64,000 nt of DNA, taken from the NCBI GenBank assembly GCA_004431415.1, contig QPMI01000097.1, positions 124,001 to 188,000 of the forward strand. Direction: 5' to 3'. The position numbers and the translations under genes were made by a program. Below the pieces are notes generated by a model. It did no database searches. It was not told the DNA's origin and was given only the letters and a program-made list of their open reading frames with translations. This DNA comes from Cyanophora paradoxa CCMP329 (taxonomy: Eukaryota > Plantae > Glaucophyta). Numbering within the stretch: position 1 is the stretch's first letter; every line of letters begins with the position of its first letter. Of this stretch, positions 1-64,000 are shown in pieces.

Positions 1-722
1 CGCAACGACGCCCGCTTCGGCGGGGCGCCGGCCGGGCGCGGGGCCCCGGCGGCGCTGCCGGAGGCGGCAGGGCCAGAGGCGGGGGAGAGGCCGCGGGCGA
101 GCTTCGGGGAGTGGCTGCAGGGCCTCTTCGGCGTGGAGACCCTCCAGCAGCGCTTCGATCGCTCCGCCGAGGGCGCGCCCCGCTTGGGCCGGCCGCCCCC
201 GCCCCCGCCGCGCGGCTGACGGGCGGGGCAGAGTTCCGGAGGGACCCGCCGTACGTCTTCCACGTCGACCTGCAGGAGCGGCTGCAGCTCTACGGCCTCA
301 TGCAGCAGGGCGCCCGCGGCGACTGCTCCGAGGGTGCGCGCCTTTCCCCGCCCCCGCGCGGCGCCGGGGCGAGCGGGGCGGGCGGGGCAGGGAAGCCCGG
401 GATCTTCTCGGACCCGCACGGGGTGGAGAAGTGGAGCGCGTGGGAGCGGGAGCGGGGCGTGCCGCAGCGGACGGCGCAGGAGGCCTTCGTGGCGCGCCTC
501 GAGCTCGCCAAGGCCAAGGCCCTCGCCAAGATGGCCCCCGAGGGGCAGCCGGCGGCCCCCGCGCCGGCCCCCTCCCCCAAGAAGGGGAAGCACCGCCGCA
601 CGGAGTCGGCGTCGAGCGTGGAGGGGAAGAAGTCGAAGAAGGAGAAGTCCTCGTCCAAGGTCTTCTGGTCCCCGGGCCGCGCCACGCCCCCGCCCGCCGA
701 GGCGCCCCAGCCCTCCGCGTGA
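1..722 (+). CDS. 3' part of an acyl-CoA-binding (ACBP) domain protein; 5' end lies outside the window
   Basis: Removing introns 173-231 (GC-AG) and 334-390 gives LQQRFDRSAEEFRR..ERLQLYGLMQQGARGDCSEGKPGIFSDPHGVEKWSAWERERGVPQRTAQEAFV, the ACBP motif pattern. Basic tail; TGA at 720-722. Confidence 0.8.
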   Translation, partial: QRRPLRRGAGRARGPGGAAGGGRARGGGEAAGELRGVAAGPLRRGDPPAALRSLRRGRAPLGPAAPAPAARLTGGAEFRRDPPYVFHVDLQERLQLYGLMQQGARGDCSEGARLSPPPRGAGASGAGGAGKPGIFSDPHGVEKWSAWERERGVPQRTAQEAFVARLELAKAKALAKMAPEGQPAAPAPAPSPKKGKHRRTESASSVEGKKSKKEKSSSKVFWSPGRATPPPAEAPQPSA

Positions 723-829
723 GGCCCCGCCCTCCGCGCTCCGGAGCGCTGGGCGGGATAAATGGCTAAGCAGCTCGCGGGCCTGTCCACCTGATGATCA
801 GGGCCTCGCAAAGGGATAAAGGCAGAACC

Positions 830-1800
830 TCGGTATCATAGTTCGCAGTTTATTTATGCACTGTTGACCTTTAGATCTCTATTCTGAGATTTCTTAAGCA
901 TAGGAGCATCCCATGATGAGGCCATGAGAGCTCAAGGCATCTGATGCTTCTAGATTTGTATGCAATTTCATTAAATCATGTACCTTTCGATTTCGCAGAG
1001 ATGAGTCGTTATTGTCGTTATTTTCATGTACTGCACGGCAGTTTCATCGTTAGAGTACGTTGAGGCTTAGAGCAAGACACTGAGTTCTGTTCATGTCCAT
1101 CGCTCCACGATGTCAGCCTGCAGCTGGCAGATTCATGATTAAAGCATTCACTGACTCTAATAAACATGGCATCTGGTGATCCGAGCCTCCGAGGCTCGGG
1201 AGCCCCCTGAGGCCGCGGCCCGGCGGGCTCTCAGCCTGGCAAATCCCGGATCGGAGTTCGGCGGTTCTCAGAGTCTTTTCGCCTCCTCCTCTCAGAGTCT
1301 CGCACTCCGATGATCCGATCGGCGAGGGCCCGCGGCCCCGCCCTCCAAGCCTTGAAGGTTCAACGGTTCTCAGAGTCTAGCCCTACTAGGCTAGTACTAC
1401 GGTAGCCTAGTAGTACCCTGCCAGGCCCTGGGGTCCTGGCCATGGCCAGCTGCTGACTCGGCGAGCACCGTGGCTGTGCCACGGTGGCAGTCGCCGTGTC
1501 GGACTCGGGATCTAAAATTCAATTGCAAAAACCCCTCAGCACCCCTTTCCGAAGTTCCAACCGTTGAACCCCCCTCCCCCCTCCCCTTGGGGGGCCTGGT
1601 CCGACCGCGGACGGTCATGATCATGAGGCGTCAGGGCGTGCCTCTGGACCAGGCCTAGCCTACGCTACGGCTGGGCTAAGCCTCGACCCCCCTGAGGGCC
1701 TGAGGAGTAGTGATACCTGATCGACAAAAGCGTGCGCCTCGAAATTTCACGAATAAAGACTGCGAACTACCTAGCACGTGATTTCAACTTACGTTTGCAT
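830..1800. repeat. Lower-GC intergenic island with short direct and inverted repeats
   Basis: TCTCAGAGTCT x3 (about 1266, 1290, 1368); inverted repeat CTACTAGGCTA/TAGCCTAGTAG 1383-1413; CCGAGCCTC/GAGGCTCGG 1181-1199. Shares motifs with 10930-11640. Confidence 0.55.
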
Positions 1801-1924
1801 ATGCCTGCGTGTGCACGGTCCGATCGACGGGACTAAGCGGTATCGCTAAAACCGCGCACAGGTACAGGCGCTGCAGGCCGGCGAGCAGGGTCGGACATCG
1901 ATGCTGCCGGGTCGGGCTGGCGGT

Positions 1925-4900
1925 CTACGAGGCCTCGGCAGGCCCGCGGCGGACGAGCGTCTTCAGGGCGTCGAGGTGGCGCAGCGCCGCCAGGAGGGCG
2001 AAGGGGCCCGCCGCCTCCGCCGCCGCCCCCGCCGCCCCAGCGTCCCCGGGGGGAGCCCGCGGGGGCGCCCGGAAGACCGCCGGAGGGGCCGCCGCGGGGG
2101 CCGCGGCGTGCGGGCCATTCGGACCGCACACGTACACCTGCACGAGGGACGGCGCCGGCGCCGTCGCCGGCTCCGGCGCGGGGCGGGCGATGCGGACGGG
2201 CCGTGCAGAGTCCCCGGCGGCGGGCTCGGCGCATCCTCTGGGGGCGAGGGGAGCGGGGAGGTGGGCCTGGCGGGGCGGGGTGGCGGGGCGGCGCGGCGCG
2301 GGGGCTCCGCGCGAGGCGCCTCGTCGGACTCGTCCTCGCGGGCGCGCTCGGGGCTCTCGCCGGCCGCCGGGACCCGCACCTCGAGCCGCCGCCGCCTCGC
2401 CTCCGCCCGCGGCGCCTGCTCCGCCTCCCGCGCCCCCGCCCCGCCCCGCCCCTCTCTGAGGAGTGCGCGCGACCCGCCGGCTCCTGCCGCCGGCTCCGCG
2501 CCGGCGGCTGCTGCGGGCGGGCCGGAGGGCGGGCCGGGAGCCCGGGCGCGCCGCCGCGCCGGCGGGCCCGCCGCGCTCCGAGGCGGAGGCGCTGACGGAC
2601 TCCTCCTCGGGGCTCGGGCGCCGCCGGGAGGCCCCCGCGCCTTCGAATTCCCGCCCACCGCCCCGGGCTGCCGCCGGCCGGCGCCTGCTCCCGCGCCGTG
2701 GGGTGGGCGGAGGGCGCCCGGCGGGCGGGGCGGAGGGGTGGCGGGGCGGGGCGGAGGAGAGGCGGGAGGCGGTCGAGGGGCGCTCGGGCCGCTCGAGGCG
2801 ACGCTCTCGGCCGCGCCGCCGCGCCACGGGCCGCCCCGGCACCCGCCCGCCCCCGCCCCGCCCCGCTCGCTGCTGCCGCCGCTCTCCGCCACGCTGAGGC
2901 TGCACGAGCTCGCCGGGGCGCGCGAGGCGGTGGCGCTGCCCTCGCCCAGGCGGCGACGCGGGCTGCGGAGGGGGCGAGGGACGAAGCGCGCGGGGGCAGG
3001 GTCCCCTCGAGGAGGTACGCCACCGTCGACAGGCCGCTCGCGTCCCGCTGCACCACCGGCAGCAGCCGCGGCCCGCCGGCACGCCCCTCCCGGCGCCCGC
3101 CTCCGCCTCCCCGCCCGCTCGCTCCGCCCCTGCAGGCCCCTGCGCCGCCGCCTCCGGAGCTGGGGCGGCCGGGGCGGGCGGGAGGGCGGGTGCGGGGGCC
3201 GGGGTGGGGGCGGGGTCCAGGGCCGGGGCCGGGGCCGGGCGGGCGGCGCGGTGTCGTGGAGGAGGCCGGAGGAGGAGAGGAGGAGGGGGTCGTCGAGCAC
3301 GGAGCACTCGCCCGTGCGCTCCAGCACGCTCCGCACCCGCGCCAGCGCCGCGCTCAGCGCGCTCCCCAGCAGCGCCGCCCCGCTCACACCCTCCTCCTCC
3401 TCCGCCTCCTCCTCAGCAGCAGCAGCCGGCGCTCCGCCGATGGCCGCCGCTGGGAGGACGACCGGCGGGGGTGGCGTTGGCGCCTCCGGTGCCGATCCAG
3501 CGCTCGGGCTCTTGATGCGGGGCGCGGAGGGGCGGTGGCCGGGGACGGGACCCGGGCCGGCGGCGGCGGCGGCGCGGGCGGCGGCCTGGGCGGCGGTCTC
3601 CTTGAAGCGCGGCATGCGGACAACCGCTGTCCCCACGGAAGGCGGCGGCGTCCGCGGCCGCTGCCCCGCGGCTACGGCCGGGGGGGCGGCGTGCTGGCGC
3701 GGCGCGCGGCGGTGGCGTCCGAGGCGGGCCGGTCGGCGCGGAAGACGCGGCTCTGCGCTGCGCGTCGGGCTTGGGCGCGGGGGCGGGGCGGCGGTCGGAC
3801 GCACCGTGGATGCGTCCCCGCCAGCGGTCGAAGCGCGCGAGGGCGGCCGCGCCGCCTCGGCCGGGGCCGGCGGCGGCGGCGGTGGAGACGGCGTCCGCAC
3901 CGCCCGCACTTGCTGCTGGGGCTCGTGGGGGCGCTGCGCCTGCGGCTGCGGCTGCCCCGGGGCGTCCCAGGCCTCGCGGAGGGCGGAGGAGGAGGCGGGG
4001 CCGGCCGCCGCGTCCACGGGCAGCGGGACGAAGCGCTGGAAGGCGGCCGCCGCGGGGGCCGACGCGGGGCGGGGCGGGGGCGAGCGGTCGCGGGAGTCGG
4101 GGCGGGGCGGGGCGGGAGCGGGAGCCGGGGGCGGTGCGGGGCGGCGGGGGGCTGCGCTCGGCAGCGAGGGCCTCGGCGAGGGCGTCGGAGAGCATGGAGG
4201 CGTCCGGCGTGCGGTGCGAGCCCGACTGCAGCTCCCCGAAGCTCACCGACACGCCGCCGCCGCCGCCGCCCCCGCCGCCCTCGACCCCGGGGCTGCCCCC
4301 GGCGGGGCGGGGCGCCGGGGAGACGGGGGACTGGTGGTGGGAGAGCATGCCGAGGAGGGAGCTGAGGACGTCGACGGCGGCGCGCGCCGGGCCGGGCGCG
4401 ACGCCCTCAACCGACCACGGGCTGCCCCCGGCGCTCCGGCCCCCCGAGGCCGCCCCCGGGCTGGGTGGGGAGAGGCGGCGCGGCTGGACGACCTGGAGCG
4501 GGGCCGGCGAGAAGGGCGGCTCCGAGTCGGGGCTTTCGGGGCGCTCGTAGCGGGGCGGCGGGCTCGCGAGGGCCTCGCCGAGGGAGCGCGGGCGGTCGAC
4601 CTTGACGGCCGACGAGTCGGCGCCGGAGCGGAACTCATCGAGCAGCTCCCGCAGCGCCTCCCGCGAGTTGCCCCGCTTCCCCGCCCCGCTCCACCGCGAC
4701 ACGTTCGGCGCCACGTTCTCGTTCCCCTCGCTCGACACGCTCGCGTCCGTGCTCACGTCCGCCGCCGCCGGCGCCGCCGCAACTGCGACCTCCTCCCGCA
4801 CGGGCGCCAGCCGCGCCGCCCCCGCGCGCTGCCCGCGGGCCGAGTCGGCGTCGGAGGCGGCGGAAGAGAGCGGGGCCGCGGAGGTGAGGCTGCTGGCCGG

Positions 4901-5413
4901 CGAGCCGAGCGAGTGGGCGCGGCTGCCCAGCGAGAGGTCCTTCGCAGAGGAGCGCGACGAGACGACGGACGCTGCCGAGGGCGACAGCACCGACTCCAGG
5001 CTCGCCAACGGCGCCTGCGAGCTCCGCGTGCTGATTGACGCCCGCGTCGCCGGCTTCGCGCCCTGCGCCGGCGCCGAGGCTGAAAGAAGGTAACGCTGCA
5101 GGGGGTCCTGCTTGCGAAATTTAGAGCAGAAGACGGCGATGAAACAAGAATGCTTTCGAACCATGTGTTCGTAATGCACGGTCCCCTCCTGCGCAGGAGG
5201 CGCCACGGACTTCTCCCTGCAGCTGCGTCTCAGCCGCTTCCAGGCAGCCAGCCTTGCGAGAAGCTGTTTGACGGACCTTTCGAAGCGCGATATATAATCT
5301 TCTAGAAGCTGGGTTGCACTCCGGCCCTCCACTGCCGCCGGTTGCTGCCTGGCGTCGACGGCTTGGGCAGGCGGATCCGTCGGCGCCCTGTGGGCAGTGG
5401 CGGGTTGCGGCAT
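1925..5413 (-). CDS. Large low-complexity Ser/Pro/Ala-rich hypothetical protein; exon structure uncertain
   Basis: Protein-like N-terminal helix (SATQLLEDYISRFERSVKQLLARLAAWK) and C-terminus (PFALLAALRHLDALKTLVRR*) in overlapping minus-strand ORFs. No family recognised. Confidence 0.45.
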
Positions 5414-5426
5414 TCGCTGAACGTGG

Positions 5427-5498
5427 TCTTGGCGCGAGGCCGGGGCTGGCGTGACTCCATGATCTTGGCGCGAGGCCGGGGCTGAGACGACTCCGTGA
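5427..5498. repeat. 36-bp period tandem duplication in a divergent promoter
   Basis: TCTTGGCGCGAGGCCGGGGCTG at 5427 and 5463, each followed by GACTCCnTGA. Confidence 0.85.
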
Positions 5499-5861
5499 AG
5501 CCTCAGCGAACGCCTGCGGGAATTTGAATTTCGCAGGTCCCAGGGCGCAATGGGCAGGGGCGCATCACGCGGAAAAGAACGCTGAGCGTTTCTCTAAGCC
5601 AAAGCGGCCCATCTCACCTCGCGGAGGGCTTCGCCACAGGGTGCGTCGCGGGTGCCGGGTGGCGGGCCTGCGATGCTAGCGGCATGGCTGCAAGCTAGCT
5701 GGCCAACAGCACCCTGCTACGGCGCAGGCAGCAAAGCTATCGCGCTGCCCAGCTGACACGCCGCAATTCTAGGTTACTGTACCCGGGCCACAAAAAAACA
5801 CGTTCGCGGTGCCACTTCGCCGCTGTTCGGCCTGCGGGGCATCGGACGCACCAGTGCAACA

Positions 5862-7099
5862 ATGGTGCTCCCGGGAGTCGCTCCCATTCGGCGCCTTCCC
5901 GATCTTATGGGTCGGCTCGTCGAAGCGGGTGCGCGGGCCTCCCTGGCGCCGCCCGCCACGGCGTTTCTGTGCATTGACGCAGGCCGCGCTTCGCTTGCAG
6001 GCGTCCAGTACGGCCGGTCGCCGGGCGCATGGAATCCGAAGATGGCGAGCTACCTTCTTGGCGAGCGCTCGAAGGTCTACCACCTCTTCGACCTAGATCA
6101 GACGGCAGTCGCGCTGCGGAAAGCCGCCAACTTCGTCACCGACATCACGGCGGATGGCGGCCACGTGATGTTCGTGGGGCGCCGGAAGGGCCTCGCGGAC
6201 CAGATCAAGGAGACGGCGCTGCGCGTGGATATGCCGTACTACAATGTGCGGTGGCGCGGAGGAATCTTCTCCAACTGGAAGGTGGCGGCGAACAGCGTGG
6301 ACCGCTTGATCATCATGGACCATGAGATCGCCGAGAACGAGACGACGCAGCAGATCAAGCCGCGGGAGCTGGCGCTGCTGAAGCGGCGGTGGAAGAAGCT
6401 AGACAAGGCGTTCGGCGGGCTCCGCATGCTGGAGGGCGGGCGCCCCGACGCCATCTTCCTGTTCAACCCGCTGCAGTTCCGCGGCCTCGTGCGGGAGTCG
6501 TTCTTCGAGCACATCCCGATCATCGGGGTGGTGGACTCGAGCGACGACCCGACGGGGATCACGTACCCGATCCCGGGCAACTCGACGCGCGAGGCGGCCA
6601 TCCGCCTCTACCTCGATATCATGGCGACCGCCGTGGAGCGGGGCCGGGAGCTGTGGGCGCAGCAGACGTACCGGGCGGCGCTGGAGTACGCGCGGCGTGA
6701 GGCCGGCAACATCGACTTCAACCCCGACGAGGACGAGCTCGAGGTCCCGCCCCGCGCCCCCGCCCCGCCCCGCGCCCCGCGCCCCGCCCGAGCGGCCCCG
6801 CCCCAGCTCGAGGAGGAGGAGGACACGCTCGCCGAAAAGGTCCGTTCTCGGGGGGCGCGCCGCGGGGCGTCGGGGCGGGGGCTGAGGGGAGGCGGGGCAG
6901 GCGGAGCGGGCGAAGCAGCGGCTGAAGCAGCGGGTGAAGGACGCGATCCGGGACGCGAGCCCCGTGGAGCAGCCCGACGAGGACGAGGAGGCCGACCGCC
7001 GCCGCCGCCGCTACGACGTCCGCCCGCCCCGCCCCGCCCCGTCCCGCGAGTCCCGCGAGCCCCGCGAGCCCCGCGCAGGACGACGACGAGGAGGACGAG

Positions 7100-7133
<34 letters not shown>

Positions 7134-7186
7134 CGGAGGAGGAGGGCCCCGCGCCTTCCCCAGCCGGCCCTGCCCGCGCCCGGTAG
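5862..7186 (+). CDS. rps2: Bacterial-type ribosomal protein S2 (uS2), probably mitochondrial, with acidic C-terminal extension
   Basis: Motifs WNPKMASYLLGER, HLFDLDQT, VMFVGRRK, RWRGGIFSNW, IPIIGVVDSSDDPTGITYPIPGN. Introns 5929-6000, 6744-6806, 6840-6900, 7018-7078; TAG 7184-7186. Confidence 0.9.
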
Positions 7187-7902
7187 GCCCCACGCGCCCC
7201 CTCTCCGACCCATCACCCCTTCTTCGCCCTGCGCTGGGCGCCCCGGTCCCTCTGCCCCCGCCTGGCCCCCCAACGCGTCGGCCCCGTCTGCCCCCGGGCT
7301 CTCCCGCTCCCCCTCTGGCCGCCATCAGGCCCTCCCGTGCCGTGATGCGCCCTGCCCCCTTCCATACTCCCAGGCTCTTCCTCTGCCCGCTGCCTTCGGG
7401 CCTGCGCAATCCCTCTTACTATCGAGCGCGTCGCTGTATTCTTTTCGCTTCGAATCCGGAAAGCAGATGTCTTTGCTCCTCCTCATCATAGCTAGCATGA
7501 CCTGGCGCCGGCGCGTGGCGGCGGCCGCTGCGAGTGAGCCGGCGCCATGCGCCTGGTTCAACGGTTAGCCTTAGCTGCATGCTGCAGTGCGCAGCTCCCG
7601 AAGCCGCGGCCGCCAGATGCGCGTGCCGCAGTGCAGCCGCGCGACGAGCCCCCAAGCCCGCCGGCTGATCATGAGCCCGCGGCGACGTCGACGTCGACAG
7701 CATTAATATTAATCGCGAGCCGAGCTCGAGGGCCGGGCTGGCTATGGGGCGCGCGAGTCACCCCCTGTACCCCTCTCGAGCGCTAGCAGCTAGCTTCTTT
7801 CACGCAAAGCAACAGCGCTTCAGCCCTAGCCACTACTACTGATAGGCGCACAGCTCTGCGCCCCGCAACTGCAGGCGCTGCCCGGTCGCCTCGATCGCGG
7901 TC

Positions 7903-10896
7903 ATGTCTCTCGCTGTGCAGGCGGCGAACAACGTGAAGATCTACAACGTCAGGCGCGTCTCTTCTTCGCACTCGACGACGCGCACGGCGACGCGCACGCG
8001 CTAAGCGGCCCCCCGCAGCTCGGGCAAGACCCTCCCGCAGTGGCTCTCGGAGAAGAAAAAGAAGGCGCTCAAGTACGATGAGGGTGCGGCGCCTTGAGGG
8101 GCCCCGATCGGCGCGCGCCGCGGCTGAGCGCGGCGTACGTCGCGGGCAGACTTCCGGCGGCGCATCGAGCTGGTGCAGGACCTCGAGTTCCCGACCGCGT
8201 CGCAGCGCATACATGCCACGCCTGACGGGCAGTTCCTCCTCGCCGCCGGTGCGCTCCACGGGGCGCGATCGCCGCGCGCCGCGGCGGGTCCGAGTGGTGC
8301 GCGGCAGGGAACTACCCGCCGCAGCTGCGGTGCTACGAGTTCTCGCAGCTGAGCATGAAGTTCCAGCGGAACCTCACCTGCGACGTCTCCCAGTTCCTCG
8401 TGCGCGGCGCCCCGGGGGACCGGCGGGGCGGGCGGGCGAGGGGGCGGCGCGGCGGCAGGTGCTCTCGGAGGACTACGCGAAGCTGGCGCTGATGCTCGAG
8501 GACCGCACCGTCGAGTTCCACGCCCAGTTCGGCTCCTACTACAAGACCCGCATCCCCCGCGTCCGCCCCGCCCCGCCCCGCCCCCGCCCCCGCCCGGCCG
8601 AGCGGAGGGCGGGGCGGCAGGTGGGGCGGGACATGGCGTACGACGCCGTCAGCTGCGACCTGCTCATGTGCGGCTCGGCGCCGCAGGTGCGCGGGGCGCC
8701 GGGCGGGCGGGGCGGGGGCCGGGGGCGAGGGGGCGGCGGGGGCGCGCAGGTCTACCGCCTCAACCTCGAGCAGGGCCGCTTCCTCGAGCCCCTCGAGACC
8801 GACGCCCCCGCCATCCACGTGCCCCCGCCACGCCCCGCCCCGCCCCGCCGCCCCGCCGGCCCCCGACGCCGGCTGCAGGCGTGCCACATGAACCCCGCCC
8901 ACCGGCTGCTGGCGCTCGCCTGCGAGAACGGGACCGTGGAGTGCTGGGACGCCCGGGTGGCGACGCGGGCGGGGTGCCTGGCGATCGGGGACACGGAGGC
9001 GACGGCGGTGCGGTTCGACGGGGACGGGCTGACGATGGCGGTGGGGACGAGCAGCGGGCGGGCGCTGCTCTTCGACCTGCGCTCGCGGCACCCGCTGCTG
9101 ACGAAGGACCACCACTACGGCCTCCCCGTCCACTCGCTCCGCTTCCACGCCGCCTCCCGCCACGTCATCTCTGCTGACGCCAAGGCCATCCGCATCTGGG
9201 ACCGCTCCTCGGCGCGCCCCCCGCCCCGCCGCGCACCGGGGGCGGGGGCTGACGGCGGGGGGGGCCAGGGGCGGGCGATGGCGAGCGTGGAGCCGAAGGG
9301 GGACGTGCGGGACCTCTGCGTCTTCGGCGACTCGGGCCTCCTCATGGCCTCGGGCGAGGCGCAGCGCGTCCAGGTCTACTTCATCCCGGCGCTCGGCCCG
9401 GCGCCCCGCTGGTGCTCCTTCCTCGAGAACCTCACCGAGGAGCTCGAGGAGGAGCGCCGGGGGACCGTCTACGAGGACTACAAGTTCGTCACCCGCGAGG
9501 AGCTCGAGACGGTCGGCCTGGGGCACCTCCTCGGCACCCCGCTCCTCCGCGCCTACATGCACGGCTTCTTCCTCGACCACGCGCGCCGGCCCCGCCCGCC
9601 CCGCCGCGCCCCGCGCTGAGCGCCCCGCAGCGGCTCTACCTGAAGGCGCTGGCGGCCTCCAAGCCCTTCGCCTACGAGGAGTGGCGCAAGCAGCAGGCCC
9701 GCCCCGCCCGGCCCCGCCCCCGCCCCCGGCCCCCGGCGCCCCGCCGAGGCCCCTCCCCGCAGGTGAAGGATCGCCTCGAGAAGGAGCGCGCCGCGCGCAT
9801 CGTCCTCAAGAAGCGCAACGCCGCGCCAAAGGCCCGCCCCCGCGCCCCCGGCCCCGCCCTGCCCCGCCCCGCCGCCCCGGGCGAGGCCGGCGGGGCGCAG
9901 GTGAACGCGAAGCTGGCGGAGAAGCTGGCGAGCGAAAGCGAGGGGGAGAGGGAGGGTGCGACGTCGGGCAAGAAGCGGCGCAAGGAGGACGTCGCCCGCC
10001 GCGTCACCGGCGACGCCCGCTTCGCCGCCCTCTTCCAGAACCCCGTCCGCCCGCCCACGCCCCGCCCCGCCCGCTGCCGGCGGCGGCGAAGGCCGACGGG
10101 GGCGCAGGACTTCGAGATCGACGAGTCGAGCTTCGACTACGCGCGGATGCACCCGACGCGGCCGCAGCGGGGCGGCGGCAGCGACGAGGAGGAGGGCGGG
10201 GCGCGGGGGGCGGCGCGGCGGGGGCGCGAGGCGGAGGACGCGGCGAGCGAGGAGGAGGGCCGCCCCGACGACGCCTCCACTTCCAGGCGCCCCCGCCCCA
10301 CCCCGCCCCGCCCGCCCGCCTCACCCCCCGCCCCAGCTCCAGCGGCGCCGAGGCGAGCGGCAGCGAGGAGGAGGAGGAGGAGGAGGAGCCGCGTGCGCCG
10401 GCTCCTAAGCCGAAGCAGGCGCCCGCGGCGGCCCCGCGCGGAAGCGGGCGCCGGCGATGCGGGTGCGGGAGGCCGGCGGGGGCTGCGGGGGGGCGGGGGT
10501 GACGGGGGCGGGGCGGGGCCAGGGGGCGGTGGGGAGCCGGGAGGAGGCACGGGCGATGAAGCAGACGATGGGGGAGCGGCTGGCGGCGCTCCAGGCGAGC
10601 GCGGGGGACGCCGTCGCCGTCCGCCCCGGCGGCAACAAGGAGCTCACCTTCACGCCCCGCTCCGGCGCCAAGGCCCGCCCCGCCCCGCCCCGCCCCCCCC
10701 CCCCCTCATCCCGCCGGCCCCGCCACGCCCCGCTCTGCGGCGCTGACGTACGGGCCCGCAGAGGGGCAAGGCGGGGAGCGACGGGGAGGGCGGGGGCGCG
10801 CGGCAGCGGCGGGGGATGGATGCTGTGGGCATGAAGGGCAACATCGGCGGCGCACAGCGGAACAACGCCAACCGCTGGTGGCTCAAGAAGCGCTAG
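7903..10896 (+). CDS. NOL10: Nucleolar protein 10 / Enp2 (WD40 + NUC153), about 16 exons
   Basis: NNVKIYNVSSGKTLPQWL, RRRIELVQDLEFP, YRLNLEQGRFL, IPALGPAPRWCSFLENLTEELEE, YEDYKFVT, LLRAYMHGFF, DARFAALFQNPDFEIDE. Frame near 10440-10460 unresolved. Confidence 0.93.
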
Positions 10897-10929
10897 CCCC
10901 CGTCCCCCGGCCCAGCGCTCGAGGGGCCC

Positions 10930-11640
10930 CCGGAAGCCTTTCATGATCACCAGCTGCAGTGCCACGATGTGGTCCTGAAGTCGATATCCGGATGTACATG
11001 TGGCCGTCAAGTCCGACGGTCATGGCTCATGATCATGGTCACGAAGCGAGTGAGGCTCTAGATCTATGATCAGTCTAGATCTTCACTGAGTCAATTGCAA
11101 CGTCCGACGGTCTCAAGCATACACTCATGCCATGATGATCATTGAGGCCCGAGTTCCGAGCTCGTTCACAGGCTCAATGCCCTCAGCCGCTGAGCTAGGC
11201 CCGGTGGCTCGGTAGGCTCATCCGCTGAGCGGCTTGTGGCTGGCGAGTCGCGTCCGACGGTCGGACCGTCGGACCACGGTACCGGTCCGACGGTCCTTGC
11301 GAGCTTGCAGCTGCACTGCGGCAGCTGAAGCCTTGATTGAAGCCTCATGATCATGCCATGATGATCATTGATTGAAGATGATCATCATGCCATGATAAAG
11401 CCTGGCAGGGGGCCGGGCCTTGGCATGGCCCACTGGGCCAGTGGAAGCTTCGAATTGAAACGAGTTCCAAGAAGCTTTGAATCTAGATCTAGAAGAAGCC
11501 TTTGAAGCTTCAAATTGAAACGAGTTCCAAGCCTTGAAGTTGAAAAGCTCAAGGGTTCAGAGATTCAAAATTCTGGTGCAGGTCAAGAGGTTCAATAACT
11601 GGCAAGACTCAGCGACTCGGAGAGAGAGAAAGATCTGGAA
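10930..11640. repeat. Palindrome- and short-repeat-rich intergenic island
   Basis: GTCCGACGGTC at 11011, 11102, 11252, 11285 and inverted at 11264; TCATGCCATGATGATCATTGA at 11125 and 11351; GAAGCTTCRAATTGAAACGAGTTCCAAG at 11444 and 11504. Confidence 0.75.
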
Positions 11641-11661
11641 TGCAGATGTGCGGGGCATGGT

Positions 11662-12933
11662 TCACGATCGCGAGTTCCGCAAGCCTGGCAGCTGCAGCTG
11701 AGCTGCATGCGCAGGCCACGGGCGTCCAGCTCGACACCGCTCGCGAGACTCGAGTCTGAAGCCCTCAGGGCCTCGGGCCCCGGAGGGGAGCACGGCCGGC
11801 ACGCGAGCTACTCGACGGGAGCAGACTCCAGGCCCCTCCACAGGCAGCGCCCCAAAGGGGCGATGGGGTAGCCCCAGCGGCAGAGGGCGGGGAGGCGCGG
11901 GAGGGAGGCGGCGGCGGTGCGGACGGCGGCGGCGCGCTCGAGCGCCTCGGCCGCCCGCTTCGCCGCTGCGCTCTCCACGCGCGCCACCACCCGCCGCCCC
12001 GCCCCGCCCGCCTCCCCGCCCGCCGGCCCTGCAGCCGGGCGCTTCCCCTTGCGCCCTCCCCGCGCGCGCGCCTCGGGCGGGGCTGCCTCCTCGCGCGGCT
12101 CCGGGGCGCCCGGCGGGGCGGCCTCGGGCTCCGGGGGGAGGCGGGAACGGCGCGCCCCGGGGCGCCTCCGGCTCGCAGTCGAGGGCCCGCTGTCCTCCTC
12201 CCAGTGCGCAAGGCGCCGCGGCGCCGGCGGTGTCGCCAGCGCGCGCCGCGCCCCCGCCGCGCCCGGGCTCACCGCCAGGATCGCCCGCACGGGCCGCTTC
12301 CGCAGCAGCCCGTCGTCCACCACCGCCGCCGCCCGCCCCGCCGGGCGATCTCGCTCGCCACGCGCCCCACGCGGCCCCGCGGCCGGTGCCCCCCCTGCGC
12401 GGCGCCCGATCGATGTCAGGGCGGCGCCGGCGGGCGCGGGCAGCTGCAGGCGCACCGGGTGCGTCAGCGTCGACCTCCGGGGCGCGCGCATGCGAGGAAG
12501 TCGGCGGCTTCACGTCGTACAGGGGCGAGAGGTAGACCGGGCGGCGGCATTGCGATGCCGGCGCCGGAGGCGGCGGAGAGGAGGCCCCCGCGATCGGCTC
12601 CGCATCTGGGGCTCGCCGCCGCCGGCGCTGCAGCTCTCCAGCGAGTGGCGGCGACTCGTTGCTGCGCTTGCAGCCGGGCCGCGTCAGGTCCGTGTCCGCG
12701 TGCTCCGACTGGCGGGTGACGGCGGCGGCCGCTGCAGAGGAATTTGAAGTGCTGGCGCTCGGGGTCGGCGCGGGAGAGGGTCGGCTCTCCATCGTCCCGG
12801 GGCGACACGCTGCAATCGGGGTTGACCCGCCGGCGTCGCCCAGCGCGCCATCGACAGGAGAACTCCCGGTGCCCAGGTAGATTGGCCATGGGGTCACCGA
12901 GGAGCGCGCGCCCCGCGCCGGAGTGACCTCCAT
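11662..12933 (-). CDS. Hypothetical low-complexity protein, probably spliced
   Basis: ATG at 12933 with protein-like segments (PVYLSPLYDVKP; VVDDGLLRKRPVRAILAVS; CRWGYPIAPLGRCLWRGLES) in successive frames. 3' end uncertain. Confidence 0.35.
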   Translation of the reverse strand: MEVTPARGARSSVTPWPIYLGTGSSPVDGALGDAGGSTPIAACRPGTMESRPSPAPTPSASTSNSSAAAAAVTRQSEHADTDLTRPGCKRSNESPPLAGELQRRRRRAPDAEPIAGASSPPPPAPASQCRRPVYLSPLYDVKPPTSSHARAPEVDADAPGAPAAARARRRRPDIDRAPRRGGTGRGAAWGAWRARSPGGAGGGGGGRRAAAEAARAGDPGGEPGRGGGAARAGDTAGAAAPCALGGGQRALDCEPEAPRGAPFPPPPGARGRPAGRPGAARGGSPARGARAGRAQGEAPGCRAGGRGGGRGGAAGGGARGERSGEAGGRGARARRRRPHRRRLPPAPPRPLPLGLPHRPFGALPVEGPGVCSRRVARVPAVLPSGARGPEGFRLESRERCRAGRPWPAHAAQLQLPGLRNSRS

Positions 12934-12991
12934 GTCTCCACTGGAATCTTCCGAGCAGATGCAAGTTTAGACAGCTGGCGAACAATTGCAA

Positions 12992-13473
12992 ATGCAAGCT
13001 TCGGCACCAGCCAGGGTCATCTTCGAGGTCCCCGCGACCGCAGCCGGCGCCGCGGCCGGACGGATCAAAAGTTTCGAGGACGGAGACAGCAGGCACGACG
13101 CAGGGACCATGACTGCGTCATCGATATCCGAGCAGAGCTTCGATGAGCTCGAGCTTGCATCCAGCGGCGGCTCGTCTGCGATCAAATTCTGCGAAACATG
13201 CCAGGTCAGCTCGAAGGCGTTGAGCAGGCGAGCGGATGAACGCTTCATTAGCTAAACGACAACCTTCTGCGCATGTACGCGACGCACGTGCACCTGATCG
13301 TGGCCAGCGGGCGCGGGCTCGAAGAGCGCTTCAACCTGATGCGAGAACGAAGCTGCGATCCCAAGAGCGCCTTCTTTCTCTCGCTGATCACGCTCGATGG
13401 CCAAGCACACGCGCTCGACGGTCTCCGAGAGAAATTCGGCGACAACGAGCTCCATCGCCCTTGCTCGCGCTAA
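12992..13473 (+). CDS. Small two-exon hypothetical protein (about 143 aa)
   Basis: Intron 13205-13251 (GT..TAG) joins ..AIKFCETCQ to LNDNLLRMYATHVHL..HRPCSR* in frame. Confidence 0.45.
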
Positions 13474-13598
13474 GACGTCACTACGCCGCCAGCGCTCTGC
13501 GCCAAATTAACTCTTTATGCGCTGCGAGGCGAGCTGGCAAGGTTCTTGCTTCTCAACTTCTCAAAAGTTGCGGGGTACCGCGTTGTGCACGAGCCTGG

Positions 13599-16567
13599 AT
13601 GGAGCTCGCGACGGAGCTCGCGCATCGGGCAAATGATCTCTTCCACAGGTACTACTCCGGCCTTCCGTTCAGTGCCATACTCGGCTCGGGTTACTTGCTG
13701 CTGCCGGATGTCGGCTTTGCGACCGGCCTCTACCTCCTGCATCTGCTGCCGCGCGCTCGAGTGAGCGCCCGGCGACTGGCGCTCACTGCGGCGGCGACGG
13801 CTCTGGTGACGGCGGCGCTCGTGCTGGCGGCGTCAGTGTGCGCGATGGACAGCGTCGGCGCGTACGTGGGGCAGTTCCGCGAGCAAACGATCGCACCCGT
13901 CGGCGGCGCGGGCCCGCCGCTGGATTCGGCCTCTGCGAAGAACATCGCCGTCTTCGCGCACATCAGCGACGTGCACGTGTCCGTCGAGAGGTCCCCGGGC
14001 CGCCCGCGGCGCGCGCGAGCTCCGCGCGCGCCGCCTCACGCGCGACGGACGGGGCATGCGCAGGTTCCCGCGTGCGCTCCATCCCCTGCCGCGGCGCGCG
14101 GGCGCCGGGGCAGGGCGGCGAGCTCGAGGGCGCGGCAGACACGGGCGCGGCGTTCCGGCGGCTGATGGGCGAGGTGCTGGGCGTCGTCAGGCCGCGCGCG
14201 GTGGTGGCCACGGGCGACCTCACCGACGCGAAACCCGATGGCTTCGTCGGCCGCCAGGTCGACCCGCCGGCGGCCCGGCGCGGGGCCCGCCTTGCTGATC
14301 ATGAGTGGCGGCGCAGAACGGGGAGGAGTGGGGGGAGTACCGCCGTGCCCTCGAGGAGGCCGGCTGGTGGCACCCCGACAAGTACCTCGTGCGCCGCCGC
14401 CGGCCGCCCCGCCCCACCCAGCCTCACTTGCCTAAATTGCCGCAGGACGTCCGCGGCAACCACGGTGCCCCGCCCCGCCCCCCCCCGCCCCGCCCCGCCA
14501 GGCGCGGGGCGAGCGGGGCGGGGCGCGGGGCAGACAACTTCAATGTGTCGGAGCCGTGCCGGAGCGGGGCGCATTTCGCGGCGGCGTCGGTGTCGGGGGC
14601 GCACGGGGCGTGCGCGGGGCGGGGCGCGGGGCGGCGGCACGCGGCGGTGACGTTCGGGGCGCCGGGCGGCCCCGCCGTCCGCTTCCTCGCCCTCGACCTC
14701 GCGTCCGCCGCCCCGGCCCCCGCCGCCCCCGGCCCGCCGGCGTGACCGCGCGGGGCAGGCCGGTGCCGGGGGGCCAGGTCCCCTGGAACTTCTTCGGGGC
14801 GGCGGACCGCGAGGCGCTGGACTTCCTCGAGCGCGAGGGGCCCCGCGGGGGCGCCGCCGCGCACACCTTCCTCGTCACCCACTACCCCCTCGCCACCGTG
14901 GACGCCCCGGGCCGCTCCTCCGCGGGGCGCACCCTCGCCGAGATCGTCGCCTCCCTGCCCGCCACGGGGCACCTCTTCGGCCACCTCCACCTCGAGCGCA
15001 AGATCGCCCGCCGCCGCGTCCGCCCGCCCCGCCTCCCCCCGCCCCCCCGGGCGAGGCGAGCGACGACGCCGGGGGCGGGCAGGGGGGCCTGCTCGAGCTC
15101 GGGGGCGCGGACCTGAAGACGAAGGGCCGCTTCCGCCTCCTCGTCCTCGACCACGACCTCTGCGCGCCGCCCCGCCCCCGCCCCCCGCCCCCGCCCCCCC
15201 CTGACCCGGCCCCGCCGCGCAGTCTCGCTGGCGGAGGCTGCGGTGCCGCTGGGGAAGCGGGGCGGCGGGGCGCGGGAGGAGGCGACGTGGCCGCTGGTGC
15301 GGTGACGCACCCGAAGGAGGCGGCGCTGCTGTCGGCGCGGGAGCCGCTCGGCCTCCTCGCCCGCTTCCGCCACCTCCGCGTCCTCGCCTACGCCCCCGAC
15401 GGCCTCGCCGCCGCCGCCGCCTCCGTCGGTGCCGCCCCGCCCCGCACAGCGCCGCCCCGCACGCCGCCGAGGGGAGGCGGGCAGACGGGGGCGCGCGCCT
15501 GCCGCTGGTGCCCGCGGAGGACGCCGCCGACGAGGGCCTCCCCCTGTGCGCCCGCCCCGCCGGCGCCGCGCCGCTTCGGGGGCCCACGGGGGGGGCCGCA
15601 GGCTGGTCGCCCCCTTCGACTTCTCGGCCCTCGCCCCGGGCCTCCACTCCGTCGAGGTCACCGTCACTGGTGCCCCCCCGAGGGCCGCCCCCTCCGCCCC
15701 GCCCCCGCCTTGCCGGTCGCGAGGGGCGGCCGGGGGCAGACAAAGGGAACCGGACGCGGCGGGTGGCGCACGCCTTCTCGGTGGACGGGACGGTGGCGCC
15801 CCTCACGCCCTCCTTCCCCAACTTCCTCCTCTCCACCAACGCAGTCCGCCCCCGCCCCGCCCCGCCCCGCCCCGCCCCGCCCCTCGCTCGCTCGCCGCAG
15901 CGGCCCGACGCCGCCGGCGCGGCAGGGCGCCTCTCCGGCCTGCTCTTCGCCGCCGCGCTGGCCGCCCCGCGCTGCTCCTCCTGCTCCCGCCGCTGCGGGG
16001 GGCCGCCCCGCGCCCCCCGGCGCTCGGGAGCGCGGCGGTGCTGGGGTACGGAGCCTACCTCGCGCTGGGCCCCCTCTTCGCGTCGGCCTCCCTCGCCGAG
16101 CGCCCGGGCTCGTCTTCGCGGCCGGCATGTTCTACCCCCCGAGGGCCGCCCCGCCCGCGCGCCCCGCTGCTCTGGCCCTGCGGCGCCCCGCGCCCCTCGC
16201 GTGGCCGGCCTCGCGCGCCGCGGACGTGGCGGCCGGCGAGGCGGTGGCGAGCGCCGACGGGACGCGCTACGCCCTCTCGTGGGCGTGCTTCTTCCTCGCG
16301 CCCCTCGCCGCCCTCGTCGCGGACGGGGCGGGGCGGCGGCCGGACGCGCTGCTGCGGGCGGGGGCGGCGGGGACGATGGCGGTGGGGGCCTTCAACCACA
16401 GCTACGGGCTCTCCCTCGCCTTCGGCGTGCGGGAGACGCTCCTCGAGTGCCCCGCCTGGCGCGCCACCCTGCTCGCCGCCGCCCTCGTCCTCCTCTCCCT
16501 GGGCCGCCCCCGCCGCCCCGCCCCCCCCCCCGCCGCCCCGCCCCCGCCCAAGCTCAAGGCCTCGTAG
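13599..16567 (+). CDS. TMEM62-like calcineurin-type metallophosphoesterase membrane protein
   Basis: FAHISDVHVS, VVATGDLTDAK, EWGEYRRAL, DVRGNH-DNF, PWNFFG, VTHYPL, LFGHLH, ELGGADLKTKGRFRLLVLDHDL. N- and C-terminal TM segments. Confidence 0.85.
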
Positions 16568-16758
16568 CCGCCTCAAGCTTCTCCTAGCTAATTTTCGAAA
16601 TGCGCGTTCCTCGAAGGGCAAAAAGTCTCTCCAAATATCGATGTCGGGTCGATATCCCCTCGCGACCCACATCGAAATCTCTCGAGCTCCGAATCGAATC
16701 GAATTGAAGTCTCGAGCCCTCGGAGGAGAGACTATACGTACTAATTATATCTAAGTCT

Positions 16759-16838
16759 CGAGCTCAAAAGACTCTCCAGTGAAAGTCTCAGCTCCCTGTA
16801 ATTAAATGAGACTTTCACTGGAGAGTCTTTTGAGCTCG
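16759..16838. repeat. Perfect 32-bp inverted repeat with a 16-nt loop
   Basis: CGAGCTCAAAAGACTCTCCAGTGAAAGTCTCA (16759-16790) is the exact reverse complement of 16807-16838. Confidence 0.95.
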
Positions 16839-17140
16839 CACTCGAGAACGACCCGCGCTGCACAGGGGATCGCACCAGCGTGCGCGAAAATGCTGCGGAA
16901 GTGTTGAAGGCGCGTGCATTGCAATTGCCCATCATGGCCCATTGGCATCTTTCCCCGACGTGCGCTCTCGCAGGCGAACAACGTGGACGGGGAAGAGCTA
17001 GAGAGCGAGCTCTCGACGATCGATGTCATGTGTGCGAAAATGGACGACGAGGATCCCACGCAGGACGTTGAGGAAGCCCGCCGCAAGCGCGGCGATACGG
17101 CGTGAGGAAGCCCGCCGCAAGCGCGGCGATACGGCGTGAG
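16805..17140 (+). pseudogene. Probable 5'-truncated gene fragment with an internal 34-bp tandem duplication
   Basis: Exon-like ..LENDPRCTGDRTSVRENAAEVLK / GC-AG intron / ANNVDGEELESELSTIDVMCAKMDDEDPTQDVEEARRKRGDT with no in-frame start. Duplication 17069-17102 / 17103-17136. Confidence 0.35.
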
Positions 17141-17339
17141 TGAGCCAGCCCCCCCGTGCACGCGCCCGCGCCCGGTCGGTCCGGCCCATGTTCACGCGCG
17201 GGGCAGGCGCGAGTCGGCGAGGCCCGGCGAGATGCGGTGGATAGGATCGTTATCGTTCGCGTAGTTATTCGAGGCTGTAGAATGAGAAAGGGGAAGAAGG
17301 CCGGAGACTTTGAGAGGGAGCGCGGGGCGGTGCGGGGGG

Positions 17340-20300
17340 CTACTGCTTCCAGGGGATGGATCGGATGGCGGCGAGGGTGCGGGCGAGCTTGCGGTCGATG
17401 CTGGGGTCGTCCTCGACGGCGTCCAGGAACTCGTCGCGGCTGGCCCCGAGGAGGCGCTGCGCCGCCCGCAGCGGCGCCTCCACCGCCACGCCCAGCGCCG
17501 ACATTACATTCGACAGGTACCCTGCCGCCCCGTCAGCCGCGCGGCGCGCGCGGGGCGGGGCGCGGGCGGGCCGATGTCGGTGGCGAGCTGGCGGGAGCCG
17601 GTCGCCCCCAGGTTCGGGATCTGCAGGATCTGCTCCACGTACATCTGCCCCCGCCATGCGTCAGCCCCGACGGTTGTGCCAGGCCGCCGGGACGGAGGAG
17701 GGGGGGAGGCAGGGAGGCGCCTGTGCGGTGCCCTTGGCGACGGCGGCGATCCAGCCGGCGGCGAAGGCCCCCGCCGCCTCCTCGTCCTCCTCCTCGCCCT
17801 CGGGGGCGGGGGCGGCCGGGGAGGGGAAGTCCTCGAAGAGGGGCAGGGAGGCGTGGCCGGCCCCCCCGGCAGCGGCGGCGGCGGCGAAGGGCTCGAGCTG
17901 CTGGGGCAGCGTCAGCAGGTGCTCCCCCACCTGCGTCACGTACTCCAGCGGCGACAGGCTGAACACCGGCAGCATCAGCCCGCCTGCGCCCCCGGGCCCC
18001 GCCCCGCTCAGCGCCCCGCCCCGCAGGGGTCCCCGGGCGGCGGGGGCGGCGGGAGCGGACTCGGGGCGGGGGCCGGCTCGGAGGCCCAGACGGGGAGGGA
18101 GGGGATGGGGGCGAGCTTGAGGCGGACGGCGTGCGTGGCGGCGTCGTAGACGAGCGAGCGCAGCGCCGTGTAGAGCGCCTGCAGGTGGCCCTGCGCCGCC
18201 CCCACCACGTGCAGCCGCCCTGCCGCCCTCTCACGCCCCCGCGGGGTGGCGGCGGGGCGGGGCGGGGGGGCGGGGCACCCTCGTCGAGGCGGCGGAAGAG
18301 GGCCTTGACGCGGGCCAGGCGCTCCTTGTCGCCCCGCACGCGCAGCCCGTGCACCCCCGCCCCGCCCGCCCCACCAGCGCCTCCCGCTGCACCCGCCCCG
18401 CCCCTCAGCCCGCGCCGCGCCGCGCCGGGCGGGGCGGGCCGAGGGCGGGGGCGGGCCTGGGCGGCGATGGCGGCGCGGAAGGGGGCGTCGAGGGCGAGGA
18501 GGCGGACGATAAGGGAGCGCCCGGCCGCCTGCAGCTGCAGCGCCCCCTGGAAGTCGCTCCAGTCGTGCTGGAAGAGCGCCGCCGACGCCGGCGGCGCCCC
18601 GCGCGCCGACGCCGGCGCCACCGCCGACGCCGGCGCCGCCGGGCCCTTCTGCGAGCCCGGCGCCTGCGGGCCGCCGCCGGGGCGGAGGGCCCCGGGCTGG
18701 CCGCCCGCCTTCTTCTCCTCGGGGGCCTTGTCGGGGCCGCCGAGGCGGCAGATGCGGCGCACGGCGCGGACGATGCCGGTGAGGCGCTGCGCGTACGAGG
18801 CCAGCACGTCCTGCGCGCCCGTCAGGCTGGCCCCGGGGCGGGGGCGGGGGCGGGGGCGGGGCGCGCGTTGATGCCCTCGATCATCTGCTCCGCCTCCGCG
18901 CCACCCGTGAGCTCCACGCAGCGCTCCGGCGCGTGCTGCGCGGCGTCAGGCGGCGGCGGGCGGGGTGGGGGCGGTGGATTGGGCGGGTGCGGCGGGCCTG
19001 GAGGTGGTTGAGGAGGCGCCCGACGCTCTCCTCGAAGGAGCGCACGCACTCCGCCACCGTGTCCCCCTCCTGCGCCCCGCGGTGAGCGCCGCCAGCGGGG
19101 CCGGCGGGGCGGGAAAGGGGCGGGGGCGCCTGGGCGAGGTCGGCGAGGGCGCGGGAAAGGTGCTCGGCCTCGAGGGAGCGGTAGTCGCGCTGGTACGAGG
19201 CGAACGGCCGCATCGCCGCCGCCACCGCCCCGTTCGCCTGCCCCGCCTCCGCCCCCGCCCCCACCAGGATCTCCCGGCACGACCCCGCGAAGCCGGCGGC
19301 GAGCCCGTGCAGGTCGATCAGCGCCTCCAGCGCCGACGGCGCATCCGCCGCGCCCGCCCCCGCCATGGCCCGCAGCGCCTGCGCCGGCTCAGCGGGGCGG
19401 GGCGGGGCGGGGGCGGGGGCGGGCCTGGTCGATGCGCTCGGCGTGCTGCGGGCGATGGCCTGCAGCGCGTGCACGAGCAGCTGCGCCCCCGCCCCTCGCC
19501 CCCCGCAACGCCCCGGGGCGGGGCGGGGCGGGGCGGGGCGGGGCGGGCTTGCCTGGGGGAGGAAGTGCCTGCTCTCGGGGAAGACGCTGGCGCACCAGGC
19601 GGCCTCGCCGTTGACGAAGGCGAGGGTCTGGTCGTAGAAGGAGGCCAGCCAGCGCGCCAGCTGCTGGTGCGCCCGCTCCCCCGCCTGCACCCCGCTCCAC
19701 GCCCCCCACGACGCTGCCCGCCCCCTCCCGCCTCGGCGGCGCCCCGCGCGGGCGGCGAAGGCGGGCGGGGTCACCGGCGATGGCCTTCTGGCGGGCGGCG
19801 ACGTAGAGGTCGCCGATGAGGGCGCCCCGGCCCACCTTCTCCAGCACCTCCTTGTACATCCGCGCCCCGTCTGCCGCCCCGCCCCCCGCTCAGGCGCCGG
19901 CCCCGCGCGCGGCGCGCGGCGCGGGGGCGCGGGGCGGGGCGCGCCCTGGTTGCGGCTCTCGAGGGCGTCGACGAGCTTCTGACTCACGAGCGCCTCCAGC
20001 TTCTCCTGCATCTCCCCCGCCTGCCGCCCCGCCCGGCGTCGCGCCGGGACCGGCGGCCGGGGCGGCGACGGGGCGGCGGCGCGGGCGCACCCGGCGCTGG
20101 TACTGCTCAAACTCGGGGACGCCCTGGAGGGCCTTGACGCTGCGCTGCATGGCCCCGAGCGTCTCCGCGATCTGCCGGCGGCTCGTGCGGCGCGGCCGGG
20201 GCGGGGCGGGGTGTGGCGGGGCGGGGGCACGGAGGAGAGGTCGCCGGTGGCGAAGACGCGGTCCATCTCCTTGGCGAGCTTGGCGACGTTGTCCGCGTCG

Positions 20301-20853
20301 CCGAGCACCGACAGGCAGTTGTCCATCTTGTGCTTGATCGTGTCCACAGACGCTATCGCCGCCACGCACCCGCTCGTCTCCTGCTCGATCTGCCGCCGCC
20401 CCGCCTCTCGCCCCCGCGCCCGCGCAGCGAGCGGGGCGCGCACCTGCGTCAGGTTGGCGCTGATGTTCAGCGTCGTCGATTTGAGGCCCATCGCTTCGTT
20501 CCGGAGCCGCTCAAGCTCACGCATCGTCCTGGGGCGCGTCGGCTTCGGTGGCCGGCGAGCGGCCGGCCGGCGCACCGGGTCAGGCTGTGCATGGATTTCG
20601 TGCCTATCTCCTCTAAGCTTCGGTTCAGGTCTCCTGACAGGAACTGCAGCTTCTGCACCAGGGTCGCTACGTGCGTCTGCGCGAACTCGGTCAAGCGCGG
20701 CAGAGACGTGGCTGGCGAGCTCAGGTGCAGGCCCCGGCCGAGACGCGAGCGGCGCACGTCGAGGTTCTCCTCCGGCGCGCGTCCGCGCTTGAGTGCGTCG
20801 TTGACCCAGCGGAGGACGTCGAACGAGGCATCGCTGAACGCCTCTAGGTCCAT
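17340..20853 (-). CDS. COG7: Conserved oligomeric Golgi complex subunit 7
   Basis: MDLEAFSDASFDVLRWVNDAL, ATLVQKLQ, DTIKHKMDNCLSVLGDADN, LPVFSLSPLEYVTQVGEHLLTLPQQLEPF, YLSNVMSALG. Confidence 0.92.
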
Positions 20854-21179
20854 CTCGAGGTCCCACGCTTCGAACCTCGAGTGGCGCTCGAGGTTCGGAC
20901 GGGCCGATGGCGCGCGATGATGCTGCGAACGAAGTGCAGATTGTACGGGGGGAAGACTGCGCGGCAGTTACCCCCGCACGCGCAGTTCTTTGCGCGGCTC
21001 CTGGCGTCCCGCCCAACCAGCCCGGCTGCTATAGCTAGCGCTAGCATGCGAGACACACGCTCGCCTATTTGGGGCAGCACCACAGCGACTGCACTGCGCG
21101 TGCGGCAGGAATCTCGTTTTGCCAGGCTGTAGCTAGCGCTGCTAAAAGCCCGACGGCGGCGGCGCGGCGCCGCGGCGCT

Positions 21180-22319
21180 CTACAGGCCGCCGCAGTCCGC
21201 GATGACGACCGGGCTGCGCACGTCGCCGTCGTCGTTGATGCCCTGGGCCTCCATCTTCTTCACCACTGGTGATCGCAACTCGAAATCAGCAAACTTTGAG
21301 ACCCGCGTGCGAGGCGGCGAGGCGCGGCTGACCGTCCACGCCCTCGACGACCTCGCCGAACACGACGTGCATGCCGTCGAGCTGCGAGCCTTCGGTCAGC
21401 GCCGGGGCTCGGCCCGCGAGCAGCGCGGTGGCGCACCCACGAGGTCACGGCCGTCGTGATGAAGAACTGCGAGCCGTTCGTGTTGGGCCCCGCGTTAGCC
21501 ATGGAGAGGAGGAAGGGCTTGGTGTGCTTGAGCTTGAAGTTCTCGTCAGGGAAGGTCTGAGAGGCACGTTAATTTCCACGTGGTATGCGGCGCCCACTGT
21601 CGGGCGCTGCGCCGCACCACGCCGTAGATGGACTGCAGTAGGCGTGAGACGGGGGTGGGGGGGTTTAGCGTCGAAAACCGCGGACCTCGCCCCCCGTCCC
21701 GTCGCCGGCAGTGAAGTCACCGCCCTGGCACATGAACTCCTGCAGAGGCCTTAAAAGAGGCCGCGCATTTTGTGCGGGGCACGAGGCAACGCACTTGGAT
21801 AATGCGGTGGAATCCAGAACCCTTGAAGTGCAGCGGCTTGCCAGACTTCCCGCGGCCCTTGTCGCCAACGCACAGGCGGTAGAAATTTTCGGCGGTCTTA
21901 GGCGTCACGTCGTCTGCGCCGCGCCTCGACGTCAGGCGGACCAACTTGAAAGCGCGTCCCCGTGCATTGGGCGGCGTCCCTACGCATTCCTCTCGAATTT
22001 AAGGAGCTATCAGGCGGACCAACTTGCAAGCGCGTCCCCGTGCATGGGGCGGCGTCCCTACGCATTTCTCTCGAAATTAAGGAGCTATACCGGCGCATTG
22101 AGGACTGAAAATAGCCCGGCCCTCGGTCGCCTCGCGCCGCGGCCCTGCGCCGTCCGCGAATGACGCAGAAACGGACCGTAGAGTTGGAAGACGATGCTGG
22201 GGCCCCGAAACGAGCGATCAGCGGACGTCTACGTCGAAAGTCAACCCGATGCTCGCGCACCGGCCGACGGGCTTCGCTGCGATGGTTATATCCATCCAAC
22301 ACTTGCGGCGGCTCGCCAT
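21180..22319 (-). CDS. Cyclophilin-type peptidyl-prolyl isomerase (single domain)
   Basis: [91 protein letters not shown]. Confidence 0.95.
21932..22087. repeat. 78-bp tandem duplication inside cyclophilin intron 2
   Basis: Copies start at 21932 and 22010 and differ at 4 positions. Confidence 0.92.
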
Positions 22320-22455
22320 GTTCAGTCCGATGCGTCGGTTTGCGGCTTTGTAGAGAATGACTCGCCGAATTCTGACGGGATGGTGATCGGCGAGCCTACC
22401 CCCCCCCTAATCGGCGCATCGGTTGCGCGAACGTCGAACCAGCGTAATAGTCAAG

Positions 22456-24267
22456 ATGTCCTTACCGCAGGGCTACGCGGAATTTCAGAGCGTTGAAGCC
22501 GTGCTGGAGAAGCACGTGCCGGCGAATGAGCTGGCCTTCGTCAAGCGGGTGCTGTATGGCAAGCCGGTTGAGAAGCTGCCGGTGGCGCAAGCAGCGGCCG
22601 AACTCGCTGAAAAGCACGACTTTGAAATTCAGGCCTACAAGTACGACGCCGCACGCGAGCAGCTCCGGCCGCCGCGGGTCGTCCGCATTGGCCTCATCCA
22701 GAACAAGATTGTACGGCCGACGACGGATCCGCTGAAGGATCAGGTGCGTCTTGCAGGGGCTTCTAAACGCACCAGCAGCGCTGCTACGCAGCCGACGCCG
22801 CGAATTGCGTGCGCGCGTTGTGAAGTTGAGGCGGCGCGCGCAGTACCAGGCCATCGAGAACCGCATCCGCACGATGATTGATGCTGCGGGTGCGATGGGT
22901 GTGAACATCGTCTGCCTGCAAGAGGCGTGGAGTGCGCTCTGGCCCCGCGCCGCCCGGCGGCCCTTCGAGTCTGACCCGTCGCCAGCGGCGCCGTTCTTCA
23001 TGTGCACGCGGGAGAAGCAGCCGTGGTGCGAGTTCGCTGAGTCTCTGGAGGACGGCCCCTCCATCAAGTTCTGCCGCGAGGTCGGCCGCCCCCGGATCCG
23101 CCTGCCCCCGACAGCGCCCGCCTGGCCGACGGGGGCGCGCAGATGGCCCGCAAGCACAACATGGTTATCGTGTCGCCCATCCTGGAGCGCGATATCGTGC
23201 ACGGCGAGCAGATCCGTGCGCCGCCCCGCCACTCCTCCGCCCCCTCCCGCCTCGCCGACTCGCGCGGCAGGCAACACGGCAGTCGTCTTCAGCAACACAG
23301 GGAACATCATCGGCAAGCACAGGAAGGTTCGTGTGCGCCCATCACGGGCTTCGCGCGAGGGCCGGCGGGCCGAGGGGGGCGGGCGGGGCAGAACCACATT
23401 CCGCGGGTGGGAGACTTCAACGAGTCGACGTACTACGAGGCGGGCAACGACGGCCACCCCGTCTTCGAGACCGCTTTCGGTGCCTCCCCGCCCGCCGCGC
23501 CGCCCCCGCCCGGCGGCGGCGGACGGGGGCGGGGCAGGGCGGATCGCGGTGAACATCTGCTACGGGCGGCACCACCCGCTCAACTGGATGGCCTTCGGGC
23601 TCAACGGGGCGGAGATCGTGTTCAACCCGTCGGCCACCGTCGGCGCCCTCTCGGAGCCGCTCTGGGGCGTCGAGGCGCGGAACGCCGCCATCGCCAACTC
23701 CTACTTCGCCGCCGCCATCAACCGCGTCGGCACCGAGGCGCGCCCCGCCCCGCCCCGCCCCGCAGCGCCCCGGCGGGGCCGACCGGCGCGCAGGAGTTCC
23801 CGAACGAGTTCACGTCGGGGGACGGGGAGCCGGCGCACCGCCACTTCGGCAACTTCTACGGCTCGACGTACCTCGCCGGGCCCGACGGCTCCCGCACTCC
23901 CGTGCCCTTGCCCCGCCCCGCCCCGCCCCCGCCCCGCCCCCGCCCCGCCCCCGCCGGGGCCGCTGAGGGCGGGGCGGCAGGGCCTGTCGCGGACGCGGGA
24001 CGGGCTGCTGGTGGCCGAGCTCGACCTCAACCTCAACCGCCAGGTCCGCGACAAGTGGGGCTTCCAGGTCCGCCCCCGCCCGCCCCGCCCCGCGCCCCGC
24101 CCCGCGCCCCGCCGAGGCGCCGCCAGATGACGGGCCGGCACGAGCTCTACGCGGAAACGCTGGCGCGGGCCGTGCGCCCCGACTTCTCGCCCCAGATCGT
24201 GCGCGAGGGGGGGGCGCCCCAGGGGCCCCCGCCCCACGGCCCCGAGCCGCGCTACCACGTCCTCTGA
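22456..24267 (+). CDS. UPB1: Beta-ureidopropionase (nitrilase superfamily, pyrimidine catabolism)
   Basis: [84 protein letters not shown]. Confidence 0.97.
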
Positions 24268-24479
24268 GCCCACCGCCCCGCCGCGACCGTGTACTTGTAC
24301 CCTCCCGCACGCCGGCCCTGTACAGACGCCCCCCTGTAAACAACACCTGTACCACGTGTCTAGATCTGTAGATTTCAGAGAAGAGCGTATCGATCTCGAC
24401 ACGCGCGGCGCATACGGGCGACTGGCGCTCCGGCGGGCGAATGGGGTGCGGGCATAGGAGCATGGGAAGTGGGTGAATG

Positions 24480-27400
24480 CTAGGATGAGGGGTCGAAGGG
24501 GCCTTGCTGCTGGTACGAGCCCTGGGCTTGGTACCTGCGGGGGCGTGAGGGGCGCCGGGGCCCGTGGGGAGAGGGATGCGCGGACCTGGCCATGCCGGCG
24601 GCGACGCCGCCGTAGCCGGCCTGCATGCCGTAGCCGGCCCCCGTCCCCGCCGAGACGGGCAGCGAGAGGCGGCTACCGTAACCCGGGTGCTGCCCGAGCG
24701 CCGCCTGCTGCGCGTGGCCCAGCGCGCTCCCCGCGGCCTGCTGCGGCGCGGCGGCGGCGGCGGCGGAGGCGGCGGGGGCCTGGGCCGGCTGCTGGGCGCG
24801 GGCGGCCTGGGCCTGGGCGGCGGCCTGCTGCTGGGCGAGGAGGGCGGCCTTCTGGCGGGCGAACTGGGCGCGCTCCTGGAAGAGCTGCTGGCGGAGGGCC
24901 TCGACCTGGCAGCGCTCCTGGTGCAGCGCCTCCTCCATCTCCTCGAAGTAGCGCAGCTTGAGCTCCACCTTCCGCAGCTGCGCCTCCACCGCGAACGCCA
25001 CCAGCCGCTGCACCTCCCGCTCCTCCCGCTCCGCCACCAGCTGCGCCCCGCCCCGCCCCCCGGCCCCGCCCAGCAGGCCGCCCCCGCCCCGGCCCCGCAC
25101 CTTCGCCTTGACGGCCGCCGCCGCGAGGGTCGTCGCCGCGAGCGTCTCGGCGGACATGGCGCGCCCGGCGCCCCGCGCCTCGCCGACCTTGGCCTCGCCG
25201 CCCGCCTCGCCCTTGACCTCCGCCTCCTTCCCCTCGCCCTTCTTCTCCTCGCCGTCGATCACCATCGGGTCGGACGCCGTCCCCTCCGCCGGGGCCTTCC
25301 CCTCCTCGCCCTCGGCCTTGCGGCGCACGACCTCCGCCTCCGCCTGCGCCTCCGCCTCGCCCATCTCCCGCAGGATCGCCCCTGCCGTGCGTCAGCGGCG
25401 CGCGGCGCGGGGGCGCGGGGCTGGCACCAAGGGCGGCCTGGGCGGCGGCGGCGGCGATGTTGGGCCCCACGGCGCTCGCGAGAAAGGCGAGCTGCGCCAG
25501 GATCGGGTTCCCCGTGTCCGTGAAGGGCAGCGGCCCGCCCGGCACGAGCGCCGAGGGCGCCGCCTCGTAGTCTGCCCGCTCCTCGAACTCGCCCCGGCGG
25601 AGGCGCCCCATGGCGGCGGCGCGCCCGTGCTGCTCCTCCAGGAACGGCTCCTCGATCGGCAGCCGCACGAACCGCAGGACGCACTGCGCCCCGCCCGCCC
25701 CGCTCGCCCTGTGCGGCGGGAGGGCGGGCGGGGGGGCGGGGCGGCGCGCCTGCTCGGGGGTCTTGGAGCCGACCTTGGCGGCGACCTCCTCCCAGCGCTC
25801 CCCGTGCGTCTCGAGCGCCTCCAGCAGCGCCAGCGTCTCCTCCTCCGTCCACTCCCCCTCCTCCCCGGCCGCCTCGCCCGCCTTGCCGCCGCCGCCCGGC
25901 GGGGGCGCCGGCGCGGCCGAGGCCCCCGCCGGCGAGGGCGCCGGCTTGGGGGGCACGACGGAGGTGAGGGTGTGGAAGCGCTCCTGCGCGTAGCGCGCCG
26001 CGAGCTGCTGGGCCTCCGCGAGCCGCATCTCCTGCATCTGCCGCAGCTTCACCCGCTCCTCGCCCTGCTTCACCTGCGCGCGCCGCTCGGCGCTGCGGCG
26101 GCCGGGGTCGGCTGGGCCGGGGCCGCACCGCGCTCTTCTGGAGCTCGCCGGACTGGAGGTTGGAGAGCTTGATGATCTCCTGCTGGTACTCCGCCATCTT
26201 CGCCTCCACCTCCTTCTGCTGCTTCTCCTCCTCCTGCTGCTTCTCCGTCTGCAGCTGCGCGCCCAGTCACGCGCGGCGCAGCGGCGGCCGGTGGCGGTGC
26301 GGCGCGCCTTCTGGCGGAGGGCCTTGATCTGCGGCTCGTAGTGGGCGTTGACCTGCTGGGCGATCTGGGCGGCCTGCTCGGGGGGAACCCCCGCCTGCCG
26401 CGCCCGCAGGTCTGCCTCCCGCGTCTCCTGCAGCTGCTTGAGCTCCGCCTCCGCCTTCTGCGTCCGCTCCTGGTTCGCCGCCTCCTGCTTCTGCCGCAGC
26501 TCCGAGAGTTGCTTGTCCTTGATCGCCTGGAACTTCGCCAGCTGCTCCTGCGGGGGGCTCGGCGCATGCCGGGCGGGGCGAGGCGCGGGGTGGGGCGGGG
26601 GCACCGACTGGTGGCGCTTCTCCTTGGCGGTCTCCTGGGCCTGCTGCTGGAGGAGGCGCTGCGTCTCGGCGGCGAAGTCCGCCTTGAGCTGCTCGATCAT
26701 CTGGTGCGCCTTGCCCTGCATCTCGTGCACCCGCGCGATCGACCCGTGCACGTCCAGGTTCAGGCTCACGCTCCGGAACGCCTCGTGCCGCGCCGCCAGC
26801 TGCCCCTGCAGCGTGCTCGCCGCCGTCCGGTCGCCGCGGGACGCGAAGAAGGCCTGGGCCGGCTCGAGCGCGCCGAGGGCCGGCGGGCGGGTCGCGCGCT
26901 CGAGCTCGCGGATGCGGCGCTGCTGAGCGGCGAGCATCTGCTGCTGGGCGACGACCTGCTGCTGCAGCACGAACACGTCCCGCGCCCCCTCCGGCGCCGG
27001 GCCCCGCGTCCCCACCAGGCCGACGCCGCCGCTCGCCGCGGCCCCCAGCGGGCCCAGCAGGGCCCCCGCCGAGGCGGCCCCGCCGGCGCCGACGAGGAAG
27101 GTGTCGGGGGTGTCCTTGAGGACGGGCTCCGGGGCCGGCATGTTCAGGGGCGCGAGGCAGCCGGCCGGCCGCTTCTCGGGCGCCACCATGTAGTTCAGCA
27201 GGCCCCACTGCTCCAGGAACGAGTGCACCCTGCGCGTCCCGCTCGCGGGGGGGCGCGGGGGGCGGGTGGGGGCAAGCGGGGGCGCGGCACCGGAGGATGG
27301 CGTTGACGTCGCCGACGAGGTGCTTGCGGCACCAGGTGGCGGAGAGGTACTCGTGCGGCGCCCGCCGGTACTGCTGCACCATGAAGTCCCGGTACTCCTT

Positions 27401-29897
27401 GTAGCTGCGCCCCGCTCGCTCACCGGCTGCGGGACGGGGCGGGCGGGACGGGGAGGGGCGGGGCGCACATCGAGGGGGTCTTCGAGGGGTTCTCCCCGTT
27501 GAAGAACTCCTCGAGGTACCGCTGCTCGATGTCGTGGATCCTCGTCAGCGAGAACCTGTCCCCGCGCCCGCCCCCGTCAGCTTGAAACGGCCCCCGGGCG
27601 TGCGCAGCACCAAGGGCACCAGGCGGAGTAGCTGGGGACGACGATCGGGGGCGGAGCGCGGGGGTCCGGCGGTGGGCTGGCGCTGGCCTCCTTGCCGTCG
27701 GCGGGGATGGGGGTGGAGCGGTCGAGGCTGCGCGCGCGTGAGGCGGTGCGGGGCGCGGGGCGGGGGCGGGGCGCACGCGGCGAGATCGGCCTCCGAGGTG
27801 CGGGCCTGGAGGGATACGGGGAGCTCGGGCCGCGGCGGCCGCGGCACGCCGGCCTCGGAGACGTTGACCGTCCGCTCCCCCTCCTTCTTCCGCACCGGCT
27901 TGTTCGGCAGCCTGTCGCGCCCCCGTCGGCGGGGCGGGGCGGGGCGGGCGGTGCGCGGGGCGGGGCGGCGGTCACTTCTTGACGACGAGGGCGCCCTTGC
28001 GGGGCCGCTCCGCGTCGTCCACGTCCTCGTCGTTCGGGCCGAACTCGCGCGGCTCCGCCTTCACAACGCTCGAGCCGGCGCCCTCCTCCTCGTCCTCCTC
28101 CTCATCCTCCGCGTCCCGCCCCTTCTTCGAGGGCCGCTTCGAGGACGAGGGCCGCCCCGCCTCGTCCTCGTCCTCCTCCTCCTCCTCACCCCGCTCCTGC
28201 GAGCGGTCAGCCGCCGCGGGGCTTCCGCCGGAGAGAGCCCGCGCACCGCCCCCGAGGGCTTCTTGATGGCGAGGCGGATCTTCTTCGCGCCGCCCTCCTC
28301 CTCGCCCGGCGCCTGCGGTGGGCGCGCGGCGTGAGGGGCGGGCGCGGGGCCGGGCGGCCCCGCGCACTTCGCTCTCGCGGGACTTGATCTTGATCTTCAG
28401 GCCCTGGGCGCCGCTCGAGGAGGCCCCCGTCCCAGACGACTCCCGCTCTTTCCGCTTCTTCCTCGCCCGCTCCGCTGCGGCGCGTCAGAGCCGCCGCGCG
28501 TCCCGTCGCTGCCCGAGCGGGGCCCACCGTCGGCAGATGCTGCGTCGCCGTCGTCGCCGGCAGCCGAGTCGGCCTCCTGCGAACGGGGTCGGGGGCAGCG
28601 CCATTCCGAGGGGCCGGCGGGCTCGGTGGGGCCGGACCTCGCCTTCCTTGCGGGGGCGGGGCTCGTCGCCCTTCTTGCGCTTCTTCTTGGGCCGGTCGGC
28701 GCGGTCCTGCTCGCCGTCCTCGTCGGGCTCGTAGTCCCCCTCGTTCATCCACTCGTTGAACTTCTCGAGGTCCCGCACCCACCGCGCGTACTGCCCCGGC
28801 GTCACGCCCGAGCCACGCCCCCGCACGAGAGCGCCCCCGCGCACCACGTGCCACTTCTCCTTGTTCTCCTCTGCCTCGTCGTCGCCCTGCGAGAGGGAGG
28901 GCGTCGGTTGCGCGGCGGGGACCGGCGCCGCTCGCCGCCGGCCGCACCTGGACCTCCTCCGCTGGGATCCACTCGTCATACGAGTCGGGATAGTACCACC
29001 AGTGGACGAAGACGACACTGCGCGAGGGCTCCCGCTCGACGGCCCGGCAGTAGTCCGCCTCCGGCGCGTCGTTCGGCTTGTCCCGGACCACGACGTGCGT
29101 GGCGCCCGCAACGTTCGTGACGTAGCTAGCGCCGTGCTCCTTCAGGATCCTCTTCATGTCTTCCACGTCCCGCGAGGGTATGTCCGGCGAGAAGTAGACG
29201 ACGGGTCGCACCCAGCGGGTGGCCTTCGGCTGTGCGGGCGCGGTCGCGTCAAAAGAAAGAGAAACTAAGCGTGCGCCCACGCGCGGCGGTGAAGAGCGGG
29301 CGGACCAGCTGCTTGTCGACAAACTTGATGATGTCAAGATAGCGGTCCCGCTTCTGCGGGTTCTTCCAGTCGAAGGACCGCCACTGTTCGCGCAGCTTCC
29401 AGTCCATGAAGGTCTCTATGATCCACGCGAGGGAGCCGTCCGGCGCGTAGTCGCGGAGAAGCTTGGCGGGAAGGCGAGTGACCGGGCGCGGCTTCGGGCT
29501 CTGCACGCGACACGCGGAGGTCCCATGAGCGGCTCAGCGGCGTGTTCTAGCTAGAGAGAAAGCAAGCGGGGCGCACATCGCGGCCGAGGTTGTCCTCCAT
29601 GAACTGGATCAGATTGGCAGTAAAGAGCGCGAGCGTCTTGGGCGACAGCGAGCCATCCTTAGCAATCGACTGCAGATTCTGCTTCTTCTGCGCATGGAGA
29701 GGCGAAGCGCTGTGAGGACCGGGCGGGGCAGGAGGGCAGCGGGTGGTGGCGCGGCGAGTTCAAAAGCTCCAGCTAGATACTGCGTCCCACCGCACCTGCA
29801 ACGCGTTCGAGATGCCTGCGAACTTCTGCACTGTGGCAGGTTCCTCGAACTCTTTGACGGTCGCGCCGCCGCCGCGCTTCGTCCGCCGTACGGACAT
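24480..29897 (-). CDS. SMARCC: SWI/SNF subunit SWI3/SMARCC (N-terminal module with BRCT/chromo-like part, SWIRM, SANT, leucine zipper, Q-rich tail)
   Basis: MSVRRTKRGGGATVKEFEE, LIQFMEDNLG, VHWWYYPDSYDEW, WVRDLEKFNEWMNEGDYE, SWIRM (IHDIEQRYLEEFF..SKTP..RVHSFLEQWGLLNY), SANT (WTEEETLALLEALE), PFTDTGNPILAQLAFLAS, QLRKVELKLRYFEEME. Confidence 0.93.
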
Positions 29898-30078
29898 CGC
29901 TGAATTGGCCAGCGATGTCGGCCTGCGGCAGCTGCGCTTGGCTGCGTTCGCCTTCTCTGCCCACCGCCCTCTTTAAAGGGGTAGAGTTTCAAGTGGGGGA
30001 TACAGGCTGTCGTTAGCGCAGCCGCCTCAATTCGCCAGGAAGCTCAGCCACTGCTGAGTTGGCGGCGTCGACCGCACG

Positions 30079-33000
30079 ATGGCGTCGCTTCTGGAGCATC
30101 AGGAGGGCCTCCGGCGCCGGCTCGAACAGGCCGAAACTGGATACCTGGAGCAGCGCATCGGCGAGTCATTGGAGCGCGAATATGCCGCTCGTCTCGACGC
30201 TGAGCTGGTGAGTTCCGTCGCGGCGAATGATGCTCGGACTTTCAAACTTCGCGCCATGGCCATCCCCTACGACTGCGCGCTGTTCTTTGCGTCACCTGAT
30301 ATCGCGTTTCCTTGCAGTCGAGGCGGGATCAGGAAATCAGCTACCTGAAGGGCCGTCTCCGTTCGCTCGAGCTGGAGTCTGCCCAGCCCGCGAAGGTCCG
30401 GCGGCCCCACGTTGAAGAACAAAGAGTCCCCGCCCATCCAGCGTTTTAGCCGCCTCTGTCCACGCTCCAAGCGCGGCCGGCTTTCTCCCCTCGTGCTGCT
30501 CGATGCAACGGGCGCTGCTCAACGAGGCTGGGGTGTAGCGCGCCGCCGAGCGCTTCGTGTGACACACACGCCGACCGCTAATGATATCCTCGATTCCCGC
30601 AGTATGCGTCGGACGCCGCTGGGCCGTCCTCCCGCACCGTCGTGTCGAGCCTTGCCGACACCGTCCGCTCGCTGAGCTTCGGTGCGCCGCGCTTGCTTCT
30701 GGATCCCTCCTGCTCACTGCATTTGCATCTAACTGCTCATACTTTCGCAGGCAAATACATTCGTGTCATTGCGGTCGTCCAGCTGCTCATCTGCTTCCTC
30801 ACGGCGCTGGCCCGGGCAGACATCTACGCTGCCGTCGTTTTGATAGCTATCTACGCTTGCCATGAGAAGGATAAGGCGGCAATGGGAACGGTTTGTGTTC
30901 CCCTGCGTCTTTTCTGTTTCTTCTTTTCCTTGTCTGGCGATTTCTTTGCGCTTCTTCTAACAAGAGGGGTTCGTTTTCGCAGTACATCATTCTCACTCTA
31001 TTCTCTATCGTGGCGGACGTGATCTGGCTCGGTGTCCACGCGGACACGCGCCAGTTCGCCGTGACCGTCGCGTTCAAAGGCACGATGGCCTTCGTCTTCG
31101 CCATGTCCATCCTCGGCATGCTCTTCAAGGCTCGCGCTATCTCTTCTTTTCCGATTTCGTCCCGCGTCGCGAAACTCTCTCTGGTAGGTCCTCATCCTGT
31201 GGCCGGCGTACGAGCACTACAAGAGCCTGCCCGTCGAGAAGCCCTCCGAGGCTGGTGAGACCTGGCTGCGCTCTTGCCTCCCGAGCTGCCCGTGTCTGAC
31301 GCCACTGCTGTTGCACGGCAGGCTTCTCCGGCGCGCAGCAGGGGAAGAGCGCCTTCGACCGCTTCGTGTTCGGCGCGCTCCTCGTCCAATTCGTGCGCAC
31401 GGCGCCGAGGGCGCTGGTCACCCGCTCGCCCGTGACGCGGAGCAGGCGGCGGTGTTCCTTATCGCGACGGAGCGCGCGGACATCTACGCGCTCGTCCTCC
31501 TCATTGCCATGTACTCGATCAACGAGAAGGACAAGTCGGCCATGCGCGGCGTGCGCCTGTGGCCCTCCCGCCCCTCCTGCCGCCGCCGGCTCACCGCCGG
31601 GGCCAGTTCTTCCTCTTCGCGGTGCTGAGCCTGATCCTGGACGTGGTGTGGCTGGCGCTGCACCGGCTGGACCTGGACAACCTGCAGAGCATGGCGAAGA
31701 ACGCGTCGGCCACCGACTTTGTCTTCGGCATGACCATCGTCAACATGCTCTTCAAGGTCCCCGCCCCGCCCCGGCGAGCCCCCGCCCCGCCCGCCCCGCC
31801 CCTCACCCCCTCGGCAGCTCGCCTTCGCCGTCATCGCCGTCCGCATCTTCACCGAGCTGCCCCAGACCAAGCCCTCCGACAAGCGCGCCGCCCTCGGTCC
31901 GCCCCGCCCCCGCCCCCGCCCCCCGCCCCGCCTCTCGCCCCCGCCTTCCGCCGACGGCCGGGCGCGCAGCTAGCCAGATGGGCCAGGGTGCCGGCTACGG
32001 CTCGCGCGACATGCACGCGGCCTTCGCGCGCTTCGACGCCATCGCCTCCAAGCTCCCCAACGAGAAGGCCCTGTCCGCCCCTCCTCGCCCCGCCCCGCCC
32101 CGCCCCGCCCCGCCGGGTGGCGCCTGACGGGAGCGGGGTGCAGGATCTTTTTCGCGGCGGTGCAGCTGGTGCTGTGCTGCTTCGAGTCGCTGGCGCGCTG
32201 GGACGTCTTCGCTGTCGTCGTCGGCGTCTCCCTCTACGCCATCCTCGAGCGCGACAAGATCGCCATCGACATCGTGCGCCCCGCCCGCCCGCCCGCCCCG
32301 GCGCATCGCGACGCCTGACGCTGCGGGCAGTACATGGGCCTGATGGCGGTCTCGCTGGTGGCGGACCTGATCTGGTTCGGGGTCTACTCGGACCAGGACA
32401 AGTTCCTGTGGCGCACGGGCACCGTGGGGACGCTCTCCTTCGTGATCGCGATGGCGGCCCTCTCCTTCGTCCTCAAGCTCGTCTCCCTCGTCCCCGCCCT
32501 CTACTTCCGCAAGAACCTCCCCGACAAGCCCTCCGAGGACGGTCCGCCTCGCCCCGCCCGCCCCCGCGCCCCGCCCCGCCACTTGGGCGTCGCGGAGCGG
32601 GCGGCGGGGCGCAGGGATGATGCCGGAGCTGGGGATCCACGAGCGGTTCCAGCGGGCGGCGCCGGTGGAGAAGCTCTCGTACGTCATGTACGGGTTCGCG
32701 GCCGTGCACCTCGTGCTCTTCTTCGTCGTCGCCCTCGAGCGCCTCGACCCCTTCGGCGTCGTCATCCTCGCCCTCCTCTACGGCACCCACGAGTACGACC
32801 GCCGCGCCATCCTCGGCGTGCGCGCCCCGCCCCTCCCCGCCCCGCCCCGCCCCGCCCCGCCGGGGCGAGGCCGACGCGGGGGCAGTACATGCTCTTCATG
32901 GACCTCTCGCTGGTGTTCGACTGCGTGTGGCTGGTGCAGCACAAGACGGACCTCAACCAGATGTACGCCGCGGCCACGAACCGCCAGATCGCCAACAACG

Positions 33001-33973
33001 TCGCCGAGTCCACCCAGATCGTCTACGCCGCCACCGTCATCCACATCCTCGTCCGCCCTCCCCGCCCCGCCCCGCCGGCCCCGCTCACGGCGGCCCCGCT
33101 CACGGCGGCGGCAGTTCAAGTTCGCGGCGCACATCCCCGCCTTCCTCTACCTCCGCGTCCTCCCCGAGACCAAGCCCAGCGAGGACCCCGGTCCGCGCCC
33201 CGCCGCCCCCCGCCCCCGCCCCCCGCCCCGCTCACCCCCGCCCCGCAGTCATGACCTCCGCCCCCGTCGTGATGGTTGACCCCAACCAGTCGGTCGGCTA
33301 CTCCGCGCCCCTCGTGCGGCCCCCGCCCCCTGGCCCGCGGCCGCGCCCTGCTGACGGCCAGTAGCGGGCCCCGCTGAGCGGCACGCCGCCCTCGGCGCCG
33401 CTCGTCTCGCCGGTGAACGTGCCGACCTACCGGAGCGGCGGCTCGGCGTCGCCGGCGACGGTGCCGCTGGCGCAGCCGGGGTTCGGGATGGCGGGGGGCC
33501 AGTCGGGCCCGAACGTGCTGCCGTACGTGCCGGTGATGGACGACAAGATCGACGAGATGATGGCGCTCTTCATGAACGAGTTCGGGCGCCAGATCCCCGT
33601 CAAGCTCGTCCGCCAGGGGCCCGGCATCGTCCGCCCGCCCCGCCCCGCACCCCGCCCCCCGCCCGCCCCTCACGCCCCCTGCCGCAGTACCTCTTCGGCA
33701 CCCGCCGCGTCATCTGCAAGGTCCGGCCCGCCCCGCCCCTCCGTGCCCGGCGCGCGCCCGAGCCGCGCGCAGATCCTGAACGACAAGCTGGTGGCGCGCG
33801 TGGGTGGCGGCTACATGCTCATGGACGAGTTCGTCGAGACCTACGGCGCCGTCGAGCTCGAGAAGGCCCGCGCCCCGTCTCCCCGCCCCTCGCCGGCCGC
33901 CCCTGACCCTCCCACGCAGGTCCGGCAGGAGGAGCGACTCGCGAACACCATCGCCTCCTCGGCACAGTACTAG
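30079..33973 (+). CDS. Multi-pass membrane protein: N-terminal coiled coil, four tandem AGTRAP-like modules, Pro-rich linker, C-terminal GAR (GAS2-related) domain
   Basis: Four repeats with (E/Y)xDKxA..D(V/L/C)(I/V)WL..(L/F)K..LPxxKPS(E/D). C-terminal DDKIDEMM..LVRQGPGIYLFGTRRVICKILNDKLVARVGGGYMLMDEFV. Joining of the 30079 exons is inferred from compatible intron phases. Confidence 0.7.
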
Positions 33974-34131
33974 AACCGTATGCAGGCTTTTCTCCGTAGT
34001 TAGGGTTTCGTGTGCACTAGTAGGTTTCAAAACCAGATCATGGCATTTGCAATCGCCACACGCGGCTGCTAGCGCGGGGGCTGATCATCAATGGGGGCAG
34101 GGGGGGAGGAGACGGCGGGGGAGGCCGGAGG

Positions 34132-35100
34132 TCATATGTTATCGGCGAGCTTGGCGGCGAGGGAGCCGATCCAGGCGACGGTCTTGTCGCTGAAGGCGCG
34201 CTGCCGGTCCGACGCGACGATGAGGACGCCCCGGCCCGCGCCGACGGGGACGACCAGCGTGTCCTGCGTGTTGGGTGCCAGGAACGGCAGGTCCGCCGCC
34301 ACAGCCCGCGCCGCCCCGGCGTCCTCCGCCGGCCGAAGGTACGCCGGGTTCGAGCCCGACGGCAGTGCCGCCCCGGAGAGCCGCGAGGGGGCAGGGGCGT
34401 CGCGCGCGGCGAGGCCGCGGCGGTGGAGAACGGTGCAGGCGCCGCCCTCCGAGAGGCGGCAGACGAGGACCGAGCGGGCGGCCGTCTGCGTGCAGAGCAC
34501 GTACGAAGTCCAGGCGAGCTCCTCCTTCAAGCGCTCCGGAAGCTCCTCCGCGAACTCGAAGACTTCCGCGCCCTCGAGGCCGACCGAGGTGGACGGGCGC
34601 TCGACTTGCGTGCGTCGCATGAAGACGCCGACGGCGATGAGCAGCGTCGATGCAAGCACGCCGATCATCTCGGAGCGGAACTGGCTCGGGGTCGCACTCG
34701 CCGCCGACGTAAGGACGGCGCGGTTGAAGGCCAGCAGCGCGAGGCTGAGGACGCCAACGCCGACGCGCAGCCGCACTCCGTTCACGCCAGGAATGAAGAA
34801 CCCGCCGATGCCCTCCTCGTCCTGGCTCATGCGGCCCCGCGCGCGGCGGCGCTCCTCCGCCGTCGACTGCTCGCAGCGGGCCGGGGAGAAGCCCCACCAC
34901 GCCGGCGCTGGCTGCACCCTCAACGCGATGGGAGCCGCACTGAAGCGGGTCCGGCGCGCGTCCGCCTGCCCAAGGAAGCCGGAGCGCGTGACATGCGGGC
35001 GGGCCGGCGCCGAGTTGGATCGGCACAGAAAGCAGCTGGGTGCGCTTTCGAGCACTATCCGCTGCGCCGGCGCTGCGGGGATCGCCAACGAGAACGCCAT
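34132..35100 (-). CDS. CCB2: Plastid-targeted cytochrome b6f heme ci assembly factor, CCB2/CCB4 family (closer to CCB2); intronless
   Basis: Transit peptide MAFSLAIP..; LLAFNR, SQFRSEMIGVL, ELAWTSYVL, LAPNTQ..VVPVG, RAFSDKTVAWIGSLAAKL. Confidence 0.85.
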   Translation of the reverse strand: MAFSLAIPAAPAQRIVLESAPSCFLCRSNSAPARPHVTRSGFLGQADARRTRFSAAPIALRVQPAPAWWGFSPARCEQSTAEERRRARGRMSQDEEGIGGFFIPGVNGVRLRVGVGVLSLALLAFNRAVLTSAASATPSQFRSEMIGVLASTLLIAVGVFMRRTQVERPSTSVGLEGAEVFEFAEELPERLKEELAWTSYVLCTQTAARSVLVCRLSEGGACTVLHRRGLAARDAPAPSRLSGAALPSGSNPAYLRPAEDAGAARAVAADLPFLAPNTQDTLVVPVGAGRGVLIVASDRQRAFSDKTVAWIGSLAAKLADNI

Positions 35101-35218
35101 CAGCTCGTGAAAAAAAGATGCCGGGGTAGCTAAGCGGAAGCGCGGTCAGCTTCATAGCGTGGTGCGAGACATGCGAGCGTCGCGATGCGACTGCTTTAAC
35201 CGCGCGTGCGTGCAGGAG

Positions 35219-38152
35219 ATGGAGACCGAGGACACGCCTATGGCGGCCTGTTACGAAGTCTTCAACGAATCCACGACGGGAGGACTGGAGTGGCAGATCA
35301 GGCTCGTTAGCTGATTGAGTTCTTCGCGCGATCGGCGGCACCCCGCTGACCTAGCCCCTGCCTGCAGCATGCTCAACGACGCGGAGCGCAACGCGGCCTA
35401 CGATACAGCGCTGCGCGAGGGTGCGTGTAGCGCTAGCGCTTCCGAGCGCCGCGCCGCGCTCAGCCCGTGCCAGCGCTCGCAAGGATGCCGGGGGCGACGG
35501 TGCTCGATATCGGTGCGATCCCCAGCGGCCCGCGCCCCCGGCCGCTCCCCAGCCCGACCATCCGCGAGCGTGCAGGCGCTGGGTGCGGGATCCTGTCGAT
35601 GATGGCTGCCCGAGCCGGCGCCGGGCGCGTGCTGGGGTGCGAGGTGACGCAGTCGCTGGCGGAGAAGGCGACGGAGATCGTGGCCGGCAACGGGCTCGCG
35701 GACCGCGTGCGCATCGTCAACAAGCACAGCGAGGAGCTCGAAGTCGGTCGGCCCCGCCCGCTCCCGGCCCGCCTCGCGGCGCGGGGCCGAGGCGGGGCGC
35801 AGGCCCCGGGAAGGACCTGGAGGAGCGGGCGCAGGTGCTGGTCGCTGAGATCGTGGACTCCGGGCTGCTGGGGGAGGGCCTCTGGCCGGTGTACCGGGAC
35901 GCGCGGGCGCGGCTGCTGGCGCCGGGGGCGGCGTACATCCCGGCGGGGGCCCTCGTGCACGCCGCCCTCGTCGAGTGCCCCGACCTCCGCCGCCGCGTCG
36001 ACGCCGACCCCGCCTCCCGCGCCGCCGGCACGCCTCCGCCCTTCCCCGCGCCCCCGCGCCCCCGCGCCCCCGGTCCCCGGCGGCTGACGGGGGGCGGGCA
36101 GGGCTGGAGCTGGGCGCGCTGAACGCGCTGACGACGGCGCCGCGGAAGCAGTACCTGCGGGGGGCGCTGCTGCCGCACGCGGCCCTCTCGGCGCCCTGCG
36201 CCCTCCTCCGCTTCGACTTCGCCTCCGACGCCCTCCCCGCCCCCGCCGAGGCCGCCCTCACGTGCGCCCCCGCCCCGCCCCGCCCCGCCCCGCCCCCGCC
36301 GGCGCAGGGGCGGTGAGTGCGGGGCGGGTGCAGGGTGGAGCGGGCGGGCCAGGTGGACGGCGTCATGTTCTGGATCGAGCTCGCGATGGGCCCCGGGGGC
36401 GCCCCCCGCCTCTCCCTCGACCCCACCCTCCCCGGCGCCGCCGCCCGCGCGCACTGGTGCCAGGGCTTCCACCCGCTGCCCCGCCCCCTCCCCGTCTCCC
36501 CGGGGCAGCGCCTCCGCCTCCTCGCCCGCGCCTCCGACACCGAGTGCGACACCGGCCGGCACCCCTTCCCCCCGGCGCCCCCTCACGCCCCGCAGGATCA
36601 GCTTCGCCCTCGAGGGGGAGGCCCCGGCGCCCCCGGCCCCGCCCCCGGGGCTCCTGCCCCTCTCGCCCCACTTCTTCCACCGCCTCAGCGACGGCTCCCG
36701 CCTCGGCGCCCTCGCGCGCGCCCTCGCGCGGGCCCTGGCGGCGAGCGGGGCGGCGGCGGGGCGCCCCGGCACCGTGCTCGACCTTGGCGGCAGCTTTGGC
36801 GTCCCCGCCCTCCTCGCCGCCGCCGCCGCCGCCGCGGCCGTGGCGGCGGGCCCGGCGGGCCCGGCGGTGCCGCACGTGTTCACGTGCGAGCCGCAGCCGC
36901 AGCGGGCGGCGGTGGCGGCGGCGCTGGCGGCGGCGAACGGGGGCCGCGTGGCGGTGCTGCCGCACGAGGCCGGGGCGGCGGTGGAGCGGCTGCCGGCGAG
37001 CGCCCCGCCGCTGGCCGTGCTGGTGCGCGACGCGCTGCCGGCGCTGCAGCCGGCGGGGCGGGCCTGAGCGGCTGGGAGGACGTGCTCCTCTGCTGGAGCG
37101 CCCTCTACGGCGCCCTCGAGGCCGCCTCGGCCGGCGCCTGGACCAACGCCCGCCCCGGGCCCCGCCCCGCCCGCGGCCGCGGCGGCGAGCCCGGCAAGCG
37201 GCGGCGGCGCGAGGCGGCGGCGGGGGAGAGCTCGGGGAGCGAGGAGGACGGGGGGGAGGAGATGGACCTGGGGGAGATGATCGCGCGGGCGTTCGACGCG
37301 CAGGCGGCCGCCCGCGACGCCCTCCGCCTCGTCCCCTGCGGGGCCACCCTCTGGGCCGCCCCCCTCTCCTCCCCCGCCCTCGTCGCCAGGCCCGCCCCGC
37401 CCCGGGGCCCTGCGTCTCCTCTCGCGGCCCTCAGGCCGGGCGGGCAGGTTCCAGCGGATCGAGCGAGGGGCGACGTCGGGCCTCGACGTGACGGCGATGG
37501 ACGAGGTCGCCCAGGTGCCCCGGGTCCGGGCCCGGGCGGCGCCCCCGGGCCGGGGTTGAGGGGGCCGGGGGGCAGTGCGGGGTGGCGCAGGAGCTGGACA
37601 TCCTGGGGGCGGGGGAGTACGAGCACCTCGCCGCCCCGCAGCCGGCCGCCCGCTTCGACTTCCGCGCCCCCATCGAGCCCTTCCGCTCCTCCCTCGCCTT
37701 CCCGCGCGCCCCGCCGCCCCCCCGCCCGCCCGGCCCCCCCCGCCCCCCTGACGCCGGGCGGCAGCATCGAGCGCCCCGGGACCGTGCACGCCATCCACAT
37801 GTGGATCGAGGCGCGCGCCCCGCCCGGCGGGGGCCCGTCCCTGGGCGCCCTGACGGGCCCCGCGGGGGGCGCGGGCGGCAGGTACACGCGGACGAGCAGG
37901 AGTCATACGCGACGGGGCCCCACGGCCTCGCCTACCGCCAGATCCTCGTCTTCCTCCCCGTGCGCCCCCCGGCCCCGCCCCGCCCCCGCCCCCTCCCGGG
38001 CTCCGCCCCGCCCCCGGGGGGAGATTGAGATGTGACGCTGACGACGGGGGCCGTGTGGGCAGTACTACGAGGGGGTGCAGGCGGGGGGCACGCTCGCGGC
38101 GGTCGTGCAGATGGACGAGAGCCTCTCCCTCTCCGCCGACGTCAAGTACTAG
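35219..38152 (+). CDS. PRMT7: Protein arginine methyltransferase with tandem catalytic modules, PRMT7-like
   Basis: NESTTGGLEW, MLNDAERNAAY, VLDIGAGCGILSMMAARAG, LVAEIVDSGLLGEG, HWCQ; degenerate second module VLDLGGSFG. TAG 38150-38152. Confidence 0.8.
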
Positions 38153-38472
38153 CCCGGGCCCAGCGGCTCCGGATCTAAATTGAGGACTCCGAGGCTCTTG
38201 TGATATCGATGCAGCAGTCCGGCAGTCGCTGGATGAAAGAGAGGGTCCGAGGTCAGATCTAGATTCTGAGCTCGAGAGCCCCGGCCATGCCATTATGGCC
38301 TGGATTGTTATCGGTATTTGGTGTTAGATCTACAATCCTGGATCGTCATCGATATCTAGGGTTGTGCCCCGCGCATCATGGTCTCCTCTCTGAACTGGGG
38401 CACACTGTACGTATACATGTACAATGCACTGGGACAGCTGCAGACGGGGCGCCCCATTAGGCCCGCTCATGA

Positions 38473-41066
38473 TCAGCGCCAATCCGACAGCCTCGTGAAC
38501 TTGAAATTGAAGCGAGCCGAGGGGAGGGCGCACTTCGCCTCTTCCTGCACATCCCGCATCCGCAGCTGAGGGCATCCCCCCGTTCCTCTTCCCGGACCGA
38601 CGACGACATTGACCTGCGGGGGCTCTCATGATCAGCGCAGGAGCCTGCCGCCGCGCATGCGCGGGGGCCAGGGGCGTGAGGACCTCGATGTTGTCGGAGG
38701 AGCCGTGGAAGGCGGCGAGGCGGTCTGCCCAGAGGCCCCGGCGGCCCTCCTTCGTGAGCTTCGTCAGCACAGCCTGGTCGACGATTCCCTCGAGGACGAT
38801 GCGGCGGGGCGCGGCCGCCACCAGCGCCGCCCCGACCCCCGCGATGTTGCTCGGCTCGCCACCCAGCCCCATCCGGACAGAGATGCGCCGGCGGCCCGCG
38901 TGGGCCAGCGCTGCGAGCGAGTCCGCTGGAAGCGGCGAGTCTGGCGGCGAGAGAAACGCGCGGGTCTTCAGGTGAGCAGGGTGTGCGCGGGGAGGGGGGG
39001 GAGGGGGGGGGGAGGAGGAGGAGGGGGCGGGGGGGGGGGGGGGGGGGGGGGGGCGGCGGGGGATAAAAGTTGCGTGCCCGTGGGGAATGCGGGGTTGATG
39101 GACTTGTACATGTAGGGCTGGAACCACAGCTGGAGGTCGACGAGAGACGGGCAGCGCTCGAGGGCGCTCGCGAGGCCGGCGAGCTGTTCTCTGCACTCGG
39201 AGCTGCTCCTGCGTGCTCCTCCGGCGAGCTCGTCGGCAAGACGCAGCGGGCCCAGGCTCCGGAGGGCGGGGCAGGAGCCCAGCGCCGCCAGATCCTCCTC
39301 GCAAACAGTCGAGGGGACCTGCGCGGCAGGGCGGTTACGCTGCCGTCGTCCCGACTCTCGAGAGGCGGGGGCCGGGGGAGGACGGGGGCGGAGGGGGAAT
39401 GGCAGCGGCGGAAGCGGGAAAGCTTGTTTCGCAACGGAGCGGAGGTGCTGGAGGGCGGTGAGGCGCGGGAGGGCGCGCGCCGCGGAGCTCGAGAGATCCC
39501 CTCCGAGGCCGCGGAGCCGGCGCGAGGGGCCCCAAGTCAGCCGCACGACGAGGCCCACAAGGAACCCCCTTCACGCACTCCTCGAGGGAGAAGGCCGCGG
39601 GGCCGGAGGCGATGCCCTCGATCAGCTCGCAAAGACTGTTGCGGAAAGCAGGGTCTTTCTTTCCGCCATAGGCGCCAAAATCCAGGAACTCTATGGAAGG
39701 TAGCGCGCCCAGGCACGCACCGTCGGCGTGCGTGGGCCAGGCACGGATTCTGAGCTGCTGCGAAGATCGAATTCGAAAACCGATTGCGCGCGCGTGCGAG
39801 GGCGGACCCGCTTGAGATCTAGCGCGCGGACGAATGCGAGGCCTGCGGCGTCGGCATTTTTAGGGAACGTGATATCGAGCTGCGCGGCGGCGCGCCGCAT
39901 CCCATGGTCAGGCCCCCCCGGTCGCGCGCTCATGATGGGACGCGCACGCGGGCATGACTGCGAACCTTCTTGAGGCGCGGAGTGCTGCTTGCCAGCGCGG
40001 CGGCATCAGATTCGCGAGGGCTCCAGCAGCCGGGGAGGGAGAGCCTCTCGAGGTTGGGGAAGGGGCGGATGAGCTCCCCGAAGTCGGCGGGGCGGCTGTG
40101 GGAGAGCGCAAGGCTGCGGAGCGCGGGGCAGGCGGCGGCGCCCGGCGGGACGAGGCGGCGCAGCAGGCCCAGGACGCCGCTGTCCCTCTGCGCACTACCG
40201 GGAAACGTGACGTTGACTTCGCTGAGGCCGCCGCTCGCCGCCGTGCACGCCGAGACGAGGGACAGGAAATGGTCCCAGGGGCCGCCCCCCGATGCCGCCG
40301 ACGTGTCAGAAGCCCGACAGGTGAGATGCAGCGACGCGCCAGGGGCTATGCGGATCCACGGCCGGGCGGCACCAGCCGCAGGGTCTCCCCGCGTGCTTTG
40401 CTGGATATGCTCTCCGCGCAGAATGCCCGCGAGCGTGCCGGCACTTCTTGGAGACAAAGAAAAGTTCAGCCGATGCCAAACAATTTCCTCGGCCGCCTCG
40501 CGCCACCGGCGGCAGACCGCGCGCGCAGCTGCCGCGTTCCGCAGGCTGATGCATGTGCGCTTCAGGATGTGCGCAAGCACCTCGTAAGGCAGCTGGCCGA
40601 AGGGCGAGGCTGATTCTCCCGGCCAGGCTCCGCCCGTCTCGGGTTCCACGTGCACCCTCGCGCGCTTTGATCGCCCCACGCCCTCCTCCTTCTCCTGCAT
40701 AGGGGCATTAAGGGCGCGCCGTTTGCAAACAAGGGCGCGCACCGCATCCGCGAGAACCCGGTTGATCGCCGCCATGTACATTTCCTGGGCGCGCGGGGTT
40801 CGCGGGGTCGCGGTCGGAGGAGACGATTGATAGCACCTCGGTGTTGGAAGCGAAGTAGCAGTCACTCTCAAGCCCCTCTGCCGCGTCCTTGAGTCTCTTC
40901 GACAGGCTGCGAGTGCTTCTCTCGAACTCCGGGCGCATCTCGACCAGCTTCGACAGGCTGCGCGCCTGTCAGCGGTGATATCGGCGACAGGCTGCGCTCG
41001 CGCTCACATCTCGGAGATGACACTTTTTCGCTGCTCGGGCCTGTGCGCATGATGCCACGGCTGCAT
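38473..41066 (-). CDS. F-box / leucine-rich-repeat protein with N-terminal KIX-like helical domain
   Basis: F-box FGQLPYEVLAHIL..AVCRRWREAA; LRRs (CPALRSLAL, FPNLERLSL, LTALQHLR, CPSLVDLQL); spliced N-terminus MQPWHH..RKSVISEILSKL..AAEGLESDCYFASNTEEMY. Confidence 0.7.
38988..39062. repeat. Intronic poly-G tract (poly-C on the sense strand)
   Basis: Nearly uninterrupted G runs within the F-box gene. Confidence 0.85.
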
Positions 41067-41191
41067 GCTGGGGACAGAGAGCAAGGGGAGAAGCGCGCTG
41101 AGCGAATTCGAAGGGCGCTTGCGTCGGCGGACGGGTTAGCGAGAGAACCACTGCGTCGAAACTACCCCGTACCCGCCCGCCGAGCTCGCAG

Positions 41192-41289
41192 CTGCTCGCT
41201 CGACTCTGCTCGAGTCTGCTCGACTGCTCGAGTGTTGCTGCTCGACTGCTGCTGCTCGACGCTGCTCGAGCTGCTCGACTAGCTGCTCG
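41192..41289. repeat. Degenerate CTGCTCGA tandem array in a divergent promoter
   Basis: About 9 copies of CTGCTCG(A) between the F-box and MFS start codons. Confidence 0.85.
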
Positions 41290-41375
41290 TACAGCTCAGT
41301 CGCACTCGCAGCTTCTCCTCTGCGCGCGCGCCTCTCGCGCGTGTCTTGCGCCCCAAACTCTTGCGGCAGCGCGCC

Positions 41376-43683
41376 ATGGAGGCCGCTCCGCAGCAGTGGG
41401 ACTCCGTCGACGGCGGAGACCCGCGCTTGGCTCGCAACGTCGGTATCCTCCGCGCCTGCAGGTCCGTGCGCGTGGGCTTGTTCGCGCTCACATTCACTTT
41501 GCAACAGAGCACTCCGGATGGCCATCATCGGGCAGTCGATCCTCGTTATCTACTTCACCAACGTTGTCGGGCTCGACCTCGAGGGCGTCTACTTGGTTAA
41601 GACGGTGCATCGATTGAAACTTGAAGGGCGCGCGCTCACGAGCTGATTCAAACTGAACTACGTCTACAGATCAACTCTCTCATCGTCATTGTCTCGCAGC
41701 TCCCGGCAGGCTTGCTGTCTGACCGAATCGGGAGGAAGCTCGCGCTGCTCCTGGCGAACGTCGCTCTGCTCTTGGCTTACGCGGTGCGTGGACGGCCAGC
41801 CGTTCTCCCAGGGCGCGCGCCCCTCACCGTTTCCCCAGGCATACGCGCTCGCCACCTCCTTCGTGCATCTCGTGGTCGGGACAACAGTCCTCGGCCTTGG
41901 CTTCAGGTCCGCCTCGCCCCTGCAGCCGTCCCACCTCGCCGCTGCAGCCGTCCCGCCTACGCTCTCAGTTCCGCAGCCTCTGGGCGAGCACAGAGGCGGC
42001 CTTCCTGTACGAGACGCTACAGGCGATGGGGACCGACGTCGACAAAGACGCCCTGCGGAAGGAGGCATTTGGCGCCCCGCCGCCGGGCCCCCGCCCGTGG
42101 GGGGGCTGACGCCCCCGGCAGGCCCACACGCTCTCCCTCACGCAGCTGGCCGAGTCTGCGGCGGCGGTCGTCGGGGGCGAGATCGGGGCGCGCGTCGGGC
42201 TGCGCCCCTGCATGATCGCCACATGTGCACCCTTCGCCGTCAACCTCCTCCTCATCCTCCTCCTCGTCGACCCCCGCAAGGCCTCCGTGCGCCCGTCCCT
42301 CCTCCGCCCCTTCCCCGCGCCGCCACCCGCGCGCAGCGGGCCTCGGGACCCCTCCTCCGCCCCGCCCGCATCCCCTTGCGGGAGACCGCGCGCCGCGCCG
42401 CGCTGCTGCTCAGCCCGCGGTGCCCGCCCGCCCCCCTGCGGCCGCCCCGCGGCTCGGGCGCTGCAGTGGCGAGGTGCGAGCGCAGGCGGGACCTGCTGAT
42501 GCCGTTCCTCTCCTCCTCCCTCATCAACGCCGGCACCTTCACCGCGCTCTGGGTGCCCCCGCTGCCCCGACCCCGCGCCCCCCCCGCCCGCCCGCCGACG
42601 CCCGGCCCCTCCCTGCCCGCAGCTCCACCAGGTCCTGGTCCGCCGCCCCGTGCTCCCGGCTGTCGGCCCCGCGCCCGCCCCGCTAAGCCGGCGCCCAGTG
42701 GCGCCGCGCCGGGCTCCCCTGCACCTCTTCGGCTGGTGTGCCTCCCGCCCCATCCCCCCCTTCCCCCCCCCTCCCCCCCCCCGCCCCATCCCCCCTTCCC
42801 CCTCCCCCCCCTCCCCCCTCCCCCTCTCTCCCCCCCCTCCCCCCCCTCCCCCCCCCCCCCCCCCCCCCCCCCCCCCGCGTCCTTCCCGAGCAGCCGGCGT
42901 GTGCCGCTGATCGCCCCGCGCCAGGGCCTGGGCCATCCTCAACATTGGCGTCTCGGCAGTGCGCCCCGCAGTCCTGGGCCCTCTGCTCCCGCCCCGCTGA
43001 CCCCCGGGGCAGGGCGCGGTGGCGGCCCCGAAGCTGAGGCGGGCGCTGGGGGTGCGCTGGACCCTCTTCCTCGCGGCGGCCCTTTTCGGCGGCACGTTCG
43101 CCACCATCGGCTACATCGGCCCGGCCTGGGGCATCGGTCCGGGCGCCCCCTGCCCCGCCCCGGCCCCTCGAAAGGCCGACGCTCGCGGGGGTGCGCAGTG
43201 GCCTCCGGGGCGGTCCTCTCGACGTCTCGGGGCATCGCGCAGCCGGTCCTCGCGACTCACATAAACCACCGCACCCGTGCGCACCCTTCCCGTGTGCCCC
43301 GCCACCCCCCACGCCGCCCCGTGAGAGGCGCGCCGGCGGCAGAGCGGGGCGACCGGGCGACGATCAACGCGCTCTCTTTCGTGGTGATGCGGGCGGTCTT
43401 CTCGGCGGCCGGCCCCGCCACGGGGAGCATCGCCGCCACACTGGACCTGGAGCGGGCGTGCCTCGCCGCTGGCGCCTCACTTGGCGGCCTCGCCGCGCTC
43501 CTCGTCCTCCTGACGCCGCCTGCCGGGAGCGCCGCCTCCGCCCTCGAGGCGGACGCCCGCTCCGATGAGGAGCGCGAGGCCGACGAGGAGCGCCTCCCGC
43601 TCCTCGCCGCCCTCCGCGGCGCTCCCACCAAGGCCCCGGCCGCCCCAGCCGCCCCGCCCCCCGCCCTGCGCCGAGAGCCTTGA
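41376..43683 (+). CDS. Major facilitator superfamily transporter
   Basis: MFS motif A (QLPAGLLSDRIGRKLAL), STEAAFLYETL, second-half APKLRRALG, INHR..DRATINALS; multiple TM helices. Confidence 0.85.
42754..42876. repeat. Intronic poly-C / pyrimidine tract
   Basis: About 120 nt almost entirely C within the MFS gene. Confidence 0.85.
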
Positions 43684-44153
43684 GCTTCGCATTCTTCGTA
43701 GATTATGTTGAAGCTTGAATGCTTTATGCACATGCTGCTCCCCTCGATCCGAATCCCGCTCGTCCCCGTCCCGAGATACTATAGCTAAGATAACCCGCGC
43801 CCGTCAAGGTGCGCTCTGGAGCCCGCGGCGTTCCTTTTCGTAGGCCGCACAAAAGGAAGGAAACGTCGTGTTTTTGAAAGACTGGAGTGCAGCGACGCTG
43901 GCCGCGCTGTGCACGATAGGCTGGAAACGCACGCAAGGCCAGCCAGCCCGTGGTCGGATACGAGCACCGCGCGGCGAATACGGAAATCGGTAGTATTCGC
44001 TGTCTCTTGGAGGAGTGGGGAGTATCTACTGCCTGCACGAGAAGGGAGTGGGCTGCGGGGCAAGCTAGCTGATGGACGCGGAGCGGATTTGATGGCTAGG
44101 CATCCGGAGCGACCGCTGCAGTTGCGGCGAGACGCGGAGCGTAGCCGACAACT

Positions 44154-44606
44154 TTACTTCCGGCGGAAGACTATCCGGCCCTTGGAGAGGTCGTACGGCG
44201 AGACCGCGACGGTGACCTTGTCGCCAAGAAGAATCTTGATGCGGAAGCGCCGCAGCTTGCCGGCGAGGTGCGCGTTCACGAGATCGCCGGTGTCGTCCAG
44301 CTCTACGAGGAAGTTGCCACCGGGATAGACCTCCTTGATGGTCCCCTCGAACTCAATCAGGTCCTCGCTGGCCATGCACCGGAGGGCGAGCGGATCGCTC
44401 GCCATACGCGGCAGCGGTGCCGCGCCTACGAACTCCCGAGACCGAAGGTTGGTCGCACCGACGAAAGGGGAGGTGAGGCTAAAGCGGGTCGGGACTGCGC
44501 TGCTGCTCGACGGCGCCGGTGCGACCTCCGGGCAGCATGCTGCGTTCACGGAGCTAATGCGTTGCACGCGAACGAGGGCCGGGGCGGCGGAAACGAAGGC
44601 CACCAT
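44154..44606 (-). CDS. infA: Nucleus-encoded plastid translation initiation factor IF-1; intronless
   Basis: Transit peptide MVAFVSAAPALVRVQR.. followed by MASEDLIEFEGTIKEVYPGGNFLVELD..AHLAGKLRRFRIKILLGDKVTVAVSPYDLSKGRIVFR. Confidence 0.95.
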   Translation of the reverse strand: MVAFVSAAPALVRVQRISSVNAACCPEVAPAPSSSSAVPTRFSLTSPFVGATNLRSREFVGAAPLPRMASDPLALRCMASEDLIEFEGTIKEVYPGGNFLVELDDTGDLVNAHLAGKLRRFRIKILLGDKVTVAVSPYDLSKGRIVFRRK

Positions 44607-45003
44607 GGTCGAGAGGGGTATGCGACACAAGCTGACTCGACGAGCGCGCTCGGCACCGAAATGGCGCACAGCAGCGCCGTAGCCGGTTGCCTCAGGAGAT
44701 CGATATCCTTGATCGGTGACTCCAGTGTTCCAGCTCCGGCGCTCGCGCTGAATTTCCCCGCCCGCAGGCTCGGGCTCGGGAGCGCCCCCGGCAGCCCATC
44801 GAAGAAGCCGCAGCACCTCCTCCAGCAAGGACGCTGCCGTTCCGTGCTCGCCTCCACGAGCAAAGCTCCCTCCCCCGCCCTCGAGCTCGGCCTCGGAAAC
44901 GCGGGGACCTCGCCCGAGCGCCGGCGCCGGCTTGTGCAAAACTTCTTTGTATTCTTCTCGGCTCGTCTTGTTTAACGCGCTGCACCGCACGCTTTTGCCG
45001 TAG

Positions 45004-46411
45004 GCCTCGAATATTCTACTTTTCCTGCGTGTCGTTCCTCGCTGTCCTCCTCTACGCGTTCGAGTGGCGCTCTGGGAGCTCGCTGGAGGGTAGCGCTAGC
45101 GAAGACATTGGCGCTTCTCTCCGCGAAGCTTCGAGTTTCTGGGGCCCAACCTCGGCGAACATCGACTGGTGTTCGCGATGAAACTGGAAAATGATCTCAA
45201 TTTCACTCTCATCGTTCAGGTGCGAAAGGAACTACGTCATTTCCAAGTACTTCATCGCCGAGTTCTGGTGTGCTCCTGTGCTTACGCCTGCGCGTCTCTA
45301 GATCTAGTTGGCGCCTAAGCCCATCGGCAGGAATACCTTGAGCAACTTCGGGTTCTGCATCATAGGGCTGCTCAGCTTTGCGCTCGCTTATCGCGAGGGC
45401 TTTGAGGTGCGGCGCCGCGGCCCGCGCGTCGCATAGACCGGGGGGAGGGACTGCTGACGTCAAGGTGCCCCCGCAGCCGCGTTTCCTGCTCGCGCACCTC
45501 CTCATGGTCACTATTGGGGTCGGCTCTGGCCTCTTCCACATGACGCTGCAGTTCAGGTCCGCGTCTCCCTACACTCGCTGGGCGCCGGGCCGTCCGCCCG
45601 CGCGCGCTGCTAAACTCCCCCGCAGGTACCAGATGCTGGACGAGCTGCCGATGTTCTACGTGCGCCCCGCCGCTGCCGCCGCGCCCCGTGCGCCCCTGCG
45701 CACGCGCCCGGCCGCGTCGACCGCCAGCAGGTCGTGGTGCTGTACCTGTACCTCCTCGAGCGCCCGGCGGCCCACGCCGCGCGCCGCCGCGCCGCCGCCG
45801 GCCTCGCCGTCTACGCCGGTGCGGCCTGCCCCGCGCCCGCCGTCGTCCCGGCCGCCCGGCGAGCTCGCGCAGTCGCGTGGACGGTGGCAGCGATCTGGCT
45901 GACGGGCCGCCATCCCATCGCCTTCCAGCTCCACTTCGTGGGCATGGTGCGCAGCCGGGCGCGGCGGGGAGAGCCGCCGCGGTGCTCCGCCTGGGCTCAG
46001 CGGGGCGGCAGGCGGCGCTGATCGTCCTCCGCGTGCACTCGCGCCTCCCCGCCTGGGACGACGCCGGTGCGGGGCCCCAGACCCGAGCGCGCGCCGCGGG
46101 CCGGCGAGGGGCGGGGCGGGGCAGCGGGGCGGGCGGTGCTGCACCGGGCGATCGGGTCCGGGCTGGCGGGGGTGGCGTGCTGGGCCTGCGACCGCCTCTG
46201 CTGCGAGCGCATCCACGCCACGCTGCCCGTCAACCCGCAGCTGCACGCCTGCTGGCACCTCCTCATGGCCCTCCACCTCGTCCACCTCAACGCCTTCCTC
46301 GTCCTCGAGCTCGCCCGCGCCGACGGCACCCTCGTCTCCATCGCGCACGCCCTCCCCGCCTTCCCCTATGTCCGCATCGCCCCCGCCGCCCGCGCCCCCT
46401 CTCCCTGCTAG
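45004..46411 (+). CDS. Alkaline ceramidase (ACER3/YPC1-like, CREST superfamily); start unresolved, possibly ATG 44661
   Basis: FWGPTSANIDWCERNY..IAEFWNTLSN, IGVGSGLFHMTLQF, QMLDELPMFY, WACDRLCC, PQLHACWHLL. Confidence 0.9.
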
Positions 46412-46589
46412 CCCCAGAGCCCGCCCGGCTCCACCCCCCTGCATTTGCTTTCCTGCGCCGAATCGAACCTCGCCCACACCCACACCCAGCCGCGCGCCGC
46501 GCCCGCGCGCGCCACCGGCGCCGACGCGCGAGGTGTGTTGCAAAAGACGCTTAGATAGAGACCGGCGGCAAAAACGAGCAGACTCAGGA

Positions 46590-49320
46590 TCAGGGGGCGG
46601 GGCGGGAGAGGCGCTTGCGGTCGAGGTTGGGGCGGGGGCGAAGCGGGGCGGCGCCGGCGGTGCTGGCGGTCAGGTGCTCGCTCACGACGTACTGGTCCTG
46701 CCGCGACGGGCCCTGCGCGGGCGCCACGCTCAGGCGAGCCCGGGGTGCGGCCCGGGCGCGGGGGCAGGGGGCGTGCCTGGGCGAGGAGGGGCGGGGGCAG
46801 GGCGAGGGCCCCCCGCACGAGGGTGTTGACGCGGGCGAGGCGCGCCGGGGGCACAGGCGTGAGGATGTGCAGCACGCCCCGCGCCGTGTCGATCCCCCGC
46901 ACGATGCCTGCCGCCCCCTCGCCGCTATGCCGCCGGGCGGGGCGGGGTGCGGGGCGCACCGAGGCCCTCGCAGTGGGCGAGGGGCGGCTCGGCGAGGAAG
47001 TGGGGCAGCGGGGCGCCGACCCCGGCGCGCGGCTCGTCCCCCGGGGCCGCCGGGAGCCCCGCGGGGCGCATGGGCCGCGGGTCGGCGACGAGGGCCACGA
47101 GGGCGGCGTTGAAGGCGTAGTACGCCTGGCTCCTCGGCACCTGCGGCCCCGCGCTCGGGCGCGGGCGAGAGTGCGGGGGGCGGGCCGGGCGGGCGGGGGG
47201 CGGGGCGGACGGGGCGTGGAGGGCGTGGAGGCGGAGGGCGGCGGCGGGACCTCGTAGGGGCGACGCGGCAGAGCTCCACGCCCGCCCACGCGAGCAGCTC
47301 CCGCCCCTCCGCCGGCGAGCACGCCGCCGGCGGCCGCGCCGGCCCCGCCGCGAGCGGGGAGCACCGCGCGAGGTACGAGGCCACCTGCAGCGCCCGCGCC
47401 TCCGCCGCGCCCAGCGCCCCGCCCCTGGCCCGCGTCGGGCCCGCGCGGGGGCGCCCCCCGCGCGGCGGCTCACCTGGAGGGGCCGGCGGCGCTGCGGAGG
47501 GCGATGACGCGCACGTCGGGCGGGGCGCCAAAGGCGGCCGGCTCGAGGGGCGCGAGGGCGCGGCGGGCGGAAGCGGCCCCCGCGGCGGGGCCGATCTGGA
47601 GGACGGCGGTGGGGGCGACGGCGCGGAGCACCTCGAGCAGCAGGTCCCGCCCGAGGCCTGCGCGCCCGCCCCTCGGGAAAGGAAGCGCTGGAAGAGAGAG
47701 GGGCGGGGCGGGGGCGGACCCTGGACCCAGCCGTGGGTGTTGACGACGAGGGGCACGCGGGCGGCGTGCGTGGCGGCGGCGAAGCGGACGGCGCGGAGGT
47801 ACAGCGCGGGGTCCCGCTGCGGCGTCGTCTCCCCCACGAACACCGCCCTGCGGCCCTCTCAGCCGCCGCCCCGCCACGCTCGGCGGCGCCCGCACCGCAG
47901 CGGCTCCCGCAGGTGCGTGTGCGGCGGCCCTGCGCGCGCTCGCTCGCCCCGGCGGGGCGCGGCGCGGCGCGGGGCGGGGCGGGGGCGCGCCGAAGAGCGG
48001 GGCGGCGAGGAGGGTGAGGGAGACGAGGCCCGGGGGCGTGAACTCGCTCTGCCCGAGGTCCGTCTCCAGGTACGCCGCCGCCCCGTGCCTGCGCGGGCCC
48101 GCCCCGTCGCGCCCCGGCCCGCCCCGGCTCGGACGCGGCGCGAGGGGCGCGGGGCGGACGCGTTGAGGGCCCGGTTGAGCAAGTAGCGGCAGAGGGTCGA
48201 CTTGCCGCTGTCCTTCGCCCCGCACACCGCCACGACGGCGTCGGCAGCCCGCGGCCCCAGGCACGCCTCCGCCGCCGCCTCCCACTCCTCCGGCACCCGC
48301 AGCGCCCGCGCCGCCCCCTCCGAGACCTGGCCCCGGCCACCACTTCTCGCCCACGCGCCGCCGCAGCGTCGAGGGGCGCAACCGACCTCCTCCATGCCGG
48401 GCAGGCGCATGTGCCTCCCGGAGCCGCGCCTGGAGACCCCGGCGACGTGCGCGCCGCGCGCCCACGCCGCCGCGTCCGCCGCCGCGCATTTCAGGACCAC
48501 CAGCGCCGCCACCGCGCCCCTGCGCGCCGCGCTCGCTTCAGATTACGCGCAGCTTCGCGAGCCGCGGGCGGGCCGCGCCTTCGGCCTCCACCGCGGCGCG
48601 CGCTGCGGCCGCCGCGGAGGCGAGGGGCCCGCGGCGCCCTCCTCGTCGCTCTCGGCCTCCTCGTCGGGCGCGGCGGCGTCGGCGGCGCGCTCGTGCGGGC
48701 GCGGGGCGGCGCCGGCCTCCGCCGGGGGCAGCGCCTCGACGCCGAGCGCCGCGAAGTCGTGTGGCGCGTAGAGCGCGTGGTACGCCCGCCCGGCGCCGAG
48801 GACGTGCCCGTAGATCCGCACCCGTCCCTCCAGGACGCGCAGCAAGACGCGCCCATGGAAAAGGAACGTCTGCGCTCCTGTCAGCCGTGCTTACCGCCCG
48901 ACGATCGCGATCGGGCACCTCGCTCGGCCGCAGAGCGCGAACAAGCTTGTGCTTCTCGCCGACGCGCGCGACTGCGGCGCTGATATGCGCATCGTCTTGA
49001 GCTTCCTCGCTCCCTTGCGCGGAGACAGAGTCCTCGCCGCTCTCAGCTGCACCAAGCCCGAGCTGGAGTTCGCCCTGCTCTTCGTCTTCCCTGCGAGGCG
49101 GTGAGCGCGGAGGCAGCACGCGAGCGTGTGCAGGCGCACGACTCATTCGAGTCAGACAGCGACGCGGGCGCCGCCGGGGACGAGGCCCTCCGCCGCTTCC
49201 GGGCCCGCGCCCCGCCTGCGGCCGCCCAGTCGCGTCACGAACGGCGCGGCATGCACCTGGCGAGACAGGACTCACCGGAGCTCAGCGCGCACGCCACCTG
49301 GAGCCTAGCCAACCGCAGCA
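46590..49320 (-). CDS. NOL9: Polynucleotide 5'-hydroxyl kinase NOL9/Grc3; 5' end approximate
   Basis: VAVCGAKDSGKSTLCRYLLNRALN, YLETDLGQSEFTPPGLVSL, FVGETTP, PLVVNTHGWVQGLG, GIVRGID..LHILTP. Confidence 0.9.
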
Positions 49321-49593
49321 TCGCTACGTCTACCCCCCGCGGCCGAGCAGCAGCGCAGATATAGCTGCAGCTATAGCTCGAGTGTCCAACGGTCTATTGC
49401 TTGCTCTCCCTCTCTCTCCGATCCCGCAGCTAGCGCTGGCTCGCTAGCTCGACGGTCCCAGCGCACGTGCAGCAAGATCGCGTACAGGAGGATCGCGTGC
49501 AGGGCCTCGCCAGATTAGGCGTGAAATATCCTAGTGAAACACGGAATGAAAGTACAAAATTGGGGCGAAGCGACGGGGCCACGGGGCGCGGGC

Positions 49594-51039
49594 TCAGGCG
49601 GTGGCCCCGCGCGACTCGACCATGCCGTCCTTCGAGCCCTTGGCGAGCAGCCACGGGGGCACGCTCACGACCTGCGCGGCGCCGGCGTGGGCGCAGTGGC
49701 GGGGACGGGGCGGGGGCGGGGGCGGGGCGGACGTTGCGCGGGAGGCGGTCGATGACGTACTGGCCGGCGATGTGCAGGCAGACGACCTGCGGCGCGGGGC
49801 CTCAGCGGGGCCGGCAGTGCGGGTGTGCGGGGCGGCGCGCCTGGGCGAGCGCGTTCGCCACGAAGACGGCGAGGACGGCGAGCGTGACCTGCAACGGCCG
49901 CCTCAGGGCTCGGCGGGGCGGGGCGGGGCGGGGTGGGGCGGGGCGGGGCGGCGGGCCTGCGTGACGGTGAACTGGAAGGCGCCCTTGAAGAGCTTGGGGG
50001 AGACGACGTTGTTGAGAAGCTTCGTGAAGGCGGCGACGATCCGGCTGAAGATGTCGCTCCCCAGCACCACGCTGAAGACCTTGATCTGGCCCAGCAGGCC
50101 CACCGTCTTCACCACCGTCCCCAGCGGGATCGAGAGCACCCACGGCATGCGGTACTTCCACGCCGTTCCGAAGAAGCCTGCGCCCCCGTGGCCTGTGAGG
50201 AGGGGCCGAGAGGGGGAGTCCTAGTGGAGTTGTCGCGGGTCGGGAACCTACCCGCGAGGATTCCGGCGCCGAAAAAGAAATTGAAGACACCAAGGACGCT
50301 CTGCTGGCTAGCGGTAGCCACCAGGAAGGAAGCCACTGCGAAGGTCTTGAACCCTGCAAGAACAGATTAGCCGGTGCGGCACGCGCGCGCGCGTATGCGG
50401 TGGACGGCCCCTCCGGCACCTTGCGCAGCGTTCCAGCGGAGCATGGCGATGGCGATGGGAAGCCCGGCGGCCGAATTCATGATGAACTTGAGCGGCGGCG
50501 CGCCCAGCAGCGGCGCAGTGACGAACGCCAGCCACGAGAGGCTCGCCAGGAAGGCGCTCTCGACGATTGGCAACGCGTTCTGGTCACGCAGATTGAAGGC
50601 TTCAGGATCTGACTCGTCCACCTGCGCAGCGGCGGCGATGAGCGAGCCGGCGGCATAACTGTAGTGGCTCCAGCTGGCGAACCGAAGAGAAGTTGTCGAA
50701 GCTCGTCTCGCCGGCGGCATCGGGATTGAAAACGAGTGCCGGTTTGGAGGCATCGCTGGCGCTCGAGCTCGCTGTGGCATCTTCGTGGAGGGCGACAGAC
50801 CACGGTCGGCTTGGCGGATGCAGCCGGGCGTGGCCGAACGGAACAGTCAGTCGAGGAACACATGCGCCGTGGAACGCTGTCGTGTAGCTCCCGAGAAACG
50901 CGCGCCGGAGCTGGTGGACGGTGGCGGCGACATGGGCGCTGCGCTCCTCGTGCCGGCTGGCTACATCCGAGGACCAGGGTAGCGTGCACGCAGCTGCGTG
51001 GCGAAGAGCGACCGCGGGGCCGCAGAAGGCGGTAGGCAT
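49594..51039 (-). CDS. Plastid-targeted membrane protein similar to cyanobacterial DUF2232
   Basis: Transit peptide MPTAFCGP..; PIVESAFLAS, LPIAIAMLRW, GTAWKYRMPWVLSIPLGT, SVVLGSD, LHIAGQYVIDRL..PPWL. Confidence 0.7.
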
Positions 51040-51487
51040 GACGAGTTTTTGTCTACCCCTTCGAACTAACCCCACGCTGACCGCTGGGCCAGCCTTAGGG
51101 GACTCGGCATTCGCCAGCGCGTACGGGCCTGCAGGCCTGAACGCAAAGCCATCCGACTACGGTCCAACGACCGAGCGCTGGGAAGCGTTGCACTGGCGGT
51201 GTGACTCAATACCGAATTACGAGGGAGGTCGGTTCCGCGCGGACGCGTACGTACAGCATAAACTTGTTCCTTGTGTGGAAAAATACAGCTTGCTCGGAAC
51301 ACGCAGCGCGCTGAAGCGCTGGCCTGCAGCTGCAGCCGGCAAGCACCAGTTGGCCGCCCGGCGGCCAACTGGTCACGAGACTCACTGCGTCTTCGGCATT
51401 GTCGGGGTTTGAGGGCGCGGAGGGCGTGGACGTACACTTCCGTACGTTCGCCTCTCGGATATCGGGTCCGCCCGCGCCGCCGTCACC

Positions 51488-54400
51488 ATGCGGGAGCGCC
51501 GTCGCTCGTCGGCGGCCTCGACGGGGAGCCTGTGCTCGGGCGATGAGGCGACTGTCAGCCGCCGGAAGAACTCCCGCACAGGCTCGCACGGCGGGAGAGC
51601 AGGCGGGGCCAAGGTGGAGGCGGCGGACCTAGGCCTCTTCGCGGTGCTCCTCCTGGCGGCGAGCTGCGCGAGCACGCTGTCGAGCGACGATCTCTCCGGC
51701 GCAACGAAGGCGCTCACCATCGCCGGCCTCGCCCTCCCGGCGGCCGTGAGCCTCGCCGCGCCGGGGCGGGCGCGGGCGGCGGCCGCCGCGTGGGTCGCGG
51801 CGGCGGCTAGCGTGGCGGCGTCGCTGGTGGGAAGCGCCGCGGGCCCGGGGGCCGGGCATCACCAGCTGGCGTTCACCCTCGCCTGCTGCGCCACGTACGC
51901 CTCGGTGCAGCTCGCGCCGGGGGCCTGCGCCGCCACCCTCCTCGTCGTCGCGTGCGGCTCCTGCCTCGCGGCGGGCCCCCCCGGCCTCTTCGCCCCGCTC
52001 CAGCTTGCCTCCGTCGTCGCCGTCGTGCGCCGCCCGGCTTCCGTGCCGGTGGGCGCGGGGGGTGACGCGGCGGGCCCGGGGGCGCAGCTGCGGGGGCGGG
52101 AGAAGGAGGCGGCGGCGGGCCTGCAGGAGGCGCAGAGCAAGAGACGCGAGGCCGAGGCCGTCAAGTGCGCGATCAAATTTGGTGTTCCAGCTCTTCCGCG
52201 CGAGTGTGACCCCCGAGCGCGCCCCCCGGCAGGCTCTCCTTCCTCTCCAACGCCCGCCCCTCCCGCCCCGCCCCCGCCCGCCCGGCCCCCCCCCGAGACC
52301 GCCGCGCAGATCTCGCACGAGCTGCGCAGCCCCTTGTCCGGCATCCTCGGCACCTGGTGCCCTCGCCCGCAGACGCGCCCCCGCCGGCCGCGACGCTCGC
52401 TGAGGGGCGCCCGCAGGGAGCTCCTCATGGCGCGCCGCCGCGCCCCGCCCCGCGCCGCCGGTGTGAGGGGAGGGCCGTTGCAGGAAACGGAGCTGAGCGG
52501 GAGCCAGGCGGAGCTCCTGACGATGCTCGGCAGCGCCGCCGGCGGCATGCTCGAGATCGGTACGCGCGCGGGGCGGGGCACGAGGCGGGCTGGGCGGGGG
52601 GAGGGAGGGCCGAGGGCGGGCGGGGGCCGGGGGCAGTGAACGAGCTGCTGGAGTACACGAAGCTGCAGAGCGGGCACGTGCGGGTCCGCAGCGCGCCCTT
52701 CCGTATGCGCGAGTGCCTCAAGGATGCCATCTCCGCCGCCTGGTCCACCGCCAAGGCCCGCCCCCCTTGGCCCCCGCCCCCCGCCCCGCCCCCCTCTCCT
52801 CTTTTCCCTTCTGAGCTGGCGGAGCGGGGGGGCAGGCGAAGAACATCCCGATGTCGCTGGTGGTCGAGGCCGGGGCGGACCAGTGGTTCCGTAGTGACGC
52901 CCAGAAGCTGAGACAGGTCGTGCTCAACTATCTATTCAACGCTGTAAAATTGAGTGTTTGGTTTCGATTGGGGGGAAGCGGGTTGGCTCACGGGGCGCAG
53001 TTCTCGAGCGAGGGCGAGGTGGTGGTGCGGGTCGGCGTGGAGGCGGCGGGGGCGCGGGGCGAGGAGGGGGAGTGGTGCGCGGGGGGCGGCGCGCCCCGGG
53101 CGCCGCGGGAGGGCGAGGAGCTGGTGTGCGTGCGGGTGGCGGACTGCGGGCCGGGGATCGCGCGGGAGGACTTTCCCCGCCTCTTCCAGCGGTTCTCCCA
53201 GCTCGGCGACGTCTACACCAACAAGTCCAAGGGCACCGGCCTCGGCACGCCCGCCCCCCCGCCCGCCCCCCCGCTCGCGGCGCCCCCCGCCGCCCCCGCC
53301 GCTCACGGCCCCCGCGCGCAGGGCTGAGCATCTGCAGGGAGATCGCGGAGGCGATGCAGGGGGCGGTGGGGCTGACGTCGGACCCCGAGCGCGGCGGCTC
53401 CACCTTCTTCTTCCGCGTGCCCCTCCGCCGCCACGAGCCGGGCCAGCCCCCCGGCCCCGCCCAGGCCGGCGGCCCTCCGGCCGAGCTCGAGGAAGCGGCG
53501 GGGCGGGCCGGCGGGGAGGAGCGCGGGGCGGCGCCGGAGGAGCCGTTCGTGAAGCGCTGGGTCCCCGTCGCCACCCGCGGGAGCTTCGTGCGGCACGGGT
53601 CGGAGGGGGTGATGTCGCATCAGAGCTCGCAGGCGGAGGGGCCGGGGCCGGGCGAGGTGCGCTGGCGCGGGGGCGAGGCGGGGCCCGGCGAGGAGGGCTC
53701 GGAGGCGGCGGCGAGCCCGCGGCCCTCCTTCCAGGTGGTCCTCGAGACGGCGGCCCCCGGGACGGGCCGCCCCGCCCGCATCCTCGTCCCCTCCACCGAG
53801 TTCGGGGGGGCGGGCGCCTCGCTGCGCTGCGTCGTGCCCTACGCCACCCTCGCCGCCTTCGTCCGCGACCTCGAGCGCGGCGCCGGCCGCCGCCCCGACC
53901 AGCCCCGCGCCGGCCCCGCCTCCCTCCCCTCCTCCCCTCGCCGCCCGCCGGCCTCGCAGCACAGCTCCCCGGGCTGCCGCCCTCCAGGGCGAGCCGGAGA
54001 GCCCGCCGCAGGGCGGCTGCCGACCGGCGGGGGACCCTCGTCGCCGGCCTCGCCGGGCCTCGGGGTGGCGGGCCTGGGCCCCCTCCTGCCCCCGCCCGCC
54101 CGCCGCACCAGCGTCGACGAGGCCGCCGGCCGCCGCCTCGTCGGCCCCGGGGAGGCCCAGCGCCGCTCCACCCTCCCCACCGCCGCCGCCGCTGCCATCG
54201 CCCACGCCGCCGCCGCTGCCGCCGCCGCCCACGCCGCCGGCGCCGCCGCCGCCGCGCAGGAGCACAACCCGCAGGCGCGCAGCTCGCCGCCGGCGCGCCT
54301 GGGGGCCGCCGCGCCGCCCTCCCTCCTGCGCTCCGCCCTGCTCGCCGCCTCCGGGCCGAGCGCGGCTTCGATGTCCTCGCCTCCGAGGGGTGCGCCGGCG

Positions 54401-55403
54401 CCGCCCCGCCGCCTCGCCGGCCCGCGACAAGGACGCAGGGAGGGCGTGCGGGGCCGGCGGGGCGGCGGGCGAGCATCCCCTCGGGCTCTGCGTGCGGCCC
54501 CGCCTCGCCTCGCCCGCCCTCCGCGCCGCGCCGCGGGGGTCCTCACGGGGGCGGCAGGGAGGCGCGGGGCGTGCCGCTCGGTCTCGCCTCCCTCTCTTCC
54601 GCCCTCCACGCGCCCCTCGCCGCCGGCCCGTCGAGCTCGCCGGCGCCGGCCGCCTCCTCGCCCCGCGAGCCGCCCCGGCACGCCCCGCCGAGGCGGCGGC
54701 GGCCGAGCTGGGGAAGGCGAGCGGGGGGCCTGCTGGGGGCGGTGCGGAGGGCGCGTTCCGGCCCCGTGTGCTGCTCGTGGACGGTCCGCCCCGCTTCTGC
54801 CGGCGCCTCGGCGAGCTGGAGCTGACGGCGGGGCGGGGCGGGGCGGGCAGACGAGCGGATTAACCTGCGGGTGGCGCAGACGATGCTGCAGGCCCTCGGC
54901 TGCGACGTCGACGTCGAGGCCGACGGCCGCGCCGCCGTCGACCGCTTCGCAGCCTCCCTCCGCCACGGGCCCCCCTACAACCTCGTCGTCATGGACCAGC
55001 AGGCCCGCCCGCCCCGCGCCCCGCCCCCGGCGGCGGCGGCCGAGGGCCGGGGCGCAGATGCCGGTGTTGAACGGGCTGGACGCGACGCGGGCGATCCGGG
55101 AGATGCTGGGCGAGGCGCCCGGGCCGCCCGTGCTGGGCCTCACGGCCAACGCGAGCGCCGAGTCGCGCGCCCTCTGCCTCGCCGCCGGCATGGCCGACGT
55201 GCGCCGCCCGCCCGCCCCCTCCTCGCCGCCCCGCCCCGGCCCCCACGGGGCGGCCCGCGCAGGTCTTCACGAAGCCCTTCCGCAAGAGGGACCTCCGCGA
55301 GCTCCTCGAGCGCTGGGCCGGCCTCCCCCCCGCCCCCTCCCCCTCCCCGAACCCCACCCCCCGCCCCGCGGGGGCGCCCCCGCCCGCCCCCGCCGGCCCC
55401 TAG
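51488..55403 (+). CDS. Membrane-bound hybrid histidine kinase (TM input, HisKA, HATPase, linker, receiver)
   Basis: FLSNISHELRSPLSGILG, LRQVVLNYLFNAVK-F, VADCGPGI, LFQRFSQ, GTGLGLSI; REC RVLLVDD..VVMDQQMPVLNGLDA..GLTAN..FTKPF. Confidence 0.93.
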
Positions 55404-55641
55404 CCGCCCTGCCCCCACCCCTCCGGCGGCGCGTGACCTATCTTCATCGTCCACGAGAGCGCTTCGCGTCACATGTATACGCATCTGACGCCGACTCCTC
55501 TACCCGTGCCAAGCCACTGAACCCGACTCCTGCACTCGCGCGGTCGCCCTCTCGCGCCGAACGAAAGCAGCCCCGAGCCGGGCAGAGAACAAGGGGCCGT
55601 GGATGCAGACGCGTTTGTATTGGTACAGCGGGGAAGCGAGC

Positions 55642-56926
55642 CTAGGAGTACTTCTCGGCGAAGCGGTCGAAGCCCTGCGCGCGCGCGCGCGGGCGGTCAG
55701 CGGGGGGCGGGGCGGGCGGGGCGGGCGGGGCGAGCCTTCTCGAGGGCGGTGTACTGCATGGACCACTCGGAGTTGGGGTGCTTCTCGCGGAGGGCGGTGA
55801 CGTACTTGGCGATGGCCTCCTGGGAGCGCCGGTTGTGGTGGAAGACGGCGACGAGGTTCATCATCGCCTCCGCGCTGTTCCCGTCCTGCGCCCCGCCCCG
55901 CCCCGCCTCAGCGCCCCGCCCCGCGTCGCCCCGCGTGGCCGGGCTGGGCGGGGGCGGGCCTTGGTGATGGCGTCGAGCAGGAGCTTCTCGGCCTCCTCGA
56001 ACTTGCCGAGGGTCATCTGGCACACCGCCATCCCGTTGAGCAGCATCGCCGACGACGCGTACCGCTCCGACAGGTCCTGCAGGATCGTGAACGACTCCTG
56101 CACCTTGCTCCCGCCCTGCCCGCCCCCGCCCCTCAGCGACGCCCGCGACCCCCGCCCCGCCAGCGCCCGGCGAGCGGGCCGGCGGGCGGTTGGGGCGGCC
56201 TGCCTGGGCCATGCCGACGAAGGCGGTGGCGAGCTGCGTGAGGGTCGCGTCGTCCTCCGCCTGCTGCATGGCCCGCAGCTGCTTCTCCGCCACGTCGATG
56301 CGGTCGATGCGGATCAGCGTCTGGATGCTCATGTACTGCCTGCGCCGTCCGCCGTCAGCGGCGCGCGCCACCGCCAGCCCGCGCAGCGCACATCTCGAGG
56401 GTGGTGCCCTGGTGCAGAGCACGCAGTGCTTCCTCGTAGTTCCGCTCGTGTGTGAAGATGGTGCCGGCGACGACCTGCAGGGTCGGGTTGTTCTGAGAGA
56501 TGGGGTCGCTGAGCCACTCCTTCACGGTCATGAGCGCTATTTCCTTGTTGTCCTCGCTCGCCAGGTACGTCGCCAGCAGCTTCACGCTCTGCAGAGCGGT
56601 CGGCGCGCTGTCCTTGACCTCAGCCAGCACGGTCTTGTGGTTTCCAAGGCCGATGTGAGACCGGTACACAAAGACTTCTTTCTCGATCTTCAATGCCTCG
56701 GTCGTGGCTGTGACTGTCGCGGCCTCCTGCAGCGCCTTCTGAAACGCGCCTGCGGTGTCGCGGCCCGTGCTCAGAGGCAGCATGACGAACCGGAAATGCG
56801 TTCGCAAGGCGTAGCTATGGCTCCATGTGCGCGGAGGGGGTTTGGGTGTGCACAGGCAGACTAGGGCGCACCGAGGTAGAAGAAGTTGCGGAGCTCGAAC
56901 AGCTCATCGGGAAGGCCGTCCGACAT
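55642..56926 (-). CDS. COPE: Coatomer subunit epsilon
   Basis: DELFELRNFFYLGAFQ, VFVYRSHIGLG, RIDRIDVAEKQLRAMQQAEDDATLTQLA, LLNGMAVCQM, HPNSEW. Confidence 0.95.
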
Positions 56927-56951
56927 CGCTGAGGCCGGCCGAAGGTCGGTA

Positions 56952-57283
56952 AAATCGATGCCTGTACCCGGGTGCGGTTCCTCCCCCAGCAAGGCGCTTT
57001 TTGCTTCTCGAGCTCAGTCGCTCGGAGTGCGCCTTCTCTCAGTGCACATCCGGTTTGTGGAGAGAAGAGCCTGCGCAGCTCCTTGTTACAACTTGCATCC
57101 CCAGCTCCTTGTTACAACTTGCAGCCCACAGCCTGCGGAGGAACGTCAGACGCCGCATCCACATACAGCCGGCAGAGTTGCGGTTCCTCCCCCCAGCAAG
57201 TCGCTTTTTGCTTCTCGAGCTCAGTAGCTCCCATGCGCATCCGGTAGAGTGCAGCTCCTCGTTACAGCCGACAGAAATCGATG
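56952..57283. repeat. Nested direct repeats in the COPE / methyltransferase divergent promoter
   Basis: 46-bp near-identical repeat at 56973 and 57179; CAGCTCCTTGTTACAACTTGCA x2 at about 57077 and 57102; AAATCGATG at both ends. Confidence 0.85.
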
Positions 57284-58553
57284 GAGGATGCGGCGGACGC
57301 CGAGCTCGAGCTGGTCGAATGCCGCTTCGGGCCGGCCGAGGACCAAATGCTGAGCGTGTACGCGCGCAGCGTCATGAGGGAGGTGCGTCCTCGCAGTCTT
57401 GTAGCGTGCGAGCGCCGACCAGGGGGCGCAGACGATCCTTTCTGAGAACATCGATCTGACAGGTGCGAATCGAGCGCATCTCGCGGCGGCGCCGGTTGTC
57501 GCCGCCCCTGACTGAGTTCTTCGGTAGGGCACATGATCTGGCCGGTAAGGGCACCCCGCACTGGCTCCGGCCCGCCGTCTGCGCGCTCAGCGCGCAGTGA
57601 CGTCCCCTCAGGGCGCGCGGCTGTGCCTACGCTACCTCCACTGGCTTCGCGCGCGCGACTGCTTCGGCGCCACATGTACAGCTGGGAAGATTAGGACGGC
57701 AGTAGAGCTTGGCGCGGGCTCTGGCCTGCCGGGTGTATTCTGCGCCCTGCAGGGGGCCCGCGCCGTCCTGACCGACGGCCTCGAGCACTGCCTACCGCTC
57801 ATGCGGCGGAATGCCGAGCTCCACTCTCAAGGCGTCCATGCCCTCCTCTTTGGAGATGCCCTCCTCTTTCGAGATTGCCTCTGAATCCACCGGCAGCGCC
57901 GGGATGCGGTCCCATCGCGTGCGAACGCCTGTGGTCCGAGCGAAGCCCCGCATCGGCAGGGTGCTCGGGGCCGACGCGGGCGGCAGGTGGGGCGATGAGA
58001 AGGACACGCGGCGGGTGCTGGAGCACGCGCCCGGCGGGTACGACCTCGTCATCTGCGCGGACATCATCTACCCCGACGTCGGTGGGGCTCTCCCCGAGCT
58101 GATGGCCACCTGCGCGCGGCTCCTCGCCCCCGGCGGGACCGTCCTCGTCTCCTACGTCCCCCGCTCCAAGCCCACCTCCCGTGCCTTCGTCCAGGCGCGT
58201 GCACAGCTCCCACCGCCCGGCTCGCCCTAGCCGCTGCTCATGGTCAACGGGCCCGAGGCGCGGGGCGGCGGGGGCAGGCGTCGTGGGGGGCGGGGCTGGA
58301 GGCGGAGCGGGTGGTGCAGACGGAGAGCTTCGCGCCGGAGGGCGAGGCGGCGCTCGCCGTAGCCGGCGCCACGATCGTCCTGCTGCGCGCGCGCCGCCCG
58401 GGGCCGGGGGCCTCGAGCTCGGAGGCGGCGCACGAGGCGCGCTTCCCGCGGGGGTGGCTGGTGAGCGACCCGCGCGCGGACTACAGCGACGACGACCTCG
58501 TCTGGGCCGCCCCCTTCGCCTCCGACGACGAGGACGGCCCCGGCCCCTACTAG
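57281..58553 (+). CDS. METTL21 / Methyltransf_16 family protein methyltransferase
   Basis: DLTGHMIWPGARL, AVELGAGSGLPG, VLTDG, W-GD, YDLVICADIIY. Confidence 0.9.
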
Positions 58554-59037
58554 GGGCTAGGCCTCGAGCTCACTTCGACGCCCGCCCCGGCGCCGGCCAG
58601 CGCGCGCGCGCCCGCGGCCGCAGCGCTAGCTCGGTCTCCCTGGCATCCCGTTGGCATCCGGGTGCATGCGCGGGATTATCCACTAGGCTAGATCTGAGAT
58701 ATCGATATCGATATCGACGGTTCTCAGCGCGCGTGGCGCGTCTAGCACGCCGACAAATTGAGTAGCCCCCTCGAGCACACCAGTGACACCAAACTCCTTC
58801 CGAGTTCTGCCTGCAATTGCAACCCTCCAGCCCGACACTCACGGCTGCGCGTACCGCAGAGTTTACCGTAGTACCGCAAACGGTGTTGACAACTAGTACT
58901 TCGTTGTTTGTTCGTGCTACGACGCGGCTACGTAGCGATAGGCTGCCAGCCAAGACCTACCAGCTGGGCGACGACCGCCGGCGCGTACAGCTGGAGACGC
59001 CAGTAGCCTGCGCTTCCCGCTCTTGTAGCGCTCAAAG

Positions 59038-60015
59038 ATGAGCTTCGCGCCTTCGTCTTCGGTAAAGAAGCCGCCATTCGCGCCTTCATCGTCAACTGGT
59101 CTCAGCAAAGAGACCAGCGCTTTGCTGGAGGGTGCGCGGCGCATCTGCTAATCGGAGGGAGGGTGCGCGGCGCATCTGCTAATCAGGGGGTTTCGCTGCG
59201 CAGGGTTAGCTAAGCAGGCAGGAGTTCCAAAAGCGCACATGCGGCGCCTGGTCTCTGCAGTCTCCGCCACAGGGAGCCTACCTTCCCACCCGGTGAACGC
59301 CAGCCTTCGGGTAGGGCCGAGCAGGACGCGCAGCTGACGTCGAGCAGCTGCCGCCGTCGAGGATGGTACAGCCCGAGAACCCGTTCGGGACGCGGACGGT
59401 GTACTCGATGCGGCCGGAGCGGAAGAAGAGCGAGGCGACGATCAGGCGGGAGGCGGAGCCGCCGCCGGTTTACCGCCCGCGGCCGGCCAAGTACAACTCC
59501 GCGAAGGAGAAAGACCGCCTACAGTTCAAGAACGTGCGGCCCAGGGCTCGCGAGCCTCGGAGCATCGGCGTGACGGGCGGGGGCGCAGGAGTTCGGGCAG
59601 ACGCGGGAGGAGATGGCGGCGGCGGCGGCGGCCAACCCGCGCGTCTCGTCGGCGCCGGAGCCCGTGGACCGCTTCGACGAGGGTGCGCGGGGGCGGCGCG
59701 GAGGGCGCCCGTGCGCGCCCGAACGCGGCGGGGGCGCAGTGGTGATGGAGATCGAGGAGCGGGAGCGCTTCCTGGAGGAGATGCGCGGCATGGGCGCCGC
59801 GCACCAGTACGAGGCGACCATCAAGGTACGCCCCCGGCGGCCCCGCCCCTGGTCTGGATCGAAGGCGCCCGGCCTCACGGGGGCCCCAGGGCGAGGTGGC
59901 GGAGCTCGTGCGGGAGCTGCGCGCCATCGACGCCGCGCGCGGGGGCGACGGCGGGCCCCGCCCCGCGCCCCGCGCCCGCGCCCTGCCCCCCGGCGCCGGC
60001 TACGCGAGCTCCTAG
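59038..60015 (+). CDS. UPF0193 (EVG1 / C22orf23-like) protein
   Basis: SKETSALL, EKDRLQ, DRFDEVVMEIEERERFLEEMRGMG..YEATIKGEVAELVRELRAID. Confidence 0.75.
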
Positions 60016-60085
60016 CGGCCTGGTGGATGGAGGATGGAGCAGTACACTCTGCGGGGCGGGGCGGGGGGCGAGGGCCGGGGGGCCC

Positions 60086-62297
60086 TCACTTGGCGTCGAG
60101 GAGCTCGACGTCGAAGTGGAGGGTGGCGTTGGGCGGGATGTCGGGCGGCGCGCCCCGCGGGCCGTACGCCAGGTTCGCGGGGATCACCAGCTTCCGCTTG
60201 CCCCCGACCTGCATCGACGAGACGCCGATGTCCCAGCCCTTGATCACCTCCCCGATCCCTGCCCGGCGCGTGTCGGCGGGGGCGCGCGGGCGTGGCGGAA
60301 CGGGGCGGGGCGGGGCGGCGGCGGGGGGTTGCCTCACCGAGGCGGAAGGAGAAGGGCGACTTGCCGAGGGACGAGTCGAAGATCTTCCCGTTGGGGAGGC
60401 GCCCCGTGTAGTGCACCGTCACCTTCTTCCCCGGCTGCGGCTTCTGCTCCCCGCCCCCGCGTCTCAGCGCCCCCCGCCGCCGCCGCCGGGGCGGCCGCCG
60501 GCGCGGACCTTGCCGGTCCCGGGCTTGACGTCTTCGGGCGGCCGGGCGAGCGACGCGTCAGAACGTCGTGGCTTTGCGAGCGGCGAATCAAGGAGAAGTA
60601 CCCTCGAAGCTGAGGCCCGACGGGTGCTTGACAGGCCTGTGCCAGCCCAGCAGAGCCGGGTGAGTGAGAATGCAGAGGGGCACAAGGCGGCCCCCTCCCC
60701 CCGCGCCCCGCCCCGGCATCGGAAATGAACGGCTCGGAACTCAATTAAACACATCACTGTAGGTTCGTTGCTAGAGCTAGGGCGAGGAGTGGAGCGGTGG
60801 GACTGGAGCTAGAGCTAGCGTCTAGGTCCGGCGCCCGTGGGCCGCTTCACTTCTTCTTGGGCTGGCCCTGGGGCTTCCCCTGCCCGCCCTGGGGCTTCCC
60901 GGACTGGCCCCCCTTCCTGCACGGGCCCCCGGGCAACGTTAGCGCCCGCTAGAAACCCTAGAAGATGGGGGGACGCACCCGCCCTGGGGCTTCTGTCCGC
61001 TGCCGGGCGACGCCGGCTTGCCTGCCTGGCCCGCGTTGGCGGGCGTGCCCGGCTTCTGCTGCTGCTGCTTGTTGCCGGGCGTCTGCGGCTTCTGCTGCTG
61101 CTGGCCGGCGGGCGTCTGCGGCTTCTGCGGCGGCTGCTGGCCCTTCTGGCCGGCGGGCGTCTGCGGCTTCTGCTGCTGCTGGCCCTTACCCTGATCCTTG
61201 CCGGGCGTCTGCGGCTTCTGGCCCTGCTCGACCTTCTGCTTCTTCTCCGGCTGCTGCTGCTGGGGCTTCTTGGCTTCCTGCGGCCGCTTGTCGCCCGGCT
61301 TGGCGCCCTTCGGCGGCGCCGGCTCGTCCTCATCGTCCTCGTCATCGTCCTCGTCGTCGCCCTGCCCGCGCATGTCAAGAGGGGCGCGCGCTCGGGCGAT
61401 TCCGCGCTAAGCACCTCGCTGCCGTCGTCCATCATGTCGCCGTCGTCGTCGTCTGCTTTCGATTCAGGTCGGATTGAAAGAAAGAAAAGGAGAGCGCCGA
61501 ACCAGAGTCGCCCTCGCTGTCGCCGCCCTTGCCGGCCATCAACTTTGCGAGCATCGCTTTGGAGATCGCTGCAGGCTCATTCGATCACGTGTAACGATGA
61601 AAAAGAGTAATGCATGGCACGTACGCTGGCCCTTGCCGCCCATCGGAGGCCGCATGATGCCGCCCTCCTCATCGTCCGACTCGCTGCAAGTATGCGTGAG
61701 CGTCGCGATCGGCGGCCACCGTAAGCCGCAACGACGAACCCTTCCTCATCAGACATGTCCTCGTCGTCCATAGCCATGCCCTCCGGGACGTAGTAGCCGA
61801 GGAGGCTGACGGGGGCCGAGCCCTGGGCGGTGAAAGAGCACTCCACATCGGCGGTCAGAATGATGTCAAGCTGTGCATGCGGACGATTAGAAGCGCTCGA
61901 AACGAACGTCGGCAACATCCGATCGAAAATCGCGAGCGCACCGCTGCTTGGTCGGTCTTGCCGCTGACGAGTGTGCAGATCGTGTGCTTCTGGTCGCCGA
62001 CAGTGACGAGAAGGGCAACCTTCTGGTTGTCGCCCTTCGCGCCAGCCGCGATCGCGGCCTGCGTTACGTGGAAAGTGCTGGTGGGTTCGGGAAGCGCGAG
62101 GGAATCGCGGGCGGCGCGACACGTACATTCGACAGATGCAGATTCTGGGCGGGTGTGACCTTCTCGGTCTGCCCAGCCTTGAGTTCCAGGCCTGCGTACG
62201 TACGCCAGGCGGGCGATCCCGAGCGCGTCAGCCAAGCGGGCTTTGCGCAGGATGCCGCGAGCGAAAGGAGCGCGAGGTGATGCTCACCCCAGAACAT
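60086..62297 (-). CDS. Nucleoplasmin-like FKBP (FPR3/FPR4/FKBP53 type)
   Basis: NPL domain MFWGLELK..LHLSN..ICTL..VSLLGY; acidic tract; QQQKPQTP repeats; FKBP domain [43 protein letters not shown]. Confidence 0.93.
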
Positions 62298-62506
62298 CTT
62301 TGTGAACGAAGAGGGGCTCAAGCACAGAACCGGCTTTGGAACGAGCCGAACTGTACCCCCGATCCAGATCGCCTGTACCCGGACCGGCTGTCTTTCACAG
62401 TATTTGCAAGGCTGCTGCGCCAGCTGCAGCGCGCCGCCCACGCGGTAGCGCCGCTCTAAGCGGTAGCAGTGATCCAGGAGGTCGAGCGAGCGAGGAACGC
62501 TTCGCG

Positions 62507-64000
62507 ATGCCGGACCTGAGCGCCAAGGCGAAGAAGGGGAGCGCCGACTTCAAGGTACTCGGAATCTGCGAGCTTGTGCGCTCCGCTGAAGCGCCCGCAG
62601 AAAAGCAAGATCAAGATCGGCCGCAAGCTAGCCAAGCCCGCGAACCAGACATCGACAGACTTCAAGAGCAAGAGTACGCGCGATCGCCGGCGCGAGCAGC
62701 GCCAGCGGCCGCGCACGCGCGACTGAGGGCCGGCCTGCGCCAGGACTCCAGATCCTCAACCAGAGCGTGACCGAGGACAAGGGCAGCTTCGTGAACCAGC
62801 GCAAGCTCAATCTCGCGGATCTGCTCTCGCAGTCGAAGCACTACAGCCCGAACGTCCGCCGCGGTGCGCCGGCCGAGGAGAGCGCCGGCTGCGGGGGGGC
62901 GAGGGCCGAGGGCGGGGCGGGCAGATGCGCTGTTCGGGCTGAAGGACCTGCTGGAGCGGCACCCGGGGGCGATGGCGGGGCACGTGGGGGCGGTGCTGGA
63001 GGCGCTGTGCGAGCGGGTGGCGGACCCCGAGGCGAGCGTGCGGCACGCCCTCCGCGTCGCCTTCGCCCACGTCGCCGGCCTCCTCGACGAGGTCCGCCCC
63101 GCCCCGCCCCGTCCCGCCCGCCCCGCGCTCGCTCGCCGGGGCGGGGCCGAGGCGGGGCGCGCAGGCGCAGGTCGGCCCCTTCGCGGGGCTGCTCGTGGTG
63201 CACCTGTGCAGCGGGATGACGCACATCGCCGAGCGCGTGCGCCTCGACGCGCTGCCCCTCCTCGACACCCTCGTCGACCGCTTCCCCGCCGCCCTCGCCC
63301 CGCACGCCCCAAGGTCCGCCCCGCCCGCCCGCCCCGCCGGGAGCGGGGCTGAGGCGGGGCGGGCAGCTGCTGCCGAACTACGCGCACATCCTCGCCAACC
63401 GCTCCCGCCCGTCGCCTCCAGCGCCGCCCCGCCTCCTCCACCGGCCAGGGCCCCGCCGCCCCCGCCTCCGCGTGCGCCCGCGCCGGCGCCGGCCCCGGGG
63501 CGCGTGCGGCGGGCGCCGGGCGCTCACGGCGGCGCAGGCGCGCCGCGACGGTCCTCAAGAGCCTTCACGCCTTCGCCCTCCGCATCCTCGCCCCCAGGGC
63601 CAGCCGCCCGCCCCGCCGGCCCCGCCGCCCCGGGAGCCGGCGCCCGGCCCGCAGGCCTCCACCTCCGCGGCGCTGCTGGCCGCGAGTGGCTCGCCCCGAG
63701 CGGCTGCCGCGTGTCGCTCGAGGCCCACCGCCGGCCCCGCCGCCCGGCGCCCCAGATGCCGCCCTCCCGCCCTTTCGCGCCTCGCCGCGGGGCCGGGGCC
63801 GGGTGGGGCGGGGCGGGGCGGGGCCGGGCCGGGCGGCGGGGAGCGGCTGGTGGGGCTCCTGGTGGAGGTGGCGGGGAGGCGGTGGCGGAGGAGGCGGGGC
63901 GCCCTCGGGGGACGCCCTCGCCGCCCTCCGCGCCGCCGCCGACGTCCTCGCCCTCCTCCTCGCCTCCCCGCCGCCGGCCCGGCCGCCGCCGCCGCCTGCG
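62507..64000 (+). CDS. TEX10: TEX10 / IPI1 pre-rRNA processing protein, 5' part
   Basis: ADFKKSKIKIGRKLAKPANQTSTDFKSK, ILNQSV, LLSQSKHYSPNVRRDALFGLKDLL, HLCSGMTHIAERVRLDAL. Confidence 0.9.

Follow-up and report, generated by a model that had tools for sequence, protein, structure and literature searches.

GC-AG introns are common in Cyanophora paradoxa, as the earlier note on this DNA had claimed: RNA contigs join the exons of NOL10 (nucleolar protein 10) directly across GC..AG borders at 7953, 9212 and 9581, and within the window, by which we mean the whole 64-kb stretch analysed, 67 of the 149 predicted introns (45%) are GC-AG and 82 are GT-AG. The GC..AG borders are the exact points of intron removal. 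At a probability of about 0.7, we attribute this abundance to an ordinary spliceosome that tolerates GC-drifted signals rather than to a rebuilt one. The share of GC donors rises with local GC, exonic AG is commoner at GC donors, and the classic anchors of the donor are kept; these three features together argue for base-composition drift handled by a largely standard spliceosome.

The strongest evidence comes from NOL10, the single exons of which match the Pfam profiles Beta-prop_NOL10_N, NOL10_2nd and NUC153 in a profile search. GC-AG introns account for seven of its 15 (P = 7e-9 if the rate were 2%), in agreement with the 7 of about 15 first counted, and their coordinates are collected in the table below. 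Spliced transcript contigs from three runs in two studies (X1, X3 and X5) were compared with the window, together with X11, which is genomic DNA with the introns kept. The three GC-AG introns seen as direct joints differ in how freely the joint can be placed. The joint 9580>9631 has no ambiguity and confirms in RNA the donor CAC/GCGCGC (the slash marks the exon border), one of the GC donors without exonic AG to which attention had been drawn. The joint 7949>8016 yields a standard pair in the +3 register only (7953-8018, GC..AG), a GT..AG register being impossible, and the sole standard register of 9210>9268 is 9212-9268, again GC..AG. In X5 record 22, the 133+2 letters between 9580 and 9899 equal the sum of exons 9631-9696 and 9763-9831, which agrees with donors at 9697 and 9832; X1 record 5 has its first letter at 10760, consistent with the join 10672/10762, and the donor at 10673 therefore fits as well. 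The intron opened by the latter carries a branch-like CTGAC 17 nt before its 3′ end. The donor at 10287, absent among the RNA joints listed, is indicated by the public gene model and by the reading frame. GT..AG joints are listed for seven of the eight GT introns of the gene (8084, 8249, 8400, 8687, 8819, 10045 and 10463), the eighth, at 8561, lying within a masked repeat and being absent among the RNA joints listed. The public gene model P0001 (tig00000388_g24807.t1) is identical to our reconstruction over residues 1-582 and adopts six of the seven GC donors; public Cyanophora gene models already contain GC-AG introns implicitly. The NOL10 frame in the window breaks at 10428..10431, and the open reading frame is whole only with an extra C after 10431.

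Table. Features of the window, with their strand and what each is based on (a slash marks the exon-intron border)
Feature	Position	Strand	Details and basis
NOL10 (nucleolar protein 10) gene	7903..10896	+	16 exons, 15 short introns (50-89 nt)
GC-AG intron 1, CAG/GCGCGT...CGCAG	7953..8018	+	Joint 7949>8016, ambiguity 3; X1, X3, X5
GT-AG intron, AGG/GTGCGG, +3..+6 context as in GC introns	8084..8149	+	RNA joint; frame check
Further GT-AG introns of NOL10	8249-8307, 8400-8458, 8561-8620, 8687-8749, 8819-8878, 10045-10107, 10463-10522	+	RNA joints (8561 excepted); frame check
GC-AG intron 8, TCG/GCGCGC...GCCAG	9212..9268	+	Joint 9210>9268, ambiguity 2; three runs
GC-AG intron 9, CAC/GCGCGC...CGCAG, without exonic AG	9581..9630	+	Joint 9580>9631, ambiguity 0; three runs
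GC-AG intron 10, CAG/GCCCGC	9697..9762	+	X5 record 22 length; P0001; gene finder
GC-AG intron 11, AAG/GCCCGC	9832..9900	+	X5 record 22 length; P0001; gene finder
GC-AG intron 13, CAG/GCGCCC, +5 = C	10287..10336	+	P0001; open frame needs the donor; gene finder
C run, one C fewer in window than in transcript contigs	10428..10431	+	Transcript contigs; frame check
GC-AG intron 15, AAG/GCCCGC	10673..10761	+	X1 record 5; frame check; gene finder
GC-AG intron, GAG/GCGCGC, carbon-nitrogen hydrolase gene	23738..23793	+	Gene finder; Pfam
Single-exon ORF, 322 aa	34135-35100	-	
GC-AG intron, AAC/GCCCGC, hybrid histidine kinase gene	52252..52309	+	Conservation and frame only
GC-AG intron, TCG/GCACGC	53245..53321	+	Pfam HATPase_c profile; gene finder
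GC-AG intron, CAG/GCCCGC, receiver domain	55003..55057	+	Gene finder; protein context

A gene finder was written for the window which, trained on other genes, placed 15 of the 17 RNA-supported introns exactly. Most of the 149 introns it returned are predictions, and its self-trained donor matrix took the NOL10 introns as its starting point, so that the window-wide logo is partly circular; the AG acceptor was imposed, and the window-wide AG figure is not independent, although all RNA joints do end in AG. Deprived of the donor matrix, the gene finder still found all 15 NOL10 introns, with eight borders exact and seven misplaced, and border statistics from this matrix-free version were discarded. 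Allowed any G-N donor, it chose GT 77, GC 62, GG 11 and GA 2 times; GG[GC]CG is as frequent in the DNA of the window as GC[GC]CG, yet GG was seldom picked. Allowing any donor dinucleotide gave noisy output, CC and CG being selected through register slips. The base at +2 is T or C specifically, and the preference for C at +4 and G at +5 is position-specific. Nine of the 11 GC donors previously claimed outside NOL10 were recovered by the gene finder at their exact positions, while those at 31130 and 35302 were not. Several of the introns concerned divide conserved protein motifs: the one at 52252..52309 splits an H-box as FLSN/ISHELRSPL, and that at 55003..55057 splits VMDQQ/MPVLNG, the Response_reg profile starting at position 52 on the downstream exon. 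The exon upstream of the 23738 intron covers positions 143-210 of the CN_hydrolase profile.

The GC content of the window ranges from 65 to 84% (2-kb bins), and the predicted introns have a median length of 63 nt and are about 89% G+C. Across the 149 of them the donor consensus is (A)G/G-Y-S-C-G-C, given for positions -3..+6 also as (C/A)(A)G/G-Y-S-C-G-C, with +3 divided between G and C (52/41%), C at +4 in 94% and G at +5 in 74%; every GC donor conforms to GC[GCA]C[GC]N. Of the 17 RNA-supported introns, all 17 have C at +4 (P = 4.5e-5, given the C content of introns) and 15 have G at +5 (P = 3.6e-6), which upholds the consensus G(T/C)NCG originally proposed. The 5′ arm of canonical U1 is AUACUUACCUG, and the canonical U6 box is ACAGAGA. 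What the donor has kept is the set of bases able to pair with canonical U1, namely -2A, -1G, +1G and +5G. The donor holds 6.1 bits of information, about half of it at +4 to +6, where canonical U1 is matched by +5 only. Out of nine possible pairs with canonical U1, GT donors form 5.3 on average versus 4.7 for decoys, and GC donors 4.1 versus 3.8 (P = 0.06); as had been suspected, such pairing separates true donors from decoys poorly. Exonic AG precedes 48% of GC donors versus 22% of GT donors in the predicted set (P = 0.0016), and five of seven versus two of ten in the RNA-supported set. Positions +3 to +6 of GC donors come no nearer to GTAAGT, and the RNA-confirmed CAC/GCGCGC is without exonic match.

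Among predicted introns, the share of GC donors by quartile of flanking GC is 32, 31, 50 and 69% (P = 8e-4), a trend that mispredictions in the most GC-rich DNA may inflate. Donor type showed no relation to the GC content of the intron itself (P = 0.98), flanking GC alone being predictive. C occupies +4 in 94-98% of cases even in the least GC-rich introns. With 98% C in the lowest-GC third, base composition is ruled out as the cause; composition alone offers no explanation because G would satisfy GC pressure equally. Something must read the near-fixed C or shut out the alternatives. Both this C, in excess of composition, and the U1 complementarity of GC donors, barely above that of decoys, run against drift.

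At the other end of the intron, GCAG serves as the acceptor, and no polypyrimidine tract precedes it. The frequency of A is highest between -12 and -20, in CTGAC, CTGAG, CCGAG and GCGAG contexts; the motif CT[GA]A[CG] occurs in just 41 of the 149 predicted introns, and three of them are devoid of any internal A. The GC-AG introns of Cyanophora paradoxa are U2-type, that is, introns of the major spliceosome. The hallmarks of U12-type introns are an [AG]TATCCTT donor and a TCCTTAAC branch box. The donor pattern RTATCCTY has three matches in the window, a chance level, none of them at a predicted donor; those at 30584 and 44703 were inspected as candidate U12-type introns, and neither resembles an intron. 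An Rfam scan of the 64-kb window with gathering and E-value thresholds returned none of the U1, U2, U4, U5 and U6 RNAs.

Could the GC donors be artefacts of faulty gene models or of errors in the assembly, the true donors being nearby GTs? The window and the transcripts do disagree in at least one real instance, the C missing after 10431, and the seven of 15 borders misplaced without the donor matrix show how a model may go astray. We nevertheless regard this reading as barely conceivable, and for NOL10 the spliced transcript joints refute it: three GC..AG joints are direct in transcript contigs, one of them without positional ambiguity, and at all three a GT..AG register is impossible, so that the use of neighbouring GT donors, the outcome which the earlier note had set against its own claim, is not what is found there. 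Across the window, 59 of the 67 GC donors predicted lack any in-frame GT at a distance of 12 nt or less, and the HATPase_c profile runs on across the 53245 intron, which divides the G2 box GTGLG/LSI, the upstream exon stopping at 75/111 and the downstream exon beginning at 77/111. Guidance by RNA structure, in which the C-rich 5′ part of an intron would pair with its G-rich 3′ part, join donor and acceptor and replace sequence recognition, had also been proposed and appears quite unlikely. Composition lends itself to the idea, the first third of the introns being 61% C and 28% G and the last third 45% G, and 5′ and 3′ segments are able to form duplexes of about -27 kcal/mol; however, the two ends of one intron form no tighter duplexes (-26.7 kcal/mol) than ends drawn from separate introns (-27.9 kcal/mol; Wilcoxon P = 0.21). 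There is thus no intron-specific co-variation, and a hairpin as an intron-specific mechanism is rejected. The z-score of whole-intron folding is, moreover, only -0.5, with 14% of introns below -2, and several introns are C-rich throughout (e.g. 9697-9762 and 10287-10336).

A further reading is that the components which recognise the 5′ splice site co-evolved with it, G-Y-S-C-G-C being specifically paired or bound through a changed U1 5′ arm, a changed U6 ACAGAGA box or modification, or U1C/LUC7. The near-invariance of C at +4 independently of intron GC content, the concentration of donor information at positions of which only +5 fits canonical U1, and the weak discrimination by canonical U1 pairing all speak for it; the same possibility was considered by Irimia and Roy for the GTGCGTG donors of Ostreococcus (PMC2483917), and a hint of divergent snRNAs comes from Larue and Roy, who among the minor snRNAs found U11 alone in Cyanophora (PMC10639083). 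On the other hand, given the split between G and C at +3, no single U1 base could pair there; the bases in agreement with canonical U1, exonic -2A/-1G and +5G, persist and are relied on more heavily by GC donors; and other lineages whose splice sites deviate retain conserved core snRNA sequences (PMC13326754). On balance, we consider co-evolved recognition unlikely. Its most specific form, an active reading of +4 C (with +6 C) by a U1 with G opposite +4/+6, by an altered or remodified U6 ACAGAGA box or by a specialised U1C/LUC7-type protein, likewise seems improbable to us; if true, the 5′ splice-site code of glaucophytes would be genuinely different, beyond mere drift.

Drift of the signals under a standard machinery, the reading that we prefer, would operate as follows. 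Strong genomic GC pressure would let splice signals drift to G or C wherever the machinery tolerates it: about 45% of introns would have exchanged T for C at donor position +2, the branch site would have drifted to S-Y-G-A-S at 12-20 nt from the 3′ end, and the polypyrimidine tract would have been lost, leaving GCAG as the acceptor. A basically standard major spliceosome may then read the few anchors kept (-2A, -1G, +1G, +5G, the branch A and AG), probably assisted by intron definition through very short length and by the contrast between codon-structured exons and low-complexity introns that are C-rich first and G-rich afterwards. T versus C at +2 would be nearly neutral and follow local base composition. 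GTGCG-type donors and genomes rich in GC donors, both on record from further GC-rich algae (PMC2483917, PMC4028052, bioRxiv 10.1101/2024.10.30.620910), lean towards this reading.

The Cyanophora paradoxa genome is 67.6% GC; a gene has 9.2 introns on average, their mean length being 86 bp, and the gene models are known to need manual curation (Price et al. 2019, PMC6704402). The literature that we searched, which included PMC6704402 and PMC3700990, yielded no statement on the GC-AG share or the donor consensus of Cyanophora, nor any paper on its snRNAs. As the reference glaucophyte for questions of plastid origin, C. paradoxa requires accurate gene models. Since about 45% of its donors are GC, its acceptor reads GCAG and a polypyrimidine tract is absent, default settings will not do for standard gene predictors or for splice-aware aligners. 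Cyanophora may also be used to ask what minimum of sequence the major spliceosome needs and what reads +4.

In mammals, GC-AG introns make up about 1% of introns and are offset by near-perfect AG/GCAAGT pairing to U1. As with those introns, the ones described here are U2-type and have a stronger exonic consensus at GC than at GT donors; unlike in mammals, their intronic part is GCSCGC, and some donors (CAC/GCGCGC) are hardly complementary to U1 at all. The tunicate Fritillaria borealis likewise departs, as a lineage, from the usual splice-site rule: GT/AG is violated at both ends in 95% of its introns, core snRNAs are conserved, and experiments have demonstrated duplication of U2AF subunits as well as altered m6A on U1/U6 (PMC13326754). 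There, a modified but recognisable major spliceosome handles the departure, whereas Cyanophora keeps G+1 and AG. Closer in sequence is Ostreococcus lucimarinus, with the donor consensus GTGCGTG, for which the authors asked whether the snRNAs had changed to match (Irimia and Roy 2008, PMC2483917). Both are GC-rich algae with G at +3, C at +4 and G at +5; Ostreococcus, however, has few introns, and these carry strong, extended signals (GTGCGTG, GACTGACG) and GT donors, in contrast to the intron-rich Cyanophora, with C rather than T at +6 and half of its donors GC. The pelagophytes Aureococcus anophagefferens and Pelagomonas calceolata share with Cyanophora a raised GC-AG share in a GC-rich genome, at 14-17% and linked to high genomic GC versus 0.32% in the low-GC Aureoumbra (bioRxiv 10.1101/2024.10.30.620910), but have less than one intron per gene, where NOL10 alone has 15 and the GC-AG share is about 45%. 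The nearest counterpart is Emiliania huxleyi, in which GC donors reach 56-65%, a share that has been put down to the 65% GC content of the genome (Feldmesser et al. 2014, PMC4028052). Both are algae with very GC-rich nuclear genomes in which roughly half of the donors, or more, have GC in place of GT, AG is kept, and low-complexity, repeat-rich introns mislead gene predictors; the one is a haptophyte and the other a glaucophyte with far shorter introns, and the near-fixed +4 C and the GCAG acceptor are documented in Cyanophora, whereas we found nothing on those positions in the text of PMC4028052. The window thus belongs to the GC-donor-rich algal type, with a high-GC nuclear genome, at least 10% GC donors, AG acceptors and a GC share that follows GC content among predicted introns, and Cyanophora provides, after E. 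huxleyi, a second, independent and intron-rich case of near parity between GT and GC donors.

The coding region of nucleolar protein 10 (NOL10) lies in a window whose G+C content ranges from 65 to 84% (2-kb bins). Run one at a time in a Pfam profile search, single NOL10 exons matched Beta-prop_NOL10_N, NOL10_2nd and NUC153; the spliced CDS was joined for the frame check and the comparison with the public gene model only. That gene model, P0001 ('eukprot:tig00000388_g24807.t1'), was the best match in a word search with ORF 8078-9616, a natural read-through across four introns of 3n length that are retained in it. P0001 is identical to the 15-intron model over residues 1-582 and thus shares that model's first 13 introns, six of which have GC donors, so that public Cyanophora gene models already contain GC-AG introns. 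It departs only past a frameshift site, which it bypasses via different splice choices. Under the 15-intron model the 686-residue frame is intact only with one extra C after 10431. The transcript contigs of all three RNA runs carry this C in the run at 10428-10431 and the DNA contigs of run X11 agree with the window, a discrepancy that could stem from misassembly, from allelic variation or from slippage at the RNA level.

The earlier note had proposed that GC-AG introns are common here, and RNA evidence bears this out. The sequencing runs retrieved contained roughly half of the window's words, in keeping with spliced RNA. Over 5600-11100, spliced transcript contigs came from runs X1, X3 and X5 (two studies); run X11, which kept the introns, was genomic DNA. 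The joint 9580>9631 reads GC..AG and has no ambiguity in position. At 7949>8016 (ambiguity 3), 7953-8018 (GC..AG) is the sole standard one of four registers and no GT..AG register exists; at 9210>9268 (ambiguity 2) the sole standard register is 9212-9268, again GC..AG. Between 9580 and 9899, the letters of X5 record 22 are exactly exons 9631-9696 and 9763-9831, and GC donors 9697 and 9832 therefore fit. X1 record 5 begins at 10760, matching expectation for the join 10672|10762. At least seven GT..AG introns of NOL10 (8084, 8249, 8400, 8687, 8819, 10045 and 10463) are among the joints listed, from which an eighth, 8561, lying inside a masked repeat, is absent. Altogether, GC-AG introns account for 7/15 in NOL10 (P = 7e-9 under an assumed rate of 2%).

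Introns elsewhere in the window were sought with a semi-Markov gene finder, self-trained on the window, that combines a codon model with a second-order intron model and matrices for donors and acceptors and weights GT and GC donors equally. With its training restricted to genes outside 5600-11100, the finder exactly recovered 15 of the 17 RNA-supported introns, missing one beside the frameshift and one in a 5' UTR. It predicted 149 introns, spread over 31 gene pieces; donors were GC in 67 (45%) and GT in 82 (median intron length 63 nt; 72% of lengths not a multiple of three). The GC share was very uneven from gene to gene, from 0/9 up to 4/4. All 11 GC donors claimed earlier outside NOL10 are + strand sites, each with C-rich sequence behind it and an AG 50-90 nt further 3'; nine were reproduced exactly, and 31130 and 35302 were not recovered. 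At 59 of the 67 predicted GC donors there was no in-frame GT within 12 nt, which, together with the joint at 7949>8016, argues that GC rather than nearby GT donors are used. When any G-N donor was permitted, the gene finder picked GT 77, GC 62, GG 11 and GA 2 times. Since GG was rarely picked though GG[GC]CG is as frequent as GC[GC]CG in the window DNA, position +2 is specifically a pyrimidine.

Splice signals and annotated features of the window. Signal frequencies are from predicted introns.
Feature	Position	Strand	Description
Donor, exon side	-3 to -1		-3 C/A; -2 A 38% (GT), 55% (GC); -1 G 62%
Donor, intron side	+1 to +6		+1 G; +2 T/C; +3 G 52% / C 41%; +4 C 94%; +5 G 74%; +6 C 76%
Donor information			6.1 bits vs base composition
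Branch-like A	-12 to -20		A peak; contexts CTGAC, CTGAG, CCGAG, GCGAG
Acceptor			GCAG (-4 G 91%, -3 C 95%), preceded by a G-rich, not pyrimidine-rich, stretch
Intron interior			56% C, 33% G
S2-like gene	5929-7144	+	ribosomal protein S2-like, upstream of NOL10; all introns GT-AG; 72-nt intron 5929-6000, GT-AG, RNA-confirmed, in or near 5' UTR
NOL10	7903-10896	+	coding region
AT-richer intergenic stretch	10950-11600		3' of NOL10; short palindromes (TCATGATCA type), repeated GTCCGACGGTC motifs; looks like a repeat or mobile-element remnant
Hairpin	16751-16845		long, near-perfect; weak matches on both strands to several unrelated miRNA-precursor models (46 bits vs gathering thresholds of 80-100); probably a generic inverted repeat
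ORF	34132-35100	-	single exon, 322 aa; N-terminus MAFSLAIPAAP..., which we take to be the phenylalanine-containing type for Cyanophora plastid import (predicted); no exact match in the contig collection
Hybrid histidine kinase	51608-55325	+	H-box, HATPase_c, receiver domain; ~14 short introns, 8 predicted GC-AG; long low-complexity Ala/Gly/Pro linkers
GC intron	52252	+	splits histidine-kinase H-box FLSN|ISHELRSPL
GC intron	53245	+	splits HATPase_c profile at positions 75|77
GC intron	55003	+	splits receiver motif DQQ|MPVLNG

The donor consensus G(T/C)NCG put forward earlier holds in the RNA-supported set taken by itself, with C at +4 in 17/17 (P = 4.5e-5) and G at +5 in 15/17 introns (P = 3.6e-6), and in the predicted introns. 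The +4 C still reached 98% in the third of introns with the lowest GC content, and is thus a position-specific signal rather than a by-product of composition. The replacement of the polypyrimidine tract by a G-rich one in the predicted introns raises the question of U2AF binding.

Most likely, these introns carry a donor code that has drifted and is read by a standard machine. The positions retained are the canonical anchors (-2A, -1G, +1G, +5G, the probable branch A and AG), and the share of GC donors among predicted introns rose across quartiles of flanking GC (32, 31, 50 and 69%; P = 8e-4), the pattern predicted if either pyrimidine at +2 were nearly neutral and the choice tracked local mutation or conversion bias. 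An exonic AG preceded 48% of GC vs 22% of GT donors (P = 0.0016; 5/7 vs 2/10 in the RNA-supported set), an excess that resembles the compensation known from mammals, at exon positions pairing with canonical U1. GYGCGC may be the product of transitions (A>G, T>C) on a GTATGT-type donor, whose +4 does not pair with U1 to begin with, as in yeast. The alternative of a variant U1 or U6 that rewires 5'-splice-site reading, raised in the earlier note, is possible but unsupported, and we consider it unlikely: G and C share position +3, and one snRNA base could not recognize both. No snRNA gene was found in the 64-kb window.

Three observations speak against a purely standard picture. Out of nine possible canonical U1 pairs, GT donors averaged 5.3 vs 4.7 in decoys and GC donors 4.1 vs 3.8 (P = 0.06); CAC|GCGCGC at 9581, pointed out earlier as a GC donor lacking an exonic AG, is indeed spliced despite almost no U1 match, and GC pressure alone does not account for C rather than G at +4. 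The suggestion that structure guides splicing through pairing of the intron's 5' and 3' ends draws on introns being rich in C towards the 5' end and enriched in G towards the 3' end, which enables strong pairing. However, duplexes between ends of the same intron were no more stable than those between different introns (-26.7 vs -27.9 kcal/mol; P = 0.21) and the whole-intron folding z-score was only -0.5; end complementarity is thus generic, not intron-specific. With such weak discrimination by U1, we infer that site choice must lean on intron definition, which may be provided by very short length, a sharp exon/intron composition contrast and the GCAG acceptor.

The GC-AG trait of Cyanophora is genuine, holds across the lineage and is striking in degree, and it belongs to a kind already known from other lineages. 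The 2019 C. paradoxa assembly, at 67.6% GC, averages 9.2 introns per gene, and its introns have a mean length of 86 bp (PMC6704402), figures that all agree with the window; in the literature covered, which included PMC6704402 and PMC3700990, no published statement on GC-AG introns in Cyanophora was found. In E. huxleyi, 56-65% of donors are GC, as verified by RT-PCR and attributed to a 65% GC genome (PMC4028052), and GC donors make up 14-17% in Aureococcus and Pelagomonas vs 0.32% in a relative of lower GC content (bioRxiv 10.1101/2024.10.30.620910). Ostreococcus lucimarinus has an 'atypical consensus GTGCGTG', for which its authors considered snRNA changes (PMC2483917), and tunicates with 95% non-canonical introns preserve their core snRNAs, having adapted via U2AF paralogues and m6A (PMC13326754).
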